A program made the translations under genes and the position numbers. Below are positions 1-64,000 of a stretch of 64,000 bases of DNA, one piece after another (within the stretch, counting starts at the first letter, position 1; each line of letters opens with the position of its first letter). A model generated the notes under the pieces. That model saw nothing but the letters and a program-made list of their open reading frames with translations. It had not been told where the DNA came from and searched no databases. The stretch covers positions 2,086,205 to 2,150,204 of the forward strand of contig CBDAVA010000003.1 of the NCBI GenBank assembly GCA_965200785.1, written 5' to 3'. The stretch comes from Alphaproteobacteria bacterium (lineage in GTDB: Bacteria > Pseudomonadota > Alphaproteobacteria > Bin95).

Positions 1-26
1 AAAGGGACTATAGGCCTCATGTTTCC

Positions 27-1478
27 TTGCGAATCAATGGCGACCGGGCGCGCGGCATCGTGACACCGGAGGAGTTTCGCGCCCACGCCCACCGCCTTGC
101 GGACTGGATGGCCGACTATATGTCGGAGGTCGAACGCTTCCCGGTCCGCGCGCAAACAGCGCCCGGCGCGGTGGCGGCGGCCCTTCCCGCCGCAGTGCCG
201 GAGACGGCCGAGCCGATGGAAGCCGTGTTCGCGGATTTCGAGCGCATCGTGATGCCCGGCATGACCCATTGGCAGCATCCGCGCTTCCTGGCGTATTTCC
301 CGGCGAATTCCAGCCCGCCCTCGGTGCTGGCGGAGATGCTGACCGCGGCGCTCGGGGCGCAGTGCATGTTGTGGCAGACCTCGCCCGCCGCCACGGAGAT
401 GGAAACCCGGATGCTGGACTGGCTGCGTCAGGCGGCCGGCTTGCCGGAAGGGTTCTCGGGCGTCATACAGGACTCGGCCTCGTCGGCTATCCTATGCGCG
501 CTGCTGACCGCCCGCGAACGCGCAACCAACGGCGCCGCGAACGAACAGGGCCTTGCGGAAGCGGGCCCGCCGCTTGTCGTCTATACGTCGGACCAGGCCC
601 ATTCGGCGACCGAAAAGGGAGCGAAGATCGCCGGCTACGGGCGGTCTCATGTCCGGCTGATCCAGACCGATGACCGCTTCGCCATGAAGGCGGACGCCCT
701 CGACGCCGCCATTCGCGCCGACCAGGCCGCCGGTCGTCGACCGGCCTGCATCGTCGCCAGCCTGGGAACGACCGGCGTCGGCGCAATCGACCGTCTGGAC
801 GACATCGGCGCCGTTGCCCGCGCCCACGGCGTCTTCTTCCATGTCGATGCAGCATGGGCTGGCAGTGCGTTGATCTGTAACGAATACCGCTGGATGCTGC
901 GCGGCATCGAGACCGTGGACAGCCTGGTGTTCAACCCGCACAAATGGCTGCTGACGAATTTCGACTGTTCCGCGCATTTCGTCCGTGATCCGGAGGCGCT
1001 GGTCCGCACACTCTCGATCCTGCCCCCTTTCCTGCAGAGCCGCGAGGGCAGCGCGGTCATCGACTATCGCGACTGGAGCGTGCCGCTCGGGCGCCGGTTT
1101 CGTGCGCTCAAGCTCTGGTTCGTGCTGCGCAGCTACGGCCTCGAAGGGCTGCGGGCGGTGATACGCCGGCATATTGCGCTCGCAGAGTGGCTTGAGGGCG
1201 AGATCGCAGCGCATCCGGATTTCGAACTCATGGCGCCCAGATCCCTGGCGCTGCTCAATTTCCGCTATGCGCCGGACGGCGCGGCGGCGCTCGATGAGCT
1301 GAACGAGCGCTTGTTGAACGCCATCAATGACGACGGGCGCATCTATCTGACACAAAACCGGGTGCGCAGCGCCTATACGATCCGGGTTTCCATCGGACAG
1401 ACCCATACCGACAGGCGCCATGTCGAGCAGGCCTGGGAAGTGATTCGCACCGTGGCTGCCCAACTCTCCCGCTCCTGA
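27..1478 (+). CDS. Pyridoxal-phosphate-dependent group II decarboxylase (aromatic-L-amino-acid / tyrosine decarboxylase family).
   Basis: The N-terminus (EEFRAHAHRLADWMADY) and the NPHKW(L) PLP-lysine motif are typical of DDC/TyrDC family enzymes. The ORF is open to the window start. The start is either TTG at 27 or GTG at 60. Confidence 0.85.
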   Translation: MRINGDRARGIVTPEEFRAHAHRLADWMADYMSEVERFPVRAQTAPGAVAAALPAAVPETAEPMEAVFADFERIVMPGMTHWQHPRFLAYFPANSSPPSVLAEMLTAALGAQCMLWQTSPAATEMETRMLDWLRQAAGLPEGFSGVIQDSASSAILCALLTARERATNGAANEQGLAEAGPPLVVYTSDQAHSATEKGAKIAGYGRSHVRLIQTDDRFAMKADALDAAIRADQAAGRRPACIVASLGTTGVGAIDRLDDIGAVARAHGVFFHVDAAWAGSALICNEYRWMLRGIETVDSLVFNPHKWLLTNFDCSAHFVRDPEALVRTLSILPPFLQSREGSAVIDYRDWSVPLGRRFRALKLWFVLRSYGLEGLRAVIRRHIALAEWLEGEIAAHPDFELMAPRSLALLNFRYAPDGAAALDELNERLLNAINDDGRIYLTQNRVRSAYTIRVSIGQTHTDRRHVEQAWEVIRTVAAQLSRS

Positions 1479-1577
1479 ATGCCCCCGGGGCCCGCTCGAT
1501 CTTCACGGTTCTCCGACTGATTGTCGGTCGGAGGCGTGCGGACGCGGCGCAGAGCCGCGCCCACCGGCGAAATCCCC

Positions 1578-1856
1578 TTATGCGTCCTTGCCGGGTTTCT
1601 CGAGCTGCGGCAGCCGGTCTTCCGGTGCGGGGGACTGGCCCCCATCGCGGAACAGTATATGGCGGGCAGCTTCAATGTCGGCGCCGGCGCGCCGTTCAGC
1701 GAAGAAGCGCTCCGTGCGTATGGCGGAGAGCTTCTCGGCAACGGCAACCGTCACGAATTGGTTGATACTCGTCCCCTCCTCGCGACTCACCTCTGCGACA
1801 GCCTTTTTCAGAGATGCCGGCAGGCGCAGCGGGTAGGCGGCAGTCTGTTTCGTCAC
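1578..1856 (-). CDS. Ribbon-helix-helix (Arc/CopG/HicB-C-terminal-like) antitoxin.
   Basis: The N-terminal segment YPLRLPASLKKAVAEVSREEGTSINQFVTVAVAEKL has the RHH signature of type II antitoxins. Its GTG start overlaps the TGA stop of the upstream PIN gene (GTGA). Confidence 0.55.
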   Translation of the reverse strand: MTKQTAAYPLRLPASLKKAVAEVSREEGTSINQFVTVAVAEKLSAIRTERFFAERRAGADIEAARHILFRDGGQSPAPEDRLPQLEKPGKDA

Positions 1857-2293
1857 GATATCCTCCTCAAGGCATTTCCAGGGTTCAGCAGCTCGATCCC
1901 GAACCGCGAGGCCGCGTCGGCAAAATGCCGGCGGTTGAAGGTAACGAGCCCGTTGGCGCGTCCATTGATCGCGACCTCCAGAACCATCTCGTCGTTCCCG
2001 TCACGCAATAACGGGCGCCACAGAAAGTGCGGCACAACCGCCTGCCCGGCACTGCACAGAGCGTCAATCACGGCCCTGACCTGTGTCTCATCGAGACCCG
2101 ACGCGTCCCGCTGTTCCGGATCGCAACAGACTGCTTCGTATTCCAGCACCAACGGCACCGAAAGCAGGGGCGTAAACGCTCCGGTCAGGGCCAGTCCGAG
2201 CAACGCTGCCGAGGCGCCGGCGGGGCTGCGCAGGCCGGCGACGAGAATGTTCGTGTCGAGAACATATCTCATGCCATGCTCATTGCAATTCAC
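1853..2293 (-). CDS. PIN-domain toxin (VapC-like) of a type II TA module.
   Basis: MRYVLDTNILV followed by acidic residues spaced as in a PIN fold. The ORF starts at GTG 2293 but the ATG at 2272 is the more likely start. The partner RHH gene lies immediately downstream. Confidence 0.7.
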   Translation of the reverse strand: MNCNEHGMRYVLDTNILVAGLRSPAGASAALLGLALTGAFTPLLSVPLVLEYEAVCCDPEQRDASGLDETQVRAVIDALCSAGQAVVPHFLWRPLLRDGNDEMVLEVAINGRANGLVTFNRRHFADAASRFGIELLNPGNALRRIS

Positions 2294-2296
2294 AAT

Positions 2297-2331
2297 ATCA
2301 TATATGATGTCACTTTGGTTCTGTCAGTCAA
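2297..2331 (-). promoter_or_regulatory. Sigma70-like promoter with a 12-bp perfect palindrome, likely the operator for the PIN/RHH module.
   Basis: On the minus strand there is TTGACT (2331-2326), a 17-nt spacer, then ATCATATATGAT (2308-2297), a perfect palindrome containing TATAAT-like hexamers. This ~110 bp stretch is the only AT-rich DNA in this region of the window. Confidence 0.4.
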
Positions 2332-2388
2332 AAACAGAAAACTCGTGCAGCGAGCACGGGAAGCTATTCTAATTGGTGCCGGCCAGCC

Positions 2389-2631
2389 CTAGCGGGCCGC
2401 AGCGCCGGCGCGTGCTATTGTGAAGCGGTAGGGCGCATCCGTCTCTTCGGCCTTCACGATGTCGTGGCCCTCGGTCGCGCAGAAATGGCGCATGTCGATC
2501 GGCGACGCCGGATCGTCCGTCAGCACCTCCAGCCGGGCGCCGGGCGCCATGGCCCGGAGGCGCTTGCGGGCCCGCAAGACCGGAAGCGGGCAGCGCAGGC
2601 CTGTGGCGTCGAGCACCTCGGTCATCGTCAA
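2389..2631 (-). CDS. TusA-family sulfurtransferase.
   Basis: An 80-aa protein with the LDATGLRCPLPVL CPxP motif of the TusA/SirA/YedF family. Confidence 0.8.
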   Translation of the reverse strand: MTMTEVLDATGLRCPLPVLRARKRLRAMAPGARLEVLTDDPASPIDMRHFCATEGHDIVKAEETDAPYRFTIARAGAAAR

Positions 2632-3494
2632 AAGGTGTTCAGCGGAATCTTGAGATAAGCGCGGCCGTTGCTCTCCGGTTCGGGCAGCTTGCCGCCATGC
2701 ACATTGACCTGAATCGACGGCAACAGCAGCGCCGGCACCGAGAGCTGCCTGTCGCGCTCGGTGCGCATTTCGACAAAGGCCGTCTCGCCGATGCCGTCGC
2801 GCACATGGCGATTTGCCGTCCGTTCCTCGCGCACCGTCGTTTCCCAGGCCACGGGGCGTCCGTTCGGGGCATAGTCATGCCCGACGAAAATGCGTGTTTC
2901 GGGAGGAAGGGACAGAATCCGCCGCGCCGACCGATAGAGCGCCCTGGCGTCGCCGCCGGGGAAGTCGCAGCGCGCCGTGCCGAAGTCCGGCATGAAAACC
3001 GTGTCGCCGGTAAAGGCCGCATCGCCGATGACATAGGTTACGCAAGCCGGCGTATGGCCTGGTGTATGCAGCACCCGCGCCTGCACCCTGCCCAACCGGA
3101 AGCGCGCCTCGTCTTCGAACAGCCGGTCGAATTGGGAGCCGTTCGCAAGGAATTCCGGCGGCAGGTTGTAGATGTCCTTGAAGACAGCCTGCACATCCAC
3201 AATCTGGCTGCCGATGGCCGTTCGCCCGCCAAGCTCGCGTTTCAGCCAGGCGCCGGCGCTCAGATGATCCGCATGGACATGGGTCTCGAGTATCCATTCC
3301 ACGGTCAGTCCGCGCGCCCGGACCCTGGCGGCCAGCTTCTCGGCAAAAACGGTCTGCGTCCGCCCGGAATAAATGTCGTAATCCAGGACCGGGTCGATGA
3401 CAGCCGCCCGACCCGTTTCGGAGCAGGCCACGATATAGCTTACCGTCGAGCTTGCCTCGTGAAACAGCGCCTCTACCACCGGCTGTTCAGCCAT
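2628..3494 (-). CDS. MBL-fold metallo-hydrolase, persulfide-dioxygenase (ETHE1/Blh)-like.
   Basis: Carries the THVHADHLSAG HxHxDH metal motif. It is about 288 aa with the C-terminal extension typical of sulfur dioxygenase-type MBL proteins, and it overlaps the tusA-like gene by 4 nt. Confidence 0.75.
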   Translation of the reverse strand: MAEQPVVEALFHEASSTVSYIVACSETGRAAVIDPVLDYDIYSGRTQTVFAEKLAARVRARGLTVEWILETHVHADHLSAGAWLKRELGGRTAIGSQIVDVQAVFKDIYNLPPEFLANGSQFDRLFEDEARFRLGRVQARVLHTPGHTPACVTYVIGDAAFTGDTVFMPDFGTARCDFPGGDARALYRSARRILSLPPETRIFVGHDYAPNGRPVAWETTVREERTANRHVRDGIGETAFVEMRTERDRQLSVPALLLPSIQVNVHGGKLPEPESNGRAYLKIPLNTF

Positions 3495-3558
3495 GAGTCG
3501 CCCTCTCTCGCCGGGAGGCGCTATCTTACACCGAATTCACCAACGGGAGAACGCATCC

Positions 3559-4311
3559 GTGAGTGCGCCGCTGATCGACTATCGCTCTGAAAACGCCATT
3601 GCAACGATTACGCTGAACCGCCCCGACAAGATGAATGCCCTGTCGAACGGGCTTGTCGCCGAGCTCATCCAGGCATTTCAGCGCCTGCAGGACAGCGGCG
3701 ACCGTGTCGCCATTCTCACCGGCGCCGGAGAGCGGGCGTTTTCGGTGGGCGCCGATCTGCGCGACCCGCCCCGCGATCCGGAGCTTTGGGAATGTATGCC
3801 GGGCGTGGGCGTGATGGTTGACAAGCCGATTATTGCTGCGGTGCAGGGTTATTGCGTCGGGGGCGCCTTCTGCCTGGTCGAATTCTGCGACCTGGCCGTG
3901 GCGGACGAAACCGCCGACTTCTTCTACCCCGAAGCCCAAATCGGATTTTGCGGCGGGCTTATCGCCGGGCTGGCGGCGCGTATTCCGCACAAGCTGGCCA
4001 TGGAGTTCATGATGACCGGGAGGCATTTCGACGCCGCCCGCGCCGCCGACATCGGCATGATCAACCGGGCGGTGCCCAAAGGGGAGTTGATGGCGGCTGC
4101 GATGGAATATGCGGCGGTGCTGCGGGACAGCGCACCGCTGGTCTTGCGAACCGTCAAGCGATTCGTGCGCGATACGGTTGTCGCGCGCGGCCCCTCTGAA
4201 CTCCAGGCATTGGCGCGGCGCGAACTGCTGTCGATCAGCCGCAGCGAAGACCAGAAGGAAGGCGGGCGGGCCTTCCGGGAAAAGCGCAAACCCGAATTCA
4301 CGGGCCGATAA
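3559..4311 (+). CDS. Enoyl-CoA hydratase/isomerase (crotonase) family protein.
   Basis: Crotonase signatures are present (ITLNRPDKMNAL, GAGERAFSVGADL, YCVGGAF). A GTG at 3559 preceded by GGGAGA is the preferred start within ORF 3493-4311. Confidence 0.85.
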   Translation: MSAPLIDYRSENAIATITLNRPDKMNALSNGLVAELIQAFQRLQDSGDRVAILTGAGERAFSVGADLRDPPRDPELWECMPGVGVMVDKPIIAAVQGYCVGGAFCLVEFCDLAVADETADFFYPEAQIGFCGGLIAGLAARIPHKLAMEFMMTGRHFDAARAADIGMINRAVPKGELMAAAMEYAAVLRDSAPLVLRTVKRFVRDTVVARGPSELQALARRELLSISRSEDQKEGGRAFREKRKPEFTGR

Positions 4312-4391
4312 CGGCCGGAAGCACTTCCGGCCCTTCCCCGCGCGGGGCATAGTGTGGCTCCGCGATACCCCCTTGTCAGGAGTAGTCAGCC

Positions 4392-5099
4392 TTGTCCGTG
4401 TTGACCGAAGACGATCTGGCGGCGCTGCGCGCCCTCGATACACCCACGATCTGCAACGCTCTGGAGGTGGTGGCCGGCTGCCGGTTGAACACCGGCTTCA
4501 CGGTGGAGCCGCTGGTCTGCCCGTTCCCGGACCTGCCGCCGATCGTCGGCTATGCGCGCACCGGCACCATACGCTCGCAATTCCCCAGCGCCGTCGCCGG
4601 CAATGACGCCGCGAAACTGCGCGTCGCCTATTATGACTATGTCGCCCATGGCGGGCCGGCGCCGCAAATCGTGGTGCTGCAGGATCTGGACGGCCCGCGC
4701 GCCGGGTTCGGCGCATTCTGGGGCGAGGTCAATTCCAACATCCACAAGGCGCTCGGGTGCCTGGGCGTGGTGACGGACGGCTGCATCCGGGACATTCCCG
4801 ACTGGGCGGACGGATTCCAGGCCGTTGCCGGGTCCATCAAGCCGGCCCATGCCCATGTCCATGTGGTGGATTTCGGCGGGCAGATCAGCGTTGCCGGCAT
4901 GGTCGTCGGCAGCGGCGACCTGATCCATGCAGATCAGCACGGCGCGGCGGTGATCCCGCTTGACCAGGCCCGCGAGGTGCCGAAAGCGGCTGCCGAGGTC
5001 GCGGCGAAGGAAAAGTTCGTGCTGGATGTGTGCCGCGGCCCCGACTTCAGTTTCGAGAAGTTGAAACGCGCCATGCTCGGCCCGGAAGACGTGCACTGA
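4392..5099 (+). CDS. RraA-family protein (RNase E regulator / 4-hydroxy-4-methyl-2-oxoglutarate aldolase-like).
   Basis: RraA/MenG-like fold motifs are present (DTPTICNALE ... GVVTDGCIRD). The TTG start at 4392 is preceded by AGGAG. Confidence 0.75.
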   Translation: MSVLTEDDLAALRALDTPTICNALEVVAGCRLNTGFTVEPLVCPFPDLPPIVGYARTGTIRSQFPSAVAGNDAAKLRVAYYDYVAHGGPAPQIVVLQDLDGPRAGFGAFWGEVNSNIHKALGCLGVVTDGCIRDIPDWADGFQAVAGSIKPAHAHVHVVDFGGQISVAGMVVGSGDLIHADQHGAAVIPLDQAREVPKAAAEVAAKEKFVLDVCRGPDFSFEKLKRAMLGPEDVH

Positions 5100-5209
5100 C
5101 GCCGGGCGTAATTTCCCCGCCTGCCTCCCGGCACACAGGCCGGCGGCGACTTGCCGGACGGGGCGGGCGGGGCTAGGGTCCGCCCCGTTCGCTTCCGGGG
5201 TTCCGCGCC

Positions 5210-5728
5210 ATGCACCTGCCCTTACTGCCGCTGGCCGCCATGGCCGGGCTGGTCGCGTTATCGAATGTCCTGGTCCAGTATCCGATCAATGACTGGCTGA
5301 CCTGGGGCGCGTTCACCTATCCGGTCTGCTTTCTCGTTACGGACCTCACCAACCGGATGCACGGCGCGGCGGCGGCGCGCCGGGTTGTCTATGTCGGTTT
5401 CGCCGCCGCCGTGCTGTTGTCTGTCCTGCTCGCCACGCCGCGCATTGCCGTTGCTTCGGGCCTGGCATTCCTCGCAGCCCAGCTTCTGGATGTGAGCGTG
5501 TTCGACTGGCTGCGGCGCCGGGCCTGGTGGCAGGCGCCGCTGGTTTCCTCCCTGCTCGGCTCTGCTGTCGATACGGCGCTGTTCTTCTCGGCGGCCTTCT
5601 ACGGCACGGACGTCCCCTGGATCACGCTTGGTATGGGGGACTTCCTTTGGAAGGCCGCGTTTGCGCTCGCAATGCTGCTGCCGTTCCGGCTGGCGATGCC
5701 GATAACGGCCCGCCCGAGCCCTCAATAG
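5210..5728 (+). CDS. Queuosine-precursor transporter (YhhQ/DUF165, VUT family).
   Basis: A multi-TM 172-aa protein with the YPINDWLTWGAFTYPVCFLVTDLTNR signature of YhhQ. Confidence 0.75.
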   Translation: MHLPLLPLAAMAGLVALSNVLVQYPINDWLTWGAFTYPVCFLVTDLTNRMHGAAAARRVVYVGFAAAVLLSVLLATPRIAVASGLAFLAAQLLDVSVFDWLRRRAWWQAPLVSSLLGSAVDTALFFSAAFYGTDVPWITLGMGDFLWKAAFALAMLLPFRLAMPITARPSPQ

Positions 5729-6489
5729 GCCGAAATACCGCCCTCCGCCGGGATCACGGCGCCATTCACCATGCGCGACTCGTCCGAAGCGAGGAACAGG
5801 GCGATATTGGCGATATCCTCCGGCTCGCCGACGCCGAAGGGATATTGCTCGAACACGCCGACAGACGCCTCCCTCGGGCGCTCTTCGTTCGGCTGGCGGT
5901 AGCGGGCGCGAATGCGTTCGGTCAGAATCAGGCCGGGGCAGATGACATTGGCGCGCACCCCCGCATCGGAATAGGAACCCGCGAGCGACCGGGTGAAGGA
6001 AATCAGCCCGCCCTTGGCGGCTGAATAGACATGCGCCGGATGATTGCCGCGCAAGGCGACCACCGACGACACATTCACGACGGCCCCGCCGCCGCCGGCG
6101 ACCATATGCGGCACGACATGCCGGCACATCAGCATCGGCCCCTTGAGGTCGAGCGGGATGGTGCGGTTCCAGACATCGAGATCGACCTCGTGGATTTTCG
6201 TATCCTCGACCACCGACCCGCCGGCGCAGTTGAACAGCACGTCGATGCGGCCGAACGCCGCCATCGCCGCCGCTGCGCAGGCCGCCGCCGAAGCATCGTC
6301 GGTCACATCGGTGCGGTGAAACGCAGCGCCGGTTTCCGCTGCCGTTGCCGAGCCCGCCGCCTCGTCGATCTCGGCGACCATCACCTTCGCTCCCTCGCGT
6401 ATGAAGATTCCGGTGGCCGCCTTGGCAATCCCGGACCCCGCGCCGGTAATCACCGCAACCTTTCCCTCGAGGCGTCCCATCTCTTGCAT
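5722..6489 (-). CDS. SDR-family oxidoreductase.
   Basis: Has the GKVAVITGAGSGIAKA Rossmann motif, NCAG, and the YSAAK catalytic motif. It forms the 3' part of a spurious 794-aa minus-strand ORF, with ATG at 6489 as the likely start. Confidence 0.85.
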   Translation of the reverse strand: MQEMGRLEGKVAVITGAGSGIAKAATGIFIREGAKVMVAEIDEAAGSATAAETGAAFHRTDVTDDASAAACAAAAMAAFGRIDVLFNCAGGSVVEDTKIHEVDLDVWNRTIPLDLKGPMLMCRHVVPHMVAGGGGAVVNVSSVVALRGNHPAHVYSAAKGGLISFTRSLAGSYSDAGVRANVICPGLILTERIRARYRQPNEERPREASVGVFEQYPFGVGEPEDIANIALFLASDESRMVNGAVIPAEGGISAY

Positions 6490-6519
6490 CCCTCCTGTTC
6501 CCGGCGCTAGGGTGCGCAC

Positions 6520-8175
6520 ATGCCACGCGAGCTTATCAATCCCTGCGGTATCTACCAGCGCAATAACGGGGCGCTGGCGCCCCGGCGCCCGCTGCAGGAA
6601 ACCCGGGTCATCGGGCTGTTCTCCAATCTCAAGGCCAATGCGGACCGGTATCTGGAAGAGATCGCAGAGCGGCTGAAGGCCCGGCATCCGCATCTCGAAT
6701 TCGCATTGTTCCAGAAGATTGCGAGCGAGCCGGCGAATTTCTCGCAGCAATGGCTGGACCGGGTTCACGCAGTAGCCGCCGCCTTCGGCGATTGAGGCTC
6801 CTGCACGTCGTGGTGTATCCATGACGCCATCAAGCTCGAACAGCGCGGCATTCCGGTTGCCGTAACCTGCACGGACGAGTTCTTCGCGCTTGGCAAGGCG
6901 GAGGCGGAGTGTCTCGGCATGGCCGGCTTGCCGATTGCCGTGGTGCCGCATCCGGTGGCCAAGCTGCCGCCTGCCGGCGTTGCGGAGATCGCCGACGAGG
7001 CCATCGACCAGATCGTCCATATGCTGGAGGCGGAGCCGGTCGCGCTTGCGGAAGAATGCCGCAAGCGCCCGCTGCCGAAACGCGGGCGCCTTCGCTACCG
7101 CTCCTTGTTCGAGGGCGATTTCAATGCGCCCGGCGCACCGGAGCGAATCTCCGGCCCGGACTCCCCCGACGCGCTCAACCGCGTCTTTTACCAGCGCGGC
7201 TGGACCGACGGCCTGCCTGTCGTCGCGCCGACGCCGGACCGGTGGGAAGCCATGCTGGGCGGGCGCGACCCCGGGGAGGAGATCGGCCTCATCGAGCCCC
7301 GCCTTGGCTGCGCAACCATCGGCAAGGTGGCGGCCAACGCCGTCATGGCCGGGGCCTCGCCGGCCATGATGCCGGCGATCCTGGCGGCAACCCGGGCGAT
7401 GACCGCCGAACGGCTGAACCTGAAGGCGCTCCAGTCCACAACCCATCCCTGCGGCCTGCTGACCGTTGTGCACGGCCCCATGGCGGACGACCTCGATATC
7501 GCCTCGGGCACCAACTGCATGGGCCAGGGCGCCGTCGCCAATGCCGCGATCGGACGCGCCGTCCGGCTTGTGCTGACCAATATCGGCGGCGCCCAGCCCG
7601 GCGTGCTCGACCGCGCGACAATGGGCACTCCGGCCAAATACAGCTACTGCTTCGCGGAAAACCTCGAAGCCAATCCATGGGCCCCCTTCCACACGGAACG
7701 CGGCTTCGATGCAGGCCGGAACGCGGTCACGCTGTGCGGCGTCGAGGGGCCGCATAATGTCAATGACCACTACAGCGAAACCGCCGAAGATGTGTTGCTG
7801 ACGGTCTGCGGCACCATGGCGACGCCCGGCTGCAACAACTCCTATTTCCACGGCGAATATCTGGTCGTGATCGGGCCGGAACATGCCGAGGTGATTGCGC
7901 GCGAGGGCTGGTCCAAGGACGATGTCAAGCGCTTCATCATCGAGCGCGCGATCATCCCGCGCTGGCACATCGGCAAGGCGCAGATGGCGCTTTACCGCCA
8001 GCAGGTGCCGGAACGGTTTGTCGGCCCCGATGGCCGGGACGGCGTGCGCATCGTGAGCGAGCCGGAGCAGCTCATGGTGATGGTCGCCGGCGGCGCCGGG
8101 CGGCATTCCTGCGTCATTCCCTCCTTCGGCAGCACCCTCTCGGTCACGCAGGCTGTCGAGGATCAGATGCGCTGA
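6520..8175 (+). CDS. Candidate selenoprotein with a D-U-G-S-C motif (in-frame TGA at 6793-6795 read as Sec); the N-terminal redox-like domain is followed by a large domain of unknown function.
   Basis: ORFs 6520-6795 and 6919-8175 are in the same frame and are separated only by the TGA. The 120 nt between them keep high GC3 coding character (…AAFGD-TGA-GSCTSWCIHDAIKLEQRGIPVAVTC…). A hairpin lies 11 nt downstream of the TGA. Alternative readings are two separate genes or a pseudogene. Confidence 0.5.
6806..6826 (+). promoter_or_regulatory. Candidate bacterial SECIS hairpin.
   Basis: CGUCGUGG-UGUAU-CCAUGACG forms an 8-bp stem (one G-U pair) with a 5-nt loop. It begins 11 nt 3' of the in-frame UGA, the canonical position for bacterial SECIS elements. 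Confidence 0.4.
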
Positions 8176-8238
8176 GCCGCCATGTCTGCGGGGGAATCCG
8201 GCATGTTTGATGCCGGAGACCGTGCATCCGCGGGCAGT

Positions 8239-9125
8239 GTCTCAGTTTGTAACGAAGGCCCGTGCCGGCGGGTTTTTCGGAATGCGCCTCCGTGCTGCGC
8301 CGCTTCTATCGCCTCCCTTGTCGTCACCCCGGCCGGAGCAGAGCGGAGAGCCGGGGGCTGTCCTCCGCCGTTTCGACCCCGCGGAAAGATCAGAGGCTGG
8401 GCCCCGGCTCAAGGCCGGGGCGACAACAGGGCGTCCGGGGCGACGGCAGGGCAGGCCGGGGCGGCGAGTGGGGGTTCGGGGTGACGGGGGCCGGGTGCGG
8501 CAGGCAGGGTCATTCGGGGCACGGCCCGCATTGCGGCCCGAATGAAGCACCCCGCCCGTCACCCCGGCCGGCGCGCCCGCCTTCTTGTCACCCCGGCCGG
8601 AGCGCAGCGGAGAGCCGGGGTCCATCCTCTGCCGTTTCGTCCCTGCGGAAGGATCGGAGGCTGGGCCCCGGCTCAAGGCCGGGGCGACAGTAGGGCGTCC
8701 GGGGCGACAGTAGGGGTGTCCGGGGCGACGGCAGGGCAGGCCGGGTGCGGCAGGCAGGGTCATTCGGGGCACAGCCCGTATTGCGGCCCGAATGAAGCAC
8801 CCCGCCCGTCACTCCGGCCGGCGCGTGTGCCCTCGCGTCACCCCGCCGGCGCGCCCATCCTCCCGTCACCCCGGATGGAGCATGTGCCTCCTCTTGTCAC
8901 CCCGGCCGGAGCGCAGCGGAGAGCCGGGGTCCATCCTCCGCCGCTTCGGCCTTGCGGAAGGAACGGAGGCTGGGCCCCGGCTCAAAGCCGGGGCGACAGT
9001 AGTGGCGTCCGAGGCGACAGCAGGGCAGGCCGAGACAGCGCCGGGGGGGCGGGGCGGCGGGCCGGGCCTCTCAAGCTCCTGGCTGACTCTGCCAGAGGAA
9101 CGCGAATGCCAAACGGAGGCACTGC
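8239..9125 (+). repeat. Composite GC-rich intergenic repeat element (locus A), with the internal ~150-bp module present three times in tandem and interleaved with a second palindromic module.
   Basis: It begins with GTCTCAGTTTGTAACGAAGGCCCGTGCCGGCGGGTTTTTCGG and ends with …CTGCCAGAGGAACGCGAATGCCAAACGGAGGC. The module GTCACCCCGGCCGGAGCGCAGCGGAGAGCCGGGG…CTGGGCCCCGGCTCAAGGCCGGGGCGACA occurs at ~8320, ~8590 and ~8900. The same family recurs at 18236-18540, 36400-36712 and 54945-55168. Confidence 0.7.
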
Positions 9126-9204
9126 CGTCGGCAGGCGTTTTCCTGCCTTGCGCCAGCGCGGCCGCTTTCTATGGTGCAGCCATCTCATGCAAGGAGCAAC
9201 AAGG

Positions 9205-9687
9205 ATGACAATTGCAGCAGGAGACAAGGTGCCGGCGACGACCTTGAAGGAGATGACCGACAACGGACCGCAAAACGTCGAAACGGACGGTCTCTTCAGC
9301 GGAAAGAAGGTCGTCGCATTCTGCGTTCCCGGCGCGTTCACGCCGACATGCTCGGCCAAGCATCTTCCCGGCTTTATCGAGAAGGCGGACGCGATTCGCG
9401 CCAAGGGGGTGGATGACATCGTCTGCCTGTCGGTCAATGACCCCTTTGTCATGGGCGCCTGGGGCGAGGATCAAGGCGCTGCCGGCAAGGTCCGGATGCT
9501 GGCCGACGGGAGCGGCAATCTCGCCCGGGCCATGGGCGTCGAACTCGATCTGAGCGGCCTCGGGCTCGGCATACGCGCGCGCCGCTATTCCATGATCGTC
9601 GAGGACGGCACCGTCACACATCTCAATCTCGAGGACGGCGGGGCTTTCGAGGTTTCCAGCGCCGAAAGGATTCTGGAGCAGCTCTAG
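9205..9687 (+). CDS. Peroxiredoxin (Prx5-like, AhpC/TSA family).
   Basis: Has the FTPTCS peroxidatic Cys motif and Prx5-type length (160 aa). The ATG at 9205 is preceded by AAGGAG. Confidence 0.9.
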
Positions 9688-10127
9688 CACCGGGCGTCCT
9701 CGCGCCCGGCCTGCCGGCGCGCGAGGGCGTCAACGCGCTCGTTCTCCAGGTGGCCGGAGTGGCCGCGCACCCAGCGCCACTCGACCTGATGGGGAGCAAG
9801 GGCTGCATCCAGACGCTGCCAGAGGTCGATATTCTTCACCGGCTTTCTGGCGGCGGTGCGCCAGCCATTGCGCTTCCATGCCGGCATCCAGGACCGGACT
9901 CCGTCCATGACATAGCGGCTGTCGGTGGTCAGCAGCACGCTGCAAGGGCGGTTGAGAGCTTCAAGGCCCGCTATCGCCGCCATCAATTCCATTCGGTTGT
10001 TGGTCGTGTCCGGAGCGCCGCCGACGAGTTCCGACTCATGCGTGCCGCACCGCAACAGCGCCGCCCAGCCGCCGGGGCCCGGATTGCCCAGGCAGGCGCC
10101 GTCGGTGAAGAGTTCAACACGGGTCAC
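9684..10127 (-). CDS. rnhA: Ribonuclease HI.
   Basis: Conserved RNase H motifs are present ([24 protein letters not shown]). It overlaps thrB by 4 nt. Confidence 0.9.
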
Positions 10128-11041
10128 GACAATCCATCCAGCTTGCGCAGATATTCGACGGGATCCTTGGGGGTCATCAGCACGGCCGGCGACGGGTGAA
10201 GCCAGTCATGCAGGCGCGTCAGCAGAAAACGAAGCGCCGCGCCGCGCCTGAGTTCGGGCAATGCGCGAATTTCCGGAGGCGCCAGCGGCCGGACAGCCTC
10301 GTAACCCTTCTGCATCTCGACCGCCGCCTGCATATCGAAACGCCCCTCCGGATCGACGGTCCACGCAACCTGTGTGATGGCGAGGTCGTATGCCAACGCA
10401 TCGGTGCACGCAAAATAGAAATCGAAAATGCCGGAAACGGCGCTGTCCCGGAAAACCGCATTGTCGGGAAACAGGTCGGCGTGAATCGGGCCTGTCGGCA
10501 GGCCCGCCGGCCAGTGCTCCGCGATTTCCGCCAGCGCCCCGGAAATGCGCCCGGCAAGACCGGGCGACACGTCGTCGGCCCGATCCTGTGTCATGGCGCT
10601 GAGGCGGCGCCATCCCTCCGGCCCGAGATCGTTGGCCCGCACATGTCTGAAATCGGCGCCGGCCAGATGCAGCCTTCCAAGCGCCTCCCCGATGGCCCGG
10701 AAAGCCCGAGAGTCGCGTTCTCCTTCCAGAAAGGTGACGATCAGAGCCGTTCGGCCAGCCAGCGGCGACAGGGTTCCGCCGTCGCGGCGGCGCACCGGGG
10801 CAGGGCAGGGCGCCCCGCGGTTTGCGAGATGATCCATCAGGGCAACGAAAAACGGCAGGTCTGCGGCCCGGATACGATCTTCGAACAGCGTCAGCACATA
10901 GCGGCCCGATGACGCCTCAAGCATGTAGTTGGTGTTGTCTATTCCCTCGGGAATGGGGTCGAAGCGCAACAGACGCCCCAGATTGTATCCGTTCAGGAAC
11001 TGCTCCAGTGCGGCAGCGCCGACCGGGGTATAAACCGCCAT
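10124..11041 (-). CDS. thrB: Homoserine kinase (APH-fold ThrB type).
   Basis: The N-terminus MAVYTPV…[11 protein letters not shown]…GIDNTNY is typical of Pseudomonas/alpha-type homoserine kinase. The ispH-thrB-rnhA synteny supports this. Confidence 0.85.
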
Positions 11042-11047
11042 ACAGGT

Positions 11048-11998
11048 TCAGGCCGCCAGTCCGCGCGGCAGCTTGAACTTCACCGTTTCCCGGGTATCGG
11101 TCCACTCCTCAACCGTCACGGAGAAGCGTTCGCGGCAAGCCTCGACGACCCCTCCAACCAGCACCTCCGGCGCAGACGCGCCGGCCGTGACGGCCAGCAC
11201 CTTCACACCCTTCAAGGCGTCCCAGTCGATATGGTCCGCGCTGTTGACCAGAAACGCCTTGGGGCAACCGGCAGCCTTCGCCACTTCCACCAGTCGATTG
11301 GAGTTTGAAGAGTTCGGAGAGCCAAGCACGATTACGGCGTCGGCGCCGGGAACAACTGTTTTGACGGCTGCCTGGCGATTGGTCGTGGCGTAGCAGATGT
11401 CGTCACTCCTGGGCTCATGCAGTCCGGGAAAACGCGCGCGAAGCGCAGCGATGATTTCGGCGGTGTCATCCACGGAAAGCGTTGTCTGGGTGACATAGGC
11501 AATTTCGCGGTCCGGCGGGGGCTGAACCTGGCGGGCTTCCTCGACGGTCTGGACCAGTTTGACGGCGCCCTCGGGCAGTTGCCCCATAGTGCCCACGACT
11601 TCGGGATGACCTGCATGACCGATCAACAGCAGGTGCCGGCCGGCCGCGAAATGCCGTTCGACTTCCCGATGGACCTTGCTCACCAATGGGCAAGTGGCGT
11701 CGATATAATCGAGCTCGCGCCGGCTGGCTTCCTCGGGAACGGATTTGGGGACGCCATGCGCTGAAAATACCACCGGCACGTCATCCGGCACCTTGTCCAG
11801 ACTCTCGACGAAAATAGCGCCCTTGTCCTGAAGCGTCTCGACGACAAAACGGTTGTGAACGATCTCATGGCGCACATAGACAGGCGCACCATACCGCTCC
11901 AGCGCAACTTCGACAGCCTGAATAGCCCGCACCACGCCGGCGCAAAATCCGCGTGGACCAGCGAGACGGATCGTGAGCGGCGGCTTCTCTCCCGTCAT
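11048..11998 (-). CDS. ispH: 4-hydroxy-3-methylbut-2-enyl diphosphate reductase.
   Basis: LytB motifs are present (GFCAGV, three conserved Cys, SSNSNRL). Confidence 0.9.
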
Positions 11999-12072
11999 TG
12001 TGCGATCCTCCGGTCCGTTCTAAGGTCGGCAGTGCAACGGCGTATTGCCGAGCTTAATGCAGAGGACGGTCG

Positions 12073-12606
12073 ATGGCGAGAGGGTTTGCGGTTGGAGCTG
12101 CGGGGCTGGTGGCGGCGCTTTCGGTCCTGGGAGGCTGTTCGGCCATTGGCGGCAAATCCACATCCTGCCCGACCGTCGGCGTCGTCGATAACGCCGGGCA
12201 ACTGACACGGTTCAGGAGCGGCGAACAGCGCGACCTTACGGATATCGAGTTCGAGGTGCAGGTTGCCAGCCTGTCCGCCGACTGCAGCTTCGACAGCGAG
12301 ACGCGGCTCGGCTCCGTGGAGCTCGACATCGCATTCCGCGCGCAGCGCGGGCCTGCGAGCATGACAGCTGCACACAGCTTCGGCTATTTCGTCGCCATCG
12401 TTGATCCTGACGGCAGCGTCACGGCCCGGAAGGCGTTTTCCATGCAGGCCGCTTTCGAGGACGGCAAGACGGAGGCGGTGCGCACCGAGCCGCTGGCCCT
12501 CACGATCCCGACGGCGGAAGGCACGGCGTTTCCCGCTTACCGAATCTATGTCGGGATGCAGCTCACGCGCGAACAGTTCGACCGTAACCTGACAGGCGGC
12601 CGCTAG
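12073..12606 (+). CDS. Hypothetical lipoprotein.
   Basis: Signal peptide plus lipobox (LSVLGG-C-S). There is no recognisable catalytic motif. The ATG is preceded by AGAGGA. Confidence 0.55.
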   Translation: MARGFAVGAAGLVAALSVLGGCSAIGGKSTSCPTVGVVDNAGQLTRFRSGEQRDLTDIEFEVQVASLSADCSFDSETRLGSVELDIAFRAQRGPASMTAAHSFGYFVAIVDPDGSVTARKAFSMQAAFEDGKTEAVRTEPLALTIPTAEGTAFPAYRIYVGMQLTREQFDRNLTGGR

Positions 12607-15119
12607 GCCTCAATGCCGTATCGGCTGAGCGCGAAGGCGTATAGCTCCGCGAGTTCGGCCAGTGTCTCGAAGCGGCCCGACGCGCCGCCATGTCCGGTGG
12701 CCATATTCGTGCGCAGAAGCAGCGTCGGTTCGCCTTCGGCACTATCCCGGAGCGCCGCGATCCATTTCGCCGGCTCCCAATAGGTCACGCGCGGATCCGA
12801 AACGCCTGCGGTCGCGAAAATATCGGGGTAGGGCGCAGCAGTGACATTCTCGTAGGGGCTGTAGGCTGCAATACGCCGGAACGCCGCCTCGTCTTCTATC
12901 GGATTGCCCCATTCCGGCCATTCAGGCGGCGTCAACGGCAATGCGGCGTCGGACATGGTGTTGAGCACATCGACGAACGGCACTTCGGCCAGCACGGCGT
13001 CGAACAGATCCGGCGCGCGGTTGACCGCGGCGCCCACCAGCAATCCCCCCGCGCTGCCGCCATGGGCGATGATGCTGCCGGCATATTCCTGCGCGGCCAG
13101 ATAGCGTCCGGCGGCGATGAAGTCGTCAAAACTGTTGGTCTTGTCGGCGAGTTTCCCGGTTCGGTACCAACGATAGCCGCGGTCCGTCCCGCCCCTGACA
13201 TGCGCGATGGCGTAAACCACGCCCCGATCGACAAGACTGAGTCTCGATGTCGAGAAACCCGCCGGAATGGATATGCCATAGGCGCCATACCCGTAGAGAA
13301 GGCAGGGCGGCGGCGGCGAGAACGCCAGATCGGCCCGGTAGAGCAGGGTGATCGGCACCGCCTCACCGTCCGGGGCCGCCGCAAACAGCCGCCGGACCCT
13401 ATAGGCTGCGGGGTCGTGGCCGCTCGGCACCTCCTGTTTTCGCAACAGCCGGCGTGTCCGGGCGGCCATGTCGTAGTCATAGACGTGAGCCGGTGTTGTC
13501 GGCGAGGCATAGGCGAAGCGCAGCGTGTCCGCCGCGTATTCAAAGCCCCGGAGGAGACTCAGGGAATAGGCCTCCTCGTCAAACGCAATCGCATGTTCGT
13601 CGCCGGAGGCGCGGGCGCGTACGACGATCCGGGGCAGCCCGTCCTCCCGCTCGAGACGCACGATCCAGTCGCGGAACAGGAGAAGCTGCAGGATGAGACG
13701 GCCCGGGATGTGCGGTATCAGGTCTTCCCAGGCGCCGGGGGCCGGGGCTTCGAGCGGGGCGGCGGCGACGCGAAAATCCTCGGCGTCGCGATCATTGGCG
13801 AGAACCAGCAACCGGTCCCCCTGGTCCCCGAGCGCATATTCGACACCGGGGCGCCGGGCTGCTACCAGACGGGGCGGGTTTTCGGGCTGGTCGGCATCGA
13901 CAAGGCGGATCTCGCTTGTCGTGTGGTCATGCGCATCCAGAAGGATGAACCGGCCGCTTTCCGTCTTTCCGACATTCACGAAGAAGCCGGGGTCGGTCTC
14001 TTCGTAAACGAGTTCGGGCGAGCCTCCGAGACGACGGCGATACACCCATCTGGGCCGGGCATGGTCGTCGCGGACCGTATAGAACACGGTTTCGCTGTCA
14101 TTGGCCCAGACGACATCGCCGGCGGTCCGCTCGACCTTGTCCGGCAGATCGGCGCCGGTCCGGGCGTCCCGGAAGAACAGCGTGTAGTCTTCGGAGCCGG
14201 CGAGATCGGCCGCGCAGGCAATCAGGCGGTGGTCGGGGCTGTGCCCGCAGGCGGCAATGCGGCAATAGGCTTGGCCGTCGGCAAGACGGTTGCCGTCCAG
14301 GAGCACCGTTTCCGCGCCTTCGCTGTCCTTGCGGCAAAACAGGGGGTATTCGCCGCCCGCGACGAAGCGGCGGTAATAGGCGAACGGGCCGTCCGGAGCC
14401 GGGGCTGTCGCGTCGTCTTCCTGGATCCTGCCCCGCATTTCCTGCAGCAGTGTTTCCTGAAGCGCGCGAAAGGGCTGCATCACCGCCCCCACATGCGCGT
14501 TCTCGGCTTCCAGATGCCGCCTGATGTCATCCGGCAGGACAGACGGGTCGCGCATCGCCTCCTGCCAGTTCCCGGCGCGAAGCCAGGCATAGGGGTCCAT
14601 GCGCTGCTGCCCGTGCTGGGTGATGCTGAGAGGGCGCCGCTCCGCCCGCGGCGGCCTCAGCGGGTTTTCCCCGGTGCCGATGCGGGTGAAGGCCCGCAGG
14701 GTTTCCTCGCTGACATGGTGTTCGATGCCCTCGGCATCGCGCCGGGCGGTCTCGTCGCTCACGCCGATCGCTTTCAGGAAGTCCAGCACGATCTGGTGGC
14801 GCCGGCGCGAGCGCAGCGCCATCTTGCGGCCCCGTCCGGTCAGGAATATCGATCGGTAGGGCCGTGTCGTGACCAGTCCGTCCCGCTGGAGGCGGGCAAC
14901 CGCCTTGCTGGCCGTCATATGGGTGACGCCCATGCGCCGCGCGATATCGACCAGGCGCGCCTCGCCGCTGGCCTCGATCAGGTCGTCGATCAGTTCGACA
15001 TAGTCTTCCGCAATTTCCTTGCGCCGCGCCCGCCGCGTATGGGTGAACACCGCCGCCTGCCGCTCGGCGTCTCCGAGCGTCCTGTCGGCATCGCGATCGT
15101 CGTCTTGTCGGTCGGTCAT
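12603..15119 (-). CDS. Fusion ORF of an MntR/DtxR-family metalloregulator N-terminal domain (~aa 25-145) and oligopeptidase B (S9A serine peptidase, PtrB).
   Basis: The N-terminus aligns to MntR (IAEDYVELIDDLIEASGEARLVDIA…EGIEHHVSEETL). From …PRAERRPLSITQHGQQRMDPYAWLR onward it aligns to E. coli PtrB through the catalytic GGSAGG region to the C-terminus. No stop codon or canonical start separates the two parts. Confidence 0.75.
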   Translation of the reverse strand: MTDRQDDDRDADRTLGDAERQAAVFTHTRRARRKEIAEDYVELIDDLIEASGEARLVDIARRMGVTHMTASKAVARLQRDGLVTTRPYRSIFLTGRGRKMALRSRRRHQIVLDFLKAIGVSDETARRDAEGIEHHVSEETLRAFTRIGTGENPLRPPRAERRPLSITQHGQQRMDPYAWLRAGNWQEAMRDPSVLPDDIRRHLEAENAHVGAVMQPFRALQETLLQEMRGRIQEDDATAPAPDGPFAYYRRFVAGGEYPLFCRKDSEGAETVLLDGNRLADGQAYCRIAACGHSPDHRLIACAADLAGSEDYTLFFRDARTGADLPDKVERTAGDVVWANDSETVFYTVRDDHARPRWVYRRRLGGSPELVYEETDPGFFVNVGKTESGRFILLDAHDHTTSEIRLVDADQPENPPRLVAARRPGVEYALGDQGDRLLVLANDRDAEDFRVAAAPLEAPAPGAWEDLIPHIPGRLILQLLLFRDWIVRLEREDGLPRIVVRARASGDEHAIAFDEEAYSLSLLRGFEYAADTLRFAYASPTTPAHVYDYDMAARTRRLLRKQEVPSGHDPAAYRVRRLFAAAPDGEAVPITLLYRADLAFSPPPPCLLYGYGAYGISIPAGFSTSRLSLVDRGVVYAIAHVRGGTDRGYRWYRTGKLADKTNSFDDFIAAGRYLAAQEYAGSIIAHGGSAGGLLVGAAVNRAPDLFDAVLAEVPFVDVLNTMSDAALPLTPPEWPEWGNPIEDEAAFRRIAAYSPYENVTAAPYPDIFATAGVSDPRVTYWEPAKWIAALRDSAEGEPTLLLRTNMATGHGGASGRFETLAELAELYAFALSRYGIEA

Positions 15120-15271
15120 CGCCCCATACCTATGACCGATGAACGCAAGGCCGGCAAGGGAACGCAGCCATTCGCGGCGCCCCCGTTTGAGGGCCGCATT
15201 CTCCCGGCGGGTCCGGACACTCGCCCGTCACACGGCTTTCCGCTGCGCTCCGGCGGCGCCTTCACCATGCG

Positions 15272-18040
15272 TCAATGCGCATCGGCCCAGTTATCGGCCG
15301 CGCCGGTCTCGACCATCAACGGTATGGAGAGTTCGGCTGCACTCTCCATGACCGAGGCGACGCAGGCCCGGGTTTCCTCCACTTCGTCCTCGGGGGCCTC
15401 GAACAGAAGTTCGTCATGGACCTGGAGCAGCATACGCGCCCGCAAGCCCCTGGCGGCCAGCGCCGGGGGAACGCGCAGCATGGCGCGCTTGATGATGTCG
15501 GCGGCCGATCCCTGGAGCGGGGCATTGATCGCGGCGCGCTCGGCGAAGCTGCGCCTGGCCGCGTTCTTGTCGGCTATATGGGGTGTGCGGCATTTCCGTC
15601 CGAAGACGGTCGGGACGTAGCCGTGCTTGCGCGCAAACTGCCTGGCGCGCTCCATATAGTCGCGAATGCCCGGATAACGCTCGAAATAAGCATCGATATA
15701 GGCGCGCGCATCCCCTTGCGGAATTGCCAGTTGCCGCGACAGGCCGAAGGCCGATATGCCGTAAATGATGCCGAAATTGATCGCCTTGGCGCGCCGCCGC
15801 GTCATGGGGTCCATGCCCTCGACCGGCAGCCCGAACACCTGGGACGCCGTGAGAGCATGGATATCGAGCCCGGCGCGGAAGGCGTCGCGCAACGGCGCGA
15901 TCTCCGCCACATGGGCCAGCAGCCGCAATTCGATTTGCGAATAATCGGCGCTGACCAGCACATGGCCGGGTTCCGCGATAAAGGCGCGGCGGATCTTTCG
16001 GCCTTCCTCCGTGCGCACCGGTATGTTCTGGAGGTTAGGGTCGTTCGAGGACAGGCGGCCTGTGCCGGCGACCGTCTGGGACAGGGATGTGTGGATGCGC
16101 TGCGTGCCGGGATGGGCGGCGGCGGCGAGCGCCTCGGTATAGGTGCTGCGCAGTTTCGACAGCTGCCGCCAGTCCAGAACCCGCGCCGGCAGCGCATGGC
16201 CCTGGGCGCGCAGGTCCTCCAGAATGTCGGCGCCGGTTCCATAGGCACCGGTCTTGCCCTTCCGGCCGCCCGGCAGACCCATTTCATCGAACAGGATTTC
16301 GCCAAGCTGCTTGGGCGACCCGATGTTGAAGGACCTGCCGGCGAGATCGAGAATTTCCTGCTTGAGCGCGTCGATGCGCTGGGCGAAATCTCGAGACAGC
16401 GCTTTCAGCGCCACGACATCGACCTTGATCCCGGCGGCTTCCATATCGGCCAGCACCGGAATCAGGGGGCGTTCTATCGTCTCATGGACAGCCGCCATGC
16501 GCTCCTCGCGCAGGCGCGGGCGCAGAATTTCGTGCAGCCTGAGCGTGATGTCGGCGTCTTCCGCCGCATAGTCGCGCGCCTTGTCGAGCGCCACCTTGTC
16601 GAAAGTAATCGCGTTCTTGCCCGTGCCGCAAAGGCTCTTGTAGCTGATGCATTCATGGTCGAGATACAAGCGCGCAAGGTCTTCCATGCCATGGCGGTGG
16701 CTGGTGCCGTTCAGCACATAGGAAAGCACCATCGTGTCGTCGATGGGCGCCATGTGAATGCCATGACCGGCAAGGACCGCCATATCATATTTGATGTTCT
16801 GGCCGACCTTCAGCACGGAGTCCGCCGCGAGCAGCGGCTCGAGAACGGCGAGCGCGGCTTCAGGCGTCAGTTGATGCGGCGCCCCGGCTTCCAGCAGCCC
16901 GGCAGGCGCGGTGTGCCCGACCGGAATGTAGCAGGCCTTGCCCGGCGCGATGGCGAGAGACAGGCCGATCAGCCGCGCGCGCTGCGCATTCAGACTGTCC
17001 GTCTCGGTGTCTATGGCGATGATTCCGGCCTCGAAACCGGCCTCGACCCAGGTTCTGAGCGTCTCTTCGTCGGTAACGAGCCGATAGTCCGTCTCCACCG
17101 GCTCCGGCGCGGAGGCTTCCTCCTCGTCATCCCCGAGACGCGCGAGCACCGAGGCGAAGCCCTGTTCCCGCAGGAAGGGGCGAAGCCGCCCCATATCCGG
17201 CCCGGCGACAATGAAAGCATCCAGATCATCGGTCACGGGCGCGTCGTCGCGCAGCCGGACGAGATCGCGCGAAACGCGCGCGAGATCGGCAAATTCAAGC
17301 AGATTGCTGCGCCGCCTCGGCTGGCGGATTTCCCCGGCCCGCGAAAGCAGCGTGTCGAGATCGCCGTAATCGCCGATCAACAAGGCCGCAGTCTTGATGC
17401 CGATGCCCGGCACGCCGGGAACATTGTCGGTGGAGTCGCCGGCAAGCGCCTGTACATCGACGACCTTGTCCGGCGCCACGCCGAAACGCTCGACGACCTC
17501 GGCCTCGCCGATCCGGCGCTGTTTCATCGGGTCGAAAAGCGATATTCGCTCATCGACCAGCTGCATCAGGTCCTTGTCGGACGAGACGATCGTGACCTCC
17601 GCGCCGAGCTTCGCCGCCCGGCGGGCATAGGTCGCGATGAGATCGTCTGCCTCAAAGCCGGGCAGTTCGGCAGCCCGCAGGTTGAGCGCCTTCACAGCCT
17701 CCCGGATCAGCGCGAATTGCGGGATGAGTTCCGGCGGCGGCTCGAAGCGGTTCGCCTTGTAATCGGGGTAGATGTCGTTGCGAAAGGTCTTCCGGGCGAC
17801 ATCGAAGACAACGGCGATCCGGTCGGCGTCGGTGCTCTCGACCAGCCGCATCAACATGGTTGTGAAGCCATAAACGGCGTTTACGGGCACGCCGTCCGGC
17901 CGCGTCATGGGGGGCAGGGCGTGGAAGGCGCGGAAAATGTAGCCGGAACCATCGACCAGACAAATGTGGCGGGGCCCGCTGGTCGTCAATGCGCCGCCCG
18001 GAGACCGGCCCCGTCTTTCAGCACGAACCGCCGCCCGCAA
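15272..18040 (-). CDS. polA: DNA polymerase I.
   Basis: Full 5'-3' exonuclease, 3'-5' exonuclease and polymerase domains align to E. coli PolA. The ORF-track start (TTG 18040) overlaps the upstream zf gene. A TTG at 17989 (…TTSGPRHICLVDGSGY) is a more compact alternative start. Confidence 0.9.
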   Translation of the reverse strand: MRAAVRAERRGRSPGGALTTSGPRHICLVDGSGYIFRAFHALPPMTRPDGVPVNAVYGFTTMLMRLVESTDADRIAVVFDVARKTFRNDIYPDYKANRFEPPPELIPQFALIREAVKALNLRAAELPGFEADDLIATYARRAAKLGAEVTIVSSDKDLMQLVDERISLFDPMKQRRIGEAEVVERFGVAPDKVVDVQALAGDSTDNVPGVPGIGIKTAALLIGDYGDLDTLLSRAGEIRQPRRRSNLLEFADLARVSRDLVRLRDDAPVTDDLDAFIVAGPDMGRLRPFLREQGFASVLARLGDDEEEASAPEPVETDYRLVTDEETLRTWVEAGFEAGIIAIDTETDSLNAQRARLIGLSLAIAPGKACYIPVGHTAPAGLLEAGAPHQLTPEAALAVLEPLLAADSVLKVGQNIKYDMAVLAGHGIHMAPIDDTMVLSYVLNGTSHRHGMEDLARLYLDHECISYKSLCGTGKNAITFDKVALDKARDYAAEDADITLRLHEILRPRLREERMAAVHETIERPLIPVLADMEAAGIKVDVVALKALSRDFAQRIDALKQEILDLAGRSFNIGSPKQLGEILFDEMGLPGGRKGKTGAYGTGADILEDLRAQGHALPARVLDWRQLSKLRSTYTEALAAAAHPGTQRIHTSLSQTVAGTGRLSSNDPNLQNIPVRTEEGRKIRRAFIAEPGHVLVSADYSQIELRLLAHVAEIAPLRDAFRAGLDIHALTASQVFGLPVEGMDPMTRRRAKAINFGIIYGISAFGLSRQLAIPQGDARAYIDAYFERYPGIRDYMERARQFARKHGYVPTVFGRKCRTPHIADKNAARRSFAERAAINAPLQGSAADIIKRAMLRVPPALAARGLRARMLLQVHDELLFEAPEDEVEETRACVASVMESAAELSIPLMVETGAADNWADAH

Positions 18041-18165
18041 TAGGGGCAGTCCACACGGCCTTCGCCGTCAAGATGGAGGAAAACCCGGGGGTGGCCCAGC
18101 GCGCCGCCGCCCCCGTCGCAGGCAACCGCAAGCTCCTCGACCTCAATCGTCTCCGGCGGTTCCAT
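17986..18165 (-). CDS. Small zinc-finger (CHCC-type, PF10276-like) protein.
   Basis: A 59-aa protein, MEPPETIEVEELAVACDGGGGALGHPRVFLHLDGEGRVDCPYCGRRF. The C-x8-H-x14-C-x2-C spacing matches zf-CHCC. It lies immediately upstream of polA. Confidence 0.6.
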   Translation of the reverse strand: MEPPETIEVEELAVACDGGGGALGHPRVFLHLDGEGRVDCPYCGRRFVLKDGAGLRAAH

Positions 18166-18235
18166 CAATGTTGCCCCGACACTTTCCCGAGCCGGCCGGA
18201 ATGATAGCGCAAGCGCCTTGAGACGCAACCTGCGG

Positions 18236-18540
18236 TCGTGTCTCCGTTTGACATTCGCGTTCCTCCGGCAGATTGAGCCAGGGGCCTGAAAGGCCCAGCC
18301 CGCCGCCCCGAACGCCCCGGCGCCGCTTCGGCCTGCCCTACTGTCGCCCTGCCCCTGTTGTCGCCTCGGCCCCCTACTGTCGCCCCGGCCTTGAGCCGGG
18401 GCCCAGCCTCCGATCCATCCGCAGGGCCGAAACGGCGGAGGATGGACCTCGGCTCTCCGCTGCGCTCCGGCCGGGGTGACAAGAAAGGGCACACGCGCCG
18501 GCCGGGGCGGCAACAGGGGAGGCCGGGGCGGCGCCGGGGG
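18236..18540 (-). repeat. Dispersed GC-rich repeat element (locus B, inverted relative to locus A), immediately 5' of tRNA-Arg.
   Basis: Contains the reverse complement of the locus-A terminal motif (…TCTCCGTTTGACATTCGCGTTCCTCCGGCAGA…) and of the GCCCCGGCCTTGAGCCGGGGCCCAG core. Confidence 0.65.
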
Positions 18541-18586
18541 GAGCGGTTGACAGCGGGGCAGGCGTATCTATGGTCGGGTTCTGCAA

Positions 18587-18663
18587 GCGCCCGTAGCTCA
18601 GTCGGATAGAGCGTCTGCCTCCGGAGCAGAAGGTCGCACGTTCGAGTCGTGCCGGGCGCGCCA
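18587..18663 (+). tRNA. tRNA-Arg (anticodon CCG).
   Basis: A manually folded cloverleaf with acceptor GCGCCCG/CGGGCGC, anticodon loop CUCCGGA, T-arm GCACG-TTCGAGT-CGTGC and an encoded CCA. Confidence 0.9.
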
Positions 18664-18683
18664 GAATTTCCAGCGAGCTCGCC

Positions 18684-20093
18684 ATGTCCGGGTCGTTCAT
18701 GCCAGCGATGAAGCGGCGCGCATTTCTGGCGTCGGCGGCGGCTGGCGCGGCATTGGCGCCTTTCCCCCGCGCGGCAGCGGGGGCTGACATATATTTGAAG
18801 GCGGCCCCGGCCGCCGTCCGGCTTGTGCCGGATCCTTATGCCGAAACGGCGGTCTGGTGCTATGACGGCCGCGTGCCGGGTCCTGAAATCCGCCTCCGGC
18901 AGGGCGGCAGGCTGCGGGTTGTCCTTGCGAACGGCCTGGATGAAGACACCACCATCCACTGGCACGGGCTGCGGCTGCCGAACGCCATGGACGGCGTGCC
19001 CCTGTTGACGCAGCCGCCGGTCCGCCCCGGTGAAACCTTCACCTATGCGTTCGATGTCCCGGACGCCGGCACCTTCTGGTACCACCCGCATGTCAACAGC
19101 ATCGAGCAGGTCGCCCGCGGCCTCTACGGCGTCCTGGTTGTAGAGGAACAGGACGCGGCGGTTCGGGTGGACCGCGACGAGACCTGGGTGCTGGATGACT
19201 GGCGGCTGACCCCGGAGGCCGGCCTTTCGGGCGGCTTCGACAATCCGCATGACCTGAGCCATGCCGGGCGCCTCGGCAACACGGCCACTCTCAACGGAAA
19301 GATCCCGGAGGATTTCGCCGTCCGCCGGGGCGAGCGCATCCGCCTGCGCCTTGTCAATGCCGCGAATGCGCGGATATTCGCCCTGGAGTTCCGGGACCAC
19401 CATCCGAAGGTCATTGCGCTGGACGGCCAGCCTGTGGCGCCCCATGCGCCGGACGGGGGCCGGGTCGTCCTTGCGCCGGGTATGCGCACCGACGTCATTC
19501 TCGACGCGACGGGGGAGCCCGGCGGCAAAACCCCCGTCGTCGACAGCTTCCACCGCGGTCGGGAATACCGCTTGGTCGATCTCTCCTATGACGCGCAGCC
19601 GCTGCGTGCGGCGCCCCCGGAATGGCCCATTGCCCTGCCGCCCAACCCGCTGCCGGAGCCTGACGCCGAAGGCGCGCGCCGCCATGAGATTATCTTCAAC
19701 GGCGGGGCGATGGGCGGCGCGGTCATGGCCGAGATGGGCGGCAGAATGGGGCCGGTGGACGCCCGCTCATTTTGGTTTCTGAACGGCGCGGCGGCCGCCG
19801 GAGGCACTCCGGAGCCGATGCTGACTCTCCGGCGCGGCGAAAGCTGCGTCCTCGCCATGACGAACGCCACCGCCTGGCACCACCCGATGCACCTGCACGG
19901 CCACGCTTTCCGGGTTCTCTCCCGCAATGGCCGTCCGACGATGCGGCGCGAATGGCGCGACACGGTGCTGCTGGCTCCGCGCGAGCAGGTGGACATCGCC
20001 TTCGTTGCCGACAATCCCGGCGACTGGCTGTTTCATTGCCATGTCCTCGGGCATCACGCGAGCGGCATGACGAGCATAATCCGCGTGCTGTGA
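18684..20093 (+). CDS. Multicopper oxidase with a Tat signal.
   Basis: Has an RRAFLASAAA twin-arginine signal and the copper-binding motifs HWHG, HPH, HPMHLHGH and HCHVLGH. Confidence 0.85.
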   Translation: MSGSFMPAMKRRAFLASAAAGAALAPFPRAAAGADIYLKAAPAAVRLVPDPYAETAVWCYDGRVPGPEIRLRQGGRLRVVLANGLDEDTTIHWHGLRLPNAMDGVPLLTQPPVRPGETFTYAFDVPDAGTFWYHPHVNSIEQVARGLYGVLVVEEQDAAVRVDRDETWVLDDWRLTPEAGLSGGFDNPHDLSHAGRLGNTATLNGKIPEDFAVRRGERIRLRLVNAANARIFALEFRDHHPKVIALDGQPVAPHAPDGGRVVLAPGMRTDVILDATGEPGGKTPVVDSFHRGREYRLVDLSYDAQPLRAAPPEWPIALPPNPLPEPDAEGARRHEIIFNGGAMGGAVMAEMGGRMGPVDARSFWFLNGAAAAGGTPEPMLTLRRGESCVLAMTNATAWHHPMHLHGHAFRVLSRNGRPTMRREWRDTVLLAPREQVDIAFVADNPGDWLFHCHVLGHHASGMTSIIRVL

Positions 20094-20137
20094 GGCCGGG
20101 CAGGGCGGTGCGCCCGAACCCGGCAGGGAGGAAACAG

Positions 20138-20983
20138 ATGATCGAAGCGCGCCCTGTCGATGTCGAAGCCTTCAAGCGCGACGGCTTTGGCGGCCCCTTC
20201 CTTGCGATGAGCGCGGAAGAGGCAGGGGGGTACCGCCGGAAATTCGAAGCCTTCGAGGCTGATCTCGGCCAGCGCATCACCGAGGGCGACCCCGCCAACC
20301 GCTACAAGACGCATCTGCTGCTGCCTTTCGCCGCCGATCTGGTGCGCCACCCGCGCATACTGGACGCGGTGGAAGCGCTTGTCGGCCCCGACATCCTGTG
20401 CTGGACCAGCACCTGGTTCGTCAAGGATGCCAAGACCGACGCGCAAACCATCTGGCACCAGGATGCAGCCTATTTCGGCCTGCGCCCCCACCTGCATGTC
20501 ACCGCGTGGCTTGCGCTCAGCGAGGCGTCGGAGGAAGCGGGCTGCATGCGTTTCGTCCCCGGCGCCGGCAATGGCGGGCTGCTGCGCCATATCGCGAATG
20601 CGGCGCCCAACAGCATCAACAGCGCCGGCCAGCGCACCGCTGCCGATTTCCAAACGGAAGACGCCGTGCCGGTGCCGCTGTCGCCCGGTGAGTTTTCGAT
20701 TCATCACACGCTGGCGGTCCATGCCTCCGGCCCGAACCGGGCCGCAGACCGGCGCATCGGCATCGGTATTTCCTATATCCCGGCAAGCGTGCGCCATATC
20801 GGCAGCATGAAAGTGCCGGCGACCCTGGTCCGGGGTGAGGACCGCTACGGCCATTTCGACCTCGAACCGCATCCCGACGGCGGCTCTCGCGGCCAGGAGG
20901 CCTATCGCCGGCACCGCGCCAGCTATAGCGCCAGCTATGCCGAGCAGGTCGAATGGCACGCGGCGGGGCGCTGGGAGCAGTGA
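20138..20983 (+). CDS. Phytanoyl-CoA dioxygenase (PhyH) family Fe(II)/2-oxoglutarate oxygenase.
   Basis: PhyH-like length with an HxD…H triad (WHQDAAY…). The ATG at 20138 is preceded by GGGAGGAAA within the larger ORF 19772-20983. Confidence 0.8.
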   Translation: MIEARPVDVEAFKRDGFGGPFLAMSAEEAGGYRRKFEAFEADLGQRITEGDPANRYKTHLLLPFAADLVRHPRILDAVEALVGPDILCWTSTWFVKDAKTDAQTIWHQDAAYFGLRPHLHVTAWLALSEASEEAGCMRFVPGAGNGGLLRHIANAAPNSINSAGQRTAADFQTEDAVPVPLSPGEFSIHHTLAVHASGPNRAADRRIGIGISYIPASVRHIGSMKVPATLVRGEDRYGHFDLEPHPDGGSRGQEAYRRHRASYSASYAEQVEWHAAGRWEQ

Positions 20984-21717
20984 AACGGCTGGCGGGAAAG
21001 GTTGCGGTCGTCACTGGCGCTGCCGGCGGCATCGGCCACGCTGTCGCATGCACTTTCCTCAGCGAGGGGGCAGAGGTGATCGCCGCCGACAGCGCGGCCG
21101 ATATAGACAAACGCGCGCCGGCCGGATCCGTCGCCCTGCGCTGCGACGTCTCCCAAGCCGCGGACGCCGAAGCAGCCGCCCGGCTGGCGCAAGAACGGTT
21201 CGGCGGGCTGCATATCCTTGTCAACAATGCTGCGCTGTTCGTGCCTTACGGCACAGTTGTTGATATCGAGGAGGAACACTGGACCCGGTCGCTGGCGGTC
21301 AATCTCACCGGCCCCTTCCTGATGAGCAAATATGCGATACCGCCAATGGCGGCGAGCGGCGGCGGCAGCATCATTCATGTCGCGTCGCAATTGGGGCAGG
21401 TCGGCAAACCCGGCCACAGTTGGTACGGCGCGGCCAAGGCGGCCCTGATCCAGTTGGCGAAAGTCATGGCGATCGACCATGCGGCGCAGGGCATCCGCGT
21501 GAACAGCCTTTCGCCCGGCCCCATCGGCACGCCGCGCGTCCATGCCAAGCATGGCGGACGGGAAGCCGCCGAGCGGGAAAACGGGGCGCTCACGGTTCTC
21601 AACCGTATGGGCAGGCCGGAGGAGATTGCCCGGGCTGCGGTGTTCCTGGCCAGCGACGAGGCCAGCTACATGACCGGCGCCGACCTTCTGGTCGACGGCG
21701 GCTACAACGCATGGTGA
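20980..21717 (+). CDS. SDR-family oxidoreductase.
   Basis: GKVAVVTGAAGGIG, NNAA and YGAAK motifs are present. The GTG start overlaps the upstream TGA (GTGA). Confidence 0.85.
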   Translation: MKRLAGKVAVVTGAAGGIGHAVACTFLSEGAEVIAADSAADIDKRAPAGSVALRCDVSQAADAEAAARLAQERFGGLHILVNNAALFVPYGTVVDIEEEHWTRSLAVNLTGPFLMSKYAIPPMAASGGGSIIHVASQLGQVGKPGHSWYGAAKAALIQLAKVMAIDHAAQGIRVNSLSPGPIGTPRVHAKHGGREAAERENGALTVLNRMGRPEEIARAAVFLASDEASYMTGADLLVDGGYNAW

Positions 21718-21726
21718 GGCCGCTCG

Positions 21727-23364
21727 TCAACCTCGCGCAGTCGGCAAGATATAGTCCTTGAAGTCCTCCCGCAGCCTGGTTTTCAGGATCTTCCCGGTTG
21801 CCGTATGAGGAAGTTCGTCCACGAAGACGACATCGTCCGGCTTCCACCATCGGGCGATCCTGCCGTCGAAATAGTCGAGCAGCTCGTCCTTCCCGACTTC
21901 GGCGCCGCCTTCCTTGACAACAATCAACAGCGGCCGCTCGTCCCAATGCGGATGCGCGACGGAGATGACAGCCGCCTCGGCCACTTTCGGATGGCCGACC
22001 GCGATATTTTCCAGGTCGATGGAACTGATCCATTCGCCGCCGGACTTGATGACATCCTTGGTCCGGTCTGTGATGCGCATATATCCGTCCCCGTCGAGAG
22101 TGGCGACATCTCCCGTCGAGAACCAGCCGTCATCGGTATGCGCGTCCGACCGGTCCTGCTTGTGATAGGCGTTCGCGATCCAATATCCCCGCACCTGCAG
22201 GTCGCCGAATGCAACGCCGTCGCGCGGCAATTCCCGGCCGTCATCGCCGACAATGCGCATGTCCACGCCGTAAATCGGCCGGCCCTGTTTCTCGGCCAGG
22301 TCGAACCGGGCATCCTCGCTCAGCGCCATATGCTTGGCGAGCGGCGTGTTGACGGTGCCGAGCGGAGACATCTCGGTCATGCCCCAGGCATGGCGGACCG
22401 TCGCGCCGTAGTCCCGCTGAAACGTCTCCATCATCGAGCGGGGACAGGCGGAGCCGCCGATCACCACATTGGTCAGCGGGCGGATATTCTTGCCGGACCG
22501 TTTGAGATAGTCGAGCAGCATCAGCCAGATGGTCGGCACGGCGGCCGTCATCGTCACGCCTTCGCCGGTAATCAGAGACTGGACGTTTTCGCCGTCGAGA
22601 TGCGGCCCCGGCAGCACCAGCTTCGCACCGGCCATGGTGGCCGCATAGGGGATGCCCCAGGCGTTGGCGTGGAACATCGGCACGACAGGCATAACGGCGT
22701 CGCGCGCCGAGATATTCATGCAGTCCGGCCCGATGGATGCATAGCTGTGCAGAATGTTGCCGCGATGGCTGTAGAGCACGCCTTTCGGGTTTCCGGTCGT
22801 GCCGGACGTATAGCAGAGCGACGAAGCCGTCCGTTCGTCGAAGACCGGCCAGTCGAACACCGGATCCTGGGCGGCGACCAGCGTGTCATAGGCGACAAGA
22901 TCGAAATGCGCGCTTCCCGGCAGGCTCGCTTCGTCGCAGAGCACGACGACCGTCCGGACGGTGCCGGCGACTTCGGCGGCGAAGCTGTCCAGCAGCGGGA
23001 CGAAACCGGCCTCGACGAACAGCACGCGGTCATTCGCATGATTGACGATATAGGCAAGCTGGTCGAGATACAGGCGCGGATTGATGGTATGGCAAATGGC
23101 GCCGATACCGGACACTGCATAGTAGATCTCGAAGTGACGCCTTGTATTCCACGCCAGCGTGCCGACAGTGTCGCCGAAGCCGACGCCGAGCTCGCCCAGC
23201 GCATTGGCCAGCCGCTTGGCTTCGGCCTGGGCCTCGGCATAGCTGTAGCGGTGCAGGCCGCCCTCGACATTATGCGTCACGATCTCCGACCCGCCGTGAT
23301 ATTCGGCGGCGAAATCAATCAGGGACGAGATCAGCATCGGCCGGTCCATGATCAATCCGAGCAT
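21727..23364 (-). CDS. AMP-dependent acyl-CoA synthetase/ligase.
   Basis: Has the adenylate-forming motifs ([18 protein letters not shown]…, terminal K). The ATG at 23364 is preceded by GGAAGGA. The remainder of ORF 21727-23745 is a spurious 5' extension. Confidence 0.85.
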
Positions 23365-23437
23365 CGGTGTTATTCCTTCCGAAGATGCGTATCGCCGGCC
23401 TTTATAGCGGGGCGCGGCGGCGAACGGGAGCAGTGCG

Positions 23438-24403
23438 ATGCCTCTACTTGAGGTCGAGAATCTTCGGGTCGAGTTTCCGACGCGGCGGGGCGTTCTGGTC
23501 GCCGTGGACGATATCTCCTTCACCATCGAGGAGGGCGAGGTGCTGGGCGTGGTCGGCGAGTCGGGCGCCGGCAAGTCGCTTACCGGCATGTCGATCATCG
23601 GCCTTCTGGAGCCGCCCGGATGGATTGCGGGCGGACGCATCAGCCTCGCCGGCGAGCGCATCGACAACCTTCCGCAGGAAGCCATGCGGCAGGTGCGCGG
23701 CAAGCAGATCGGCGCGGTATTCCAGGATCCGCTGACCAGCCTCAACCCGCTCTACACCATTGGCCGCCAGCTGACGGAGACGATCTCGACGCATCTTGAT
23801 CTCGGCGACCGGGCGGCACGCGACCGGGCGCTCGAGCTTCTGTCCGAGGTGGGAATCCCGGCGCCCGCGCGCCGTATCGACAGCTATCCGCATGAGTTCT
23901 CGGGCGGGATGCGCCAGCGCGTGGTGATTGCGCTGGCGCTCGCGGCCAATCCGCGCCTGGTCATCGCCGATGAGCCGACAACCGCCCTCGATGTGTCGAT
24001 CCAGGCGCAGATTATCGCGCTCCTCAAGCGCCTTTGCCGCGAGCACGGCACGGCGGTGATGCTGGTGACGCACGATATGGGCGTCATTGCAGAGACCGCC
24101 GACCGGGTGGCGGTGATGTATGCCGGGCGCATCGCCGAGATCGGGCCGGTGCGCGAGGTCATCCAGGCCGCGCACCATCCCTATACAGAGGGCCTGATGG
24201 GCTCGATCCCGAGCATGGCGGAGCGCCGGGACCGGCTGGTTCAGATCGAAGGCGCCATGCCCCGCCTGACCGAAATTCCCGCCGGCTGCGCCTTCGGGCC
24301 ACGCTGTCCGAAGGTCTTTGCCCGCTGCCGTTCCGAGCGCCCCGAGCTGGTTGCCACCGGCGGGCCGAACCGCGCTGCATGTTGGCTTTACGATAGCGGG
24401 TAA
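23438..24403 (+). CDS. ABC transporter ATP-binding protein (DppD/OppD type).
   Basis: Walker A GESGAGKS, the LSGGMRQR signature, Walker B, and an oligopeptide-type C-terminal extension. Confidence 0.85.
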   Translation: MPLLEVENLRVEFPTRRGVLVAVDDISFTIEEGEVLGVVGESGAGKSLTGMSIIGLLEPPGWIAGGRISLAGERIDNLPQEAMRQVRGKQIGAVFQDPLTSLNPLYTIGRQLTETISTHLDLGDRAARDRALELLSEVGIPAPARRIDSYPHEFSGGMRQRVVIALALAANPRLVIADEPTTALDVSIQAQIIALLKRLCREHGTAVMLVTHDMGVIAETADRVAVMYAGRIAEIGPVREVIQAAHHPYTEGLMGSIPSMAERRDRLVQIEGAMPRLTEIPAGCAFGPRCPKVFARCRSERPELVATGGPNRAACWLYDSG

Positions 24404-24449
24404 GGGGGCTTAGGCTGCCCCTCGCAAACAATCCCGAAAGGCATGCAGG

Positions 24450-26024
24450 ATGCGAACCCGACTTGCAGCGGCGACGGTTGCCGCAACCATGGCAATAGCA
24501 GCCCCGGCCGGGGCAAAGACCTTCACCTGGTCGTTCCAGGGAGACGCGCAGGCGCTCGATCCCTATGTGCTCAACGAGACCTTCACCCTTGGGCTGCTCG
24601 GCAATGTCTATGAAGGGCTGATCCGCCGGGGCCCGGACCTCGAAATTCAGCCGGCGCTCGCGGAACGATGGGAGATTCTGGAGCCGAACCGGTGGCGCTT
24701 CCATCTCAGGCAGGGCGTCGTCTTCCACAACGGCAACAGCTTCAACGCGGACGATGTCGTCTTTTCGGCGGACCGGGTGCGGGCGGAAGGATCGGACCTC
24801 ACCACCCGCATCGCCAAGAGCGTCAAGGTCGAGAAGGTTGACGACTACACCGTCGATTTCGTCACCGACGGCCCCAACCCCATCCTGCATTCGGAATGGG
24901 CGACCTGGTACATCATGGACAAGGAATGGACGGAGGCGAACAACGCCGTCTCGCCGTCGTCCGTGACCGAGGGCACAGCCAATTTTGCGGCCTTCAACAC
25001 CAATGGCACCGGGCCGTTCAAGGTCGTCAAGCGCGAGACCGACGTCGAGACCGTGCTGGAACCGCATGAGGGCTGGTGGGATACCGCCAAGCACAATCTC
25101 ACCCAGATCGTGTTCAAGCCGATCGGCTCCGATTCAACCCGCGTGGCCGCCTTGCTTACCGGCGAGATCGACATGGCCTATCCGGTGCCGGTGCAGGACA
25201 TTGAGCGGGTGGACAGCAATGCGGGCACGTCGGTGCTGATCGGCCCGGAACTGCGCACGATCTTCCTCGGCCTCGATATCCTGCGGGACGAGCTGACCTA
25301 CTCAAGCGTCAAGGGCGCCAATCCGTTCAAGGACGTCCGCGTGCGGCAGGCCTTCTATCACGCCATCAATATCGACGCGATCCGCAAGAAGGTGATGCGC
25401 CGGCTGTCCGACCCCTCGGCGCTCATGATTTCGCCGAAACTGTTTCCCCACGCCCCGCATATCGAACGCCTCGCCTATGACCCCGACAAGGCAAAAGCGC
25501 TGCTGGCGGAAGCCGGTTACGCGGAAGGCTTCGAGGTCGGCATGAACTGCCCCAACAACCGCTATGTCAATGACGAGCAGATCTGCATTGCGGTCACCTC
25601 CATGCTGGCGAAGGTCGGCATCACGGTGAACCTTGTGGCGGAACCCAAGGCGCTCTTCTTCAAGAAGATCCTGGGGCCGAACTACGATACCAGCTTCTTC
25701 CTGCTCGGCTGGACGCCGGGTTCGTTCGACAGCTGGAACGTGCTCTACAACCTGCTCAACTGCCGCGAGGACAGCGGCCGCGGCAAATTCAATGTCGGCG
25801 GCTACTGCAACAAGGACGTGGACGCCCTGACCGACAAGATCAAGGTCTCCACCGACGAAGCCGAACGCAATGCCATGATTGCCCAGGCTTACGAGATCGC
25901 GACGTCGGAGGCCGCGACCATTCCGCTGCACCAGCAGGGGCTGGCCTGGGGCAAGAGCGACTCCGTCGATCTGGTCCAGCGGGCCGACAACCAGTTCATG
26001 CTCTACTACGTGGTCAAGAACTGA
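24450..26024 (+). CDS. ABC transporter substrate-binding protein, family 5 (peptide/nickel/opine type).
   Basis: Signal peptide and 524 aa. The conserved SBP_bac_5 N-terminal region FTWSFQGDAQALDPY…LNETF…GNVYEGL is present. Confidence 0.85.
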   Translation: MRTRLAAATVAATMAIAAPAGAKTFTWSFQGDAQALDPYVLNETFTLGLLGNVYEGLIRRGPDLEIQPALAERWEILEPNRWRFHLRQGVVFHNGNSFNADDVVFSADRVRAEGSDLTTRIAKSVKVEKVDDYTVDFVTDGPNPILHSEWATWYIMDKEWTEANNAVSPSSVTEGTANFAAFNTNGTGPFKVVKRETDVETVLEPHEGWWDTAKHNLTQIVFKPIGSDSTRVAALLTGEIDMAYPVPVQDIERVDSNAGTSVLIGPELRTIFLGLDILRDELTYSSVKGANPFKDVRVRQAFYHAINIDAIRKKVMRRLSDPSALMISPKLFPHAPHIERLAYDPDKAKALLAEAGYAEGFEVGMNCPNNRYVNDEQICIAVTSMLAKVGITVNLVAEPKALFFKKILGPNYDTSFFLLGWTPGSFDSWNVLYNLLNCREDSGRGKFNVGGYCNKDVDALTDKIKVSTDEAERNAMIAQAYEIATSEAATIPLHQQGLAWGKSDSVDLVQRADNQFMLYYVVKN

Positions 26025-26106
26025 CCGGCGGCGGGGAAGGGAAGGGCGGTCCGGCCCCCTTCGGGGGGCTTGCCGCCGGCCCTTCCCGCGCCCACTTGAC
26101 CGCGCC

Positions 26107-26532
26107 ATGACGGACGCGCTCTTCAAGCTCTATACACGCGATATCCTGCGCCTCGCCGGGGCCATTTCCCGGGTGGGGCGCCTGGAACACGCGGACGGCG
26201 CCGCGACCCGCACCAGCCGGGTCTGCGGCAGCTCCATGACCGTCGAGGTCGCCCTGGAGGGCGGCCGTATCGCGGACTATGCGCAACAGGTCCGGGCCTG
26301 CGCCTTTGGCCAGGCGTCGGCGGCCTTGTTTGCGGAAGCAGCGCTCGGCCGGACGGCCGAGGAAATCGAGACAGGCCGCAGCCAGATCGCCGCCTTCCTC
26401 GGCGGCGGCGCGCCCCCTTCCGGCGTGTGGAGCGCATTTGCGCGTCTGGAGCCGGTGCGTGCGGTCACGGCCCGCCACGGGGCCGTGCTGTTGCCTTTCG
26501 AGACGACCCTGGCGGCGCTTCAGGCGGCGTAG
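26107..26532 (+). CDS. NifU/IscU N-terminal-domain-like (SufU-like) protein.
   Basis: A 141-aa protein with Cys positions (SRVCGSS…, ACAFGQASAAL) resembling the Fe-S scaffold N-domain. The ATG at 26107 lies within ORF 25879-26532. Confidence 0.55.
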   Translation: MTDALFKLYTRDILRLAGAISRVGRLEHADGAATRTSRVCGSSMTVEVALEGGRIADYAQQVRACAFGQASAALFAEAALGRTAEEIETGRSQIAAFLGGGAPPSGVWSAFARLEPVRAVTARHGAVLLPFETTLAALQAA

Positions 26533-27665
26533 CGGTTCGCCGTCGTTTCAAAATGGGCCACGGCCGGCTCGTTGCGGCCGATCGTGACATGCGCATTGAC
26601 CCCGGCGGCGAAGCCGGCCTGGATCGTCTCCCCGGTTGGGAAGTCCTCTTCAATGACCGTGCGAACCGCCAGATCGACATTCTTGTCCCAGTGGATGCGC
26701 GCCTTTTCGCTCTGCGCCGGCTCCGGGATATAGAAATCGAACAGGACGGTGCACTCCCCCGGATTCCCGCCATGCCTCGGGAAGCACCGCCAGACCTCCA
26801 TATGGTCTCTCTGGACGATGAATGCGGTATTCGGGAAGAAGATATAGATGACCGCGGAATGATCCACGAGATCCCAGTCTTCCGGCGCTTTCTCCCGCAT
26901 CGCATGAAGGGCGTGCCGCGGCAATATCTCGCGCAAATGCGGCCCGAAGCCGTCATAGAGGCAGACATTGGCGATGAAGATCGGACCCACGGTGTTCTTG
27001 TGCAGAAACGGGAAGTGGTAGGGCTCGAGGAAGGTATCGACGGCGATCTTCCAGTTCATGGCAAGGTCGAAGCGCTGCCGGGAGTAGGGCGTCCAGCCCG
27101 CCAGGCCGTAAGGAGCGAACTCGGGCCCCATGCCCTCAAGCAGGGTATCGACATCGAAATCGCTTCCCGGTGTCGCCTGCGCGAAAATCATGCCGTGTTT
27201 CTCGGCTACCGGCAGCGCCGCAAGGCGGTGGTCGGCGCGTGAAACGCCGGGGAAATTACGTTCATCCGGCAGGCCGATCAGGCGTCCGTCCAGATCATAG
27301 GTCCAGCCGTGATACGGGCAGGAGAAGGAGAAGGCGCCGCAGCCCCGGTCTTGCGCAAGTCTTGCGCCCCGATGGCGGCAGACATTGGCGAAGGCCCGGA
27401 GCCGGCGGTCGCGCCCGCGAACGATCAAGATCGGCACGCCCGCTTCGTCGCTGGTGATCCAGTCGCCGGGGTTCGGCAGCAGGCCGGAAAGACCGATGAA
27501 CAGCGGGAGGCTCCGGAACAGCCCCCGGCTTTCCCGGGCGGCGCGTTCCGGGCAGGTATAGGCAGCGACCGGCTGCCGGACGACATCAGGCCAGACATCC
27601 GTCGTCCCCGCGTCGAGATGGGCGAACAGCCGGCGGGAGAGTTCCTGTTGAAGATCAGCCTGCAT
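26520..27665 (-). CDS. Rieske non-heme iron oxygenase alpha subunit (GbcA/CntA-like aromatic-ring-hydroxylating family).
   Basis: Has the Rieske motif CRHRG…(x17)…CPYHGW and the downstream mononuclear-iron His/Asp. The ATG at 27665 is preceded by GGGAGGAAAGAG. Confidence 0.8.
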   Translation of the reverse strand: MQADLQQELSRRLFAHLDAGTTDVWPDVVRQPVAAYTCPERAARESRGLFRSLPLFIGLSGLLPNPGDWITSDEAGVPILIVRGRDRRLRAFANVCRHRGARLAQDRGCGAFSFSCPYHGWTYDLDGRLIGLPDERNFPGVSRADHRLAALPVAEKHGMIFAQATPGSDFDVDTLLEGMGPEFAPYGLAGWTPYSRQRFDLAMNWKIAVDTFLEPYHFPFLHKNTVGPIFIANVCLYDGFGPHLREILPRHALHAMREKAPEDWDLVDHSAVIYIFFPNTAFIVQRDHMEVWRCFPRHGGNPGECTVLFDFYIPEPAQSEKARIHWDKNVDLAVRTVIEEDFPTGETIQAGFAAGVNAHVTIGRNEPAVAHFETTANRYAA

Positions 27666-29265
27666 CTCTTTCCTCCCGTTTGGCGCGCTCCCAGAGGCGG
27701 TCCAGCTCGGCCAGCGGCGCCGCCGCCATTGCCAGACCCTCCTCATGCGCAGCAGCCTCGACCCGGCGGAAGCGCTGCTCGAAACGCGCATTCGCATCAC
27801 GCAACGCCGTTTCCGGCGCGACGCCAAGTTTACGCGCGAGGTTGACAACCGAAAACAGCAGGTCGCCGAGTTCGGCCGGAATATCCGCGTCCGGGGCAGC
27901 AATCTCGTCCAGTTCCTCGCGGACCTTGTCGAAGACCGGCTCGGGCGTCGGCCAGTCGAACCCCGTCCGGGCGGCGCGGCGCTGGAGCTTCTCCGCACGC
28001 ATCAAGGCGGGCAGGGCCGGTGGCACATCGTCAAGAGCGCTCATCCGCGCGGCGCCGGCGGCAGCGGCCCTTTGCTGCCGCTCGCGTTCCTTGTGCGCTT
28101 CCCAATTCGCCGTTTGCGCATCGCTGTCAGCCGACATGTCCTTACCGAACACATGAGGATGCCGCGCGATCATCTTGGCCGAAATCGCATTGACAACATC
28201 GCTGAAGGCGAATGCGCCGCGTTCCTCGGCGATGCGGGCGTGGAACACAACCTGCAGCAGCAGATCGCCCAGCTCCTCGCACAGCGCCGCGAGGTCGCCG
28301 CTGCGGACAGCCTCGACCACTTCATAGGCTTCTTCCACCGTATAGGGCGCGATGGTCTCGAAGCCTTGCTCGATATCCCAGGGACAACCGATTGTCGGCG
28401 CGCGGAGGGTCGCCATGATTTCCAGAAGGGAATCAATGGGTTGTGATCCATTTATCGCATAATGGATATTATGGGAAATAATAGCAGGTGCATTCGGGAC
28501 GATGTCGATGGTCATGCCGTCAATGCCCGGCCGCACGCCTTCGGGCAATGCCGCCGCCACGCTGCGATAATCCATATGGTGGTTGAGATGCGTGAGCACA
28601 GCCTGTTGCGGCGCAAGCCGCGCGATCCATTCAAGCACTTTCGGCAGAAAGGCATGATTGCCGCTCGGCAGGTCCGCATGGCCGGCTCCGACAATCCAGG
28701 TCTCGACTCCCGCAAGCGCCTCGAAGGCGGCGGCGTCCAGCGCCGAGACATCGGTGCTGTAGGCGAAGGCGCCGACCCGGAGACCTGTGGACCGCCCTCT
28801 CCCGTGCTGCTGCTCGAACGCCTTGAAGGCGATGCCGGCAATCTCGAAGGCGGCGCCGACCGGATGCGGCCTCAGGCAGGGACGAAAATATGGCGGCCCG
28901 TCAACGGGTTCGGCAAAGGCATAGGGAAACCGGTTCCGGATCCGCTCCAGCACCTCGGCGCGGCCATAGATGTCCAGCGGGCCGCCCCGCTCGGTGCACA
29001 GGGTCTTCAGGTCGTCAATGCCGTGAATATGGTCGGCATGAGCATGGGTGTAGATGACGGCGTCCAGCCGGCCGCCGCCGACAGCAAGCCACTGTTCGCG
29101 AAAGTCCGGCCCGGTATCGACGACGATACGCGCCCCCCCGGCTTCGATCAGAATCGCAGGCCGCCGCCTGCGGTTGCGCGGATCGTGCGGATCGCACGCG
29201 CCCCAATCGCCGCTGGCAACCGGAACGCCGGCGGAGCCGCCGCAGCCGAGAATCGTTACGCGCAA
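27655..29265 (-). CDS. Single 536-aa ORF containing an MBL-fold metallo-hydrolase domain (aa 1-265) and a MazG nucleoside-triphosphate pyrophosphohydrolase domain (aa ~280-536).
   Basis: The N-terminal part reads RVTILGCGGSAGVP…HAHADHIHG. From IDSLLEIMATLRAPTIGCPWDIEQGFETIAPYTVEEAYEV onward it aligns to E. coli MazG. No stop lies between them. The junction is a ~40-bp 25%-GC stretch at 28446-28485. A possible separate mazG start is the ATG at 28416. Confidence 0.65.
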   Translation of the reverse strand: MRVTILGCGGSAGVPVASGDWGACDPHDPRNRRRRPAILIEAGGARIVVDTGPDFREQWLAVGGGRLDAVIYTHAHADHIHGIDDLKTLCTERGGPLDIYGRAEVLERIRNRFPYAFAEPVDGPPYFRPCLRPHPVGAAFEIAGIAFKAFEQQHGRGRSTGLRVGAFAYSTDVSALDAAAFEALAGVETWIVGAGHADLPSGNHAFLPKVLEWIARLAPQQAVLTHLNHHMDYRSVAAALPEGVRPGIDGMTIDIVPNAPAIISHNIHYAINGSQPIDSLLEIMATLRAPTIGCPWDIEQGFETIAPYTVEEAYEVVEAVRSGDLAALCEELGDLLLQVVFHARIAEERGAFAFSDVVNAISAKMIARHPHVFGKDMSADSDAQTANWEAHKERERQQRAAAAGAARMSALDDVPPALPALMRAEKLQRRAARTGFDWPTPEPVFDKVREELDEIAAPDADIPAELGDLLFSVVNLARKLGVAPETALRDANARFEQRFRRVEAAAHEEGLAMAAAPLAELDRLWERAKREERDAG

Positions 29266-30038
29266 GCCCGCGCCTTCGGAAACAACCGGAAGAAGTTTTC
29301 CGTCGAGGCCGCAGCGAAGGCTTCCGCCGATATGCCCTTCAGGCCTGCCGCAACCGCTGCGGTATGCACCACATAGGCGGGTTCGTTGCGCTTGCCGCGC
29401 AGCGGCGCCGGCGCAAGGAAGGGCGCATCGGTCTCGACCAGCAACCGGTCCAGCGGCACATCCGCTGCAATGGCGCGCAAGTCACCCGAATTGCGGAAGG
29501 TCACAATCCCCGAAAGCGAGATATAAAGACCCAGTTCCAGAGCCTTTTCTGCAAGATTGCGGCCGCTGCTGAAGCAGTGCATGACGCCCGGGACCCGCCC
29601 TGCCCCCTCTTCCTCCAGAATCGAGGCCGTGTCCGAATCGGCATTGCGGCTATGCACGATGAACGGCACGCCCGCCTTCTCCGCAGCACGGATATGGCGC
29701 CGGAAACTCTCCTGCTGCAAGTCGCGCGGGCTGCGGTCGTAATGGTAATCGAGGCCCGTTTCACCGAGCGCCACGACTTTGGGATGCCGGGCGAAATCGA
29801 CCAGATCGCCCTCGTCCGGCATGCCCTCGGCTGCGACATGATGCGGATGCAGCCCGATGGCGCAGAAGATGCGCGCATGGCTCTCGGCGAGCGCGACCAC
29901 CGCCGCAGCCTGTCTCGGGCGGGTGCAGATCGTGACCATGCACCCGACGCCGGCTGCTTCCGCACGCGCGACGAGGGCATCCACCTCGCCGTCGAAATCC
30001 GGGAAGTCGAGATGGCAGTGGCTATCGACCAGCATCAT
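29256..30038 (-). CDS. tatD: TatD-family metal-dependent deoxyribonuclease/hydrolase.
   Basis: Motifs VDSHCHLD, GETGLDYH and VETDAPF are present. The metG-tatD-MBL synteny supports this. Confidence 0.9.
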   Translation of the reverse strand: MMLVDSHCHLDFPDFDGEVDALVARAEAAGVGCMVTICTRPRQAAAVVALAESHARIFCAIGLHPHHVAAEGMPDEGDLVDFARHPKVVALGETGLDYHYDRSPRDLQQESFRRHIRAAEKAGVPFIVHSRNADSDTASILEEEGAGRVPGVMHCFSSGRNLAEKALELGLYISLSGIVTFRNSGDLRAIAADVPLDRLLVETDAPFLAPAPLRGKRNEPAYVVHTAAVAAGLKGISAEAFAAASTENFFRLFPKARACA

Positions 30039-31585
30039 TCTTCTCCGCCGGTATATCGGGGAAAGACGCCTTCCGGCTTCGGCAGTGCCGCGCCGGGCTG
30101 CAGCGTGCCGGCCTCGCCGAACGCCGCGAAATCCCGCGCTTCCGGGTCCACGGCCAGCTGGTCGAGGATGCGGTGCGACGCATCCGGCATGAAGGGCAAG
30201 GTTGCAAGCGCAAGCCCCCGGATGGTTTCCGCCGCGACGAACAGCACGGTCGCCATGCGAACAGGATCGCTCTTCCGCAGCGTCCAGGGTTCCTGGCGGG
30301 CGACATAGGCATTGGCGGCCCGGACGACACGCCAGATCGCTTCCAGCGCCTCGTGGAACGCCTGCCGGTCCATTGCCGGGCGCAAAGACGGCAACAGGCC
30401 CCGAACGCCGTCGAGCAGCGCGTTGTCCTCGGCCGAGAATTGCGCCGGCCGGGGCAGTTGCCCGCCGTAATTCCTTGCAATCATCGACAGCGTGCGCTGC
30501 ACCAGATTGCCGTAGTCATTGGCCAGCTCGCCGTTCATCCGCTGGACCATCGACCGCCGGGAAAAGTCGCCGTCATTGCCGAACGGCACTTCGCGAAGCA
30601 GGAAATAACGCAGTTGATCCAGGCCGTAGCGCTCAATCAGGTCATACGGATCAATGACATTGCCGACCGACTTGGAGATCTTCTCGCCCTCATTGGTCCA
30701 CCAGCCATGGGCAAACACCCGCTTTGGCGGCGACACACCGGCGGCCATGAGAAAGGCCGGCCAATAGACCGCATGAAAACGCACGATGTCCTTGCCGACC
30801 ATATGGAGATCGGCGGGCCAGTAGCGCTGAAAGGACGGCTGACCGGTATCGGGATAGCCGACCGCGGTGATGTAGTTGGTCAGCGCATCCAGCCAGACAT
30901 ACATGACATGGGCGTCGTCTCCCGGAACGGGAATGCCCCAGTTGAATGTGGTGCGCGACACCGACAGGTCCTGGAGACCGCCCCGAACGAAGCTGACGAC
31001 CTCATTGCGCCGGCTCTGCGGCCCGATGAAGTCCGGATTCGCCTCGTAGAACGCCAGCAGGCGGTCCTGCCACGCCGAGAGCCGGAAGAAATAGCTCGGC
31101 TCCTCCACCCACTCGCATTCGGCGCCGGTCGGCGCAATGCGGGCGCCGTCTTCACGCCGGACGACCTCGGCCTCGGTAAAGAACGCCTCGTCGCGAACCG
31201 AATACCAGCCTGCATAGCTGCCCGGATAGATGTCGCCTGACGCCACCAGCGCCTGCCAGATGCCCTGGCTTGCAAGCGTGTGCCGCCGCTCCGTGGTCCG
31301 GATGAAGTCGTCATGCGAGACATGGAGCGTCTGCGCCAGGCGGCGAAAATTCTCCGACATTCGGTCCGTGAAGGATTGCGGCGCATCGCCCGCGGTCGCA
31401 GCGGCCTTCTCGACCTTCTGCCCATGCTCATCCGTTCCGGTGAGGAAATGGACATCATATCCGTCGAGCCGTTTGAACCGCGCCAACACATCGCAGGCCA
31501 ATGTCGTATAGGCATGGCCGATATGCGGTGCATCATTGACGTAGTAGATCGGCGTGGTGATGTAGAACGGCGTGCCGTCGCTCAT
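30035..31585 (-). CDS. metG: Methionyl-tRNA synthetase (short form).
   Basis: HIGH motif (PHIGHAY), KMSKS (KISKS) and a zinc knuckle are present. It overlaps tatD by 4 nt. Confidence 0.9.
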   Translation of the reverse strand: MSDGTPFYITTPIYYVNDAPHIGHAYTTLACDVLARFKRLDGYDVHFLTGTDEHGQKVEKAAATAGDAPQSFTDRMSENFRRLAQTLHVSHDDFIRTTERRHTLASQGIWQALVASGDIYPGSYAGWYSVRDEAFFTEAEVVRREDGARIAPTGAECEWVEEPSYFFRLSAWQDRLLAFYEANPDFIGPQSRRNEVVSFVRGGLQDLSVSRTTFNWGIPVPGDDAHVMYVWLDALTNYITAVGYPDTGQPSFQRYWPADLHMVGKDIVRFHAVYWPAFLMAAGVSPPKRVFAHGWWTNEGEKISKSVGNVIDPYDLIERYGLDQLRYFLLREVPFGNDGDFSRRSMVQRMNGELANDYGNLVQRTLSMIARNYGGQLPRPAQFSAEDNALLDGVRGLLPSLRPAMDRQAFHEALEAIWRVVRAANAYVARQEPWTLRKSDPVRMATVLFVAAETIRGLALATLPFMPDASHRILDQLAVDPEARDFAAFGEAGTLQPGAALPKPEGVFPRYTGGEE

Positions 31586-31645
31586 GGGGGGCGGATTTCC
31601 GGGTCCCGAAACGGACGCGGTTGTCCCATATCTCGCTTGCGGGAA

Positions 31646-32659
31646 TCAAGCGCCAACGCCGGGCCTTCTGCCGGCGGCCGCTTGTGCGAGCATTTGGAAA
31701 ATATCGCCCACGACCTGGCGGCGGTCCAGCGACAGGGCGACGCCGCGATCCAGCAGGCGGGATATTCGGGGTTCGGTTTCCAGCCAAGCGGCGCCCGCCC
31801 CGGCCGTGCGCAAGCGCGCGGCCAGGCTCATCATCAGAATCCGCCCGAAAGCCTCGAAACGCGCCGGCTCCCGGCTCTCGGTCACGGCTGCGGCAATCCG
31901 CTCCAACACCGGGCGGTCTAGGTCGGGAAGGTTGTCGAACAAGGTGTCGATGGCTTCCTTGAACATGGGCCCGTCGAGCTGTTCCAGTTCAAGCGCCGCG
32001 CCGGGGCTGCCGCCGGAAACCGCGAAGAGACGGCCGCGCGCCTCTGAATCCGTCTCGGGTGCAATGCCGCGAAGCACGTCATCGAAGGCCGCCCGATCGA
32101 GCGGCGCCAGCCGGAGCATGCGGCAGCGCGACCGCACCGTCTCGAGCAGCAGCGTTGGCCGATGGACAACCAGCAGAATCAACACATTGGGCGGCGGCTC
32201 TTCCAGAAGTTTCAGAATGGCGTTCTGCGCATTCGGATTCATGGCGTCGGCGCCGTCCACAATCAGCACGCGCCAGACCCCCTCCCCCGGTGTCAGGCGC
32301 AGAAAGCGAATCGCCGCCCGCACATCATTGACGCCGATCTCGCCGCCGGCGCCGGCCGGCTCAAGAACCCGCAGGTCAGAATGACCGCCGGCCGCGACAC
32401 GCCGAAACACCGGATTGTCCGCAGCCACATGAAGCGGCGGCATTTCCGTTTCCGCCAGGAAGCCGCGGCCCTCGCCGGCCAGCAGGTATCGGGCGAAGCG
32501 AAAGGCGAGCGTCGCCTTTCCGATTCCCCGCGGCCCGGCGACCATCCAGGCATGATGCAACCGGTCCGACGCAGCGGCGGATGCCAGTATTCCAACGGCG
32601 GCGGCATGGCCGACAAATCGATCCTGCCTGCGCGGCTCCGGCGGCGCCTCGCCGCTCAT
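31646..32659 (-). CDS. holB: DNA polymerase III delta-prime subunit.
   Basis: AAA+ clamp-loader motifs (GPRGIGKATLA, VLIVDGADAMN, SRC). The ATG at 32659 overlaps the tmk TGA (ATGA). Confidence 0.85.
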   Translation of the reverse strand: MSGEAPPEPRRQDRFVGHAAAVGILASAAASDRLHHAWMVAGPRGIGKATLAFRFARYLLAGEGRGFLAETEMPPLHVAADNPVFRRVAAGGHSDLRVLEPAGAGGEIGVNDVRAAIRFLRLTPGEGVWRVLIVDGADAMNPNAQNAILKLLEEPPPNVLILLVVHRPTLLLETVRSRCRMLRLAPLDRAAFDDVLRGIAPETDSEARGRLFAVSGGSPGAALELEQLDGPMFKEAIDTLFDNLPDLDRPVLERIAAAVTESREPARFEAFGRILMMSLAARLRTAGAGAAWLETEPRISRLLDRGVALSLDRRQVVGDIFQMLAQAAAGRRPGVGA

Positions 32660-33276
32660 GGCAGATTGAAGCGTTCTGCGACGACAGTTCGCACCGCCGC
32701 CGCCACGCCGTCGCAATCCTGCTCGGCATCTATCACGGCGATGCGGTCCGGTTCGCGGCGCGCGCTTTCCATGAAACCCTGGAGGACAAACCGGTGCACG
32801 GGGTCGGCCATCGCTTCATAGCGGCTCGGCTGGCGGGCCCGCTTCCGCTCCCGGGCGGCTTCCACGGAAATGTTCAGGAACAATGTCAAATCCGGCCGCA
32901 ATGCGCCGATCGCGAGACGGCGGAGCCGCGCCTCGTCATCCAGCGCAACTCCCTGGCCGTAACACTGATAGGCGATGGTGGAATCATAGAACCGGTCGGA
33001 GAGCACCCACTGTCCGGCGGCGAGCGCCGGTCGGATGCGTTTCTCCACATGTTCGCGCCTTGCGGCATAATGCAGCAGCGCTTCCGCAAGCGGGTCCCAG
33101 TCGGCCTGACCGGAGACGAGCAGCTCACGTATCGCTTCCGCTTCCGGTGTGCCGCCCGGCTCCCGCGTGCACATAACCGGAATGTTCAGACTGCGGAGAT
33201 AGCCGGCAAGCAGGGGAAGCTGGGTTGATTTCCCTGCCCCGTCCCCGCCCTCGAAGGTAATCAGCCTACCGGTCAC
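32656..33276 (-). CDS. tmk: Thymidylate kinase.
   Basis: P-loop FEGGDGAGKST and the DRY/LID region are present. tmk-holB synteny supports this. Confidence 0.9.
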   Translation of the reverse strand: MTGRLITFEGGDGAGKSTQLPLLAGYLRSLNIPVMCTREPGGTPEAEAIRELLVSGQADWDPLAEALLHYAARREHVEKRIRPALAAGQWVLSDRFYDSTIAYQCYGQGVALDDEARLRRLAIGALRPDLTLFLNISVEAARERKRARQPSRYEAMADPVHRFVLQGFMESARREPDRIAVIDAEQDCDGVAAAVRTVVAERFNLP

Positions 33277-34403
33277 GCCGCAGGATCGAAGCCGAATAAC
33301 AGGGCCTGCAGTCTCTGGATGATGCGGCCGAAGAAGCCGATCCGCTCTATTTCCACGCCGGCATAGAGCGGATGCTCAACCGGCAGCGCGCCGGGCGCCT
33401 CCAGGCGGAGCGTTGCAATCTGCTGGCCCGCCGCAATCGGGGCAGCCAGCGGGCCGGCCCAGGTCACGGAAGCCTTGAGGCCGGAGCGCGCCTGGCGTTT
33501 CAGCGACAGCAGGATATCCCGGTCCGGCACCAGCGGCACACGGTCCTGGCTGCCGAGCCACACGGCCGCCGTCTCAACGGTCTCCCCCTTTTTCAGCAAG
33601 GGATAGGCGGCGAATTCCCGGAAACCCCATTCGATCAGCCGCTCCGCCTCTCTCGCCCGCTGCCGACTGTTGCTCAACCCGCCCATTACAAGGTAAAGCC
33701 GGCGTCCGTCACGCTCGGCAGAGGCGGCCAAGCCGTAACCCGACGCCTTCGTATAGCCGGTCTTCAGGCCGTCAACGCCGAGTTCCCTGCCGAGCAGCGG
33801 ATTGCGGTTTCTTTGCGTGATCCTGTTATATCTGAACTCCTGCTCCCCAAACGTCTTGTAATACTCGGGAAACTCGGTCGCCAGGATTTGCGAGAGGTGC
33901 GCGAGATCGCGCATGGACGCCAGGTGCTCCGGATGCGGCCAGCCGGTCGCGTTTTGGAAAGTGCTTCTGGACAGTCCCAACTCGCGGGCGCGCGCCGTCA
34001 TGGCCTCGGCGAAAGCCTCTTCGCTGCCCGAAATACCTTCGGCAAGGACGACCGACGCATCATTGCCCGATTGCACGATGACGCCGCGCAACAGATCCGA
34101 GATCGAGACGCGCGTATTGACGCGCACAAATGTCTTGGAGCCGCCCGTCTTCCAGGCCTTGCGGCTGACCGGAAATGTCTGCTCCATGTCGAGCACACCG
34201 GCTTTCAGGCGCTCGAACACCATCAGCACGGTCATCAGCTTGCTCATCGACGCTGGCGGCAGCGGCTCATCCGCCCCCTTTTCAAGCAGCACCGTGCCGG
34301 TTGTCCCGTCGATCAGTATCGCGTTCGGCGCGATTGTCGTGTCGGCCCGGGCGTCGGCGACCGAGAACAGCAACACCAGCGTGGCAGCGAAAACAAACCG
34401 CAT
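33273..34403 (-). CDS. D-alanyl-D-alanine carboxypeptidase (serine-type, PBP5/DacC family).
   Basis: Signal peptide, the active-site motifs SMSKLMT, SGN and KTG, and a C-terminal beta-sandwich domain. Confidence 0.85.
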   Translation of the reverse strand: MRFVFAATLVLLFSVADARADTTIAPNAILIDGTTGTVLLEKGADEPLPPASMSKLMTVLMVFERLKAGVLDMEQTFPVSRKAWKTGGSKTFVRVNTRVSISDLLRGVIVQSGNDASVVLAEGISGSEEAFAEAMTARARELGLSRSTFQNATGWPHPEHLASMRDLAHLSQILATEFPEYYKTFGEQEFRYNRITQRNRNPLLGRELGVDGLKTGYTKASGYGLAASAERDGRRLYLVMGGLSNSRQRAREAERLIEWGFREFAAYPLLKKGETVETAAVWLGSQDRVPLVPDRDILLSLKRQARSGLKASVTWAGPLAAPIAAGQQIATLRLEAPGALPVEHPLYAGVEIERIGFFGRIIQRLQALLFGFDPAA

Positions 34404-34415
34404 GAAGTGTGTCTC

Positions 34416-35291
34416 CTACCCCCTTGAACGAACTACGAATGCGTCCTGCGGGCCGCGCGCCTGCACCCGGGCCCGCAGCGCCTGAGCGGACTGCCGATTC
34501 TCCTCGGGACCGACGCGGACCCGATGCAAAGTCCGGCCGTTATCCGCCTTGCTGGAATGAACCGACACGCTTGCGAAATGCTGCCTCAACCGTTCAGCCA
34601 TGGTCTCGGCGTTCTTGCGATCGCGAAACGTGCCCGCCTGAACGTAGTAGAACCGGGGTCCGGTGTTGCCGTCGCGGCGGAATTTGGCGACGAGCCGGTC
34701 CTGTTTTCGCGCGCCGCCGCCGCTCTTCGCGATTTCGGCGACCTGGCGGCTCAACTCCGGCAGCAGTTCCACACGAACCTCGGTGACCCCCTTGCGCCGG
34801 AAACCGATCTTTTCGGCCGCAGTAAGCGACAGGTCGATGATGCGGTCATGCGCATATGGCCCCCGGTCGTTGACCCGGACCACGGCGCTGCGGCCATTGC
34901 TCAGATTGGTGACGCGCACGACGCTGGGCAATGGCAGGGTGCGATGCGCAGCCGTCATCGCATACATGTTGAAGACTTCGCCATTCGCCGTTTGGCGGCT
35001 GTGGAATTTGTGCCCGTACCATGACGCAATACCGGTTTCGGAGAAGCGTTCATACGTCTTGGGGCGGTACCAGCGTTCGGCAATCCTGTATGGCGCGCCG
35101 ACCTTGTAGCTGCTGGCATTATGGGTGAGCGGCCGCAACGGCGACGCCGGGACGCCGAGAGTCTTGCCGCCGGCCTTGACGGTCCGTTCGACAGCGGTCT
35201 CGGATGCTGCCTTGGGCGCCGCCTTGGGCGCTTCCGGCGAGCTGCAGGCGCTGGCGAACAAAACCGCGAACAGGACAAAGAGGCGAATCAC
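34416..35291 (-). CDS. rlpA: Septal ring lytic transglycosylase RlpA-family lipoprotein with a C-terminal SPOR domain.
   Basis: A DPBB motif GIASWYG…TANGE and a C-terminal SPOR domain (YYVQAGTF…). The GTG at 35291 is preceded by GGAGGA and overlaps the upstream TGA. Confidence 0.8.
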
Positions 35292-36301
35292 CGTCGTCCT
35301 CCGACTGCATCCGACAACAGCCCGACCGTCAGCGCATACAGGTTCGAGCAATTGTAGCGCAGCACGCTTTCGTAGTTTCGATAAACCAGGAAGGCGCGTC
35401 CCTCCGCGCCGTCCGGCATGACAAGCCGTGCATCAAGCTTCACGGCCGGCAGTGCGGCTCCCGAAAGCCGGCGGACGCCCGCCTCTTGCCAGGAGCCAAG
35501 GCTTCGCGGCTCCGTCATCAGCCGCTTGGCCCGGCATCCCTGCGCGGCGTTGTCGCGCATCGCCGCATAGCGCTGCCTGACCGCTTCCGGAACTTGCACG
35601 CCGCGCCCCCAGGTGCGCGCATCGGACCATCCGTGACGCTGGAGATAATTTGCAATTGAAGCAAAAACATCGCCGAGATCACTCCATATGTCGCGTCGGC
35701 CGTCGCCGTCGAAGTCCTGAGCGTAGGCGATGTAACTCGACGGAATGAATTGCGGATGGCCCATGGCGCCGGCCCATGAGCCTTTCATTTGGTCAAGCTC
35801 GATATACCCCCGGTCCACCATCCGCAATGCGTCGAGTAGTTGCCCGCGAAAAAAACTGGCGCGGCGCCGGTCGAAAGCGAGCGTTGCGAGCGCCCGGACT
35901 ATGCCCGTTTTTCCCTTGATGGCGCCGTATCGGGTTTCGATTCCCCAGATTGCGACAATAAAACGCGGCTGTACGCCGTAGCGCGCCGAAACCTGCCGCA
36001 ACAGTTCGCCGTGCCTGGCCATCATCGCCCTGCCCCGCTCGATCACCGGCTGCTTGAGCACGCGGGCGCTGTAGGTCTCGAAAGTGAGTTTAACCTCCGG
36101 CTGCTTGCGGTCGCGTTCCAGAACCCGCTCCAGCGGCCGAAGCCCGGTCAGCGCGGCCTCCAGTGTCGCAGCCGAGATCCCCTCTCCGGCGGCTTCGGCG
36201 CGGAAACCGGCCAGCCAGTCGTCAAAGCCGTCGGCCTGGCCCGCACCGCCCGTGCAGACAATGGCGGCCAGCACCGCAAATGCGACAATGACACGCCGCA
36301 T
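35288..36301 (-). CDS. Lytic murein transglycosylase (MltB family).
   Basis: Signal peptide and MltB-type catalytic region (…[10 protein letters not shown]…), about 337 aa. Confidence 0.8.
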
Positions 36302-36399
36302 TGTCGTTTACCCCCCTGTGCGAACCCCGCAATTGAGGGCCGAACGACCCTGTCGCCACCATATCGAACGATTCGCAGTCTGTCGCGCGGAACGGTCGT

Positions 36400-36712
36400 G
36401 TCTCAGCTTGCAATGAAGGCCCGTGCTGGCGGGTTTTTCGAAACGCGCCCCCGCGCCGCGCCGCTTATATCGCCTCCCTTTCGTCACCCCGGCCGGAGCG
36501 CAGCGGAGAGCCGGGGTCCATCCTCCGCCGTTTCGGCCCTGCGGAAGGATCGGAGGCTGGGCCCCGGCTCAGGGCCGGGGCGACAGTAGGGGCGTTCGGG
36601 GCGGCAACAGGGGGGCCGAGGCGGCGCCGGGGCGTTGGGGGCGGCGGGCCGGGCCTTTCGAGGCCCGGGCTGAGTCTGCCAGAGGAATACGAATGTCAAA
36701 CTGAGGCGCTGC
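36400..36712 (+). repeat. Dispersed GC-rich repeat element (locus C), a single-unit copy.
   Basis: Begins with GTCTCAGCTTGCAATGAAGGCCCGTGCTGGCGGGTTTTTCGAAA and ends with …CTGCCAGAGGAATACGAATGTCAAACTGAGGC. The core is nearly identical to locus A. Confidence 0.65.
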
Positions 36713-36842
36713 CCGCGGAACATTGCTGTTGATACAGTTGGCCATGCCGCGGAGTCGCGGTGTCTTTCCGGGGTTCTTCCGGTTGCGCGGTGCTTCCGTC
36801 ATCATGGCTGTCTTTGGCGCAGGATCGAGGAACGGGAGAAGC

Positions 36843-37586
36843 ATGATGAAACTGGCAGGCAAGACCGCGATAGTGACGGGCGGCGCCTGGGGTATGGGCG
36901 CGGTGACGACCGACCTCCTGGCTGCCGAAGGCGCAGAGGTTGTTGTGGCGGATGTGCTCGAAGACGAGGGGCGGACACAGGCGGAGAAAATCAGGGCGGC
37001 AGGCGGCAGGGCGTCGTTCCACCGTCTCGATGTGACCGACGATTCTGCTTGGGCCGGTCTGGCTGAAGCCAGGCCGGACGCCGATATTCTGGTCAACAAT
37101 GCCGGGATCAGCGGCAGCGCCCATGCCGACCCCTTCGATCTCGATGCCTGGCACAGGCTCATGGCCGTGAATGTGACCGGGGCGTTTCTCGGATGCCGCC
37201 ACTTTGTGCCGAAGATGGCGGCTTCGGGCGGCGGTGTGATCGTCAATATCTCGTCGATTTCGGGCGTTGTCGGCCAGGACAACATCCATCACGGCTATAA
37301 CGCCTCCAAAGGCGCGATCCGAGTGTTGACGAAGTCGCTCGCGGTGCGTCATGCGCCCGAGGGAATCAGGGCGAACTCGATTCATCCGGGGCTGATGCCG
37401 CCGATGCGCACTTCCGGCGCCACCGCGGACCCGGTTGTGCGGCAACGGATGCTGGGCCGGGTGCCGATGGGGCGCAACGGCCGGGCCGATGAGGTCGCCA
37501 AGGCCGTGCTCTTCCTCGCCTCGGACGACAGCAGCTATTGCACCGGCGTCGAGCTTCACGTGGACGGCGGCTTCCTCGCGTCGTAA
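36843..37586 (+). CDS. SDR-family oxidoreductase.
   Basis: GKTAIVTGGAWGMG, NNAG and YNASK motifs are present. The ATG at 36843 is preceded by GGGAGA. Confidence 0.85.
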   Translation: MMKLAGKTAIVTGGAWGMGAVTTDLLAAEGAEVVVADVLEDEGRTQAEKIRAAGGRASFHRLDVTDDSAWAGLAEARPDADILVNNAGISGSAHADPFDLDAWHRLMAVNVTGAFLGCRHFVPKMAASGGGVIVNISSISGVVGQDNIHHGYNASKGAIRVLTKSLAVRHAPEGIRANSIHPGLMPPMRTSGATADPVVRQRMLGRVPMGRNGRADEVAKAVLFLASDDSSYCTGVELHVDGGFLAS

Positions 37587-37666
37587 CGCCGCGCCGCCCT
37601 GCCCGGCTGATCAGGCTTTCCACCGGCCGATACCGGCTCCCGAGAGACAAGGACATATCCCTGCCA

Positions 37667-39331
37667 ATGCCCGCCCATGCCAATACCATCAGCGGCCGCA
37701 GCGCCTTCCTCGCCGTCCTCAGGGACGAAGGCGTCACGCATCTCTTCGGTAATCCGGGGACGACCGAATTGCCGATCATGCACGCCCTGACCGAACAGAG
37801 CGATCTGGGCTATGTGCTGGGGTTGCAGGAGTCGGTTGTCGTCGCCATGGCGGACGGTTATGCGCGCGCTTCCGGCAAGCTCGCAGCCTGCAATGTCCAT
37901 GTCGCGCCCGGATTGGGCAACGCCATCGGCGCGCTCTACACCGCGTCGCAAAGCGGCTCGCCGATTATCGTGACCGCAGGCCAGCAGGAGCAGGGCCACG
38001 GGCTGACGGAGCCGCTGCTCTACGCCCCGCTCGTCCCGATCGCCGAACCGGTGGTCAAATGGGCGGTGGAGGTATCGCGGATCGAGGACCTGCCGCGCAT
38101 CCTGCGGCGCGCCGCCAAGGTGGCGACCGCGCCGCCGACGGGGCCGGTGTTCATCTCCCTGCCGGGCGACATCCTGAACCGCCACGAGGCTATCGAGCTG
38201 GGCCGGGCGACGCGGGTCGAGTCGCGTGTCCGGCCTTCGGACGCCTTGTTGTCTGCAATAGCGGCCCGTATCGCAGCAGCGGAGAATCCGGTCATCCTGG
38301 CGGGCCACGAGACAGCCACCGGCGGCGCGCTGGAGGAGGCCGGCTGCCTTGCCAGCCTGCTGGGCGCGCCGGTCTATCAGCAAAGTGTGCCGCAGGGCGC
38401 CCATTTTCTCTCGGAGCATCCCTGCTTCATGGGCGCGCTCAGCCGCAGCCAGCCGCAGGTCCGCCAGGCGCTGGCGCCCCACGATGTCATCATCAGCCTC
38501 GGAGCGGACTTCCTGCGCATGTCGGTCTGGAGCGAAACGGACCCGCTGCCGGAGCATCTGGCAGTCATCCAGATCGGTCTGAGAGACTGGGAGCTCGCAA
38601 AGAACTACGCCGCCGAATTCGCCGCGCTCGGCGATGTGCGGGAAACGCTGGCGGCCCTGAACCCGCTGCTGGAAGAGCGGCTCGGCGCAAGCCGGCGGCA
38701 CCGCCCGGCGGCGTTCGCCGGGCAAAACTGGAGCGCCAGACGCGAGGGCGCCCGGGCGGCGCTGGCGGAGGTCTCGGAAGCCGTCGGCCCCATACCGCCC
38801 GACTGGCTTTGCATGTGCCTTGTCGAGGACTTGCCCGAAGACGGCATCATTGTGGACGAAGGGATCACTACCGGCGCGCATCTGCTGGATTTCCTGCCGT
38901 TTCGGGACGCGAACGGCTATTTCGGCAATGTGTCCGGCGGCATCGGCTGGGGCATCGCGGCGGCGGTCGGCGTGCAGATCGCGCAGCCGGAGCGCCGCAC
39001 CGTCGCGCTTGTCGGAGACGGCAGCGCCATGTATTCGATCCAGGCGCTATGGACAGCCGCCAGCGCCCGGCTGCCGGTTGTCTTCGTGATCGCCAATAAT
39101 GGCGGCTACCGCATCCTGAAGGACCGGATGAAGGCGTTTCACGGCAATGACGCGCCGATCGGCATGGACTTCCGGGATCCGCCGATCAACGCTGCGCGTC
39201 TGGCCGAGGGGTTCGGCATGGCGGCGGTGCGGGTGGAGACGCCGGCGGCCTTCCGGCAGGCCTACCGCGATGCGCTCGCAGGCTCCCGGCCGGTTCTGAT
39301 TGAAGCGATGGTCAGCGAATACGGGCGGTAA
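37667..39331 (+). CDS. Thiamine-diphosphate enzyme, benzoylformate decarboxylase / acetolactate synthase large-subunit-like.
   Basis: Three ThDP-enzyme domains are present, with the GDGS…NN ThDP-binding motif (ALVGDGSAMYSIQ…NNGGY). The ATG at 37667 lies within ORF 37538-39331. Confidence 0.8.
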   Translation: MPAHANTISGRSAFLAVLRDEGVTHLFGNPGTTELPIMHALTEQSDLGYVLGLQESVVVAMADGYARASGKLAACNVHVAPGLGNAIGALYTASQSGSPIIVTAGQQEQGHGLTEPLLYAPLVPIAEPVVKWAVEVSRIEDLPRILRRAAKVATAPPTGPVFISLPGDILNRHEAIELGRATRVESRVRPSDALLSAIAARIAAAENPVILAGHETATGGALEEAGCLASLLGAPVYQQSVPQGAHFLSEHPCFMGALSRSQPQVRQALAPHDVIISLGADFLRMSVWSETDPLPEHLAVIQIGLRDWELAKNYAAEFAALGDVRETLAALNPLLEERLGASRRHRPAAFAGQNWSARREGARAALAEVSEAVGPIPPDWLCMCLVEDLPEDGIIVDEGITTGAHLLDFLPFRDANGYFGNVSGGIGWGIAAAVGVQIAQPERRTVALVGDGSAMYSIQALWTAASARLPVVFVIANNGGYRILKDRMKAFHGNDAPIGMDFRDPPINAARLAEGFGMAAVRVETPAAFRQAYRDALAGSRPVLIEAMVSEYGR

Positions 39332-41354
39332 ACACCCGCGCCGCGAGCAACAACAGCAACAGCCCAATGGTGACCAGCAGGCCGTAGCCGATTAGCCGTC
39401 CGGCCTCCGCCAGCCCGGCGAACGCAATGACAGCGCCGGCGATCAGCGGGCCGGCGATGCTTCCGGTGCGCTCCAGCAACCGGAACGCCGCTGTGACGGT
39501 GCCAACGCCGTATGCGGACGCTTCGGACCTGAAAAAGATCGGCAGCGCCGCTATTTGCGGAGTCATCATGAAGGACTGGCCGAGACCGATCAGCGCAACG
39601 CCGCATATCAGGGGCAAGCTGTCGGTCGTGGAAATGAAAAGCAGGCAGCCGGCCGCCACGGAAACCCCGCCGGCCACAATCGCTATGCCGTGACTCTGGA
39701 ACCTGTCCACGAGCAGCGCCGCCGCCTGATTCATCGTCAGCAGCACCAGGAAATAGACCATCATCGCGCGTCCGATAGCGGCGCCGCCCCAACCGATGGA
39801 GTCCAGATAGAGCGGCACCAGGAAGAACAGGAAGCCGGTAAGCACGATGCGCGACGGCACTGTCGAGAGCGCCACGAATGCCAGGAATCTGATGTTTCCG
39901 TAGATTCCTATCCTGCTGCCGCGCGGGCGGACGGCTGTTCTGGCGCCTATGCCCTCATCCGATGACAGGAAGCCGAAAGTGATCACCATGGCGACAAAGA
40001 CGATGGCGGACCCGACGAGGAAGGTGTTCTCATAGCCCAGGCGCTCGCCGAGGATGCCGCCGATTGCTGTCGCGCAGATGCTGCCGCCTCCGGTGGCGGT
40101 CACGAACGCGCCGATATTGAGCGCGCGCCGCTGTCTGGGCGCCGTCGTGGCGAGTCGGACCAGCACGCCCGCAGTCACAAGGCCGAATCCGGACGCCGTC
40201 ACGCACCGCCAGACAATGAGCTCGATGAAGCCGGTCGCGAATGCCGTGGCGACAAGGCCCAGGCTCGTCGGAATCATGCCGATCAGCAGCGTATTCCGTG
40301 CGCCGTACCGGTTAATCATCTTCGGCGCGAGCGGCGTCGTGAACAGCATCGTGACGACCCACACCGACATCGGCATGGCGATCGCGATCGACATGTCGAT
40401 GCCCAGCGACGGGTCATAGAGCTCGCGCACGAAAAGCGGGAAGAAGGGGCGGGAAAGCTCGACGCCGAAGATGAAGAAGAACAGCGGATATTGCACATCT
40501 CCGGCGCGCAGCACCTGGACCGGCCGGTAGGTGTCCGTCTCGGCGAACACCCGGCCTTCCCGCAGCTTCTCCAGCCCCCCGCCGCCGGCTGTGGCCGCCA
40601 ATGCGCGAAAACGCCGGTTGATCTCGACATTGAGGCCGTTCATCGCATCAATGACCCGGCCCAGATCGCCCCATCCCCGGGAGGTCACCACGCCCGAGAA
40701 GTCGCCCTGGCCAACCGCCCGCATCAACTGCCTCATCAGGCCGATGGACCGGGCCACTGTCAGCGACAGCACCAGCAGGGTCAGTTCGAGGACGATCAGA
40801 ATGGCGACGCACAGCGAAATGCCAATGTCGGTGAACATGCCGGCCATCGTGTTCGTCACGTAACGCCGGTCGATCCCGATTATCGCGCTCCCGACCTGCT
40901 TGCCGTCATGGACCAGGGGATGCGAGATGTTGTAGTCGGAGCCGATGGAAATGAAGGTTCCGGCCCAGGCTTCGCCGGCGTTTGCAGCAAACGGGTAGGA
41001 CGCGGCTTCCGCGCCGCCAACCTCCGCCGAAAACAGCACCTTGTTCTCGGGGTCGGTCACTGCGAGATAGGCGACTTCCGGATGGTCGGCCAGCAAGTTC
41101 TTCAGATAGGCGTTGACCCCCCGCAGACTCGCGATCGGAATGTCAAGACTCACAGCCCTGTAGAGGTCGTTGCTGATCGAACGAGCCAGGACATGCGCCT
41201 TTTCCTTGATGACCGGCTCCAGCCTTGCCTCGACAACGCGGAGCGCAATCACGGCGAGAATCGCATTTGCGGCAATCAGGGCCACCACGGCAACTAGACC
41301 GACGTGGATCCCCAGACCCGCCAGGGTCGGAACACCTCGGCTGCGGCGGCTCAC
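39312..41354 (-). CDS. Periplasmic sensor + HAMP module fused to a 12-TM MFS transporter.
   Basis: The N-terminus has a TM helix, a ~150-aa periplasmic domain (…YLKNLLADHPEVAYLAVTDPENKVLFS…) homologous to the three paralogs in this cluster, a second TM helix, and a HAMP-like segment (…GDFSGVVTSRGWGDLGRVIDAMNGLN…). An MFS core follows. The GTG at 41354 overlaps the stop of the upstream stub gene (GTGA). Confidence 0.7.
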   Translation of the reverse strand: MSRRSRGVPTLAGLGIHVGLVAVVALIAANAILAVIALRVVEARLEPVIKEKAHVLARSISNDLYRAVSLDIPIASLRGVNAYLKNLLADHPEVAYLAVTDPENKVLFSAEVGGAEAASYPFAANAGEAWAGTFISIGSDYNISHPLVHDGKQVGSAIIGIDRRYVTNTMAGMFTDIGISLCVAILIVLELTLLVLSLTVARSIGLMRQLMRAVGQGDFSGVVTSRGWGDLGRVIDAMNGLNVEINRRFRALAATAGGGGLEKLREGRVFAETDTYRPVQVLRAGDVQYPLFFFIFGVELSRPFFPLFVRELYDPSLGIDMSIAIAMPMSVWVVTMLFTTPLAPKMINRYGARNTLLIGMIPTSLGLVATAFATGFIELIVWRCVTASGFGLVTAGVLVRLATTAPRQRRALNIGAFVTATGGGSICATAIGGILGERLGYENTFLVGSAIVFVAMVITFGFLSSDEGIGARTAVRPRGSRIGIYGNIRFLAFVALSTVPSRIVLTGFLFFLVPLYLDSIGWGGAAIGRAMMVYFLVLLTMNQAAALLVDRFQSHGIAIVAGGVSVAAGCLLFISTTDSLPLICGVALIGLGQSFMMTPQIAALPIFFRSEASAYGVGTVTAAFRLLERTGSIAGPLIAGAVIAFAGLAEAGRLIGYGLLVTIGLLLLLLAARVFTARIR

Positions 41355-42103
41355 CGGGCGTTCCCTTCGGCGGCGGCCAGCGTCGCCGCGGTTTCCCGCA
41401 CCGTTGCGCTGTAGCCGGCAAGCTCGGCAATATCTGTATCGGCCGGCGTTTCGACTGCGTCCGGCTTGAGGAGGCTCTCCACGCTCTGCTGTATATGCCG
41501 GGCGGTTCTGGCGAGCCGCCAAAGCGCGGCGCCGGTGCCCAGCACCGCCAGCAAACCGCTGGCCAGGAAGATGATGACGGCGGCTTCCACAAGGTCCGTC
41601 GTCAGCCCGTCAACGATGCTGTTGTAGCGCGCTTTGCTGTAGCGAACCGCCACGCCGCCCTCGAGCTTGCCGAAATTGTTGATGACCGGCGCGCCGACGA
41701 CAAAGGACTCCGGGTCTTCGATGCGCCAGACCTGTCCTTCCGCCTCGCGGTTGCCGGCAGTCCAGGCGGCGGGTGTGTCCGCCCCTCCGCCGGCCAGGGC
41801 ATCACCTCCGTGAACAAGCACGCTGCCCTGCGCATCGAAAATGCTGACGGACTGAAGCTCCGGGTAGTCGCTGACCAGCGCATCCACGATGGCGCGGCTT
41901 TCCGCGATGTTCTTGAGCGGCAGCCCGAGGTCCACCGCCTGCCTCAGACGGCCCGAGGTATCCAGCGCGACAACCGAAACCCGGGAATCGTCCAGCCCGC
42001 GCAGTATGTCCCCGAATTTGTGCTGGTTGAGCAGGATCATCAGCGCCATCGTCACCGCAAAGGCGCACAGGAAACCGAGGTTCAGGACGAACAGAAGCCT
42101 CAT
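41351..42103 (-). CDS. Stand-alone periplasmic sensor + TM + HAMP stub protein (paralog family).
   Basis: 250 aa, with TM, a periplasmic domain carrying the DYPELQSVSIFDAQGSVL and VINNFGKLEGG motifs, a second TM, and a short HAMP-like tail. The ATG at 42103 overlaps the TGA of the upstream ATP-grasp gene (ATGA). Confidence 0.6.
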   Translation of the reverse strand: MRLLFVLNLGFLCAFAVTMALMILLNQHKFGDILRGLDDSRVSVVALDTSGRLRQAVDLGLPLKNIAESRAIVDALVSDYPELQSVSIFDAQGSVLVHGGDALAGGGADTPAAWTAGNREAEGQVWRIEDPESFVVGAPVINNFGKLEGGVAVRYSKARYNSIVDGLTTDLVEAAVIIFLASGLLAVLGTGAALWRLARTARHIQQSVESLLKPDAVETPADTDIAELAGYSATVRETAATLAAAEGNAR

Positions 42104-43110
42104 GCCGCCAGCACTCCCTGGCGTTGCAGGCTGTAGCAGAGGAAATGCTCGATCATGGCTGCATGGGATACGCCGGCCGCTTTTGCGCCGACATTCATGG
42201 ACATGCCGGTTGAGAGGTTGCAGGTGACGTTGAATTCGAGCAGGCGGAAGGACCGGTCCGGCGCGACCCGGAAATCGACCCGGAGATAGTCGCAGGGCTG
42301 CACCAATTTCGTGAATGCCACTGCGGCCTGCCTGAGTTCTTCGCAAAGCGGCGCATCGTCGAAAGGCTCCCCGCGCTTCCCCGGATCCAGAAAGCGCTTC
42401 TGGCGCTCGGTCTGCACACCTTCCCGCAAGTCGGAATGATTGGCAACGGGGTGCAGCGCCAGAGGCCCGCCCAGCACCGGCACCGTTACATCGAAGCCCG
42501 GCGCGAGCGCTTCTATCAGCGCCTCCTCGCCAGCGGCCAGAAGCGCCGCCGACCGCTCCCTGGCCTCGGTCCAGCTATCGCATATGGAGCCTTCGTCCAC
42601 ACTCTCGGAGTTGGCGCCGAAACGGGGCTTGACGAAATAGGGTCCGTCGAAGGCCGGAGGTTCGCCCAGGTCGGCTTCGGTGACTGCGACAACACCGTCC
42701 GGCGCGGCAAGGCCGGCGGCGCGCGCCATCAGCTTGGTGATCCACTTGTCTTCAGCCATGGCGCGCACATTCGGCGGGCTGCCGAGATAGGGGACGCCCG
42801 TGCGGGCACAAAGCGATGACACCAGGATCTCCGGGTTGCGGACGGCCTCCCGGTTGTAGATCTGGAAGATGTAGTCGGGCGCCGGGCTGCGGCGCATACG
42901 CGCCTCGAACGCCTCAAGGCTGGCGCAGGGCTCCACCGAGCGCGCCAAACCGCGTAGGACCGAAAGCACTTCGAATTTGGTATAGAGTTCGCGTCCGTAG
43001 ATCGGGTGGACACTGGGCGGCGGCTCGATCCAGTCCTCCGCGTATTTGGCAAGAAACAGGAGATTCAGCGTCCTGCGCCGCTCCGGGTCGATCCGTAACA
43101 GGTTCAACAT
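42100..43110 (-). CDS. ATP-grasp enzyme, D-alanine--D-alanine ligase-like.
   Basis: Ddl-like motifs are present (EDKWITKL, FVKPRFGANSESV, RVDFRV…LLEFNVTCNL). The ATG at 43110 lies within ORF 42100-43293. Confidence 0.7.
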   Translation of the reverse strand: MLNLLRIDPERRRTLNLLFLAKYAEDWIEPPPSVHPIYGRELYTKFEVLSVLRGLARSVEPCASLEAFEARMRRSPAPDYIFQIYNREAVRNPEILVSSLCARTGVPYLGSPPNVRAMAEDKWITKLMARAAGLAAPDGVVAVTEADLGEPPAFDGPYFVKPRFGANSESVDEGSICDSWTEARERSAALLAAGEEALIEALAPGFDVTVPVLGGPLALHPVANHSDLREGVQTERQKRFLDPGKRGEPFDDAPLCEELRQAAVAFTKLVQPCDYLRVDFRVAPDRSFRLLEFNVTCNLSTGMSMNVGAKAAGVSHAAMIEHFLCYSLQRQGVLAA

Positions 43111-43200
43111 CACCAGATACCAACGATGCGGCTCACGCGAAAAGCCCGCTGATGATAGACTGCATTCCGAATCCAAGCAACGTAGTGGACACCGAGTGCC

Positions 43201-44214
43201 ATGTTCCGAGCGCTTCTGCTGGCTTTCACCATCGTAACGGCGGCTGCTCCGGCTGCCCAGGCCGAACCCTTTACGATCTACATGATCGTGCATCGTGCAG
43301 GTTCAGGCGCCGACGCCGGTTTTCGCGACTATCTCGAGGCGAACGGTGTCGAAGCAACCTTCATTCTCCGGGATATGGAGAACGATCGGTCGCGCCTGCC
43401 CGGCTATATCGAGGAGATCAAGGCGATCAAGCCCGATCTGATCTATGCTCAGACCACCTCCGTGACGCGTGCCGTTGTCGGCCGGCTTGAGGAAGCCGAC
43501 CCGGAGAAGCATGTTCTCGACATTCCCGTCGTGTTCGCGATGGTCTCCTTTCCAGGCAGGTCGAAGCTGGTGCCGGTCGATCCCGATCCGACGGCGCCGA
43601 TGCTGTCGAAGCGCAATCTGACGGGCGCCCGGCATGTGGTGTCGAACATGGTGCGGCTGAATGCGATGCGCACATACATGTCGTTCGAGAAGCTCGGCAT
43701 GCTCTACGACAAGAGTTCAGGCGCCCAGCGTCGCTCGGAAGCCGCCATGCGCGCCCTGGCGGAGGAAGCCGGCATCGAATTCGTATCAGACAGTCCGACC
43801 GAACCGGACGTGGAACGGGACCCGGGGCAGATTGAGCCGACACTCCAGCGCCTCAAGGATGCAGGGGTCGATTTCCTGTATATCCCCCCGTCCAACTTCT
43901 TCGGTGCCCATGCCGAGCTCGTAACGCAGATTGCGACTGATCTGAAAATGCCTACCTTTTGCGGCGTGGAAACGTTAATCCGGCAGCATTGCATGACCGG
44001 ACTGGTGAGCCCGCTCTATGCCGTAGGTCAGTTCGCTGCCTTCAAGGCCGAGCAGATACTCATCGACGGCAAGGACCCTGGTGAAATCCCGATCGAAACA
44101 CTGTCGCGGTTTTCCTTTGTTATCAACATGGAGACCGCACACAAACTTAAGGTGTATCCGCCAATGGAGATATTGCGCTTTGCTCAGTTCATCAAGACTG
44201 GGGTGGACTCTTGA
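43201..44214 (+). CDS. Periplasmic substrate-binding protein (ABC_sub_bind / PF04392-like), with no adjacent permease or ATPase.
   Basis: Signal peptide and a two-lobe SBP-like sequence, transcribed divergently from ATP-grasp 1. Confidence 0.6.
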   Translation: MFRALLLAFTIVTAAAPAAQAEPFTIYMIVHRAGSGADAGFRDYLEANGVEATFILRDMENDRSRLPGYIEEIKAIKPDLIYAQTTSVTRAVVGRLEEADPEKHVLDIPVVFAMVSFPGRSKLVPVDPDPTAPMLSKRNLTGARHVVSNMVRLNAMRTYMSFEKLGMLYDKSSGAQRRSEAAMRALAEEAGIEFVSDSPTEPDVERDPGQIEPTLQRLKDAGVDFLYIPPSNFFGAHAELVTQIATDLKMPTFCGVETLIRQHCMTGLVSPLYAVGQFAAFKAEQILIDGKDPGEIPIETLSRFSFVINMETAHKLKVYPPMEILRFAQFIKTGVDS

Positions 44215-45239
44215 TTGCCTTGAAGCGTTTGGACAAGGTCAGACGTGCAGCCCTTCGAGTATTGTATTTGGCGCCGCATGCGCCTTCGACTGATAGTGTG
44301 CGCCCTCCAGCAATTCATCCCGATTACGGCGTGCAGCCTGCTTATCAATACGAAATGTGGGATATCCTCCACAACGAGTTAGGTCTGGATGTTGATAGCC
44401 GATCAGATCTTGGAAGTTTGCCGGAGGCCTTCGAGGGTCGAAATTACGTCTTCTCCCTCTACAACATTGCGCCTTTTCGCAATTCGGAAATTTATGTTTC
44501 GGCGCTGACCGCCAAGGCCGGCATCGCGGGCCTTGGCGCGCCGCCGAATATCCGCGCATTGGCTGAAGACAAGTGGCTCTCCAAGCTCGCGGCGCAAGCC
44601 ATCGGCATACGGACCCCGAACGGAGCGATATTCGGGCCGGGCGACCCGGTGGAATGCCCCGCCTTTGACGGTCCTTACATTGCGAAGCCGCGGTTTGGCG
44701 CGGCTTCGACAGGTATTGACACCAACAGCGCCCAGGCGAATTTCAGCGCTTTGGCGGGCCGCGTGGCGGCGCTTGGAGCCAGCGTCGATGAATGTCTGGT
44801 CGAACAGGTCTTCGGGACGTTCGACGTAACGGTGCCGGTTCTGGTCGGCGATGACGGGCCGGTCGCCCTGCCCGCTGCCACCCAGACCGCCAGTGGTCCA
44901 TATGGTATCTTCACGCATCGCCAGAAGCGCAAGATCGATCCCGGTATGACAAGGGAATTTCCGGCGAAAGATTGCTGCTTGGAGACCATTATCGAGGACG
45001 CGCTCCGCTTTGCGCGGCTGGCGACGCCGTATGACTATATTCGCTGTGACTTCCGGGTTGGTTCCGAAGGCCACGCTTTCCTCGAGTTCAATGTCGCTTG
45101 CTCGATTGGCAGCGCCATGGCATTCGCCCAATCGGCGGCGACAGTGGGAATACCCGTGGAGGCATTGGTAGAGCACATTCTGGCCACCAGCCTCGACCGG
45201 CAGTGGGGTCACGGCGTGTCCGAACCGCCGCCCAGGTAA
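44211..45239 (+). CDS. ATP-grasp enzyme, Ddl-like paralog of the 42100-43110 product.
   Basis: Its N-terminus aligns with ATP-grasp 1 (IALKRLDKVRRAALRVLYLA vs LNLLRIDPERRRTLNLLFLA) and it shares EDKWLSKL, KPRFGAAS and RCDFRV…LEFNV. A TTG start overlaps the upstream stop. Confidence 0.7.
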   Translation: MIALKRLDKVRRAALRVLYLAPHAPSTDSVRPPAIHPDYGVQPAYQYEMWDILHNELGLDVDSRSDLGSLPEAFEGRNYVFSLYNIAPFRNSEIYVSALTAKAGIAGLGAPPNIRALAEDKWLSKLAAQAIGIRTPNGAIFGPGDPVECPAFDGPYIAKPRFGAASTGIDTNSAQANFSALAGRVAALGASVDECLVEQVFGTFDVTVPVLVGDDGPVALPAATQTASGPYGIFTHRQKRKIDPGMTREFPAKDCCLETIIEDALRFARLATPYDYIRCDFRVGSEGHAFLEFNVACSIGSAMAFAQSAATVGIPVEALVEHILATSLDRQWGHGVSEPPPR

Positions 45240-48121
45240 CGGACCGCCACTGTGGTGATGTCGTCGCTCTGCTCGACTCCGGTCGAGAACACCTCGACCG
45301 ACTCCCGCATGGCATTGCAGATCGCCGAGGGGGGCTGGCCGGCAAGGGATAACAGTTCGGCTTCCAGGCGCGGTTCGCCATATTGCTCGCCGGCTGCGTT
45401 GAAGGCTTCGTTCACCCCGTCGGTGTAAAGGAACAGCGTTTCTCCGGGCTCCAGCGCGGTTTCGCCTTCGCTGAAATGGAAGCCCGGCATAATGGCCAGA
45501 GCCAGCCCTGTATCCATCGGCAGGGTCGAAAGCTGCCCCTCGCAGTCGATCCGATATGTCGGGTTATGCCCGGCATTGGCGAAGGCGACGCGCCCGGTTC
45601 CGGTGTCAATAACCGCATAGAACGCGGTAACAAACATCATCTGCTCGTTTTCCGCCTCCAGCATGTCGTTCAACGCCGTCAGCACCTTGCCCGGCGACTC
45701 GCCGGCAAGCGCCGTGGCCTTGAGCAGGGTGCGCGCGATCAGCATGAAAAATGCGGCCGGAATGCCCTTGCCGGATACATCCGCAACAACCAGTCCGATG
45801 CGGTGTTCGTCGATCGCAAAATAATCATAGAAGTCGCCGCCCACTTCCTTGGCCGGCACCATCTGGGCGGCGATCTCGACGGTGCGCTGGGGCGGCGTCT
45901 CGCGCGGCAGCACGGAGAGTTGCAGGTCGTGGGCGATCGACAATTCGCTTTCGATCACCGCCAGGCGTTCCTTGTGCTTGAGCGCCTCGCGGAGTTCCTC
46001 GATCAGTTCCGTCAAACGGCCATGCTGCTCGCGAATGCGCTGCGCCATCTGCTCGAAAACGAGCGTCAATGCCTCGAATTCGTCGCTGGCGCCTTCCTGC
46101 TCCAGCTGTGTGAGCTGGTCGGTGACCGCTTGCCGGGCGTCCTCGCCGACTGTTGAGGTCAGGCTCGACATCTGCCCGCGCAGAAACCGCTCGCGCCGCC
46201 TTTGCGCGCGGCGGCGCTCGGCCGACAACCGCTCCACTTCATCCAGGGAACTGCGATAGGCCGCGACCGCCTTGGCGATGCGTGCAATTTCGTCCGAGCC
46301 GGTCGCCTGATCGATCCAGACGCCGCGCCGGCCTTCGGCCAGCGCCTCCAGCACGCGGATGACCCGATCCAGCGGCTGAAAGGAGCCGCGCAAATGCGCA
46401 TAAAGGCCCCAAAGGGCAATGCACGCAAAGATCGCCGCAGCGCCTAAAGACGCGAATCGCATCGTTTGCTGACGCGCGACCAGTTCGGTGATGTCGACCG
46501 CAACATGCAGCGCAGCAAGGCGCCCGCCATTGAGGGCGGGAATGTCGATTTTGGTCGTCGCATAATCGCCGTCGTCGTCGGCGAGGCGCTGCCAGAGCGG
46601 CGGGTCGGAGCCGAAGATCAGCCCCCTTTCGCTCCCGACCAGAAAGGCGTCGCCTCCGAGCACCGCTCCAGCGTCCAGCACCGCCGAGGTCAGCGGGATA
46701 CTCGCGGCGACGACCAGAACATCGCCCCGGTCAGGGTCTCCGAGAATCTCGGCAACCGTCCAGACAGGCTGGCCGTCGGCGTCGATATCGCCGCCGCTTA
46801 CGCGCATTCCGGAATCCACGACCCGCTTTGCCACACGCGGCGACAAGGGGTTGCGGCCAACAAACAGGCGCTCTGTTCCTTCGGACGGATCGAACGTCAC
46901 CAGTCGATCCAGCCCGTTTCGGGTGGCGGCGTCCTGGATCAACCGCGTGGCGCGCAAGCTGTTGCCGACGAGCAGCGCGAGGCGAATGCCGTCATTCGCG
47001 CGCAACGCGGCAAGCTGGTGCGCGACCGTATCCGTCTCGCGCTGCGAGAGGGTCTTCCAGACTGTTTTCAGGGCCGTCTGGCGGTCGTCATTGTAGCTTT
47101 CGGCCAGCAGGCGCTCCCGGACGATACTGCCATAACCGAGGGCGACCGCCACCAGCAGCCCGAGCAGGCTGACAATCAGCGTCAGACGGACATGAATCGA
47201 AACATTCCTGCCGACATTCCCGACGGCGCTTGGCGGCGCCGGAGCAATATCGCGAAAAGCGGGCTCGAGTCGTTCGACCAGTCCGCGGCGGATCTGCTCC
47301 AGGGCGCTGCGCACGGTCCGGCCGACTGCGGCGTCCCGGGCGTCCTCGACATGGTCCATGACGGCGTCATAACGCCCTCTGAGGCCGCGCAGAACGGCAT
47401 TGAACTGTCGGACCGCCGCACCGATCTCGTCCTGGAGTCCGAGATCGTCAAGCAATGACGGCCGACCTTCGCCAGCCTCGACAAGGCCCCGCTCCAGACG
47501 CCGCAGTCGACGGGTGACACGCAGCATCGCGAACAGCACCGTCAGAAAACCGGCTGCTGCGCCAACGCCGGCGGCGACCACAAAATCCGGCCAGTTGCGA
47601 TTCAGGACATGCTTGACGAAATCCCGCTCGACCGCGACATGCAACAGGCCCCGGGGCGCCGCCGCCGGGCCTATGGGGCGGATATCGACGGAGAAATCTC
47701 CAACCGTGTGGCGGTTTCTGACCTCCACCACGCCTCCGGCCCGGCGCCTCTCCTCGAATACCGTGCCCGCAGACTCCAGAACCGCCTCAAGCCCGTTGCG
47801 CGAAACACCGCTGTAATACACCGGCTCCTTGTCCGGGGTGGTCACGGCAATGAACCGGATATCCGGATTCTCATCCAGAAAACGCTGGAAGAACGGTTCG
47901 ACGCCCCGAATTTCCTCAAGAGGAATGCCGACTTCGGCGGCGTGTTCGAACTCGACCTTCATTGCCTGGCCGACCGCCAACGCCTTGCGGTCGAGCTCTT
48001 CCGCCAGGGGTGTCTCAGCCCACCAGTAGAACACGGCCGCCGTCGCGCCCGCCTGGAAGAGCGCGACGACGACGGCGGCGGCGCACGCCTTCCATCCGAG
48101 CATGCGGTAGAAGCGGTTCAC
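45209..48121 (-). CDS. Membrane-bound PP2C-type (SpoIIE/RsbU family) serine phosphatase with two periplasmic sensor regions and HAMP linkers.
   Basis: The first periplasmic domain (…FFQRFLDENPDIRFIAVTTPDKEPVYYSG…) is homologous to the other three sensor modules. Two TM pairs, HAMP segments and coiled coils follow, and the C-terminus carries the PP2C motifs GGDFYDYF, DVSGKGIPAA, NAGHNP and YTDG. The GTG at 48121 overlaps the upstream stub stop (GTGA). Confidence 0.8.
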   Translation of the reverse strand: MNRFYRMLGWKACAAAVVVALFQAGATAAVFYWWAETPLAEELDRKALAVGQAMKVEFEHAAEVGIPLEEIRGVEPFFQRFLDENPDIRFIAVTTPDKEPVYYSGVSRNGLEAVLESAGTVFEERRRAGGVVEVRNRHTVGDFSVDIRPIGPAAAPRGLLHVAVERDFVKHVLNRNWPDFVVAAGVGAAAGFLTVLFAMLRVTRRLRRLERGLVEAGEGRPSLLDDLGLQDEIGAAVRQFNAVLRGLRGRYDAVMDHVEDARDAAVGRTVRSALEQIRRGLVERLEPAFRDIAPAPPSAVGNVGRNVSIHVRLTLIVSLLGLLVAVALGYGSIVRERLLAESYNDDRQTALKTVWKTLSQRETDTVAHQLAALRANDGIRLALLVGNSLRATRLIQDAATRNGLDRLVTFDPSEGTERLFVGRNPLSPRVAKRVVDSGMRVSGGDIDADGQPVWTVAEILGDPDRGDVLVVAASIPLTSAVLDAGAVLGGDAFLVGSERGLIFGSDPPLWQRLADDDGDYATTKIDIPALNGGRLAALHVAVDITELVARQQTMRFASLGAAAIFACIALWGLYAHLRGSFQPLDRVIRVLEALAEGRRGVWIDQATGSDEIARIAKAVAAYRSSLDEVERLSAERRRAQRRRERFLRGQMSSLTSTVGEDARQAVTDQLTQLEQEGASDEFEALTLVFEQMAQRIREQHGRLTELIEELREALKHKERLAVIESELSIAHDLQLSVLPRETPPQRTVEIAAQMVPAKEVGGDFYDYFAIDEHRIGLVVADVSGKGIPAAFFMLIARTLLKATALAGESPGKVLTALNDMLEAENEQMMFVTAFYAVIDTGTGRVAFANAGHNPTYRIDCEGQLSTLPMDTGLALAIMPGFHFSEGETALEPGETLFLYTDGVNEAFNAAGEQYGEPRLEAELLSLAGQPPSAICNAMRESVEVFSTGVEQSDDITTVAVRYLGGGSDTP

Positions 48122-48864
48122 GGCTGTGATCCGATCCGGTCCAGCCGGTCGATCTCGCGCTCATCGGCGTCGAGGTCGGCCAGCAGGCCGGTCGCCGTCT
48201 TGTTGAAGGCGGCCAGGGACTCCGGCGCGTCCTCAATATCGACAGCATTGCCTTCCGCCATAGCCAGCAGCGAGGTGTCGTAGAGCCTGAGCATCCTGAG
48301 CGCGGGGAGAAACACCCAGTTGGAAAACAGGAAAATGAGAAACAAGCTCGCCACCAGCACGCCCGCAGCGATACCAAACACGGCGATGGTGGCGCGTTCG
48401 CGCAACGGCGCCCGATGCCTGACCTCGCTCTCCAGCAACACGCCCCCGACCGTCTTGCCGAAATTATTGACAAGCCGGCTGCCGACCATGACCGCGTGCT
48501 TATCCGCCTCGACCCAGAGCGCCTCGTCGGACCATGTCTTCATCACCGTGCCGACATCCGTCGGGTCGGTGGAGAAGAGGACCCGGTTATCCGCGTCGAA
48601 GACGAGCAGGCGGTCGATGTCGGGGTCCGCCGCCTGCGTCCGGTCGAGAAATTCGGCGATCTCCGGTATCGTCTGGAGTTGCAGGCCCAAATCAGTTCGC
48701 ACCGTGATGGCGTGTGCAATCTCATCGACGGTGAAACTGAAGTGAGACGCCTTGAGGGCTTGAAGCTCCCGGTCGAACATGCCGAGCGCGGCATTGACGA
48801 CAAGCGCCAGCGAAAGCGCAGCGCCGACCAGAAGCCCCAGTCCGAGCTTGATCCGCAGTCTCAT
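48118..48864 (-). CDS. Stand-alone periplasmic sensor + TM + HAMP stub protein (paralog family).
   Basis: 248 aa, with TM, a periplasmic domain carrying the ADPDIDRLLVFDADNRVLFS and LVNNFGKTVGG motifs, a second TM, and a HAMP-like tail. Confidence 0.6.
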   Translation of the reverse strand: MRLRIKLGLGLLVGAALSLALVVNAALGMFDRELQALKASHFSFTVDEIAHAITVRTDLGLQLQTIPEIAEFLDRTQAADPDIDRLLVFDADNRVLFSTDPTDVGTVMKTWSDEALWVEADKHAVMVGSRLVNNFGKTVGGVLLESEVRHRAPLRERATIAVFGIAAGVLVASLFLIFLFSNWVFLPALRMLRLYDTSLLAMAEGNAVDIEDAPESLAAFNKTATGLLADLDADEREIDRLDRIGSQP

Positions 48865-48954
48865 CCTGACCGGTCAATCCCGCCGCCTGAAGATGCAACG
48901 ACTATAGCGCGTCGTCTCAACCGCGCCAGTATCCATTTGAGGCCGGAACCGTCT

Positions 48955-50535
48955 TTATCGCGAGGCGCTGCCCGCTTCCGCGTCCCAGCAAGCGCCGATC
49001 CCCCGCTCGCGCAACTCGTGGCGGGCAATTTCGTTCTTCGTCATCGTGCGGGGGAAACTGTCCACGAACTCGATATATCGCGGCGCCTTGAAATAGGCGA
49101 TTCGTTCGCGGCACCAGGCGACCAGCGCGTGCGGCTCCACAGACGCCGAGAGCTGCACATAGGCCTTGATGTCCTCCTCGCCGAGGTCGGAGGGCACGCC
49201 CACGCAGGCGCAATCCAGCACTGCCTCATGCGCCGTGATGGCCTTCTCCACCTCGAACGCCGATACATTCTCCCCCCGCCGGCGAATCCAGTGCGCCTCG
49301 CGGCCGACAAAATGGACATAGCCCTCGCTGTCGAGAGAGCCCAGATCGCCCGAGTGGTACCAGAGATTGCGCCAGGCTGAGAGCGTTGCCTCCGGTTTGT
49401 TGATGTATTCGATCATGTAAGTGTTCGGCACTCGGGGCCGCAGCAGAAGCTGCCCGGTCTCGCCGGTCGGCACCGGGTTGTCGTTGTCATCGACGACCAG
49501 AATTTCAGCCCAGCCATGCGGCCGTCCGCATGTGCCGGCTTTGCGGTCCTGCAGGCGTTCGGAACAGATCAGCACGCCCATCTCCGTCATCGCATAGACC
49601 TCGAGCATCGGGATGGCGAAGCGCGCCTCGAATTCGTCGCGAAGCGCACGCCGGACCTGGCCCGACGCAATGCCGACACCAACCTTGACCCGATGCGAAC
49701 GGTCGAGGCCGCTCTCCGGGCGGCGCAACAGCACAGACATCATCGTGCCCAACGGGTCGATGATCGTCGCGCCGTGGCGATGCACGGTTTCCCAATAGCG
49801 CGACGCGCTGAACCATTTGTGCATGACGCCGGTCATGCCGGTATAGAGCGGGCCGGTGACGCCGAATTGCTGTCCGCCGATATGGAAGAAATGCGAATTC
49901 GCAAAATGCACATCTTCCGGTCCTGCCTCAGCAATCTCCGCATAGCGCATGGCAGCTGCGACATAATAGAGATGGGGCACGAGCACGCCTTTCGGCATGG
50001 AGGTGCTGCCGCCGGTATAGACGATGGCCGCCGGGTCGCTCGGCTCTATCTGAGCGTCCGGGCGGCTTTCCGAGCCGGTCAGCAGGTCTTCCCAGACGCC
50101 GTATCCCGCGCGGGGCGCCCCGTGGACCAGAATCGTCGGAGGGGATGCAAACCGCTCCGCCGCCGCCTCGCAGACATCCATCAGCTCATCGTCGGCCACC
50201 AGCAGTTTCGCGCCGGTATCGTTCAGGCTGTAGGCGAGGTCATCCCGGGCGAGCGACACGTTCAGCGCTGCGTAAACGACTCCGAGCTTGGCGCAGGCGA
50301 ACCAGATAACCGCCTGCGCCAGAGAGTTGTACATGAAGGTCGCAACGACATCGCCCTTGCCGAGGCCGAGTTCAGCGAGCCGGTTGGCGGCGCGGTTTGA
50401 AAGCCGGTCCGCATCGGCGTAAGTCAGCGTCTCGTCCCGGCAGATCAGCAGGGGTTTGCCGCCCAGCGCCGCCCGCATCGTCACCAGGTCTCCGAGGGTG
50501 GCCGCATGCGGCGTCTCGCCCATGATACGGATCAT
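48955..50535 (-). CDS. ATP-dependent acyl-CoA ligase (class I adenylate-forming, CaiC-like).
   Basis: AMP-binding motifs are present (YTGGSTSMPKGV, …GYVHFVGR…). It overlaps the upstream gene by 4 nt. Confidence 0.8.
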   Translation of the reverse strand: MIRIMGETPHAATLGDLVTMRAALGGKPLLICRDETLTYADADRLSNRAANRLAELGLGKGDVVATFMYNSLAQAVIWFACAKLGVVYAALNVSLARDDLAYSLNDTGAKLLVADDELMDVCEAAAERFASPPTILVHGAPRAGYGVWEDLLTGSESRPDAQIEPSDPAAIVYTGGSTSMPKGVLVPHLYYVAAAMRYAEIAEAGPEDVHFANSHFFHIGGQQFGVTGPLYTGMTGVMHKWFSASRYWETVHRHGATIIDPLGTMMSVLLRRPESGLDRSHRVKVGVGIASGQVRRALRDEFEARFAIPMLEVYAMTEMGVLICSERLQDRKAGTCGRPHGWAEILVVDDNDNPVPTGETGQLLLRPRVPNTYMIEYINKPEATLSAWRNLWYHSGDLGSLDSEGYVHFVGREAHWIRRRGENVSAFEVEKAITAHEAVLDCACVGVPSDLGEEDIKAYVQLSASVEPHALVAWCRERIAYFKAPRYIEFVDSFPRTMTKNEIARHELRERGIGACWDAEAGSASR

Positions 50536-52241
50536 CGCTCTGTTCTCCGGTCGAGCATCGGTGCGGGTTTGCGAAATGGCGGGCGCGCGCCGTCAACACG
50601 CCAGGGCGCGGCGACCAGATGTTCCTTGCCGGTGACAGGGTGATGCGCCTCGATCCAGCCGGAGCATCCGGCGAACACCGGCGACGCGTCGGTGTCGTCC
50701 AGTTCGATCACCGCCTCCGTCATCGGCTGCGGGGAGCCGGCGACCGGCGCGGCGGCAAGCGTGGCGGCGGCCTCGATCTGGGAGAGGTCGAGCGCCCTCC
50801 CCTGCCCGTCGCGGTCTCCGGCGATCAGGGCCGCCAGCGCCGACAGCGCGCCGAAACAGGCGGCGTTGGGATCGCTGATCGAGAATGTCGGCGAACCGAG
50901 AAATGCGCCGCTGTCATCGCGAATCGGCATTTCCGCGCCGCCCAGCGCGCTCAGCACCAGACCGTATGAGCGCAGCCGCTCCACCGCGGAGCCCTTGCCG
51001 GGTCCGCTCATGGACAGGCAGACAAGGCCCGGATTGGCTTCGGCCAGCACCTCGTGCCCGAGGCCCATGCGGTCCATCGTCCCGACGGTGAAGTTTTCGA
51101 TCAACAAGTCCGCCCGCGCGGCCAGCTCCAGCAGGCGGGCCCGGCCTTGGTCCGATTTGAGGTCGAGGGAAAGTCCGCTCTTGTTGCGGTTCAGGCTGTG
51201 GAAATAGAGGGAGCTCTCGAGTCGTATGCGCTCGTCCATGTCTCCCCGGCGATGCTCCAGACCGCGCGTGCGGTAGAGGTCGAAACGGTCGGGAGATTCG
51301 ACCTTGATGACCTCCGCACCCAGGTCGGCCAGGATTTGCCCGACCATCGGCCCGGACCAGACCCAGCAGAGCTCGATGCAGAGCAGCCCCTCCAGCGGCC
51401 CCGCCGGGCCGCCCCGCCTGCGCGTCCGGCATCCGGCGGCCACCCTCTCGCCGAGCGGTTTCGCCAGGAACGGCATGGCCGGCTTCTCGAAACCGGAACG
51501 AAAGACGCCCCGCGCCAGCGCCTCCTGATAGCTGTAAACGGGCGCGATGACGGCGCCTTTCTCCAGGCCCTGCGCCAGCAGGTCGTCCCGCATCCGGTCC
51601 GCCAGCACCGCCTCGAGCAGCGCATCCGCCTCGGCGCTTTGCTTCGCGAGTGCAAAGGGGTTGTCAAAGCCCGGCTGCCGCGCCCATTCCGGGTCGCCCA
51701 GCGCCGTGGCGATCCGCCGCCAGTCGCGCCGGGAGCGCCCGAGCAGGGCGACATGGCCGTCGCGGCAGGCGAAGAACCCCATCGGGAAGATACCGCCATG
51801 CTCCACGCAGACGCGGCCGTTGCGTTTCCAGAGCCGGCGGCGTTCCTCCGGAGTGCCGGAGTTCTGGAGCGCGAAGGCCCGCATGACATCGGCCGCGGAC
51901 ACATCATAGTCCGGGATACCCGCCCCGGCCCCGCGCCAGGTCTCGGCGAGCGCGAGGACGGCTCCGACCAGTCCGCACCATTTTTCCGGCATGTCGGCCG
52001 GCAACGGGATGCCCGGACCGCCGGCGTGACCGATCGCCGCTGCCGGGCCGGCAACGGCGGAGGCGTCCGCGCCGCTGCCCTGCATACCGACCTGAAAGTC
52101 CCACAGCCTTATTCGGGGGCCGCCGGGCGCCGGCTCCCCGCCGGCCATGGCCAGCCAGGCTTCGGCATAGGCGCGTGCGCGCCCCGCGCCCTCGAACGAG
52201 ACCGGAACCCCGCCCACCGGCAGGCGGCGCATTCCCGTCAC
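50532..52241 (-). CDS. Family III CoA-transferase (CaiB/BaiF)-like protein with an apparently permuted domain order.
   Basis: Residues ~290-569 match the CaiB N-terminal Rossmann lobe (GLLCIELCWVWSGPMVGQILADLGAEVIKVE…). Residues ~100-275 match the CaiB C-terminal region (FFACRDGHVALLG…LGDPEWA…GAVIAPVYSYQEALA). The GTG start overlaps the maoC-like stop. Confidence 0.7.
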   Translation of the reverse strand: MTGMRRLPVGGVPVSFEGAGRARAYAEAWLAMAGGEPAPGGPRIRLWDFQVGMQGSGADASAVAGPAAAIGHAGGPGIPLPADMPEKWCGLVGAVLALAETWRGAGAGIPDYDVSAADVMRAFALQNSGTPEERRRLWKRNGRVCVEHGGIFPMGFFACRDGHVALLGRSRRDWRRIATALGDPEWARQPGFDNPFALAKQSAEADALLEAVLADRMRDDLLAQGLEKGAVIAPVYSYQEALARGVFRSGFEKPAMPFLAKPLGERVAAGCRTRRRGGPAGPLEGLLCIELCWVWSGPMVGQILADLGAEVIKVESPDRFDLYRTRGLEHRRGDMDERIRLESSLYFHSLNRNKSGLSLDLKSDQGRARLLELAARADLLIENFTVGTMDRMGLGHEVLAEANPGLVCLSMSGPGKGSAVERLRSYGLVLSALGGAEMPIRDDSGAFLGSPTFSISDPNAACFGALSALAALIAGDRDGQGRALDLSQIEAAATLAAAPVAGSPQPMTEAVIELDDTDASPVFAGCSGWIEAHHPVTGKEHLVAAPWRVDGARPPFRKPAPMLDRRTER

Positions 52242-53383
52242 GAGAGCGGCAGGGGCACCGGCCCCGTTCTGCGCGACGGCAGCGCCGCCGTCGCGGTTCC
52301 AAGCGCCGAGACAATATCCGTCTGGTTTCGGGCCTCGACATCGAGATCGACAAGCATGACGCCGGCCGCCTCACGCTTGGCCGACACCCTGCCCCGCCAT
52401 CGGATGGTGTCCCCCACCAGATTGGGGCGGCGCACCGAAACATTCAGCCGATGCAGAAAGCCGTGGTCGCCGATCCAGTTGGTCAGCATATGCTGCGCCC
52501 AGGCGATGCGCTGCGGGCCGACATCATAGGCTCCGCCCATGCCCACATCGCGGCCCGTGGCAGCCTCCAGATGGCCGCGGCCGGCGGCGTCCTTGGCGCC
52601 TGTCTCCGGATTGATGTGATAGTCGTCATGGCGCCGGCGGTAGCGCAGCGCGTCTCCATGCGCCCCGCCATAGGGCATGGCCCCCTGTGTCGCCGCATAC
52701 CAGGCGACGATATCCGTGATGGTGAGCGGCCCCTTGACGACTTGCGGCACAGCGTCGCCGACAGCGACATCCTCCCAGTAGAGCGGCTCCGGCCCCCGGC
52801 GGCGCTCGGCCAGCACCTCGCGCTCGATATCGTCGAGCTCCTGCCGCGTATAGCGATAGGCCGCCGGAACCGCCATGCCGCCGCCCTTTTCGGCTTTCAG
52901 CCGGTCGCCGCGCGGCGTGCGCGCCACCTGGCCGATTGCCCTGGCAAGGCGCCGGCCGCTGCTGTCGCGATAGTCCACCTCGCCGGTCTGCAGCACCCAC
53001 CGCGCAAAGCGCCGGCCCGACTTCATCTCCTGGCGCACCAGCCGCGCGTCGACCCGGAAACGGGTGTCGAGGCGGATATGGTCGAACCAGGTGAAGTCGG
53101 TCCCTGCATAGATCCACTGCACGCCGGAAAGTTTGGGCGCGACGATGGTCATATCCGCAGCGTAGAGGATGCAGGGCGGCGCGATTATGCCGCCGGCGGG
53201 CGTTGTCCGGGCGTAGCCGGCGTCCAGCCAGAGCGGGTTGTCATCCCCGACACCCCAGGCGAAATGGCGGATGGCGTCGCGCGTGGCCGTTTCGATCCAT
53301 TGCAGCCGGGAACGGCGCAGCGGTTTGCCGATCAGGGCGGCCGCTTCCGCAAGGCGTTCCTCTGTGATCTCCCCCCAGGACAC
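52238..53383 (-). CDS. Double hot-dog dehydratase (MaoC N-terminal domain + MaoC-like R-specific enoyl-CoA hydratase domain).
   Basis: 381 aa with hot-dog fold motifs in both halves (…GAHGDALRYR…). GTG start at 53383. Confidence 0.8.
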   Translation of the reverse strand: MSWGEITEERLAEAAALIGKPLRRSRLQWIETATRDAIRHFAWGVGDDNPLWLDAGYARTTPAGGIIAPPCILYAADMTIVAPKLSGVQWIYAGTDFTWFDHIRLDTRFRVDARLVRQEMKSGRRFARWVLQTGEVDYRDSSGRRLARAIGQVARTPRGDRLKAEKGGGMAVPAAYRYTRQELDDIEREVLAERRRGPEPLYWEDVAVGDAVPQVVKGPLTITDIVAWYAATQGAMPYGGAHGDALRYRRRHDDYHINPETGAKDAAGRGHLEAATGRDVGMGGAYDVGPQRIAWAQHMLTNWIGDHGFLHRLNVSVRRPNLVGDTIRWRGRVSAKREAAGVMLVDLDVEARNQTDIVSALGTATAALPSRRTGPVPLPLS

Positions 53384-53390
53384 CGGGCCG

Positions 53391-54476
53391 CTACTCGGCG
53401 GCGCGGAGCGGCTGCCTGGCCATGCCCATCCGTTTCAACTCCGGCAGCACTTCGGCGGCGAACAGGCGCAGCATGTCGAGCGTTCGTTCGACGCCGTAAT
53501 AGGGCGGATAGTGGATCATCAGCGAGGTCGTCCCGACATCGCGAAACGCCTCGGCCTTGCGCAGCACCGTATCGGGCGAGCCGTGCAGGATGGTGTCCTT
53601 CACCAGATGCTCATAGGCGAACTGGCTCTCATCCGCCTTCTCGGTGACATCGCCCAGATAGCGCCCGACCGCGCCGCTCAGAAAGGTCTTCATATGGTGG
53701 GTGATGCCGGCTTCGCTTTCTTCGCGCGCCTTCGCATCTGTTGGCGCCACATAGGCCATGCGCACCACATCCACCTGCCCGAAAGCGGGGTTGGCATTGA
53801 GCGGCGCCGGGGCCTCCGGCATGTGGTCGCGGTATAGCGCGACATGCTCGCCGATGGTTGCGGCCGAAGGCAGGGAGGACTGCATCAGGCCGAAGCCGTT
53901 GCGCGCCGCCATCCGGATCGAGCCGGGCGTGCCGGCGGCCATGTAGAACGGCGGATGCGGCTGCTGGACCGGCTGCGGGAAAATCTCGTGTATGTCGTCC
54001 ATCGCGAAACGGAAATATTTGCCGTCGCTGTTGACGCGCTTCTTGTGAAACCCGTCCAGAATCAGCGGAATCGCCTCCGCCTGGATTTCGCGGCGTTCCT
54101 CGTAATCAATGCCGAGGCCCTGGAACTCGTAGGGGCGGTAGCCGGAGCCGAGGCCGAGCCGGAAGCGCCCATTGCTCAGGATGTCCACAAAGGCTGCGTT
54201 CTCGACGATCCGCATGGGATGGTGCAGGGGCACGACCATGACGGCGGCGCCAAGCTCGATTGTTGTGGTCTTCGCCGCCAGGTAGGACAGATAGCTGAAC
54301 GGGTCGGGCAGGATGCCGTATTTGTTGGAAAAGTGGTGTTCGGCAATCCACACGCCGTCGAAGCCGAGCGCCTCGGCTTCGAGGATCTCGCGGGTGGTGC
54401 GCTCATGGATGCCCCGATGCGGATACGGCTCCGACTTCGGGTCCGGATGCGAGGTGAAGAGAATCCCGACCTTCAT
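53391..54476 (-). CDS. LLM-class (luciferase-like) flavin-dependent oxidoreductase.
   Basis: The 361-aa product MKVGILF…WIAEHHF… has LLM family features. The rest of ORF 53391-55166 is a spurious 5' extension running through the tRNA-Ser gene. Confidence 0.85.
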   Translation of the reverse strand: MKVGILFTSHPDPKSEPYPHRGIHERTTREILEAEALGFDGVWIAEHHFSNKYGILPDPFSYLSYLAAKTTTIELGAAVMVVPLHHPMRIVENAAFVDILSNGRFRLGLGSGYRPYEFQGLGIDYEERREIQAEAIPLILDGFHKKRVNSDGKYFRFAMDDIHEIFPQPVQQPHPPFYMAAGTPGSIRMAARNGFGLMQSSLPSAATIGEHVALYRDHMPEAPAPLNANPAFGQVDVVRMAYVAPTDAKAREESEAGITHHMKTFLSGAVGRYLGDVTEKADESQFAYEHLVKDTILHGSPDTVLRKAEAFRDVGTTSLMIHYPPYYGVERTLDMLRLFAAEVLPELKRMGMARQPLRAAE

Positions 54477-54578
54477 GGGAGGCGCGCCTTTCGTAATCCG
54501 ACCTTGTTCCAGAACAGCCATCCTAGCAGGATGGGGCAAGAGCCGCACGGGGCCAACACAAGGCCGGCCCCCGATGCC

Positions 54579-54668
54579 GGATGGGTGGCAGAGCGGTTGA
54601 ATGCACCGGTCTTGAAAACCGGCGTGGGCGCAAGCCCACCGTGGGTTCGAATCCCACCCCATCCGCCA
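54579..54668 (+). tRNA. tRNA-Ser (anticodon TGA), with a long variable arm.
   Basis: Manual fold with acceptor GGATGGG/CCCATCC, anticodon stem CCGGU/ACCGG with loop CUUGAAA, an 18-nt variable arm, T-arm GTGGG-TTCGAAT-CCCAC and an encoded CCA. Confidence 0.9.
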
Positions 54669-54944
54669 AAATCGAGCCCCGCATGTTCCCGAATATTGCT
54701 CATAAATAGCTGATTTAAAACAATATTCCCCCTCTCTGTGAGCCTTGACATTCCCGTTAGACGCCGTACGTTCCCGCTTCGATTGAGGGGCGGTGCGGGG
54801 GTATTGGAATCGGTGGCTATCCGGCTGTCTCACTCGCGAAAGCGCCGCGGCTTGCCGAGGTTCGGCAATATGAGCCTTGACCGTATCCGGCGCGCGGATG
54901 TTCTGGCGGTGCTGACGCCGATATGGACAGAAAAGTCGGAAACC

Positions 54945-55168
54945 GCCCGCCGCGTCCGGCGTCGCCCCGGACCCCCTGTTGTCGCGCCGGACGCCCCTAC
55001 TGTCGCCTCCGATCCTTCCGCAGGGCCGAGACGGCGGAGGACGGCCCCCGGCGCTCCGTTCTGCTCCAGCCGGGGAGACGACAAGGGAGGCGATATAAGC
55101 GGCGCGGCGCGGAGGCGCGTTCCGAAAAACCCGCCAGCTCGGGGCCTTCGTTGCAAACTGAGACATGA
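54945..55168 (-). repeat. Truncated copy of the dispersed GC-rich repeat (locus D, inverted), between tRNA-Ser and cueO.
   Basis: Reverse complement of the 5' part of the element (GTCTCAGTTTGCAACGAAGGCCCCGAGCTGGCGGGTTTTTCGGAACGCGCC…). The CTGGGCCCCGGCTCAAGGCCGGGG segment is deleted. Confidence 0.55.
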
Positions 55169-55214
55169 CCGGCGCGCAGTATCAATCATCCGGGTCACAA
55201 GGAGCATCAGACCA

Positions 55215-56702
55215 ATGCCACGGGGATTTTCGCGGCGGCAGTTCATTGCCGGCAGTACGGCTTTCATCGGTGCAAGTTACCTCCCCTATGGCTGGAGCAA
55301 GACGGCCTCATCCCGGTTACCGATACCGCGCCTGGTTGATGGCCGCGAGGGAAAGCCGGTTGAACTGAACATTCGAAATGGCGCCTGGTCTTTCAAGCCC
55401 GGTGTCAAGACACCAACACTAGGGTTCAGCCAAGATTACCTGGGGCCAACGATTCGAACCCGGCAATATAGCGAACTCAATTTGCATTACCAAAACACAC
55501 TGGCTGAAAGCGTGGCCGTACACGGTCACGGCTTGCATGTGCCTGGCGAGGTCGATGGCGGCCCGCAGCTGGCAATCGATCCCGGTGCTGACTGGCAACC
55601 CAGTTTATCCATCGTGCAGCCGGCGGCTACCTGTTGGTATCATTCCCATACTCACGGAAAAACTGGCGAACAAACTTATCGCGGACTTGCCGGCCTGATC
55701 ATCATTGATGACGAACAAGCCGATTCATTGCCGCTACCACGTCAATACGGCATCGATGATTTGCCTATTATCATCCAGGATCGAACCTTCGATGCACAAG
55801 GCCGTTTGGTCTATTCACTGCTGGACGCAGACGAGGATGGCTGGCTGGGTGACACTGTGGTCATCAACGGCGCAATAGCACCGGTTGCCAATGTGCCTGC
55901 CGGCAAAGTCCGGTTGCGACTTCTGAACGGTGCCAATGCGCGTTTTTATATCGTCGGCTTTGCCGACAACCGCACATTTTACAAGATAGCCAGTGACGGC
56001 GGCTTGCTGGAGGCGCCAGTGTCAATGACAAGTATGGAAATGTCACCGGGTGAGCGCTGCGAAATCATCGTTGATATGGCCGATGGTAAATCCGCCGAAC
56101 TGTTGACCTTGTTCGAAGACCAATTCGACGAGGAGGAAGGTGTTGTCGGAAGTTTGTTGGGCCTGTTTGACCGATCCAGGAGAGACCTTCCTCCGCCGTC
56201 TTTGACATTGATCGTTGACAACTCCCTGCCGGCGCATACTGCGCCGCTACCTGAGCAAATGGCCGCCATCATTCGCCCGCAACCAAAGGAAATAGTGCAA
56301 TCTCGCGACTTTATTCTGACTATGGAGAGCGGCGGCGGCAGTGGCCGGCATGGCGGCCATGCCGCCATGGATATGGCCATCAACGGTGCGGTGATGGATA
56401 TGAACGTCATTAATGAACGGGTTCCACGCGGCGTCTGGGAACGTTGGCGTATTCGGTCCGACCAAGGCGCACATCCGTTCCATGTGCACGGCTGTTCGTT
56501 CCTGATAGAGCGAATGGAAGGATCAGCGGCGCCGCCGGACCAACGAGGCTGGAAAGATATGGTGGTGCTGGATGACGACGACTGGTCGGAGATTGTCGTG
56601 CGTTTCGACTATCCGGCAACCGAGCAATATCCCTATATGTATCACTGCCACATTCTGGAACATGAGGATCGCGGCATGATGGGACAGTTCACCGTGGGTT
56701 GA
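55215..56702 (+). CDS. cueO: CueO-like multicopper oxidase (Tat-exported copper efflux oxidase).
   Basis: Aligns along its length to E. coli CueO (HGHGLHVPGEVDGGPQ, QPAATCWYHSHTHGKTG, HPFHVHG, HCHILEHEDRGMM) and has a Tat signal RRQFIAGS. The ATG at 55215 is preceded by AAGGAG. GC content is ~50%, against ~68% elsewhere in the window. Confidence 0.85.
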   Translation: MPRGFSRRQFIAGSTAFIGASYLPYGWSKTASSRLPIPRLVDGREGKPVELNIRNGAWSFKPGVKTPTLGFSQDYLGPTIRTRQYSELNLHYQNTLAESVAVHGHGLHVPGEVDGGPQLAIDPGADWQPSLSIVQPAATCWYHSHTHGKTGEQTYRGLAGLIIIDDEQADSLPLPRQYGIDDLPIIIQDRTFDAQGRLVYSLLDADEDGWLGDTVVINGAIAPVANVPAGKVRLRLLNGANARFYIVGFADNRTFYKIASDGGLLEAPVSMTSMEMSPGERCEIIVDMADGKSAELLTLFEDQFDEEEGVVGSLLGLFDRSRRDLPPPSLTLIVDNSLPAHTAPLPEQMAAIIRPQPKEIVQSRDFILTMESGGGSGRHGGHAAMDMAINGAVMDMNVINERVPRGVWERWRIRSDQGAHPFHVHGCSFLIERMEGSAAPPDQRGWKDMVVLDDDDWSEIVVRFDYPATEQYPYMYHCHILEHEDRGMMGQFTVG

Positions 56703-57056
56703 ACCCCGAAGATCGCGTGCCGGGGATGCAAAGGCGGTTTGGCGTTTCCGTGAAGGGCCGAAATTGGCACATATGTGCGACGGCCCCCCCTCCGCCGCAA
56801 TCGCCGGTGTGGTCCAAGGCGCAGGCGCTTCCGTCGCGCCGGAACTCGGCCGGGAGGCGGCCCGAACTGGCGGCGCGGCGGCGAAGCGGCTGCCTGCATC
56901 GTCGTCATGCACGCTCCAGCCGAGGCTGCTGCGTTCCGAGGGGCGCGGTCCGGTCCTCCATGCAACAGAAGCCCCATATGCGCAGGCCGGCAGCGTCAAT
57001 CGCGGCGTCGACGCTGCTGCAGCGCGGCTTCCCGATCCGTCAGACGCGGTCGCGGG

Positions 57057-57845
57057 CTACACGACCGGGCTGCGGTTGCCGTCCACATTGATGGCTGTTC
57101 CGGTGATGTAGGAGCCGGCGTCGGAAGCGAGGAAGCAGGCGATATTGGCGAACTCCTCGGCCTCGCCGAAGCGGCCGAGCGGCACGGCGAGCCGGCCCGC
57201 CATTTCCGCGATCCAAGTGTCGAAATCGGCGTCGGGAGCGGCGGCGTCGTAGCGGCGGCGCCACTGTTCGGAGCGGATGAACCCGGTGAGCAGCGCATTG
57301 ACGAGCACGCCATGGGGCGCGCCCTCGCCGGCCAGCACCTTGGTGAGCGCCATGCCGGCGGCGCGCGACACGGCTGTTGGGGCCCCGCCGGCCTGGGGAG
57401 CCTTGGCGCCGACATTCAGCACATTGATGATCCGGCCCCAGCCGCGCGCCTTCATGTCCGGCAGCGCCAGCCGGGAAAGCCGGATGGCGGCGAAGAGCTT
57501 GAGGTCGAGATCGCCCTGCCAGGTCGCATCGTCGATCTCCTCGAATCTGCCGGTCTGCGACGTCCCGGCATTGTTGACCAGAATGTCCACGGCGCCGAAG
57601 CGCGCGACCGCTTCCCGGTATATCCGCTCGCAATCCGCCGCCTTGCTGACATCGGCGGCGAATGCAGCGCCCCGACCGTGCGCAACAGCCTCGATCGCGG
57701 CCAGCGCATCGTCCAGCGGCCCCTGCCGCCGCGCTGCAATGACCACCGATGCGCCTGCTCCGGCAAATTTCACCGCCATCGCCCGGCCCATGCCCTCGCT
57801 GCCGCCGGTGACAAGCGCTGTGCGCCCGGTCATGTCTATCTGCAT
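57057..57845 (-). CDS. SDR-family oxidoreductase.
   Basis: GRTALVTGGSEGMG, NNAG and an SDR-typical length. Confidence 0.85.
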   Translation of the reverse strand: MQIDMTGRTALVTGGSEGMGRAMAVKFAGAGASVVIAARRQGPLDDALAAIEAVAHGRGAAFAADVSKAADCERIYREAVARFGAVDILVNNAGTSQTGRFEEIDDATWQGDLDLKLFAAIRLSRLALPDMKARGWGRIINVLNVGAKAPQAGGAPTAVSRAAGMALTKVLAGEGAPHGVLVNALLTGFIRSEQWRRRYDAAAPDADFDTWIAEMAGRLAVPLGRFGEAEEFANIACFLASDAGSYITGTAINVDGNRSPVV

Positions 57846-57936
57846 GTTCGTTTCCCCTCCTTCGGTGGAATATCTGCCGGCGCCCGTCTATGGGATTTCC
57901 GCCGCCGCGCGCAATGCCCGGCTTGCGGGAGCCGGG

Positions 57937-58500
57937 TCAGCGAATCACCGGATGATGGCCTCCGGCCTCCGGCGCAAGCCGCCCGTCGAGGCGCGGGTCC
58001 GGCTCGATCTGGATGCGGCGGCGCACAGCGCGAAAACCGCAGGCGAGATAAAAGCGAAGCGCCGCGGGGTGGTCGAAGGTGCAGGTATGCAGCCAGACGT
58101 TGCGCACGTCTTCGCGCCAGGCCCGCTCCAGCGCCGCCGCCATCAGGCTCCGCCCCCGGCCCTGCCCGGTCCGGGAAGGAACGAGCCCGAAAAACGCAAT
58201 CTCGCAGAGGCCCTGCTCGCGAAAGTCGAGCTCGACGAGGCTGTCATCGTCCATGCCGACATAGACCTCCACCCGCGGATCCTGCAGGATTTCCGCCAGC
58301 GCGGCATCCGACAGGGACGCGCGGGAGAACCAGAGCCAGGTCTCGCCGATTTCCCGGAACAGCGCGCGATAGGCGGAGAGGGACAGGCGGCGGCGTCTCA
58401 ACCCGGCGGCCGGCCCCGGCCCCGGATTGGCCGGCGGCGCCGTCATCTCCAAATCGGTGACGACGGCTGCGACATGGCCCGGCGGCACATCGAGCATCAT
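57937..58500 (-). CDS. GNAT-family N-acetyltransferase.
   Basis: 187 aa with an acetyl-CoA-binding region (…GLVPSRTGQGRGRSLM…). The ATG at 58500 overlaps the stop of the upstream CoA-transferase gene (ATGA). Confidence 0.75.
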   Translation of the reverse strand: MMLDVPPGHVAAVVTDLEMTAPPANPGPGPAAGLRRRRLSLSAYRALFREIGETWLWFSRASLSDAALAEILQDPRVEVYVGMDDDSLVELDFREQGLCEIAFFGLVPSRTGQGRGRSLMAAALERAWREDVRNVWLHTCTFDHPAALRFYLACGFRAVRRRIQIEPDPRLDGRLAPEAGGHHPVIR

Positions 58501-59693
58501 GATTCGGCCGCCGCGGCGCCGGACGCCAGAAGCTGCTCGACCGCAGCATCGTCGAAGCCGGCTTCTGCCAGGATTTCCCGCGTGTGCTGGCCCTGCCGCG
58601 GCGGCGGGCGGCGAATCGACGCCGGCGACCGGTTGAGCGTGAGCGACGGCGCCATCAGCCGCAGCCGGCCCTCGCTCGGATGGTCGATTTCGTGCCAGAA
58701 GCCGACCTCGGCCAGATGCGGATCCGCCACCACCTGTTCCAGGCTCCGGACCGGCATACAGGGCACGCCGGCCTCTGTCAGCGGCCCGGCCCATTCCTCT
58801 GTGGTCTTCTCCAGCATCCAGCTTTCCAGCTCGGCCTGTATCTCGTCCCGGCGCGCGAAACGGGCCCTGCGCGTCGCGTAGCGCGGATCGTCCATCAATT
58901 CCGGCCGCCCGGCGGCTTCCAGCACGGCGCGCCAATGCTTGTCCGAAGACGCCAGAACGCAGATGAAGCCGTCCTTCGTCGCCATCGGCCAGCGTTTCGG
59001 CGTCGCATGACGCTCGGACCCTACCCGGTCCAGCGCCGGCACGAAAGTCTCGCCCCAGAGATGCTCCAGCATGGTGAAGCCGGTCATGCTCTCGAACATG
59101 GGCACCTCGACTTCCTGCCCCTCGCCCGTCGCCAGCCGGTGATAGAGCGCGCCGGAAACCGCCAGCGCCGCAAACAGCGCCGTCGTCTTGTCGGCGATCA
59201 GCATCGGCACATATTTCGCCTGGCCGGTTGCGAACCCCTCCAGCGCGGCAAGGCCGGCGCCGGCCTGGATCACATCATCGAAAGCGGCCCGCCCGGCATA
59301 GGGGCCGCCGCGCCCGAACCCCCAGATATTGCAGAAGATGATATCCGGCCGGATTTCCGAGACGCGCGGATAGTCGAGGCCGAGGCGCTCCAGCGGCTCC
59401 GGGCGCATGTTGTGGACGAAGACATCGGCGGTTTCGAGCAAGCGGCGGACCGCCTGCTTGCCGCCGCCGGTCTTGAGGTCGAGGACAATGCTGCGCTTGT
59501 TCCGGTTGACGTGCATCCAGTGCGAGGTCATGCCCGGATTGCGGTGCGGACCGACCAGTCTCGACAGGTCGCCCTCCGGCGCTTCGATCTTGATGACATC
59601 GGCGCCAAGGTCGCCGAGGAACTGGCTGGTATAGGGGCCGACGATCACCGTCGTCAGGTCGATGACCCTGAGACCGTCGAACGGACCCGGCAT
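58497..59693 (-). CDS. Family III CoA-transferase (CaiB/BaiF).
   Basis: 398 aa with a canonical domain order (GLRVIDLTTVIVGPYTSQFLGDLGADVIKIE…). The ATG at 59693 lies within ORF 58497-60080. Confidence 0.85.
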   Translation of the reverse strand: MPGPFDGLRVIDLTTVIVGPYTSQFLGDLGADVIKIEAPEGDLSRLVGPHRNPGMTSHWMHVNRNKRSIVLDLKTGGGKQAVRRLLETADVFVHNMRPEPLERLGLDYPRVSEIRPDIIFCNIWGFGRGGPYAGRAAFDDVIQAGAGLAALEGFATGQAKYVPMLIADKTTALFAALAVSGALYHRLATGEGQEVEVPMFESMTGFTMLEHLWGETFVPALDRVGSERHATPKRWPMATKDGFICVLASSDKHWRAVLEAAGRPELMDDPRYATRRARFARRDEIQAELESWMLEKTTEEWAGPLTEAGVPCMPVRSLEQVVADPHLAEVGFWHEIDHPSEGRLRLMAPSLTLNRSPASIRRPPPRQGQHTREILAEAGFDDAAVEQLLASGAAAAES

Positions 59694-59854
59694 GGCCGCA
59701 TTCTCCTTCCGCCCGCGGCCTCGGAGGCGGCGGGGCTGTTCCAGGCAGGCGGCGGACCGGTTTGCGACCGGGCCGCGATTCCTGCATTCTTCGCCGGAAA
59801 GCGCCGCCGTTGGAAGCCTCGCGGCGGCCGGCCCCTGCTTCCGGAGACCGTTCC

Positions 59855-61258
59855 ATGCCGCGCGACCGCAGCGAAACGCCGGCCCTGACAGCCGAACTCG
59901 CCCACTGGATTGCGGGGCTGCGCCCGGAGGCGCTGCCCGACAGCACCCGGTATGCGGCGCGCCTGGCGCTGCTGGATACGCTCGGCGCAGCGCTTCACGG
60001 GCGCCGGGAATTCTGGGCCGGGACGACACTCGCCTGGACGCGGCAGGGCTGGGCGACCGCCGGCGGGGAGGGTCTCGCAACGGTCTGGGGCGAGGCGCAT
60101 CCCTCGCTGCGGCCCGCAGATGCCGCGTTGGTGAACGGTGTGGCGGCCCATGCCTTTGAACTCGATGATTTCATCGCCAAGCTGCATCCGGGCGCTGCCG
60201 TCATTCCGGCCGCCCTGGCGCTTGCCGAGCGCCTCGGCAGCAAGGGCAGCGCCATCGAGACGGCAATTGCCGCCGGCTACGAAATCATGGTTCGCGCGTC
60301 GCGCGCCCTGGATCCGAACGCCGCGCGGCTGCGCGGCTGGCACCTGACGGGCGTGTGCGGCCCGCTTGGCGCAGCGGCGGCAGGCGCGGTCCTGCTGGGC
60401 CTCGATGCGGAGGCGGCCGCCTGGGCGTTGGGCCTCGGCGCGACGCAGGGCGCCGGCCTCTTCGCCTTCAACGCGGACGGCGCGATGAGCAAGCGCCTGC
60501 ATCCCGGGCGGGCGGCCCAGGCCGGCGTCATGGCGGCCGAACTCGCGGCGATGGGCTTTACCGGGCCGGCGAGCGTGATGGAAACCGATGACGGCGGGTT
60601 CCTCGACGCATTCTCCGATGCCGCCCGGCCCGAACTCCTGCTCGACGGGCTCGGGAGCAGCTGGGCCGTGGAGCAGGTCTATTTCAAGCCCTACTCCTGT
60701 TGCGGGTCGCTGCACGCTTATGTCGATGCCGCCCGCGAACTCCGCCGCCGGCTGGGCTGTATGCCTGCGCCGGACGAAACCGTACGCGCCGGCCTGCCGC
60801 AGGTCGTCGATGTCCAGTGCGGATTCGATTACGACCCGGGCACCGTGTTGAACGGCCAGATGAGCGCACGATTCACCATCGCCGCCGCGCTGGCGGACGG
60901 CAATGCGCTTCCGGCGCAATATACCGATGAACGCCTGCACGATCCGGAACTGGTCGCCCTCGCCCGGCGGATCGAGCTTGTGCCGGATGCGGAGCTGGAC
61001 CGCATCTATCCGAAGAACTATCCGGGATGGGTCGAGATTGTGCGCCGGGACGGCCGGGTGGAGCGGTCCGAAACCCTCGATCCGTCCGGCGCGCCGGACC
61101 ATCCGGAGCGCGAGGCGGCGCTGTTCGCAAAATATGACGCCCTCGCGGGGGAAGCCGTTGGCGGCGGCGCGGCGGCGCGGCTGAAGAGCGTCCTGATGGC
61201 GCTTCCGGAGCATGATGCGGCCGCTGTGACGGCCGCTGCGGCGTCCGAAACGGCGTGA
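59855..61258 (+). CDS. MmgE/PrpD-family protein (2-methylcitrate dehydratase-like).
   Basis: 467 aa with PrpD-family N- and C-domains. The ATG at 59855 lies within ORF 59762-61258. Confidence 0.8.
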   Translation: MPRDRSETPALTAELAHWIAGLRPEALPDSTRYAARLALLDTLGAALHGRREFWAGTTLAWTRQGWATAGGEGLATVWGEAHPSLRPADAALVNGVAAHAFELDDFIAKLHPGAAVIPAALALAERLGSKGSAIETAIAAGYEIMVRASRALDPNAARLRGWHLTGVCGPLGAAAAGAVLLGLDAEAAAWALGLGATQGAGLFAFNADGAMSKRLHPGRAAQAGVMAAELAAMGFTGPASVMETDDGGFLDAFSDAARPELLLDGLGSSWAVEQVYFKPYSCCGSLHAYVDAARELRRRLGCMPAPDETVRAGLPQVVDVQCGFDYDPGTVLNGQMSARFTIAAALADGNALPAQYTDERLHDPELVALARRIELVPDAELDRIYPKNYPGWVEIVRRDGRVERSETLDPSGAPDHPEREAALFAKYDALAGEAVGGGAAARLKSVLMALPEHDAAAVTAAAASETA

Positions 61259-61755
61259 GCGGCGCCATGCCCGCCACGCCGGAGGAGCTGTTTGCCCGCC
61301 TCGACGATATGGGGATTGTCCACCGGACGGTCCACCATGCGCCGGTATTCACTGTGGAGGAGAACCGGGCGCTGCGCGGCGGTATCGCCGGAGGGCATTG
61401 CAAGAACCTGTTCCTCAAAAACAGGAAGAACGCCTGCTGGCTGGTCGTCTGCCTGGAAGACACCGCGATCGATCTGAAAGCGCTTGGCGGACGGATCGGC
61501 GCCGGGCGGCCCTCTTTCGGCTCGGCGGACCGTCTCATGGAGGCGCTTGGCGTGCTTCCCGGCGCCGTCACGCCATTCGCCCTTATCAACGACCGGATGC
61601 AGCGCGTGCAGCCGGTCCTGCAGGCGCGGATGCTGGAAATATCGCCGCTCAACTATCACCCGCTGCGCAACGACCAGACGACCGCCATCGCCCCCGGAGA
61701 CCTGGTGCGGTTTATCGAGAATTGCGGCCACAGTCCTAAGATTGTTGATTTTTAG
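61255..61755 (+). CDS. YbaK/ProX-family aminoacyl-tRNA deacylase (prolyl-tRNA editing domain protein).
   Basis: Has the HCKNLFLK motif and the GxxxP region of YbaK-like editing domains. It overlaps prpD-like by 4 nt. Confidence 0.75.
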   Translation: MSGAMPATPEELFARLDDMGIVHRTVHHAPVFTVEENRALRGGIAGGHCKNLFLKNRKNACWLVVCLEDTAIDLKALGGRIGAGRPSFGSADRLMEALGVLPGAVTPFALINDRMQRVQPVLQARMLEISPLNYHPLRNDQTTAIAPGDLVRFIENCGHSPKIVDF

Positions 61756-61863
61756 CCGGGGTTCAGACGCCAGACCGCGCCGGTGTTGCAGGCAAAGCGA
61801 TTTATCGTCGCTGCACCCTCGCCAAAGAGCCGCGCTTGGCTTTAGAATAGGGTATCCGAAGAG

Positions 61864-61900
61864 CGGCCGGCCGGTTCTGCGGTTCTGGCCGGAATCTTTT
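61864..61900 (+). terminator. Possible intrinsic terminator downstream of the prpD-like/ybaK-like pair.
   Basis: CCGGCC…GGCCGG forms a 6-bp all-GC stem with a long loop, followed by TCTTTTT. The evidence is weak. Confidence 0.3.
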
Positions 61901-61930
61901 TGCGCGACCATGCGAGATTGAGGAGGAAGG

Positions 61931-62797
61931 ATGTACGCACCGAGTTTCGCTGCGCCCACGACGGTGGCCGAAGCGGTGCAGCTACTGGCGAATGCGAGCG
62001 GCGTCGCCAGGGTGCTGGCGGGGGGCACGGACCTCCTCGTCCAATTGCGGTCCGGCATGTTGAAGCCGGACCTGATCGTCGATGCCAAGCAGATTCCCGA
62101 ACTGCGGACGATCTCGACCGAGGGCGGCGGTTATCGCATCGGCGCGGCCGTTTCCGGAGCCGAGGCCGGCGAACATCCCGGCCTGTCGAAGGATTGGCCG
62201 GGCGTCGTCGAGGCCGTGGAGTTGATTGGCTCGACGCAAATCCAGGGGCGCGCCTCTTTTGTCGGCAATCTCTGCAATGCGTCCCCGGCGGCCGACTCGG
62301 TGCCGGCGCTGGTGGCGGCCGGAGCCACGGCCGTCATCGCCGGGCCTGACGGCGAGCGCGAGGTCGCGGTCGAGGACGTGCCGACCGCGCCGGGGCGCAC
62401 GTCGCTTGCCAAGGGCGAGCTCGTGGTGGCGGTCAAGCTGCCGCCGAAGCCCGCGCGCACGGGCGACTCCTATCTGCGGTTCATTCCGCGCACCGAGATG
62501 GATATCGCCGTGGTCGGCGCCGGCGTCTGCGTGACTCTGGATGCGGACGGCGTGTGCACGGCGGCGAAGGTGTCGCTCGGCGCGGTTGCGCCGACAGTGC
62601 TGGTGGTTGGCGATGCAGCGGCTGCGCTGGTCGGGAGCAAGCTCGACGATGCGGCCCTCGCCGGGCTCGACGCCGCGGCGCAGGCAGCCTGCAGCCCGAT
62701 TGACGACAAGCGCGGCACCATCGAATACCGGACCAAGGTTGCAGGCGTGCTGGCGCGCCGCGCGGCCGCCATTGCCTTCCAGCGTGCAGGAGCCTGA
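61931..62797 (+). CDS. FAD-binding medium subunit of a molybdenum hydroxylase (CoxM/XdhB-like).
   Basis: The FAD-binding PCMH-type domain motif LAGGTDLLV is present. The ATG is preceded by GAGGAGGAAGG. Confidence 0.85.
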   Translation: MYAPSFAAPTTVAEAVQLLANASGVARVLAGGTDLLVQLRSGMLKPDLIVDAKQIPELRTISTEGGGYRIGAAVSGAEAGEHPGLSKDWPGVVEAVELIGSTQIQGRASFVGNLCNASPAADSVPALVAAGATAVIAGPDGEREVAVEDVPTAPGRTSLAKGELVVAVKLPPKPARTGDSYLRFIPRTEMDIAVVGAGVCVTLDADGVCTAAKVSLGAVAPTVLVVGDAAAALVGSKLDDAALAGLDAAAQAACSPIDDKRGTIEYRTKVAGVLARRAAAIAFQRAGA

Positions 62798-62806
62798 ACC
62801 GAGACC

Positions 62807-63286
62807 ATGGCGAAACACCATATTTCCACCACGATCAACGGCGAGCCGGTCGAGTTCCTCTGCAATACCGAGCAGACCATGCTCGATGTGCTGCGGGATG
62901 AATTGCATCTCACCGGCACCAAGGAAGGCTGCGGCACAGGCGACTGCGGAGCCTGTTCCATCACTGTCGATGGCCGCCTTGTGTGCTCTTGCCTGATGCT
63001 GGGCGTCGAGGCCGAGGGGCATGCTGTCGAGACCATCGAAGGCATGGCCGACGGAGACCAACTGCACCCGCTGCAGCAGAAGTTCCTGGAATATGCGGCG
63101 CTGCAATGCGGCATCTGCACGCCGGGCTTCCTGATTGCATCAAAGGCGCTGCTGGAGCGCAATCCGGACCCGACCGAAGAGGAAGCGCGCTACTGGCTCG
63201 CCGGCAATCTCTGCCGCTGCACCGGCTACGACAAGATTATTCGCGCCGTGCTCGACACGGCCGCCGACATGCGAGGAGCATCCTGA
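62807..63286 (+). CDS. (2Fe-2S)-binding small subunit of a molybdenum hydroxylase (CoxS-like).
   Basis: Two [2Fe-2S] motifs are present (CGTGDCGACS and CGICTPGF…CRCTGY). Confidence 0.85.
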   Translation: MAKHHISTTINGEPVEFLCNTEQTMLDVLRDELHLTGTKEGCGTGDCGACSITVDGRLVCSCLMLGVEAEGHAVETIEGMADGDQLHPLQQKFLEYAALQCGICTPGFLIASKALLERNPDPTEEEARYWLAGNLCRCTGYDKIIRAVLDTAADMRGAS

Positions 63287-63287
63287 T

Positions 63288-64000
63288 ATGGCACCTGACG
63301 GAACCCCTGCCCTCAAGGTCGTCGGCACCCGGCCGATCCGCCCGGACGGCGTTGACAAGGTCACCGGGCGCGCCCAGTTCGGCGCCGATTTCCAGCTTCC
63401 GGGCCAGCTTATCGGCAAGGTGCTGCGCAGCCCGCACGCCCATGCCCGCATTCGTTCGATCGACACTTCCGGGGCGAAGGCGATTCCCGGCGTCAAGGCG
63501 GTGATGACCGCCGCCGACATGCCGGAGATTACCAACGAGGAAGCGTTTGTCGGCGAAGGCCCGGCGGATTTCCGCGACATGTCGTGCAACACGATGGCGC
63601 GCGAAAAGGCGCTGTATGACGGCCATGCCGTTGCGGCGGTCGCGGCCACCAGCAACGCTGCGGCCGATGCCGCCCTTGCGGCTATCGAGGTCGATTACGA
63701 AGTGCTGCCGCATGTCATAGAGGTCGATGAGGCGATGGCCGAAGGCGCGCCCGTCCTGCATGACGACATGTTCACCTCGGGCGTTACGCCGAAGCCCGAA
63801 ACGCCGTCCAATGTCGCCAAGCGGATGGTGTTCCAGCTGGGCGACGTGGATGCTGCTTTCGACAAGGCCGATGTCGTCATCGAGCGCAGCTACAAGACCG
63901 CGCCGGTGCATCAGGGCTATATCGAGCCTCATGCCTGCGTCGCGCAATATGCCGCCGACGGGCAGGTCCAGATTTACTGCTCGAGCCAGGGCCAGTTCAT
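63288..64000 (+). CDS. Molybdopterin-binding large subunit of a molybdenum hydroxylase (CoxL/XdhA-like), 5' partial.
   Basis: The N-terminal region of the aldehyde oxidase/xanthine dehydrogenase a/b hammerhead domain is present. The ATG at 63288 overlaps the coxS-like stop. It runs off the window end. Confidence 0.8.
   Translation, partial: MAPDGTPALKVVGTRPIRPDGVDKVTGRAQFGADFQLPGQLIGKVLRSPHAHARIRSIDTSGAKAIPGVKAVMTAADMPEITNEEAFVGEGPADFRDMSCNTMAREKALYDGHAVAAVAATSNAAADAALAAIEVDYEVLPHVIEVDEAMAEGAPVLHDDMFTSGVTPKPETPSNVAKRMVFQLGDVDAAFDKADVVIERSYKTAPVHQGYIEPHACVAQYAADGQVQIYCSSQGQF

Follow-up and report, generated by a model that had tools for sequence, protein, structure and literature searches.

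Gene structure at the locus

The window, by which we mean the whole 64,000-nucleotide stretch of DNA that was analysed, carries on its forward strand a gene (6520-8175) that translates in one frame with a single internal stop, the TGA at 6793-6795, found in the context AAAFGD-*-GSCTSW (the asterisk marking the stop). Its correct product is one 551-residue selenoprotein, in which the residues around position 92 read VAAAFGD-U-GSCTSWCIHDAIK. A gap of 30 nt separates the ATG at 6520 from the start of a divergent SDR gene, matching the spacing of about 30 bp given in the earlier note, and this synteny recurs on independent metagenome contigs. The features of the locus are:

5722-6489, reverse strand: divergent SDR-family oxidoreductase gene (NCBIfam SDR models, E ~1e-57), context only
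6520-8175, forward strand: complete selenoprotein gene, 551 codons including Sec92, terminal stop TGA at 8173-8175
6532-7029, forward strand: UGSC domain, residues 5-170, flavodoxin-like alpha/beta fold
6793-6795, forward strand: codon 92, the in-frame TGA, almost certainly a Sec codon; conserved among relatives, with coding conservation on both flanks
6793-6804, forward strand: U-G-S-C redox motif (Sec92 and Cys95), [U/C]-G-[S/A/G]-C in nearly all copies
6806-6826, forward strand: SECIS-type hairpin, arms 6806-6813 and 6819-6826, loop UGUAU at 6814-6818, conserved core 6807-6813/6819-6825
6919-6921, forward strand: internal ATG (Met134), the false start of a 418-residue ORF in gene callers
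7030-7116, forward strand: inter-domain linker, about residues 171-199, little conservation
7117-8172, forward strand: partner domain, residues 200-551, with the conserved motifs WTDGLP, NAVMAG, TTHPC, GQG..AN...GR and PGxLDR
7117-8172, forward strand: further conserved motifs of the partner domain, CFxEN, EGPHNVNDH, GPEHA and GGxGRHS

The earlier note had placed the ORFs 6520-6795 and 6919-8175 in one frame across the TGA and had read the 41 codons between them (6796-6918) as sensible protein; our translation, identical to the earlier one over these codons, bears out both points. The gene aligns end to end with the Cys-containing homologue P0006 (554 aa): the starts agree (MPRELINPCG here, MSIQLVNPCG in P0006), and DCGSC stands opposite D-U-G-S-C (residues 91-95). 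In loci L001-L008, the whole gene is covered by one tblastn HSP; in distant relatives the HSPs are interrupted at the inter-domain linker, where the structural model has low pLDDT (at about residues 190-200).

The in-frame TGA as a probable selenocysteine codon

Could the TGA be a true stop, separating a gene for a 91-residue protein (6520-6795) from one for a 418-residue protein that starts at ATG 6919? Public gene calls split the locus in exactly this way (a 91-residue UGSC ORF and a 418-residue ORF without Pfam match), the majority of database entries begin just past the TGA, and selA, selB, selD and tRNA-Sec are all absent from the 64-kb window. However, a stop here would cut the UGSC domain in mid-fold: the Pfam match spans the TGA, and Met134 itself falls within the domain. 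The sequence between the TGA and this ATG moreover evolves as coding sequence. Compared with its relative in L001 (89% identical), residues 93-133 differ by 7 synonymous and 1 non-synonymous codon changes and residues 1-91 by 23 and 14, and this excess of synonymous changes on either side of the TGA indicates purifying selection on both flanks. Homologues of the Cys form are continuous, and 80 copies from many phyla have TGA at this same codon, each followed by conserved in-frame sequence. A true stop is thus hardly credible, and public protein sets contain this gene, like thousands of its relatives, in split or truncated form.

A pseudogene or an artefact, produced from a Cys-form gene by recent inactivation or by a sequencing error, would need a single base change (TGC to TGA), but this explanation is already contradicted by the comparative data and we give it practically no credence. 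The identical downstream ORF is found on several independent metagenome assemblies (the 91-residue upstream UGSC ORF being shown for two of them), the TGA is present in L001 and in 79 further copies, both flanks evolve in the manner of coding sequence, and the TGA is accompanied by a co-varying hairpin that is degraded in Cys forms (see below). Across the 89 UGSC copies in the window and 80 related loci, the codon at this site is TGA in 80, TGC or TGT in 8 and TAG in 1. The TGA copies span alpha-, beta-, gamma- and deltaproteobacteria, Rokubacteria/Methylomirabilota, Chloroflexi, Actinobacteria and Bacillaceae, and the archaeal copies are among the 8 with Cys codons. As for a bacterial selenoprotein gene, then, the in-frame UGA aligns with Cys (in the full-length P0006 and in the 8 Cys copies among the 80 loci) and is flanked by conserved sequence, and this comparative evidence makes it almost certain that the TGA specifies selenocysteine in a UGSC family member. 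An alternative code (UGA as Trp or Gly) was rejected, since TGA is the terminal stop of both this gene and those around it and the organism is an alphaproteobacterium of high GC content. Elsewhere in the window, a mechanical scan picked out 23 candidate in-frame TGA sites with high-GC3 ORF flanks, none of them with a redox motif.

The family itself is known, as the "UGSC family (seleno)protein" of NF041046 and PF24696 (Zhang & Gladyshev 2007/2008), and was first noted in the alphaproteobacterium Hyphomonas neptunium (PMC1976440). The window protein scores above both curated cut-offs (NF041046, 129.2 bits against 125; PF24696, 146.8 bits against 25, over residues 5-170), in agreement with the UGSC-type assignment made in the earlier note. 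So too the proposed placing of the TGA within a D-U-G-S-C motif of UxxC type: this context holds, the motif is conserved among copies, and [U/C]-G-S-C lies at a conserved position in alignment with P0006 and 88 other copies. Domain and motif position are those of the family, and Sec forms the majority here (80 against 8 Cys), as in the GOS data, with 255 Sec and 21 Cys forms (PMC2398784). There is no essential difference from the family; its model covers about 147 residues, to which the gene here adds a 350-residue partner domain. By itself the gene is unsurprising, an ordinary UGSC family member. A thioredoxin fold was suggested for UGSC in 2008, but the motif-bearing domain does not belong to this fold: it is flavodoxin-like, with Sec at the N-terminus of a helix, immediately past a beta-strand.

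A candidate SECIS hairpin

In bacteria, the model of the SECIS element asks for a loop of 3-9 nt, a stem of 4-16 bp, a G at loop position 1 or 2, a UGA-to-loop distance of 16-37 nt and a minimum free energy of at most -7.5 kcal/mol (PMC13188914). The hairpin at 6806-6826 conforms on every count, with a 5-nt loop, G-U at loop positions 2-3, a UGA-to-loop spacing of 18 nt and a centroid energy of -12.2 kcal/mol when folded alone; together with the covariation described below, this upholds the claim of the earlier note that it occupies the position of a bacterial SECIS. The 8-bp stem that had been described as beginning 11 nt downstream is present and starts at the 11th nucleotide past the TGA, but relatives conserve only seven of its eight pairs: in 48 of 67 distinct sequences the outermost one (6806/6826) does not form. 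Like SECIS elements of the E. coli fdhF/fdnG type, it lies within the coding sequence right after the UGA, with a short stem and a small apical loop in which G is followed by U at the same 18-nt distance; unlike them, it has a sequence peculiar to the UGSC family and gives no Rfam match.

The hairpin might be a mere by-product of the conserved codons (T-S-W-x-x-H-D), Sec being inserted through another element or not at all. In fact, the stem lies wholly inside conserved coding sequence (T-S-W-C-I-H-D), so that its conservation is partly a protein constraint, and an archaeal Cys form (L015) retains a similar stem. The fold energy of the 60-nt segment around it is also unexceptional (z-score 0.03 against shuffles) and ordinary for a sequence of 65% G+C, so that only the comparison with relatives gives the hairpin a meaning. 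This comparison, however, speaks for the RNA. Seven of the eight pairs show compensatory changes, 86.6% of the cells are paired, and none of 500 shuffles attains any of the observed covariation measures, with slid controls far lower. The loop-closing pair has swapped six times from G:C to C:G (TGG..ATC-C to TGC..ATG-C), such that a Trp codon becomes Cys and an Ile codon becomes Met together, pointing to selection at the RNA level; a compensatory GCGCGC/GCGCG variant occurs in L043. The loop reads N-G-U-N-U in relatives, its G and U being more than 90% conserved despite falling at differing codon positions. Finally, the stem has decayed in most Cys forms although their residues are similar, L015 being an exception; Cys forms retain 4.6 of 7 core pairs (-5.6 kcal/mol), against 6.65 of 7 (-11.4 kcal/mol) in TGA forms. 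The hairpin thus co-varies among the orthologs and is degraded where Cys replaces Sec, and we regard its origin as a coding by-product as very improbable. The UGA would then be decoded as Sec with the hairpin as a putative SelB-binding SECIS element.

Outside the gene, an Rfam scan of the window detected two ordinary tRNAs only and no SECIS or tRNA-Sec family, and ARAGORN reported no tRNA-Sec in any of the 80 loci. When E. coli SelA, SelB and SelD were searched by tblastn against the window and the 80 loci, the one hit was selB in L077, where it lies directly upstream of the UGSC system (TIGR00475; 398 bits, cut-off 242) and lends Sec decoding indirect support.

The partner domain

The partner domain is the obligatory partner of UGSC, either fused to it or encoded next to it. 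Every UGSC copy in the examined loci has a partner domain fused or adjoining, often with a second partner-domain paralogue: 31 of the 89 copies are fused, 57 are split and adjacent, and 1 has no call. In the split form, found in about two thirds of the related loci, a separate partner gene lies beside a gene for a UGSC selenoprotein of about 175 residues; gene order is reversed in L043, L058, L060 and L076. The earlier note had considered the fusion to a further stretch of about 400 residues unusual, which does not hold: the addition is about 380 residues and the fused form is one of two common architectures. A UGSC fusion to a domain named "Unknown_1", possibly the same as this partner domain, was moreover already described in 2008 (PMC2398784). 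At a larger scale the partner domain comprises 4,890 representative clusters, and the best 150 family representatives include 78 stand-alone partners, 40 N-truncated fusions and 20 full-length fusions; the motif could be located in 11 of these 20, and is Cys in all 11.

No Pfam or NCBIfam model matches any of 94 partner-domain members, even at E<=5, and a search of PDB sequences with a partner-domain profile gave no match at E<=10. A pyruvoyl-enzyme (PrdA/GrdE-like) identity was considered and set aside, no sequence or fold similarity being found. This domain is far more conserved than UGSC: about 50 of its columns are invariant, His, Cys, Glu, Asp, Asn and Arg being prominent in them (for example H309, C311, C377, H412, H417, H455 and H529), a pattern that suggests an active site.

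This bears on which part of the protein is the catalyst. Granted that Sec is inserted, UGSC itself could act as a peroxidase-like enzyme or a thiol-disulfide oxidoreductase, the C-terminal domain merely binding, scaffolding or regulating. A UxxC motif is a typical mark of a self-sufficient thiol oxidoreductase, a generic redox role was proposed in the 2008 survey (PMC2398784), stand-alone UGSC proteins of 190-216 residues exist, and the window has a peroxiredoxin gene 1 kb further downstream. Yet the partner domain is the better conserved of the two and accompanies every UGSC copy examined, and in one protein family (P0149) a thioredoxin reductase (TrxR) is fused to the partner domain rather than to UGSC. 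We therefore find it unlikely, if still worth weighing, that UGSC works as the catalyst, and prefer catalysis by the partner domain.

A possible reductase relay

With the partner domain as the catalytic subunit, we infer a relay from NAD(P)H through a flavoprotein and the UxxC centre to a partner-domain reductase, on the basis of gene fusion or adjacency in a minority of cases (6 of the 80 loci and one fusion family). A TrxR-like gene lies directly upstream in L031, L035, L044, L048, L072 and L077; P0149 joins the partner domain and TrxR in one protein (TIGR01292, 331 bits) and is immediately preceded by a stand-alone Sec-UGSC gene. In this relay, electrons from NAD(P)H would enter via the thioredoxin-reductase-type flavoprotein and be passed on to the UxxC centre, where U92-x-x-C95 would cycle between selenol/thiol and selenenylsulfide; they would then reduce a small substrate at the conserved His/Cys/Glu/Asn-rich site of the partner domain. 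No TrxR-like gene neighbours the selenoprotein gene in the window, and here the general thioredoxin system presumably replaces the dedicated flavoprotein. Recurrent neighbours suggest that the substrate is an organic acid or an acyl-CoA derivative. Taken as a whole, the reading of the gene as one encoding a 551-residue selenoprotein, with UGA read as Sec and a UGSC domain joined to its partner domain, is highly probable, the relay being its inferential part.

Re-reduction by a thioredoxin-type system is established biochemistry for GrdB and PrdB, to which UGSC shows a faint likeness. Eight of ten diverse UGSC domains weakly match GrdB-family models, all within a single stretch of the profile (positions 327-406 of 431; best E 1.1e-5). 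GrdB, GrdF, GrdH and PrdB likewise contain a Sec-bearing UxxC motif, and selenoprotein B of the GrdB type also works with a second, larger partner protein. Scores nevertheless remain at 11-25 bits against cut-offs of 65-602: the window protein reaches 10.8 bits (E 0.16), far from the TIGR01917/TIGR01918 cut-off of 602, and the best relative 24.6 bits. On these scores, UGSC would be at most distantly related to the Sec-bearing C-terminal part of GrdB/PrdB, and not a member of that family. A search of the literature for GrdB/PrdB-like homologues that have been characterised returned nothing relevant. There are other differences from the glycine and proline reductases: homologues of GrdA, GrdE or PrdA were not detectable, the partner domain shares no similarity with the pyruvoyl proproteins, and UGSC hosts are mainly aerobic proteobacteria, not Stickland-fermenting clostridia.

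It is tempting, and for now speculative, to propose that UGSC, its partner and a TrxR-like flavoprotein form an unrecognised selenium-dependent reductase system, a distant counterpart of the clostridial glycine and proline reductases acting on a substrate of the organic-acid or acyl-CoA type; we see this as a possibility with the balance tilted against it. If true, such a system would have a wide distribution (aerobic proteobacteria, Chloroflexi, Methylomirabilota and others) and a catalytic subunit whose fold has no solved relative. Three handles on the function of the UGSC family are the obligatory partner domain, the recurrent TrxR-like fusions and neighbours and the remote GrdB/PrdB kinship.

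The proposed arrangement also resembles the AhpF/AhpC and TrxR/Trx relays, which combine a TrxR-family flavoprotein of the pyridine-nucleotide-disulfide type, a small domain with a redox motif and a terminal catalytic protein. It differs from them in that the UGSC carrier is flavodoxin-like instead of having a thioredoxin fold and uses Sec, and in that its terminal domain shows no relation to peroxiredoxins or any solved structure. In both, different adjacent parts are fused in different lineages.

An in-frame TGA in a UGSC family gene

The gene at 6520-8175 is a single frame broken by one TGA, as the earlier note had claimed; the stop lies inside D-U-G-S-C, the 41 codons that follow it read as the same protein on re-reading, and the divergent SDR gene was placed just upstream.

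5722-6489, minus strand: divergent SDR gene
6520-8175, plus strand: UGSC/partner gene, 551 codons plus terminal TGA
6793-6795, plus strand: TGA, sole internal stop, context AAAFGD-*-GSCTSWCIHD
6806-6813 / 6819-6826, plus strand: 8-bp hairpin, loop UGUAU, beginning at the 11th nucleotide past the TGA
6919, plus strand: next ATG, 41 codons past the internal TGA
9205-9687: peroxiredoxin gene, downstream across a 1-kb intergenic stretch

With the internal stop replaced by Cys, residues 5-170 match Pfam PF24696 'UGSC family' (146.8 bits, cut-off 25) and NCBIfam NF041046 'UGSC family (seleno)protein' (129.2 bits, cut-off 125); for the other 380 residues neither Pfam nor NCBIfam gives a hit. That such a selenoprotein family is known from bacterial surveys, as the earlier note had said, is borne out by these models and the literature: the 'UGSC-containing protein' was identified computationally, with no function assigned, first in Hyphomonas neptunium and marine metagenomes (PMC1976440); a 'UGSC/Unknown_1' domain fusion is mentioned in PMC2398784, and a 2026 review still counts the family among the uncharacterised (PMC13188914).

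Comparative evidence for selenocysteine

More than 2,000 relatives came up in a search with the window protein; almost all of them cover just 75-80% of the query and start shortly past the TGA position, the pattern left when gene callers stop at a Sec codon. A Cys homologue, P0006 (554 aa, 99% query coverage), carries DCGSC where the window has the TGA, which answers the comparison that the earlier note had proposed. A one-genome-per-species scan found at least 593 loci, of which 80 were kept; in these and the window we located 89 UGSC-domain copies, with TGA at the Sec position in 80, TGC or TGT in eight and TAG in one. The TGA forms occur in alpha-, beta-, gamma- and deltaproteobacteria, Rokubacteria/Methylomirabilota, Chloroflexi, Acidimicrobiales and Bacillaceae.

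Could the TGA be a true stop between two genes, or else the mark of a pseudogene or sequencing error? Both explanations are contradicted by its presence at the same codon in 80/89 copies, by identical sequence on independent assemblies, by coding conservation on both flanks and by the co-varying hairpin described below. Against its relative in L001 (89% identical), the window gene shows 23 synonymous and 14 non-synonymous codon differences over residues 1-91, and 7 and 1 over residues 93-133; synonymous changes prevail both before and after the TGA. The same sequence also stands at L083:3292-4947, where the public annotation has two ORFs in place of the selenoprotein, a 91-aa 'UGSC' ORF and a 418-aa ORF without Pfam match.

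The archaeal UGSC/partner pairs are all Cys forms: L015 (Natronomonas gomsonensis), with a second partner-domain gene directly upstream, and L019 and L061 (Methanobacterium/Methanobacteriaceae). A subgroup has [U/C]-G-[S/T]-S instead of U-G-S-C, and therefore lacks the resolving Cys (TGA at L038:6265 and L050:6632; TGC at L039:10283 and L047:10274); in these copies the usual hairpin is either weak or replaced. In Blastococcus sp. CT_GayMR19, TAG replaces TGA (L044:10193-10195) beside a fully intact SECIS-type hairpin (7/7 core pairs) and with a TrxR-like gene upstream; a recent pseudogene and an assembly error are among the possible explanations.

A co-varying SECIS-type hairpin

The 8-bp hairpin was found 11 nt past the TGA, as the earlier note had it, and falls within all four bounds of the published bSECIS model quoted in PMC13188914: a loop of 3-9 nt; a stem of 4-16 bp; a G among the first two loop nucleotides, with G or U after it; and a UGA-to-loop distance of 16-37 nt with MFE <= -7.5 kcal/mol. 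Its fold energy in a 60-nt window is unremarkable for DNA of 65% G+C (z = 0.03 against dinucleotide shuffles), so its significance must come from comparison with relatives. In an ungapped alignment of 69 TGA-form segments (stem columns 14-21 with 27-34), 86.6% of stem cells are paired and seven of eight stem pairs show compensatory double changes. All five hairpin measures beat 500/500 shuffles, and slid-partner controls score far lower. The window's outermost pair is not conserved, and the conserved core is therefore 7 bp; at loop positions 2 and 3, over 90% of sequences have G and U.

Compensatory swaps that alter the encoded amino acids contradict the view that the hairpin merely follows from conserved codons. 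In six sequences the loop-closing G:C has become C:G, which turns a Trp codon into Cys and, at once, an Ile codon into Met; L043 combines this swap with a largely rewritten stem (GCGCGC/GCGCG). The stem also decays in Cys forms: TGA forms keep on average 6.65/7 core pairs (-11.4 kcal/mol), against 4.6/7 (-5.6 kcal/mol) in the seven Cys forms of the set.

The 64-kb window, perhaps 1.5% of the genome, holds no tRNA-Sec, selA, selB or selD. The sole locus with Sec machinery beside the system is L077, from an Acetobacteraceae MAG, where selB (398 bits, cut-off 242) lies immediately upstream. This run (L077:5266-12557, single orientation) comprises a CaiB-type CoA-transferase, selB, a TrxR-like gene, a split Sec-UGSC gene, the partner domain and a second partner paralogue.

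The family models, the shared TGA and the co-varying hairpin support with high confidence the earlier prediction that the codon would encode Sec; the gene is a mis-annotated member of the UGSC selenoprotein family, in a previously reported architecture. The fold of the partner domain is apparently unsolved. AF2 models are confident both for full-length P0006 (pLDDT 89.7, pTM 0.87) and for the window partner domain (pLDDT 90.2, pTM 0.91).

Fused and split architectures

Reading on from every Sec/Cys codon until a stop appeared, we found 31 fused copies that run on for 433-480 codons, among them the window gene and those nearest to it (L001-L008), and 57 split copies that stop after 77-125 codons; the fusion, earlier called unusual, is one of two common architectures. 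In split copies the partner gene either begins within a few to about 200 nt of the UGSC gene, on its downstream side, or overlaps its stop; in L043, L058, L060 and L076 it comes first. Searched exhaustively by itself, the partner domain yielded 4,890 representative clusters (E<=1e-3), of which the top 150 comprise 78 stand-alone partners, 40 N-truncated fusions (Sec forms), 20 full-length fusions and 12 others; Cys was present in all 11 of the 20 in which the motif was located. Eight loci (L014, L032, L035, L040, L044, L048, L077 and L079) have an adjoining second, UGSC-less partner paralogue. As a classic Rosetta stone, the fusion is an indication that the two domains work together.

Paralogue expansions occur mainly in a Chloroflexi MAG and betaproteobacteria, with five UGSC/partner copies per 20-kb locus in L075, four to five in L057 and three each in L030 and L060; P0247 and P0263 are tandem double-partner proteins.

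A possible redox relay

Eight of ten diverse UGSC domains gave weak co-linear matches to GrdB, GrdF, GrdH and 'various selenoprotein B' models over profile positions ~327-406 of 431 (best E-value 1.1e-5; window protein, E 0.16), which we take to be the part where GrdB/PrdB carry the Sec of their UxxC. Every score falls well short of the cut-offs, and profile similarity thus points to a remote homologue of the GrdB family, not a member. Six loci, in alphaproteobacteria, one actinobacterium and one Bacillaceae, have a TrxR-family gene directly upstream, and P0149 fuses a partner domain to a C-terminal TrxR (TIGR01292, 331 bits, CAVC motif). The P0149 gene (L086:4435-7088 and L087:487-3140) follows a stand-alone Sec-UGSC gene (FD*GSCSSW) whose stop overlaps its start, and genes for MarR, an AMP-ligase and an acyl-CoA dehydrogenase run divergently. 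Recurrent neighbours are TctC-type solute-binding proteins (25 loci), enoyl-CoA hydratases (16, including window 3493-4311), acyl-CoA dehydrogenases (11), and also AMP-forming ligases, MmgE/PrpD proteins, CaiB-type CoA-transferases and MaoC-like dehydratases.

From the GrdB likeness, the TrxR adjacency and fusion and these neighbours we infer a relay in which electrons would pass from NAD(P)H to a flavoprotein of TrxR type (or to the general thioredoxin system), from there to the UxxC and on to the partner domain. There a small substrate, guessed from gene context to be an organic acid or CoA-ester-like compound, would be reduced. Alternatively, UGSC could be the catalyst and the partner could just bind or regulate, which we consider reasonable but unlikely.

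Intergenic repeats downstream

Between the UGSC/partner gene and the peroxiredoxin gene, 8299-9069 holds three copies of a ~190-260-nt unit, 66-81% identical, each with the palindrome GAGCCGGGG...CCCCGGCTC. They appear to be intergenic repeats of REP or MITE type, and create spurious long ORFs on both strands.

Follow-up and report, generated by a model that had tools for sequence, protein, structure and literature searches.

The window, that is, the whole 64,000-nucleotide stretch of DNA that was analysed, carries a gene in which an MntR/DtxR-type regulator is joined in frame to an oligopeptidase-B-type S9 peptidase. This MntR–oligopeptidase B fusion is confirmed as a genuine gene of the chromosome and has become fixed in one clade of uncultured Alphaproteobacteria. 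The ORF encodes 838 aa with zero internal stops and includes four Pfam domains in one frame, namely Fe_dep_repress, Fe_dep_repr_C, Peptidase_S9_N and Peptidase_S9 (Table 1). The in-frame joining of the two parts proposed in the initial annotation is thus borne out by Pfam and NCBIfam matches within a single ORF, and the three domains that it had named for a Pfam search (Fe_dep_repress, Peptidase_S9_N and Peptidase_S9) were all found. The protein consists of MntR (residues 4-147), a variable linker of ~8 residues and the S9A peptidase (residues 156-838). An identical protein, carried by a 3.43 Mb contig, is on record in NCBI/ENA. The product would be a single polypeptide of ~93 kDa, and the full-length protein is presumed to be the functional species.

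Table 1. Features of the fused gene and its upstream region, with positions in the window.
Feature	Position	Strand	Basis or remark
Whole fused gene	12603..15119	-	838 codons + stop (stop codon 12603..12605)
MntR module, residues 1-147	14679..15119	-	PRK11050 profile, structure alignments, ligands, ω
wHTH DNA-binding domain, residues 37-90	14850..15011	-	Pfam
Metal-binding/dimerisation domain, residues 94-145	14685..14840	-	Pfam
Linker, residues 148-155 (GTGENPLR)	14655..14678	-	Junction alignment
Relic of ancestral ptrB GTG start, now CTG (Leu154)	14658..14660	-	L001/L086 comparison
Old mntR TGA stop, out of frame (cTGAgg)	14657..14659	-	L001/L086 comparison
S9A peptidase module, residues 156-838	12606..14654	-	Pfam, NCBIfam, structure alignment, motifs, ω
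β-Propeller, residues 161-561	13437..14639	-	Pfam
α/β-Hydrolase catalytic domain, residues 622-832	12624..13256	-	Pfam
Ser689 codon, in GGSAGG	13053..13055	-	Motif
Conserved upstream element TCCCTTGCC-N13-CATCsGTCATAGGT	15128..15161	-	Ends 9 nt before ATG; candidate promoter/operator

MntR module

The N-terminal module matches the NCBIfam MntR model PRK11050 (NF008273) over residues 4-147 (profile 5-148 of 156) with 198.7 bits, exceeding the equivalog cutoff of 153 bits. Pfam matches were obtained for Fe_dep_repress (PF01325; residues 37-90, E 2e-9, 37.9 bits, cutoff 26) and Fe_dep_repr_C (PF02742; residues 94-145, E 1e-11, 45 bits, cutoff 27). The module aligns with E. coli MntR (PDB 2H09) at E 8.5e-39 and without gaps with B. 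subtilis MntR (PDB 1ON1); it shares with both an N-terminal wHTH and a helical metal-binding/dimerisation domain, and equals E. coli MntR in length. All six ligands of the binuclear Mn site of known MntR proteins are kept (D39, E42, H108, E130, E133 and H134, corresponding to D8, E11, H77, E99, E102 and H103 of B. subtilis MntR). Mn and Fe sensors are told apart by the Asp and Glu found where Fe sensors carry Met10 and Cys102 (PMC11672702), and the Mn-type Asp and Glu occupy these positions in the module. In the AF2 prediction, its helices extend to residue 148 with a pLDDT of ~80-90. The module is expected still to form dimers, with two Mn2+ bound to each subunit, and to act as a repressor at its target promoters. 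In contrast to canonical MntR, which is a free-standing protein of two domains and 140-160 aa (153 aa in the unfused sisters), its C-terminus runs on for 683 residues into the peptidase.

Peptidase module

The most fitting name for the C-terminal module is oligopeptidase-B-like S9A peptidase. The module includes matches to Peptidase_S9_N (residues 161-561, E 5.5e-80, 269.6 bits) and Peptidase_S9 (residues 622-832, E 6.6e-59, 199.4 bits). The NCBIfam oligopeptidase B model PRK10115 aligns by profile positions 2-673 of 686 with residues 156-831, the score of 491.7 bits being under the equivalog cutoff of 1313. Unfused alphaproteobacterial relatives also score under this cutoff and are named in their sources either 'S9 family peptidase' or 'oligopeptidase B'. 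Comparison with the oligopeptidase B of Serratia proteamaculans (PDB 7YWP) gave E 2e-152, with positions 1-677 of the module matching 3-673 of the chain. The alignment with known oligopeptidase B (PtrB, MEROPS S9A; 7YWP and E. coli PtrB) runs end to end with the domain order unchanged: an N-terminal segment, a seven-bladed-propeller region and an α/β-hydrolase domain. The AF2 model likewise has a propeller and a hydrolase fold, the propeller strands being predicted with a pLDDT mostly of 85-95.

The Ser-Asp-His triad of oligopeptidase B is present as Ser689 (in GGSAGG), Asp775 and His810, and is invariant across the PtrB alignment. In oligopeptidase B, Glu576 and Glu578 (Salmonella numbering) form an acidic pair that steers the enzyme to cut after basic or dibasic residues (PMC3778648). 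Mapped by count on the Serratia alignment, the equivalent of the P1-specificity residue Glu576 is E733, and the Glu578 position is occupied by Pro735, followed by E736. The sequence PPEWPEWGNP is invariant in alphaproteobacterial PtrB homologues, unfused ones included. The module thus differs from E. coli-type PtrB in its score under the equivalog cutoff and in the Pro at the Glu578 position, as do all its alphaproteobacterial relatives. Serine peptidase activity of the oligopeptidase B type, by which short peptides are cut after basic residues, is expected to persist. Unlike known PtrB, the module lacks its own start codon and would be produced solely as the C-terminal portion of the fused protein.

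Junction and linker

The junction sequence given in the initial annotation, …EETLRAFTRIG / PRAERRPLSITQHG, was confirmed. The linker is built from the former 3' end of mntR plus the first two codons of ptrB. It is hypervariable, reading GTGENPLR, SEGDRAAS, SEAGSAVS, SERGNAAS or SEHDSKAP in different fused orthologs, and its ω is about 1, a noisy value. In the AF2 model, two well-folded modules are separated by a low-confidence coil (residues 149-163), with pLDDT <50 at residues 150-153. The PtrB homology had been thought to begin before the normal N-terminus of the peptidase; in fact it starts exactly there, the ancestral start codon aligning with Leu154 and the profile match beginning at Pro156. 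Among the fused orthologs, no start codon is conserved at the N-terminus of PtrB, nor is a stop conserved in any frame at the junction, and nothing ends MntR translation. Hence, the earlier statement that no plausible start codon separates the two parts holds for the native PtrB N-terminus but not further downstream, where in-frame ATGs exist (M174 and M189).

Origin of the fusion

Separate mntR and ptrB genes with polA–mntR–ptrB–ispH–thrB-like synteny were found at L001/L002 (ptrB 68% identical) and L086/L087 (mntR 82% identical). The latter lineage was reached via its MntR, P0121, and its PtrB is similar, not identical, to P0017. The L087 ptrB is split into 575 + 123 aa. The unfused mntR encodes 153 aa and the unfused ptrB 684-685 aa, with a 4-nt GTGA overlap between them, and L001 and L086 both read …GC/CC-GTGA… at the junction position. 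Comparison of orthologous loci, as advised in the initial annotation, thus revealed separate genes in L001 and L086 and a fused gene in all members of the window's clade. The stop codon between the halves in L001 and L086 is due to sister lineages keeping the ancestral state and so does not refute the fusion.

The distance from the Ile147 codon to the Pro156 codon is 24 nt in the window versus 23 nt in the unfused L001 and L086, and the ancestral GTG start is replaced in fused members by CTG, GTA or GCA. Comparison of the junction DNA therefore shows that the fusion arose by a +1 frameshift just upstream of the GTGA stop/start overlap, accompanied by decay of the GTG start codon. The ancestral mntR and ptrB genes were located downstream of polA and translationally coupled through overlapping stop and start codons (GTGA). 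Insertion of one nucleotide in the last few mntR codons shifted the mntR frame into the ptrB frame and so put the mntR TGA out of frame, and the redundant GTG start then decayed differently among the descendants. A simple stop-codon loss is ruled out by the +1 frameshift and by the survival of the old TGA out of frame. The recent stop-codon loss considered in the initial annotation thus gives way to a frameshift with start loss, in a clade with dS of 0.4-1.3.

Recurrence, selection and age

The fused architecture occurs in at least 16 clusters of proteins of 838-839 aa at 82-92% identity. Each cluster contains all four domains, and the contigs reach 3.9 Mb. More than 110 fused sequences come from ENA, NCBI, JGI and Logan; they include closed chromosomes of 3.4-3.9 Mb, and one member lies on a closed chromosome at 651x. 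As the fusion recurs across these sources, it is not tied to a single sequencing platform.

Among members of the fused clade, MntR has an ω of 0.02-0.06 and PtrB one of 0.09-0.12, at dS of 0.43-1.27; between the two unfused lineages, ω for MntR is 0.14. These values point to strong purifying selection on both halves in the fused clade, while the linker drifts. As judged by the synonymous divergence of 0.4-1.3 in the clade, the fusion is old rather than recent. In 71% of NJ bootstraps the fused proteins form a clade of their own, and in 100% they group with P0017. A single origin is accordingly favoured over two parallel fusions, with moderate support (71%) in the tree.

Upstream region and genomic neighbourhood

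The spacer between polA and mntR (15120..15271) is specific to the fused clade; in the unfused L086 and L001, mntR abuts polA. A conserved element inside this spacer is kept in the window, L003, L088, L089 and L090 and is absent from L086 and L001. It may serve as a promoter or operator, although it was not scored as a σ70 promoter, and no second copy that would indicate a repeated operator is present within the window. No Mn-transporter or other Mn-related genes were found among the window ORFs scanned. A tblastn survey of 79 other, more distant ptrB loci detected mntR within ±4 kb of ptrB at none of them (0/79), which rules out widespread mntR–ptrB linkage. Apparent extensions of matches into the MntR part (L027, L042 and others) proved not to be MntR homology.

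Comparable architectures

Non-exhaustive searches found no independent MntR–S9 fusions elsewhere. The MntR-only word-indexed search missed even known fused proteins, and when sequences are clustered at 50%, the representative of the fused clade is probably a PtrB. Other long MntR proteins that were found include tandem MntR (P0241/P0242), MntR–rhodanese (P0385) and one with an extension of no recognised type. A literature search found neither MntR treated together with oligopeptidase B nor any description of a DtxR/MntR–peptidase fusion. The architecture, which was already unfamiliar when first annotated, therefore appears to be undescribed. The NCBI label for the fused protein is only "MntR", and the peptidase is hence invisible in functional profiles of these genomes.

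Possible modes of action

The fused protein is probably a tolerated bifunctional product of two genes that were already translationally coupled. Its two activities, joined by a short flexible tether, would act independently; the fusion would lock in the 1:1 co-expression already given by translational coupling, and the peptidase would be made dimeric through MntR. Such a fusion would be tolerated because the C-terminus of DtxR-family regulators faces away from the DNA and can take on additional domains. A functionally coupled fusion would likewise be expected to persist for long under selection, and independence of the halves is therefore the default assumption, not a result. A covalent link with a regulatory purpose is unlikely. 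It might operate through control of peptidase activity or location by Mn2+-dependent dimerisation or DNA binding, through modulation of repression by peptide binding in the propeller, or through cleavage of the linker, by which the regulator would be set free or inactivated. Such a purpose would fit the retention of the fusion across a dS of about 1, over which both halves have stayed under constraint, the tighter constraint on MntR inside the fused clade than between the unfused lineages, and the gain of an upstream element by this clade. The mntR–ptrB adjacency is lineage-specific and older than the fusion, and some link may therefore have been selected; a dibasic RR also lies just after the linker. 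However, the linker is short, hypervariable and predicted to be disordered, and neither a cleavage nor a docking motif is conserved in it; the RR belongs to ERRP/EKRP, a native PtrB N-terminal motif that is found in the unfused and Serratia enzymes too and in which Pro follows. Oligopeptidase B is known to take only short peptides, not folded proteins, which likewise speaks against such a purpose. The absence of mntR from the vicinity of the 79 surveyed ptrB loci argues against a general functional association, and the merging of overlapping coupled genes needs one indel and can be nearly neutral. Rather more doubtful is a functional tether by which Mn2+-driven dimerisation and operator binding control the peptidase in its activity, its oligomeric state or its nucleoid location, or by which peptide occupancy of the propeller feeds back on repression. 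The metal-regulated proteolysis and the protease-controlled release of the regulator raised in the initial annotation are speculation.

Internal initiation or processing would restore free PtrB (from CTG154, ATG174 or ATG189) and/or free MntR and leave the fusion protein a minor species. This is improbable, even though a GGGGAA stretch is located 6 nt upstream of CTG154 in the window, at the old start position, and ATG189 is preceded by an AGGAGG-like stretch in all members. CTG154 and ATG174 lack conservation: the other fused orthologs have GTA/GCA and ATC at these positions. ATG189 encodes an invariant internal PtrB residue, present also in the unfused enzymes; its distance to the SD-like stretch is just 2 nt, and a start at this codon would drop about 33 native N-terminal residues. 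With neither a conserved start nor, in any frame, a conserved stop that would end MntR translation, an internal start or recoding at the junction was rejected. There is very little chance that one half, regulator or peptidase, is a decaying passenger surviving as a structural appendage. The low PRK10115 score and Pro735 might be taken for decay, but both are common to all unfused alphaproteobacterial PtrB homologues and are thus not consequences of the fusion; moreover, ω is far below 1 in both halves, and the catalytic and metal-binding residues are all intact. A sequencing or assembly artefact, in which a single-base indel error joined two genes in the window, might be suspected since the fused and unfused states differ by one base, many relatives are long-read metagenome assemblies, and the L087 ptrB is split as an indel error would give. 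It is effectively refuted by the recurrence of the fused frame in more than 16 clusters and more than 110 sequences from independent samples and sources (JGI, Logan and the 651x closed chromosome). In addition, the start codon has mutated differently in different sublineages and the linker has diverged widely in frame, which random indel error cannot do, and a JGI sequence with 92% identity (P0001) has a linker of the same type as the window.

Significance and comparison with known systems

If the tether were regulatory, manganese status or homeostasis would be linked to cytoplasmic peptide turnover, and the protein would represent a new class of one-component regulators, metal sensors whose output or input domain is an S9 peptidase. 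The locus provides a clean, datable natural case of two translationally coupled genes becoming one, with the ancestral and derived states alive in sister lineages, and a natural test of the C-terminal cargo limit for a working DtxR-family repressor.

DtxR and IdeR have a C-terminal SH3-like domain on a two-domain core. As in these proteins, MntR–rhodanese P0385 and tandem MntR P0241/P0242, an extra C-terminal domain on a flexible tether is present in the fused protein, and these cases show that the position tolerates additions. Rather than a small regulatory domain, the addition here is a large enzyme of 683 aa and two domains.

LexA and λ CI, with their S24 peptidase domain, are a precedent for a repressor carrying a serine peptidase and, like PutA, BirA, NadR and the fused protein, combine a DNA-binding regulator with a catalytic domain in one polypeptide. 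However, the S24 Ser-Lys peptidase of LexA cuts LexA itself as a switch, whereas the S9 Ser-Asp-His peptidase belongs to an unrelated clan. Pfam detected no S24 domain in the fused protein, and its linker lacks a conserved cleavage motif, which sets it apart from LexA-type self-cleaving repressors with their Ala-Gly self-cleavage site; these serve as a functional analogy only. In PutA, BirA and NadR, the substrate of the enzyme is the regulatory signal, whereas the peptidase here has no known link to manganese.

The route of fusion is that of 'Rosetta-stone' fusions, in which an indel at the overlapping stop and start of coupled genes merges the frames. A single +1 indel did likewise here, the linker is made of the former gene ends, and two sister lineages still show the ancestral GTGA overlap. 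Compared with such fusions, the mechanism is ordinary, indeed textbook, and both halves belong to well-known families; what is unusual, and apparently undescribed, is the pair of partners, a DtxR-family metal sensor and an S9 peptidase.

Architecture and distribution of the MntR–PtrB protein

The fusion gene encodes 838 uninterrupted residues with four Pfam domains (Table). As judged by coverage of NCBIfam models, each half is essentially complete. PRK11050, the equivalog model for MntR, aligns with residues 4-147 over its positions 5-148 of 156 and exceeds its cutoff of 153 bits with a score of 198.7 bits; residues 156-831 match the oligopeptidase B model, beginning at profile position 2. As both models are matched almost end to end, a whole MntR is joined to a whole PtrB-type peptidase with only ~8 residues between them. 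The initial annotation, which described MntR fused in frame to a full-length PtrB, was correct, and Fe_dep_repress, Peptidase_S9_N and Peptidase_S9, the domains it proposed to search for, all lie in one frame.

No paper pairing MntR with oligopeptidase B, nor any description of a DtxR-family–peptidase fusion, was found in the open-access literature, in keeping with the earlier remark that the architecture was unfamiliar. An 839-aa fused ortholog (P0393; MCY4230419.1, MCY4318781.1) is named by NCBI only 'manganese-binding transcriptional regulator MntR', with the peptidase half unnamed; the sequences are therefore public and the architecture unremarked. The domain architecture appears to be new; both families and the mechanism of origin are ordinary. 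A 41-aa JGI fragment that looks unrelated (P0392) stands for the window protein in 90% clustering; this probably explains the absence of the window protein from its own homology search.

Features of the fusion gene and its surroundings (window positions unless a locus or residues are named)
Feature	Position	Strand	Details
Fusion gene	12603..15119	minus	
Fe_dep_repress	residues 37-90		Pfam
Fe_dep_repr_C	residues 94-145		Pfam
Peptidase_S9_N	residues 161-561		Pfam
Peptidase_S9	residues 622-832		Pfam
MntR segment	residues 17-147		ω 0.02-0.06; dS 0.43-1.19
Linker segment	nine codons		ω scattered around 1, noisy
PtrB segment	residues 157-838		ω 0.09-0.12; dS 0.63-1.27
Former GTG start position	14658..14660	minus	CTG, Leu154
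Segment with Glu576 and Glu578 equivalents	residues 733-736; 12913..12924		
polA–mntR spacer, fused clade	15120..15271; L003 5921..6000; L088-L090 2921..3000		
Conserved upstream block	15128..15161		
Convergent ORF	12073..12606	plus	177 aa
Redoxin/AhpC-TSA ORF	8542..9687	plus	381 aa
AMP-binding acyl-CoA-synthetase-like gene	21727..23745	minus	
Opp/Dpp-type transporter ATPase	23438..24403		oligo_HPY
Opp/Dpp-type binding protein	24450..26024		SBP_bac_5
Split ptrB, unfused lineage	L087 5459..7515		575 + 123 aa

At least 16 clusters of fused proteins (838-839 aa, 82-92% identity; >110 sequences in total) were recovered from a large protein collection, and every one has all four domains. Assemblies from ENA, NCBI, JGI and Logan all include fused orthologs, and several clusters are located on megabase contigs or closed chromosomes. 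One fused locus lies on a closed 3.94 Mb chromosome at 651x coverage, and the identical window protein is recorded on a 3.43 Mb contig. The linkers (GTGENPLR, SEGDRAAS, SEAGSAVS, SERGNAAS and SEHDSKAP) are sublineage-specific and always in frame. As a sequencing indel cannot yield linkers that diverge between sublineages yet stay in frame, an artefact was rejected.

Origin of the fusion

Comparison of orthologous loci, envisaged initially as a check, recovered separate mntR and ptrB genes in two sister lineages; this does not refute the fusion, all members of the window's own clade being fused. In L001/L002 (PtrB 68% identical), the order polA–mntR (153 aa)–ptrB (684 aa)–small ORF–ispH–thrB-like kinase agrees with the synteny of the window, and L086/L087 (MntR 82% identical) share this gene order, with PtrB 685 aa long. 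In L087, ptrB is called as two pieces; in the near-identical L086 it is intact (685 aa). The split reflects either an indel error of long-read sequencing or recent pseudogene formation, and illustrates that frameshifts can occur in these assemblies.

In both unfused lineages the mntR stop overlaps the ptrB start as GTGA, a classic signature of translational coupling. The distance from the Ile147 codon to the Pro156 codon is 23 nt in the unfused genes and 24 nt in every fused gene. The former GTG start, altered in the window, reads GTA in the fused locus L089 and GCA in L088, L090 and L003, and the window still contains the old mntR TGA in another frame (CTGAGG). The fusion thus arose by a +1 frameshift near the mntR 3' end, followed by decay of the redundant ptrB start, and not by the stop-codon loss that had been suggested.

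When the PtrB part was analysed by neighbour joining, the fused proteins came out as monophyletic in 71% of bootstraps and grouped with the nearest unfused protein in 100%. A single origin is favoured on these sequences; two parallel fusion events are a possible alternative, not a favoured one. Of 79 further ptrB loci in reference genomes, which have ≤59% identity and belong mostly to Hyphomicrobiales and other Alphaproteobacteria, none had an mntR-like gene within 4 kb, and mntR–ptrB adjacency is therefore peculiar to this lineage.

Among fused orthologs, neither a conserved in-frame start near the native PtrB N-terminus nor a conserved stop in another frame, able to end MntR via frameshifting, was found. 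CTG154 and ATG174 of the window are unconserved, and M189, the one Met that is conserved, lies 35 codons further downstream and is an invariant residue inside PtrB. In the fused clade, full-length PtrB can be made only at the C-terminal end of the fusion protein.

Selection and functional residues

Nei-Gojobori estimates for pairs drawn from five fused genes (Table) indicate that the fusion is old, with strong constraint on both modules ever since its formation, and neither half is decaying. The dS values of 0.43-1.27 are at odds with the recent event suggested initially.

All six metal ligands of Bacillus subtilis MntR map without gaps (D39, E42, H108, E130, E133 and H134). Asp and Glu at the positions telling Mn sensors from Fe sensors mark the Mn type (PMC11672702), and both are present in the MntR half. 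The peptidase half can be aligned over its whole length with solved structures of oligopeptidase B (E 2e-152) and retains Ser689 (within GGSAGG), Asp775 and His810. It also retains the residue corresponding to Glu576, on which P1 specificity mainly depends (PMC3778648). The Glu578 equivalent is Pro. Since PPEWPEWGNP is invariant, with Pro at this position in all unfused alphaproteobacterial PtrB homologues aligned, the fusion did not bring about this change; the whole subgroup may differ from the enterobacterial enzyme in its P2 or dibasic preference.

Upstream region and neighbouring genes

The polA–mntR spacer is 80-152 nt in the fused clade; in the unfused L086 and L001, the polA stop and the mntR start are 0-21 nt apart. 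The fused-clade spacer contains a conserved block, TCCCTTGCC-N13-CATCsGTCATAGGT, ending 9 nt before the ATG. It was not called as a promoter in a simple σ70 scan, and no second copy was found within the window. The block may be a clade-specific promoter, possibly with a near-leaderless transcript, or an operator, and may have been gained around the time of fusion.

The convergent ORF overlaps the fused-gene stop by 4 nt; its N-terminus resembles that of a lipoprotein (…LSVLGGCSA…), and it matches no Pfam family. L003, L086 and L088 have a 174-186 aa ORF at the syntenic position. Upstream of polA lie the acyl-CoA-synthetase-like and peptide transporter genes, and it may be coincidental that importer genes lie ~8 kb from the gene for an enzyme that degrades peptides. 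In the 381-aa ORF the Redoxin/AhpC-TSA domain is confined to residues 226-378, so that either the protein has an N-terminal extension or its start has been placed too far upstream.

Proposed working of the fusion protein

One gene and one reading frame carry two intact modules under selection. The protein would dimerise via MntR, sense Mn2+ and repress target promoters, each dimer carrying two active peptidase modules that would trim short basic peptides. Expression of mntR and ptrB was already tied by translational coupling, so that the fusion changed little and could have been fixed neutrally or nearly so. That the modules work independently is considered likely. A truly coupled mechanism, in which Mn or DNA would control proteolysis or peptides would control repression, would suit the long retention of the fusion, the stronger constraint that MntR shows within the fused clade and the acquisition by that clade of its own upstream element; however, the linker is unconserved and there is no wider mntR–ptrB association, and such coupling seems improbable. 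The fusion is a well-documented evolutionary curiosity, and a regulatory role is a testable possibility, as yet unsupported.

The AlphaFold2 model built with a 99-sequence alignment (mean pLDDT 80, pTM 0.73) also fits two independent modules linked by a short, flexible segment: MntR helices extend to residue 148 and a coil (149-163; pLDDT <50 at 150-153) precedes the PtrB strands and propeller. Extended MntR-family proteins in the databases (P0241, P0242, P0122, P0124, P0385 and P0355) are of three types: tandem MntR–MntR (249-360 aa), MntR–rhodanese (421 aa), and MntR with ~385 residues without a Pfam match (550 aa). The tandem and rhodanese proteins carry their additions at the same MntR end as the fusion protein, and DtxR/IdeR have an SH3-like domain at the C-terminal end. 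Given a second MntR, rhodanese or SH3-like domain at this same end, the MntR C-terminus evidently tolerates additions.

Follow-up and report, generated by a model that had tools for sequence, protein, structure and literature searches.

Paired Cache-type sensor modules joined to an MFS permease and a PP2C phosphatase in a conserved bacterial gene set

Closest described systems

HAMP-linked receptors drive kinases, chemotaxis arrays, cyclases and phosphatases, and receptors built from Cache, TM and HAMP segments are normally homodimers. The kinases WalK, CitA and KinD have an input of this kind, in which a TM helix, a single-Cache/PDC domain, a second TM helix and a HAMP domain follow one another. 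The gene cluster described here, located in a window of 64,000 nucleotides (the whole stretch of DNA that was analysed), encodes four modules of similar layout but differs from these kinases in that no DHp or kinase domain is present, the output being either none (in two short proteins, the stubs), an MFS permease or a PP2C phosphatase. The modules are also encoded as obligate A-type and B-type gene pairs rather than by a single gene whose product forms a homodimer, and they score under the Pfam Cache cut-offs.

The best precedent for the stubs is the CHH (Cache_heme-HAMP) receptor, likewise a membrane Cache protein without enzymatic output, which works through an associated Ser/Thr kinase encoded by a neighbouring gene (bioRxiv 10.64898/2026.05.25.727664). 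The CHH Cache domain binds haem, whereas the stubs have no haem motif; the CHH partner is a soluble kinase that binds to HAMP, whereas the stub partner would be a membrane paralogue with a module of the same kind, and stub tails are unconserved. The phosphatase resembles SiaA of the SiaABCD system and RsbU-type proteins in having a periplasmic sensor and HAMP ahead of SpoIIE/PP2C, and in relatives of the cluster protein STAS and HATPase_c_2 adjoin. It differs from them in having an additional B-type module at its N-terminus, four TM segments and a stub of its own, and no SiaB-, SiaC- or SiaD-like or STAS gene is present in the 64-kb window.

A transporter fold and a signalling module share one chain in Sd-Amt1, an Amt-HAMP-GGDEF polypeptide (PMC11152129), and in the SLC5/STAC histidine kinases CbrA and CrbS (PMC9100948). 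The sensor-MFS protein of the cluster combines the same two elements with reversed polarity: in the known proteins the transporter is N-terminal and the output is an enzyme, whereas here Cache and HAMP are N-terminal and the transporter would be the output. The binding protein of the cluster can be likened to those of LuxP-LuxQ, TorT-TorS and the TRAP and TTT systems, but it belongs to PF04392, its membrane partners are different and no kinase is involved. The literature search found no paper on the stub or the Cache-HAMP-MFS protein, and neither Pfam nor NCBIfam was found to hold a family for them, in agreement with the first-pass annotation, which had not recognised the domain combination as a described system. 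The gene set is real, widely conserved and so far undescribed.

Gene layout and the two sensor subtypes

The cluster occupies positions 39312-48864, and ORF and profile analysis gave the same genes and domains as the first-pass annotation. On the minus strand, AG1 (42100-43110, 336 aa), a Ddl-like ATP-grasp ligase, precedes stub1 (41351-42103, 250 aa), an A-type module without output, and the MFS fusion (39312-41354, 680 aa), which consists of a sensor module and an MFS domain. The orphan PF04392 periplasmic solute-binding protein (SBP; 43201-44214) and AG2 (44211-45239, 342 aa), the Ddl-like paralogue of AG1, lie on the plus strand. They are followed on the minus strand by the PP2C protein (45209-48121, 970 aa), with a B-type module, a second periplasmic region and SpoIIE, and by stub2 (48118-48864, 248 aa), again an A-type module without output. 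Stop and start codons overlap by 4 nt between AG1 and stub1 (ATGA), between SBP and the TTG start of AG2, and within both stub/effector pairs, where the overlap noticed earlier is GTGA in each case. The 90-bp intergenic region at 43111-43200, to which no strand is assigned, separates AG1-stub1-MFS from SBP-AG2 and is presumed from its position only to be a shared control region of the two divergent units; no sigma-70-like consensus was found in it. None of the seven cluster proteins matches a PADLOC model of anti-phage defence.

The four N-terminal modules had been described as paralogous, and their homology is borne out by alignment. The stubs share 28% identity (E 2e-13), and hhalign connects the MFS and PP2C families at 99% (E 6e-18, 237 columns including HAMP) and the stub1 and MFS families at 96.6% (E 4.7e-10, 173 columns). 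Direct comparison of stub1 with the PP2C module gives a weak match; HMMs built from distant loci connect all four modules of the cluster. The modules are not equivalent, however, since the same HMMs separate them into two A/B pairs. The A-type HMM scores 160 and 121 bits for stub1 and stub2 versus 46 and 35.5 for the MFS and PP2C modules, and the B-type HMM scores 188.6 and 144 bits for the latter two versus about 30 for the stubs (about 32 for stub2). Judged by these profiles, the modules fall into two ancient subtypes, A for both stubs and B for the modules on MFS and PP2C, a division that is new here, and each stub/effector pair of the cluster consists of one A and one B. The V/I-NNFGK motif that had been ascribed to all four modules is present only in the two stubs and absent from the two effectors; it is clade-specific, a loose version being found in 23 of 128 stubs.

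By hydropathy, each stub has two TM segments, the fusion has two in addition to its MFS bundle, and the PP2C protein has four. In stub2 (48118-48864, minus strand), TM helices at residues 5-23 and 162-180 enclose a single-Cache/PDC periplasmic domain and are followed by a short variable cytoplasmic tail. The predicted stub structure has the receptor-protomer layout TM-Cache-TM-helix-loop-helix, in which a long N-terminal helix and a PAS-like alpha/beta core whose antiparallel sheet has five strands lie between the two TM helices, as in a Cache/PDC domain, and the predicted fold matches WalK-, CitA- and KinD-type sensors. The Pfam Cache gathering thresholds are not reached: residues 77-169 of the MFS fusion match sCache_3_2 weakly (21.8 bits versus 28.4), stub1 matches dCache_1 with 17.1 bits versus 45, and stub2 and the PP2C N-terminal module match no Pfam Cache family.

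The HAMP-like segment that had been assigned to every module is borne out across the B type and is doubtful in the stubs. The signature P…G.F…DE.G…N is kept across 55 B-type modules, whereas the stub tail, predicted to be a helix-loop-helix, has no conserved column across 64 stubs and gives no Pfam HAMP match at E <0.1 in stub1 or stub2. The stub family has neither a name nor any Pfam or NCBIfam model that could be found. A search of 1.84 billion proteins returned 954 representatives at E <=0.001, nearly all of 240-290 aa, and 500 clusters at 50% identity with E <=1e-10; numerous positions are invariant. Among the best 150 of the 954, 12 are at least 330 aa long and are fused only to MFS or to a second module, and the others are too short for any fused output domain.

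The sensor-MFS triad

The MFS fusion starts with its B-type module (40500-41354, minus strand; residues 1-285), in which TM1 (20-38) and a Cache-like domain are followed by TM2 (177-195), where Glu190 in mid-membrane is invariant, by a putative HAMP (about 200-250) and by a linker. The protein matches the TM2-HAMP part of NblS and WalK in NCBIfam-type models, and PF00672 is already annotated in many of its homologues; in Pfam, the cluster's own protein has no HAMP match at E <0.1 and the orthologue at locus L061 scores 21 bits, under the cut-off of 25. Residues 286-680 (39312-40499, minus strand) form a complete MFS bundle, which matches MFS_1 (PF07690) over residues 292-620 with 96.8 bits versus a cut-off of 33.4. 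In the AF2 model of the homologue P0063 the MFS part has 12 long helices and superposes on VMAT2, MdfA, NorA and SotB with TM-scores of 0.78-0.84; MFS folds separate subfamilies poorly, which weakens any inference of direction from the fold. NorA also gives a weak sequence match. E299 and R302 in TM1, R383 in TM4 and the motif-A-like R349/G351/R353 are invariant, and TM5 contains the motif-C-like G-x3-C-[GA]-[TPS]-A-I-G-G-I. Motif C is a mark of MFS antiporters. Membership of DHA1 was judged on motif C (G-x3-G-P-x2-G-G) in TM5, an acidic membrane residue in TM1 and agreement with a curated model of that family; among the NCBIfam transporter models the best score is 36 bits and none comes near its cut-off. 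In its motifs and fold, the MFS part resembles an H+ antiporter of the DHA1 type.

The fusion itself is genuine. About 60 full-length homologues are 675-697 aa long (most 676-685), and 154 genomic relatives, found by scanning with the conserved peptide pattern [SC][IVF]C[GA][TPS]A[IL]GGI, retain the N-terminal module with its invariant residues, which rules out the start-codon artefact considered at first. The gene order was surveyed in 79 loci from Alpha- and Gammaproteobacteria, Myxococcota and Spirochaetia. The A-stub lies immediately upstream of the sensor-MFS gene in 79 of 79, with a stop/start overlap of 4 nt in 62 and of 1 nt in 5, and a PF04392 binding protein without an ABC partner lies beside the sensor-MFS gene in 72, its start overlapping the MFS stop in 33 of 54. 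Synteny kept across phyla upholds the proposal that these genes form one functional unit. Chance juxtaposition or misannotation, with the stubs as remnants of decayed sensor kinases or the fusion as an over-extended ORF, might be suspected given the many long spurious ORFs of high-GC DNA and the lack of a Pfam family for the stubs. It is scarcely credible, being already contradicted by the conservation data: the synteny in all 79 loci, the full-length conservation of the fusion's N-terminal module, and the 954 stub representatives of nearly uniform length with their many invariant positions.

Stub and effector had also been proposed to act as a pair, and here natural fusions add to the constant adjacency and the kept overlaps. 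Single chains of the form A::B::MFS are found in six or more independent clusters at 50% identity; examples are P0063, P0064, P0068 and P0074, together with six further clusters at <=50% identity. Every locus has exactly one A-type beside one B-type module, and where the pair is duplicated each copy retains one of each. In our preferred reading, to which we would give an even chance, an A/B heteromeric receptor informed by the SBP gates the fused MFS, while the paralogous A/B pair drives a PP2C partner switch. The core would be a triad of A-stub, B-type module on a complete MFS permease and orphan PF04392 SBP. Translational coupling would provide stub and fusion in 1:1 amounts, and the two would combine as an A/B heteromeric receptor in which each monomeric MFS carries a two-chain Cache/TM/HAMP sensor. 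The ligand-loaded SBP, or free ligand, would act on the periplasmic Cache pair, and the resulting conformational change would travel through TM2 and HAMP to the first MFS helix to gate transport. Since the stub tail is unconserved and has no HAMP match, a heterodimeric HAMP four-helix bundle is doubtful, and the signal may be passed on by the TM helices instead. For one natural fusion, the AF2 model (pLDDT 64.5, about 50-60 in module 1) is too weak to judge packing.

The stubs could instead be homodimeric, output-less Cache-HAMP receptors that touch effector homodimers non-covalently, with no A/B heterodimer at all. Cache/TM/HAMP receptors are usually homodimers, and the stub model shows a full TM-Cache-TM-helix-loop-helix protomer; CHH is a precedent, its HAMP domain binding the operon-encoded kinase (bioRxiv 10.64898/2026.05.25.727664). 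We consider this arrangement rather improbable, because one A stands beside one B in each locus even after duplication of the pair, 1:1 translational coupling is conserved, A::B::MFS single chains recur, and the stub tail, which would be the contact surface, is unconserved.

The SBP matches PF04392 with 59.8 bits, has a Sec signal peptide (…AAQA/EP) and is related to PDB entries 6hni, 3lkv and 3lft; identity with the TrpX equivalog was rejected (66.5 bits versus 390). No ABC permease or ATPase is found among the called genes around it, so it is taken as an orphan and not as a component of an ABC importer, and no conserved cluster of ABC genes accompanies the 79 loci. Its membership of the unit, suggested at first, gains from its presence in 72 of the 79 loci, the absence of an ABC partner and one MFS::SBP fusion. 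In that fusion, P0065, an additional TM segment links the MFS C-terminus to the SBP; only one cluster shows it, and a 1-nt error of assembly where stop and start overlap could account for it.

These features also allow a tripartite uptake system by analogy with TRAP (DctPQM) and TTT (TctCBA), in which the SBP would hand substrate to the MFS, the stub would act as small membrane subunit and docking would take place on the Cache pair, making a new class of SBP-dependent secondary transporter. The gene logic is that of TRAP and TTT, since genes for a large permease, a smaller membrane protein and the SBP lie together and often all overlap; small::large fusions occur, as with DctQM, the SBP has no ABC partner, and many genomes carry the triad alone, without other signalling output. 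The PF04392 proteins whose structures are known, moreover, bind the nutrients L-Trp, L-Tyr and L-Phe (PMC10443332). The likeness extends to gene logic only, and true TRAP or TTT membership was rejected: there is no DctQ/DctM or TctB/TctA, the membrane proteins being a Cache stub and an MFS. We know of no SBP-dependent MFS. Uptake of this kind seems unlikely, since a cytoplasmic HAMP is conserved between TM2 and MFS and would be needless in a pure docking platform, the TM5 motif is of antiporter type and the closest folds are DHA1 exporters, and an A/B module is also wired to PP2C, which fits signalling better than substrate hand-over. In the receptor-gated reading, the MFS is most likely an exporter of H+-antiporter type by its motifs and fold, so the unit would tune solute export to the periplasmic level. 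More broadly, it is a tentative suggestion, with less than even prospects, that the triad constitutes a secondary transporter of a new class, with a permease controlled directly or fed by a heterodimeric TM receptor and an SBP.

If the receptor-gated reading is right, HAMP-type signalling would drive a transporter and not an enzyme. A permease would be a new class of output for a HAMP receptor, giving a periplasmic signal direct post-translational control of solute flux. The obligate pairing of A-sensor and B-effector would amount to a built-in heteromeric receptor, a way to mount a dimeric sensing device on a monomeric transporter. The system would also provide a test case, both for orphan PF04392 binding proteins and for periplasmic input to PP2C partner switches, and experiments are possible in Azospirillum brasilense Sp7, where a chromid carries the bare triad. 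In such bare triads, which have no other signalling output, the MFS is the only output of the triad.

The PP2C branch and the ATP-grasp genes

The second effector begins with a B-type module (47222-48121, minus strand; residues 1-300) comprising TM1, a Cache-like domain, TM2 and a canonical HAMP (47378-47527, minus strand; residues 199-248), the last matching PF00672 with 34.1 bits versus 25. The remainder (45209-47221, minus strand) contains TM3 (311-329), a second periplasmic region, TM4 (556-574), a second HAMP-like segment (HAMP-type match to NCBIfam ArsS at residues 555-628), a coiled coil and the phosphatase. The SpoIIE/PP2C domain (45236-45811, minus strand; residues 771-962) matches PF07228 with 173.1 bits versus 25 and covers profile positions 1-191 of 192, and its Asp motifs for metal binding can be read in the translation as GGDFYD, DVSGKG, TDG and DDIT. 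The best NCBIfam match of the protein is SiaA (NF038263), but it scores about 74 bits (74.3) against a cut-off of 700 and its neighbours are stub, ATP-grasp and SBP genes, so identity with SiaA was rejected.

Full-length homologues are 970-974 aa long. PP2C relatives align from about residue 305 onwards, as dCache_1 or dCache_3, HAMP and SpoIIE with or without HATPase_c_2, and most of them lack a stub, their sole sensor being a dCache-like one of their own. In this clade, stub2 and the N-terminal module of the PP2C protein, as a duplicated A/B pair, would have been grafted onto such a dCache-HAMP-PP2C phosphatase, whose signal would go to a STAS/anti-sigma-kinase partner switch with its genes elsewhere in the genome. 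The partner-switching role proposed at first stands in part. STAS genes occur in 30 of the 79 loci, and in two relatives examined the anti-sigma-type kinase domain HATPase_c_2 is fused to PP2C (L061) or encoded by the next gene (L080), but the 64-kb window holds no STAS, HATPase_c_2 or kinase partner.

Co-location of PP2C in 51 of the 79 loci and of STAS in 30 would also suit an MFS that does not transport and acts as a co-sensor or 'transceptor' feeding the PP2C partner switch, by analogy with UhpC for UhpB; sensors derived from transporters do exist, as in Sd-Amt1 (PMC11152129) and the SLC5/STAC kinases (PMC9100948). This is very unlikely to be the role of the MFS: 28 of the 79 loci, among them A. 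brasilense Sp7 and some with flanks of 10 kb, have the triad without PP2C in the surrounding sequence, the order sensor, HAMP, MFS is opposite to that of known transceptor fusions, and the transport motifs (R349/G351/R353, E299/R302, R383 and the TM5 motif) are invariant.

AG1 and AG2 share 41% identity from residue 1 (E 6e-75). Dala_Dala_lig_C matches AG2 with 28.7 bits and AG1 with 23.4, slightly below the cut-off of 24, and AG2 matches DdlA 8evv (E 7e-8). A true D-alanine--D-alanine ligase was rejected for both (PRK01372, 48.2 bits for AG1 and 38.9 for AG2 versus 243), and the TIGR01205 Ddl model scores 35.5 and 33.5 bits for the two proteins versus 245.65. As only the C-terminal ATP-grasp domain matches and the Ddl cut-offs are missed, the two enzymes are Ddl-like and not Ddl. 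They would have joined the operons and may make or consume the transported compound, a tie that is guesswork. The idea that the ligand is a peptide made by these enzymes fails as general logic, since the genes are present in just 22 of the 79 loci and missing from 57; they are accessory. In Zavarzinia and myxobacterial loci, too, an ATP-grasp gene sits between MFS and SBP.

Organization of the Cluster

The cluster consists of seven genes in three transcription units. On the minus strand, the first unit runs from AG1, a Ddl-like ATP-grasp protein (42100–43110), through stub1, a sensor module lacking an output domain (41351–42103), to the MFS fusion (39312–41354; MFS_1, 96.8 bits). The second unit, on the plus strand and divergent from the first across a 90-bp spacer, encodes an orphan periplasmic binding protein (SBP, 43201–44214; PF04392, 59.8 bits) and AG2, a paralogue of AG1 (44211–45239; Ddl-like ATP-grasp domain). 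The third, on the minus strand, pairs stub2 (48118–48864) with the PP2C protein (45209–48121; SpoIIE, 173 bits; HAMP, 34 bits). The 4-nt overlaps described in the first-pass annotation are real, ATGA at the AG1/stub1 junction and GTGA at stub1/MFS and stub2/PP2C, and its domain calls (MFS_1, PF04392, SpoIIE, HAMP and ATP-grasp) are borne out by profile searches. Hydropathy analysis gives two TM segments in each stub, two plus the MFS bundle in the MFS fusion, and four in the PP2C protein, implying that the latter has two separate periplasmic regions.

Metabolic genes (TPP enzyme, SDR, acyl-CoA synthetase, CoA-transferase and MaoC-like protein) flank the cluster, with no ABC transporter among these neighbors in the window. 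The 3′ end of the MFS fusion gene converges on the TPP-enzyme gene with a 20-nt overlap (39312–39331), and the AG2 and PP2C genes end convergently with a 31-nt overlap (45209–45239); neither overlap has a terminator-like hairpin. Over 39–49.3 kb, a consensus scan found no promoter-like site and no more terminator-like sites than in a shuffled control, and GC3-based gene calling discriminates too weakly in this region to be informative. The PADLOC models gave zero matches for the cluster proteins, and a cluster look-up found no names or accessions on record for the window proteins. The G+C content is 0.60–0.62 over 42001–46000, which covers AG1, SBP, AG2 and the 3′ end of the PP2C gene, and 0.63–0.69 on either side; given this dip, the ATP-grasp/SBP segment may be a later insertion into the cluster.

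AG1 and AG2 share 41% identity; neither comes near any Ddl cut-off, and both are therefore rejected as Ddl enzymes. On identical DNA (L001, 6116–7000), AG2 has a public gene call of only 294 aa, against 342 aa for the ORF. AG1 homology begins at residue 1 of this longer ORF, whose TTG start codon at 44211 lies over the SBP stop in a 4-nt overlap, and the deposited start is, from this alignment, probably wrong. Three or four lineages have ATP-grasp genes, which in Zavarzinia and myxobacteria lie between the MFS and SBP genes. It is speculation that these enzymes make or use the transported compound.

Two Subtypes of Sensor Module

The proposed homology of the four sensor modules is confirmed by BLASTP (stub1/stub2, E 2e-13; MFS/PP2C, E 3e-7; stub1/MFS, E 1.6e-5) and by profile-profile comparison, in which the MFS family matches the PP2C family at 99% (E 6e-18, 237 columns running through HAMP) and the stub1 family matches the MFS family at 96.6% (E 4.7e-10, 173 columns). 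The NNFGK motif, thought to be common to all four, is found only in the two stubs; being stub-only and clade-specific, it is rejected as a family signature. The HAMP-like character ascribed to the stub tail survives in its predicted shape only, as the tail has no Pfam match and no conserved column in 64 stubs, unlike the B-type modules described below, which keep the HAMP signature P…G.F…DE.G…N. In the AF2 model of stub1 (pLDDT 78.7), TM1 runs on into a long periplasmic helix, followed by a PAS-like alpha/beta core of five strands, TM2 and a cytoplasmic helix-loop-helix.

Subtype HMMs were built from distant loci only (L028–L082) and then scored on the four window modules. The A-type HMM (64 stubs) gives 159.7 bits for stub1 and 121.1 for stub2, with 45.9 for the MFS module and 35.5 for the PP2C module, while the B-type HMM (55 MFS-linked modules) gives about 30 bits for each stub, 188.6 for the MFS module and 144.0 for the PP2C module. 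The window modules thus fall into two A/B pairs instead of being four equivalent paralogues. Judged by these sequences, the A/B split is older than the divergence of the lineages.

Natural fusions join the two subtypes. Four proteins (P0063, P0064, P0068 and P0074) carry an A-module, a B-module and the MFS domain in a single chain. A stub-profile HMM search of 1.84 billion representatives returned 954 matches at E ≤ 0.001, 500 of them at ≤ 1e-10. Almost all of the best 150 of these 954 are 240–290 aa long; the long matches among them comprise six additional A::B::MFS fusions and tandem modules that have no output, no kinase, GGDEF or MCP output was found in the long ones checked, and the length of the remainder leaves no room for a fused output domain. 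The stubs could alternatively be homodimeric output-less receptors that contact their effector, as the Cache_heme-HAMP receptor CHH does with its operon-encoded Ser/Thr kinase (bioRxiv 10.64898/2026.05.25.727664). This arrangement is quite unlikely: a heteromer better explains why A and B strictly occur one to one and why single-chain fusions exist. P0063 was modelled to look for pseudo-heterodimer packing of its two modules; the AF2 model has a mean pLDDT of 64.5, with about 50–60 for module 1 and 70–90 for the MFS domain. MAFFT aligns stub sequences to module 2 whenever MFS-family rows are included.

One further protein, P0065 (1020 aa), has the sensor-HAMP-MFS arrangement followed by an extra TM segment and a C-terminal PF04392 domain (E 3e-69 against the window SBP). 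It comes from a 16765-bp contig of JGI sample 3300059473, where a 249-aa gene precedes it. Either the fusion of MFS and SBP is real or, since only this single cluster is known, a 1-nt assembly error at the overlapping stop and start produced it.

Conservation and the PP2C Branch

About 60 full-length homologues of the MFS fusion have 62–76% identity, and more distant ones (28–33%) share the architecture. When one genome per species was scanned, 154 relatives were found and 79 loci kept; the ORFs of these loci were then searched with all seven cluster proteins and with HMMs of other neighbors that are conserved. The alphaproteobacterial loci belong to uncultured members, Zavarzinia, Tistlia, Azospirillum, Ancylobacter, Lacibacterium and Geminicoccaceae, and the others to Arenicellales and Beggiatoa (Gammaproteobacteria), Cystobacter, Corallococcus and Hyalangium (Myxococcota), and Spirochaetia. 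An A-type stub lies directly upstream of the sensor-MFS gene in all 79 loci, and this conservation excludes an artefact as the origin of the cluster. At the stub/MFS junction, 62 loci have a stop/start overlap of 4 nt and five an overlap of 1 nt; at the MFS/SBP junction, a 4-nt overlap of stop and start is present in 33 of 54. The PF04392 SBP is present in 72 of the 79 loci, PP2C in 51, a STAS protein in 30, a second stub in 28, ATP-grasp in 22, an alpha/beta hydrolase in 20 and a His_Phos_1 protein in 19. The exact seven-gene layout of the window recurs in 14 loci (72–76% identity to the window MFS fusion) and in L016 (62%), and among distant loci the order stub, sensor-MFS, SBP, dCache-HAMP-PP2C, with a STAS gene nearby, is the most frequent layout.

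Four loci (L012, L013, L019 and L081) have an extra, diverged stub and sensor-MFS pair with PP2C directly after it and no SBP, adjoining the first system or converging on it. In some metagenome-assembled genomes the SBP (L018, 7727–8716) or PP2C (L070, 13094–15304; L077, 16167–17576) is broken into several ORFs, reflecting either frameshift errors or gene decay. Genes for an alpha/beta hydrolase and a phosphoglycerate-mutase-like His_Phos_1 protein follow PP2C in some 19–20 loci within L042–L082 (e.g., L061, 15632–17375), from Arenicellales, Rhodobacterales and others; the Arenicellales loci also have an Amt ammonium-transporter gene close by.

HMMs and phmmer searches with proteins from relatives found no STAS, HATPase_c_2, alpha/beta hydrolase or His phosphatase in the window. 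In L061, the sole example scanned of the distant layout, the PP2C has a HATPase_c_2 kinase domain fused on. The Geminicoccaceae locus L080 has eight overlap-chained genes, in the order stub, sensor-MFS, SBP, second stub, free-standing B-type module protein (488 aa), PP2C, nucleotide-cyclase/HATPase_c_2 protein and STAS. As the B-type module and PP2C are separate genes there, the 970-aa PP2C of the window looks like a B-type module fused onto a dCache-HAMP-PP2C protein. The 805-aa protein encoded between PP2C and STAS in the same overlapping operon (L080, 11482–13899) joins an adenylate/guanylate-cyclase domain to a HATPase_c_2 anti-sigma-type kinase domain, and cyclic-nucleotide synthesis may be under partner-switch control in this lineage.

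The Transporter as Proposed Output

The modelled MFS domain of P0063 resembles the DHA1-type antiporters VMAT2, MdfA, NorA and SotB (TM-score 0.78–0.84). The family keeps a motif-A-like R-x-G-x-R loop, invariant E299 (40458–40460) and R302 (40449–40451) in TM1, R383 in TM4 and a motif-C-like G-x3-C-[GA]-[TPS]-A-I-G-G-I in TM5, motif C being a recognized signature of antiporters. The conserved motifs and the fold match point to an intact, H+-coupled permease that probably exports. An invariant Glu190 (40785–40787) in the middle of sensor TM2 is found only in MFS-attached B-type modules, the PP2C-linked module having no equivalent, and could form with E299/R302 an intramembrane site for sensor-MFS coupling or proton relay.

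Linkage, translational coupling, the A/B dichotomy, the fusions and the folds form the established part of the system; its function is read from comparative genomics and predicted structure, the complex, ligand, substrate and direction being proposals. Stub and B-type effector would form a 1:1 heteromeric receptor, with the orphan SBP, or its ligand, acting on the periplasmic Cache pair and the signal travelling via TM2 and HAMP into the MFS to gate it. In this clade the second A/B pair would act likewise on a PP2C whose output goes into a partner switch. The gene logic of TRAP and TTT systems also fits a binding-protein-dependent MFS importer, but this is unlikely given the conserved HAMP, the antiporter-like features of the MFS and the reuse of the same module on PP2C. 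That the MFS is a non-transporting co-sensor for PP2C is very improbable, as 28 loci have no PP2C within the stretch searched and the transport motifs are intact.

The proposed receptor-gated transporter combines familiar parts (Cache, HAMP, MFS, PF04392 and SpoIIE/PP2C) in an unfamiliar wiring. The stub lacks a Pfam or NCBIfam model, the label given to these proteins at NCBI and JGI is "hypothetical protein" or "MFS transporter", and a full-text literature search turned up no description of a Cache-HAMP-MFS protein, of the stub family or of the cluster. The analogues found were CHH-STPK, Sd-Amt1 and the SLC5/STAC kinases. In known transporter-signalling fusions the transporter is the sensor, a polarity opposite to that of Cache-HAMP-MFS. 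The system is rated as a transmembrane receptor of the Cache-HAMP kind, with a transporter as its output and an obligate output-less partner, and it has a reasonable chance of being a new class of MFS that is gated by a receptor or depends on a binding protein.

Many genomes, including that of Azospirillum brasilense Sp7, encode only the triad of stub, sensor-MFS and SBP. The MFS is the sole candidate output in these genomes, suggesting that the PP2C branch is an add-on to a core function of transport control. PF04392 proteins of solved structure bind L-Trp, L-Tyr or L-Phe (PMC10443332), which makes aromatic amino acids a first candidate ligand class for the SBP. The A. brasilense Sp7 triad (L083, 7784–11846) lies on plasmid p1 (NZ_CP012915.1, ~597.5–601.6 kb), with no PP2C within 9 kb, at a place where the PLSDB record carries no annotation; this strain thus offers the bare triad in a genetically tractable model bacterium.
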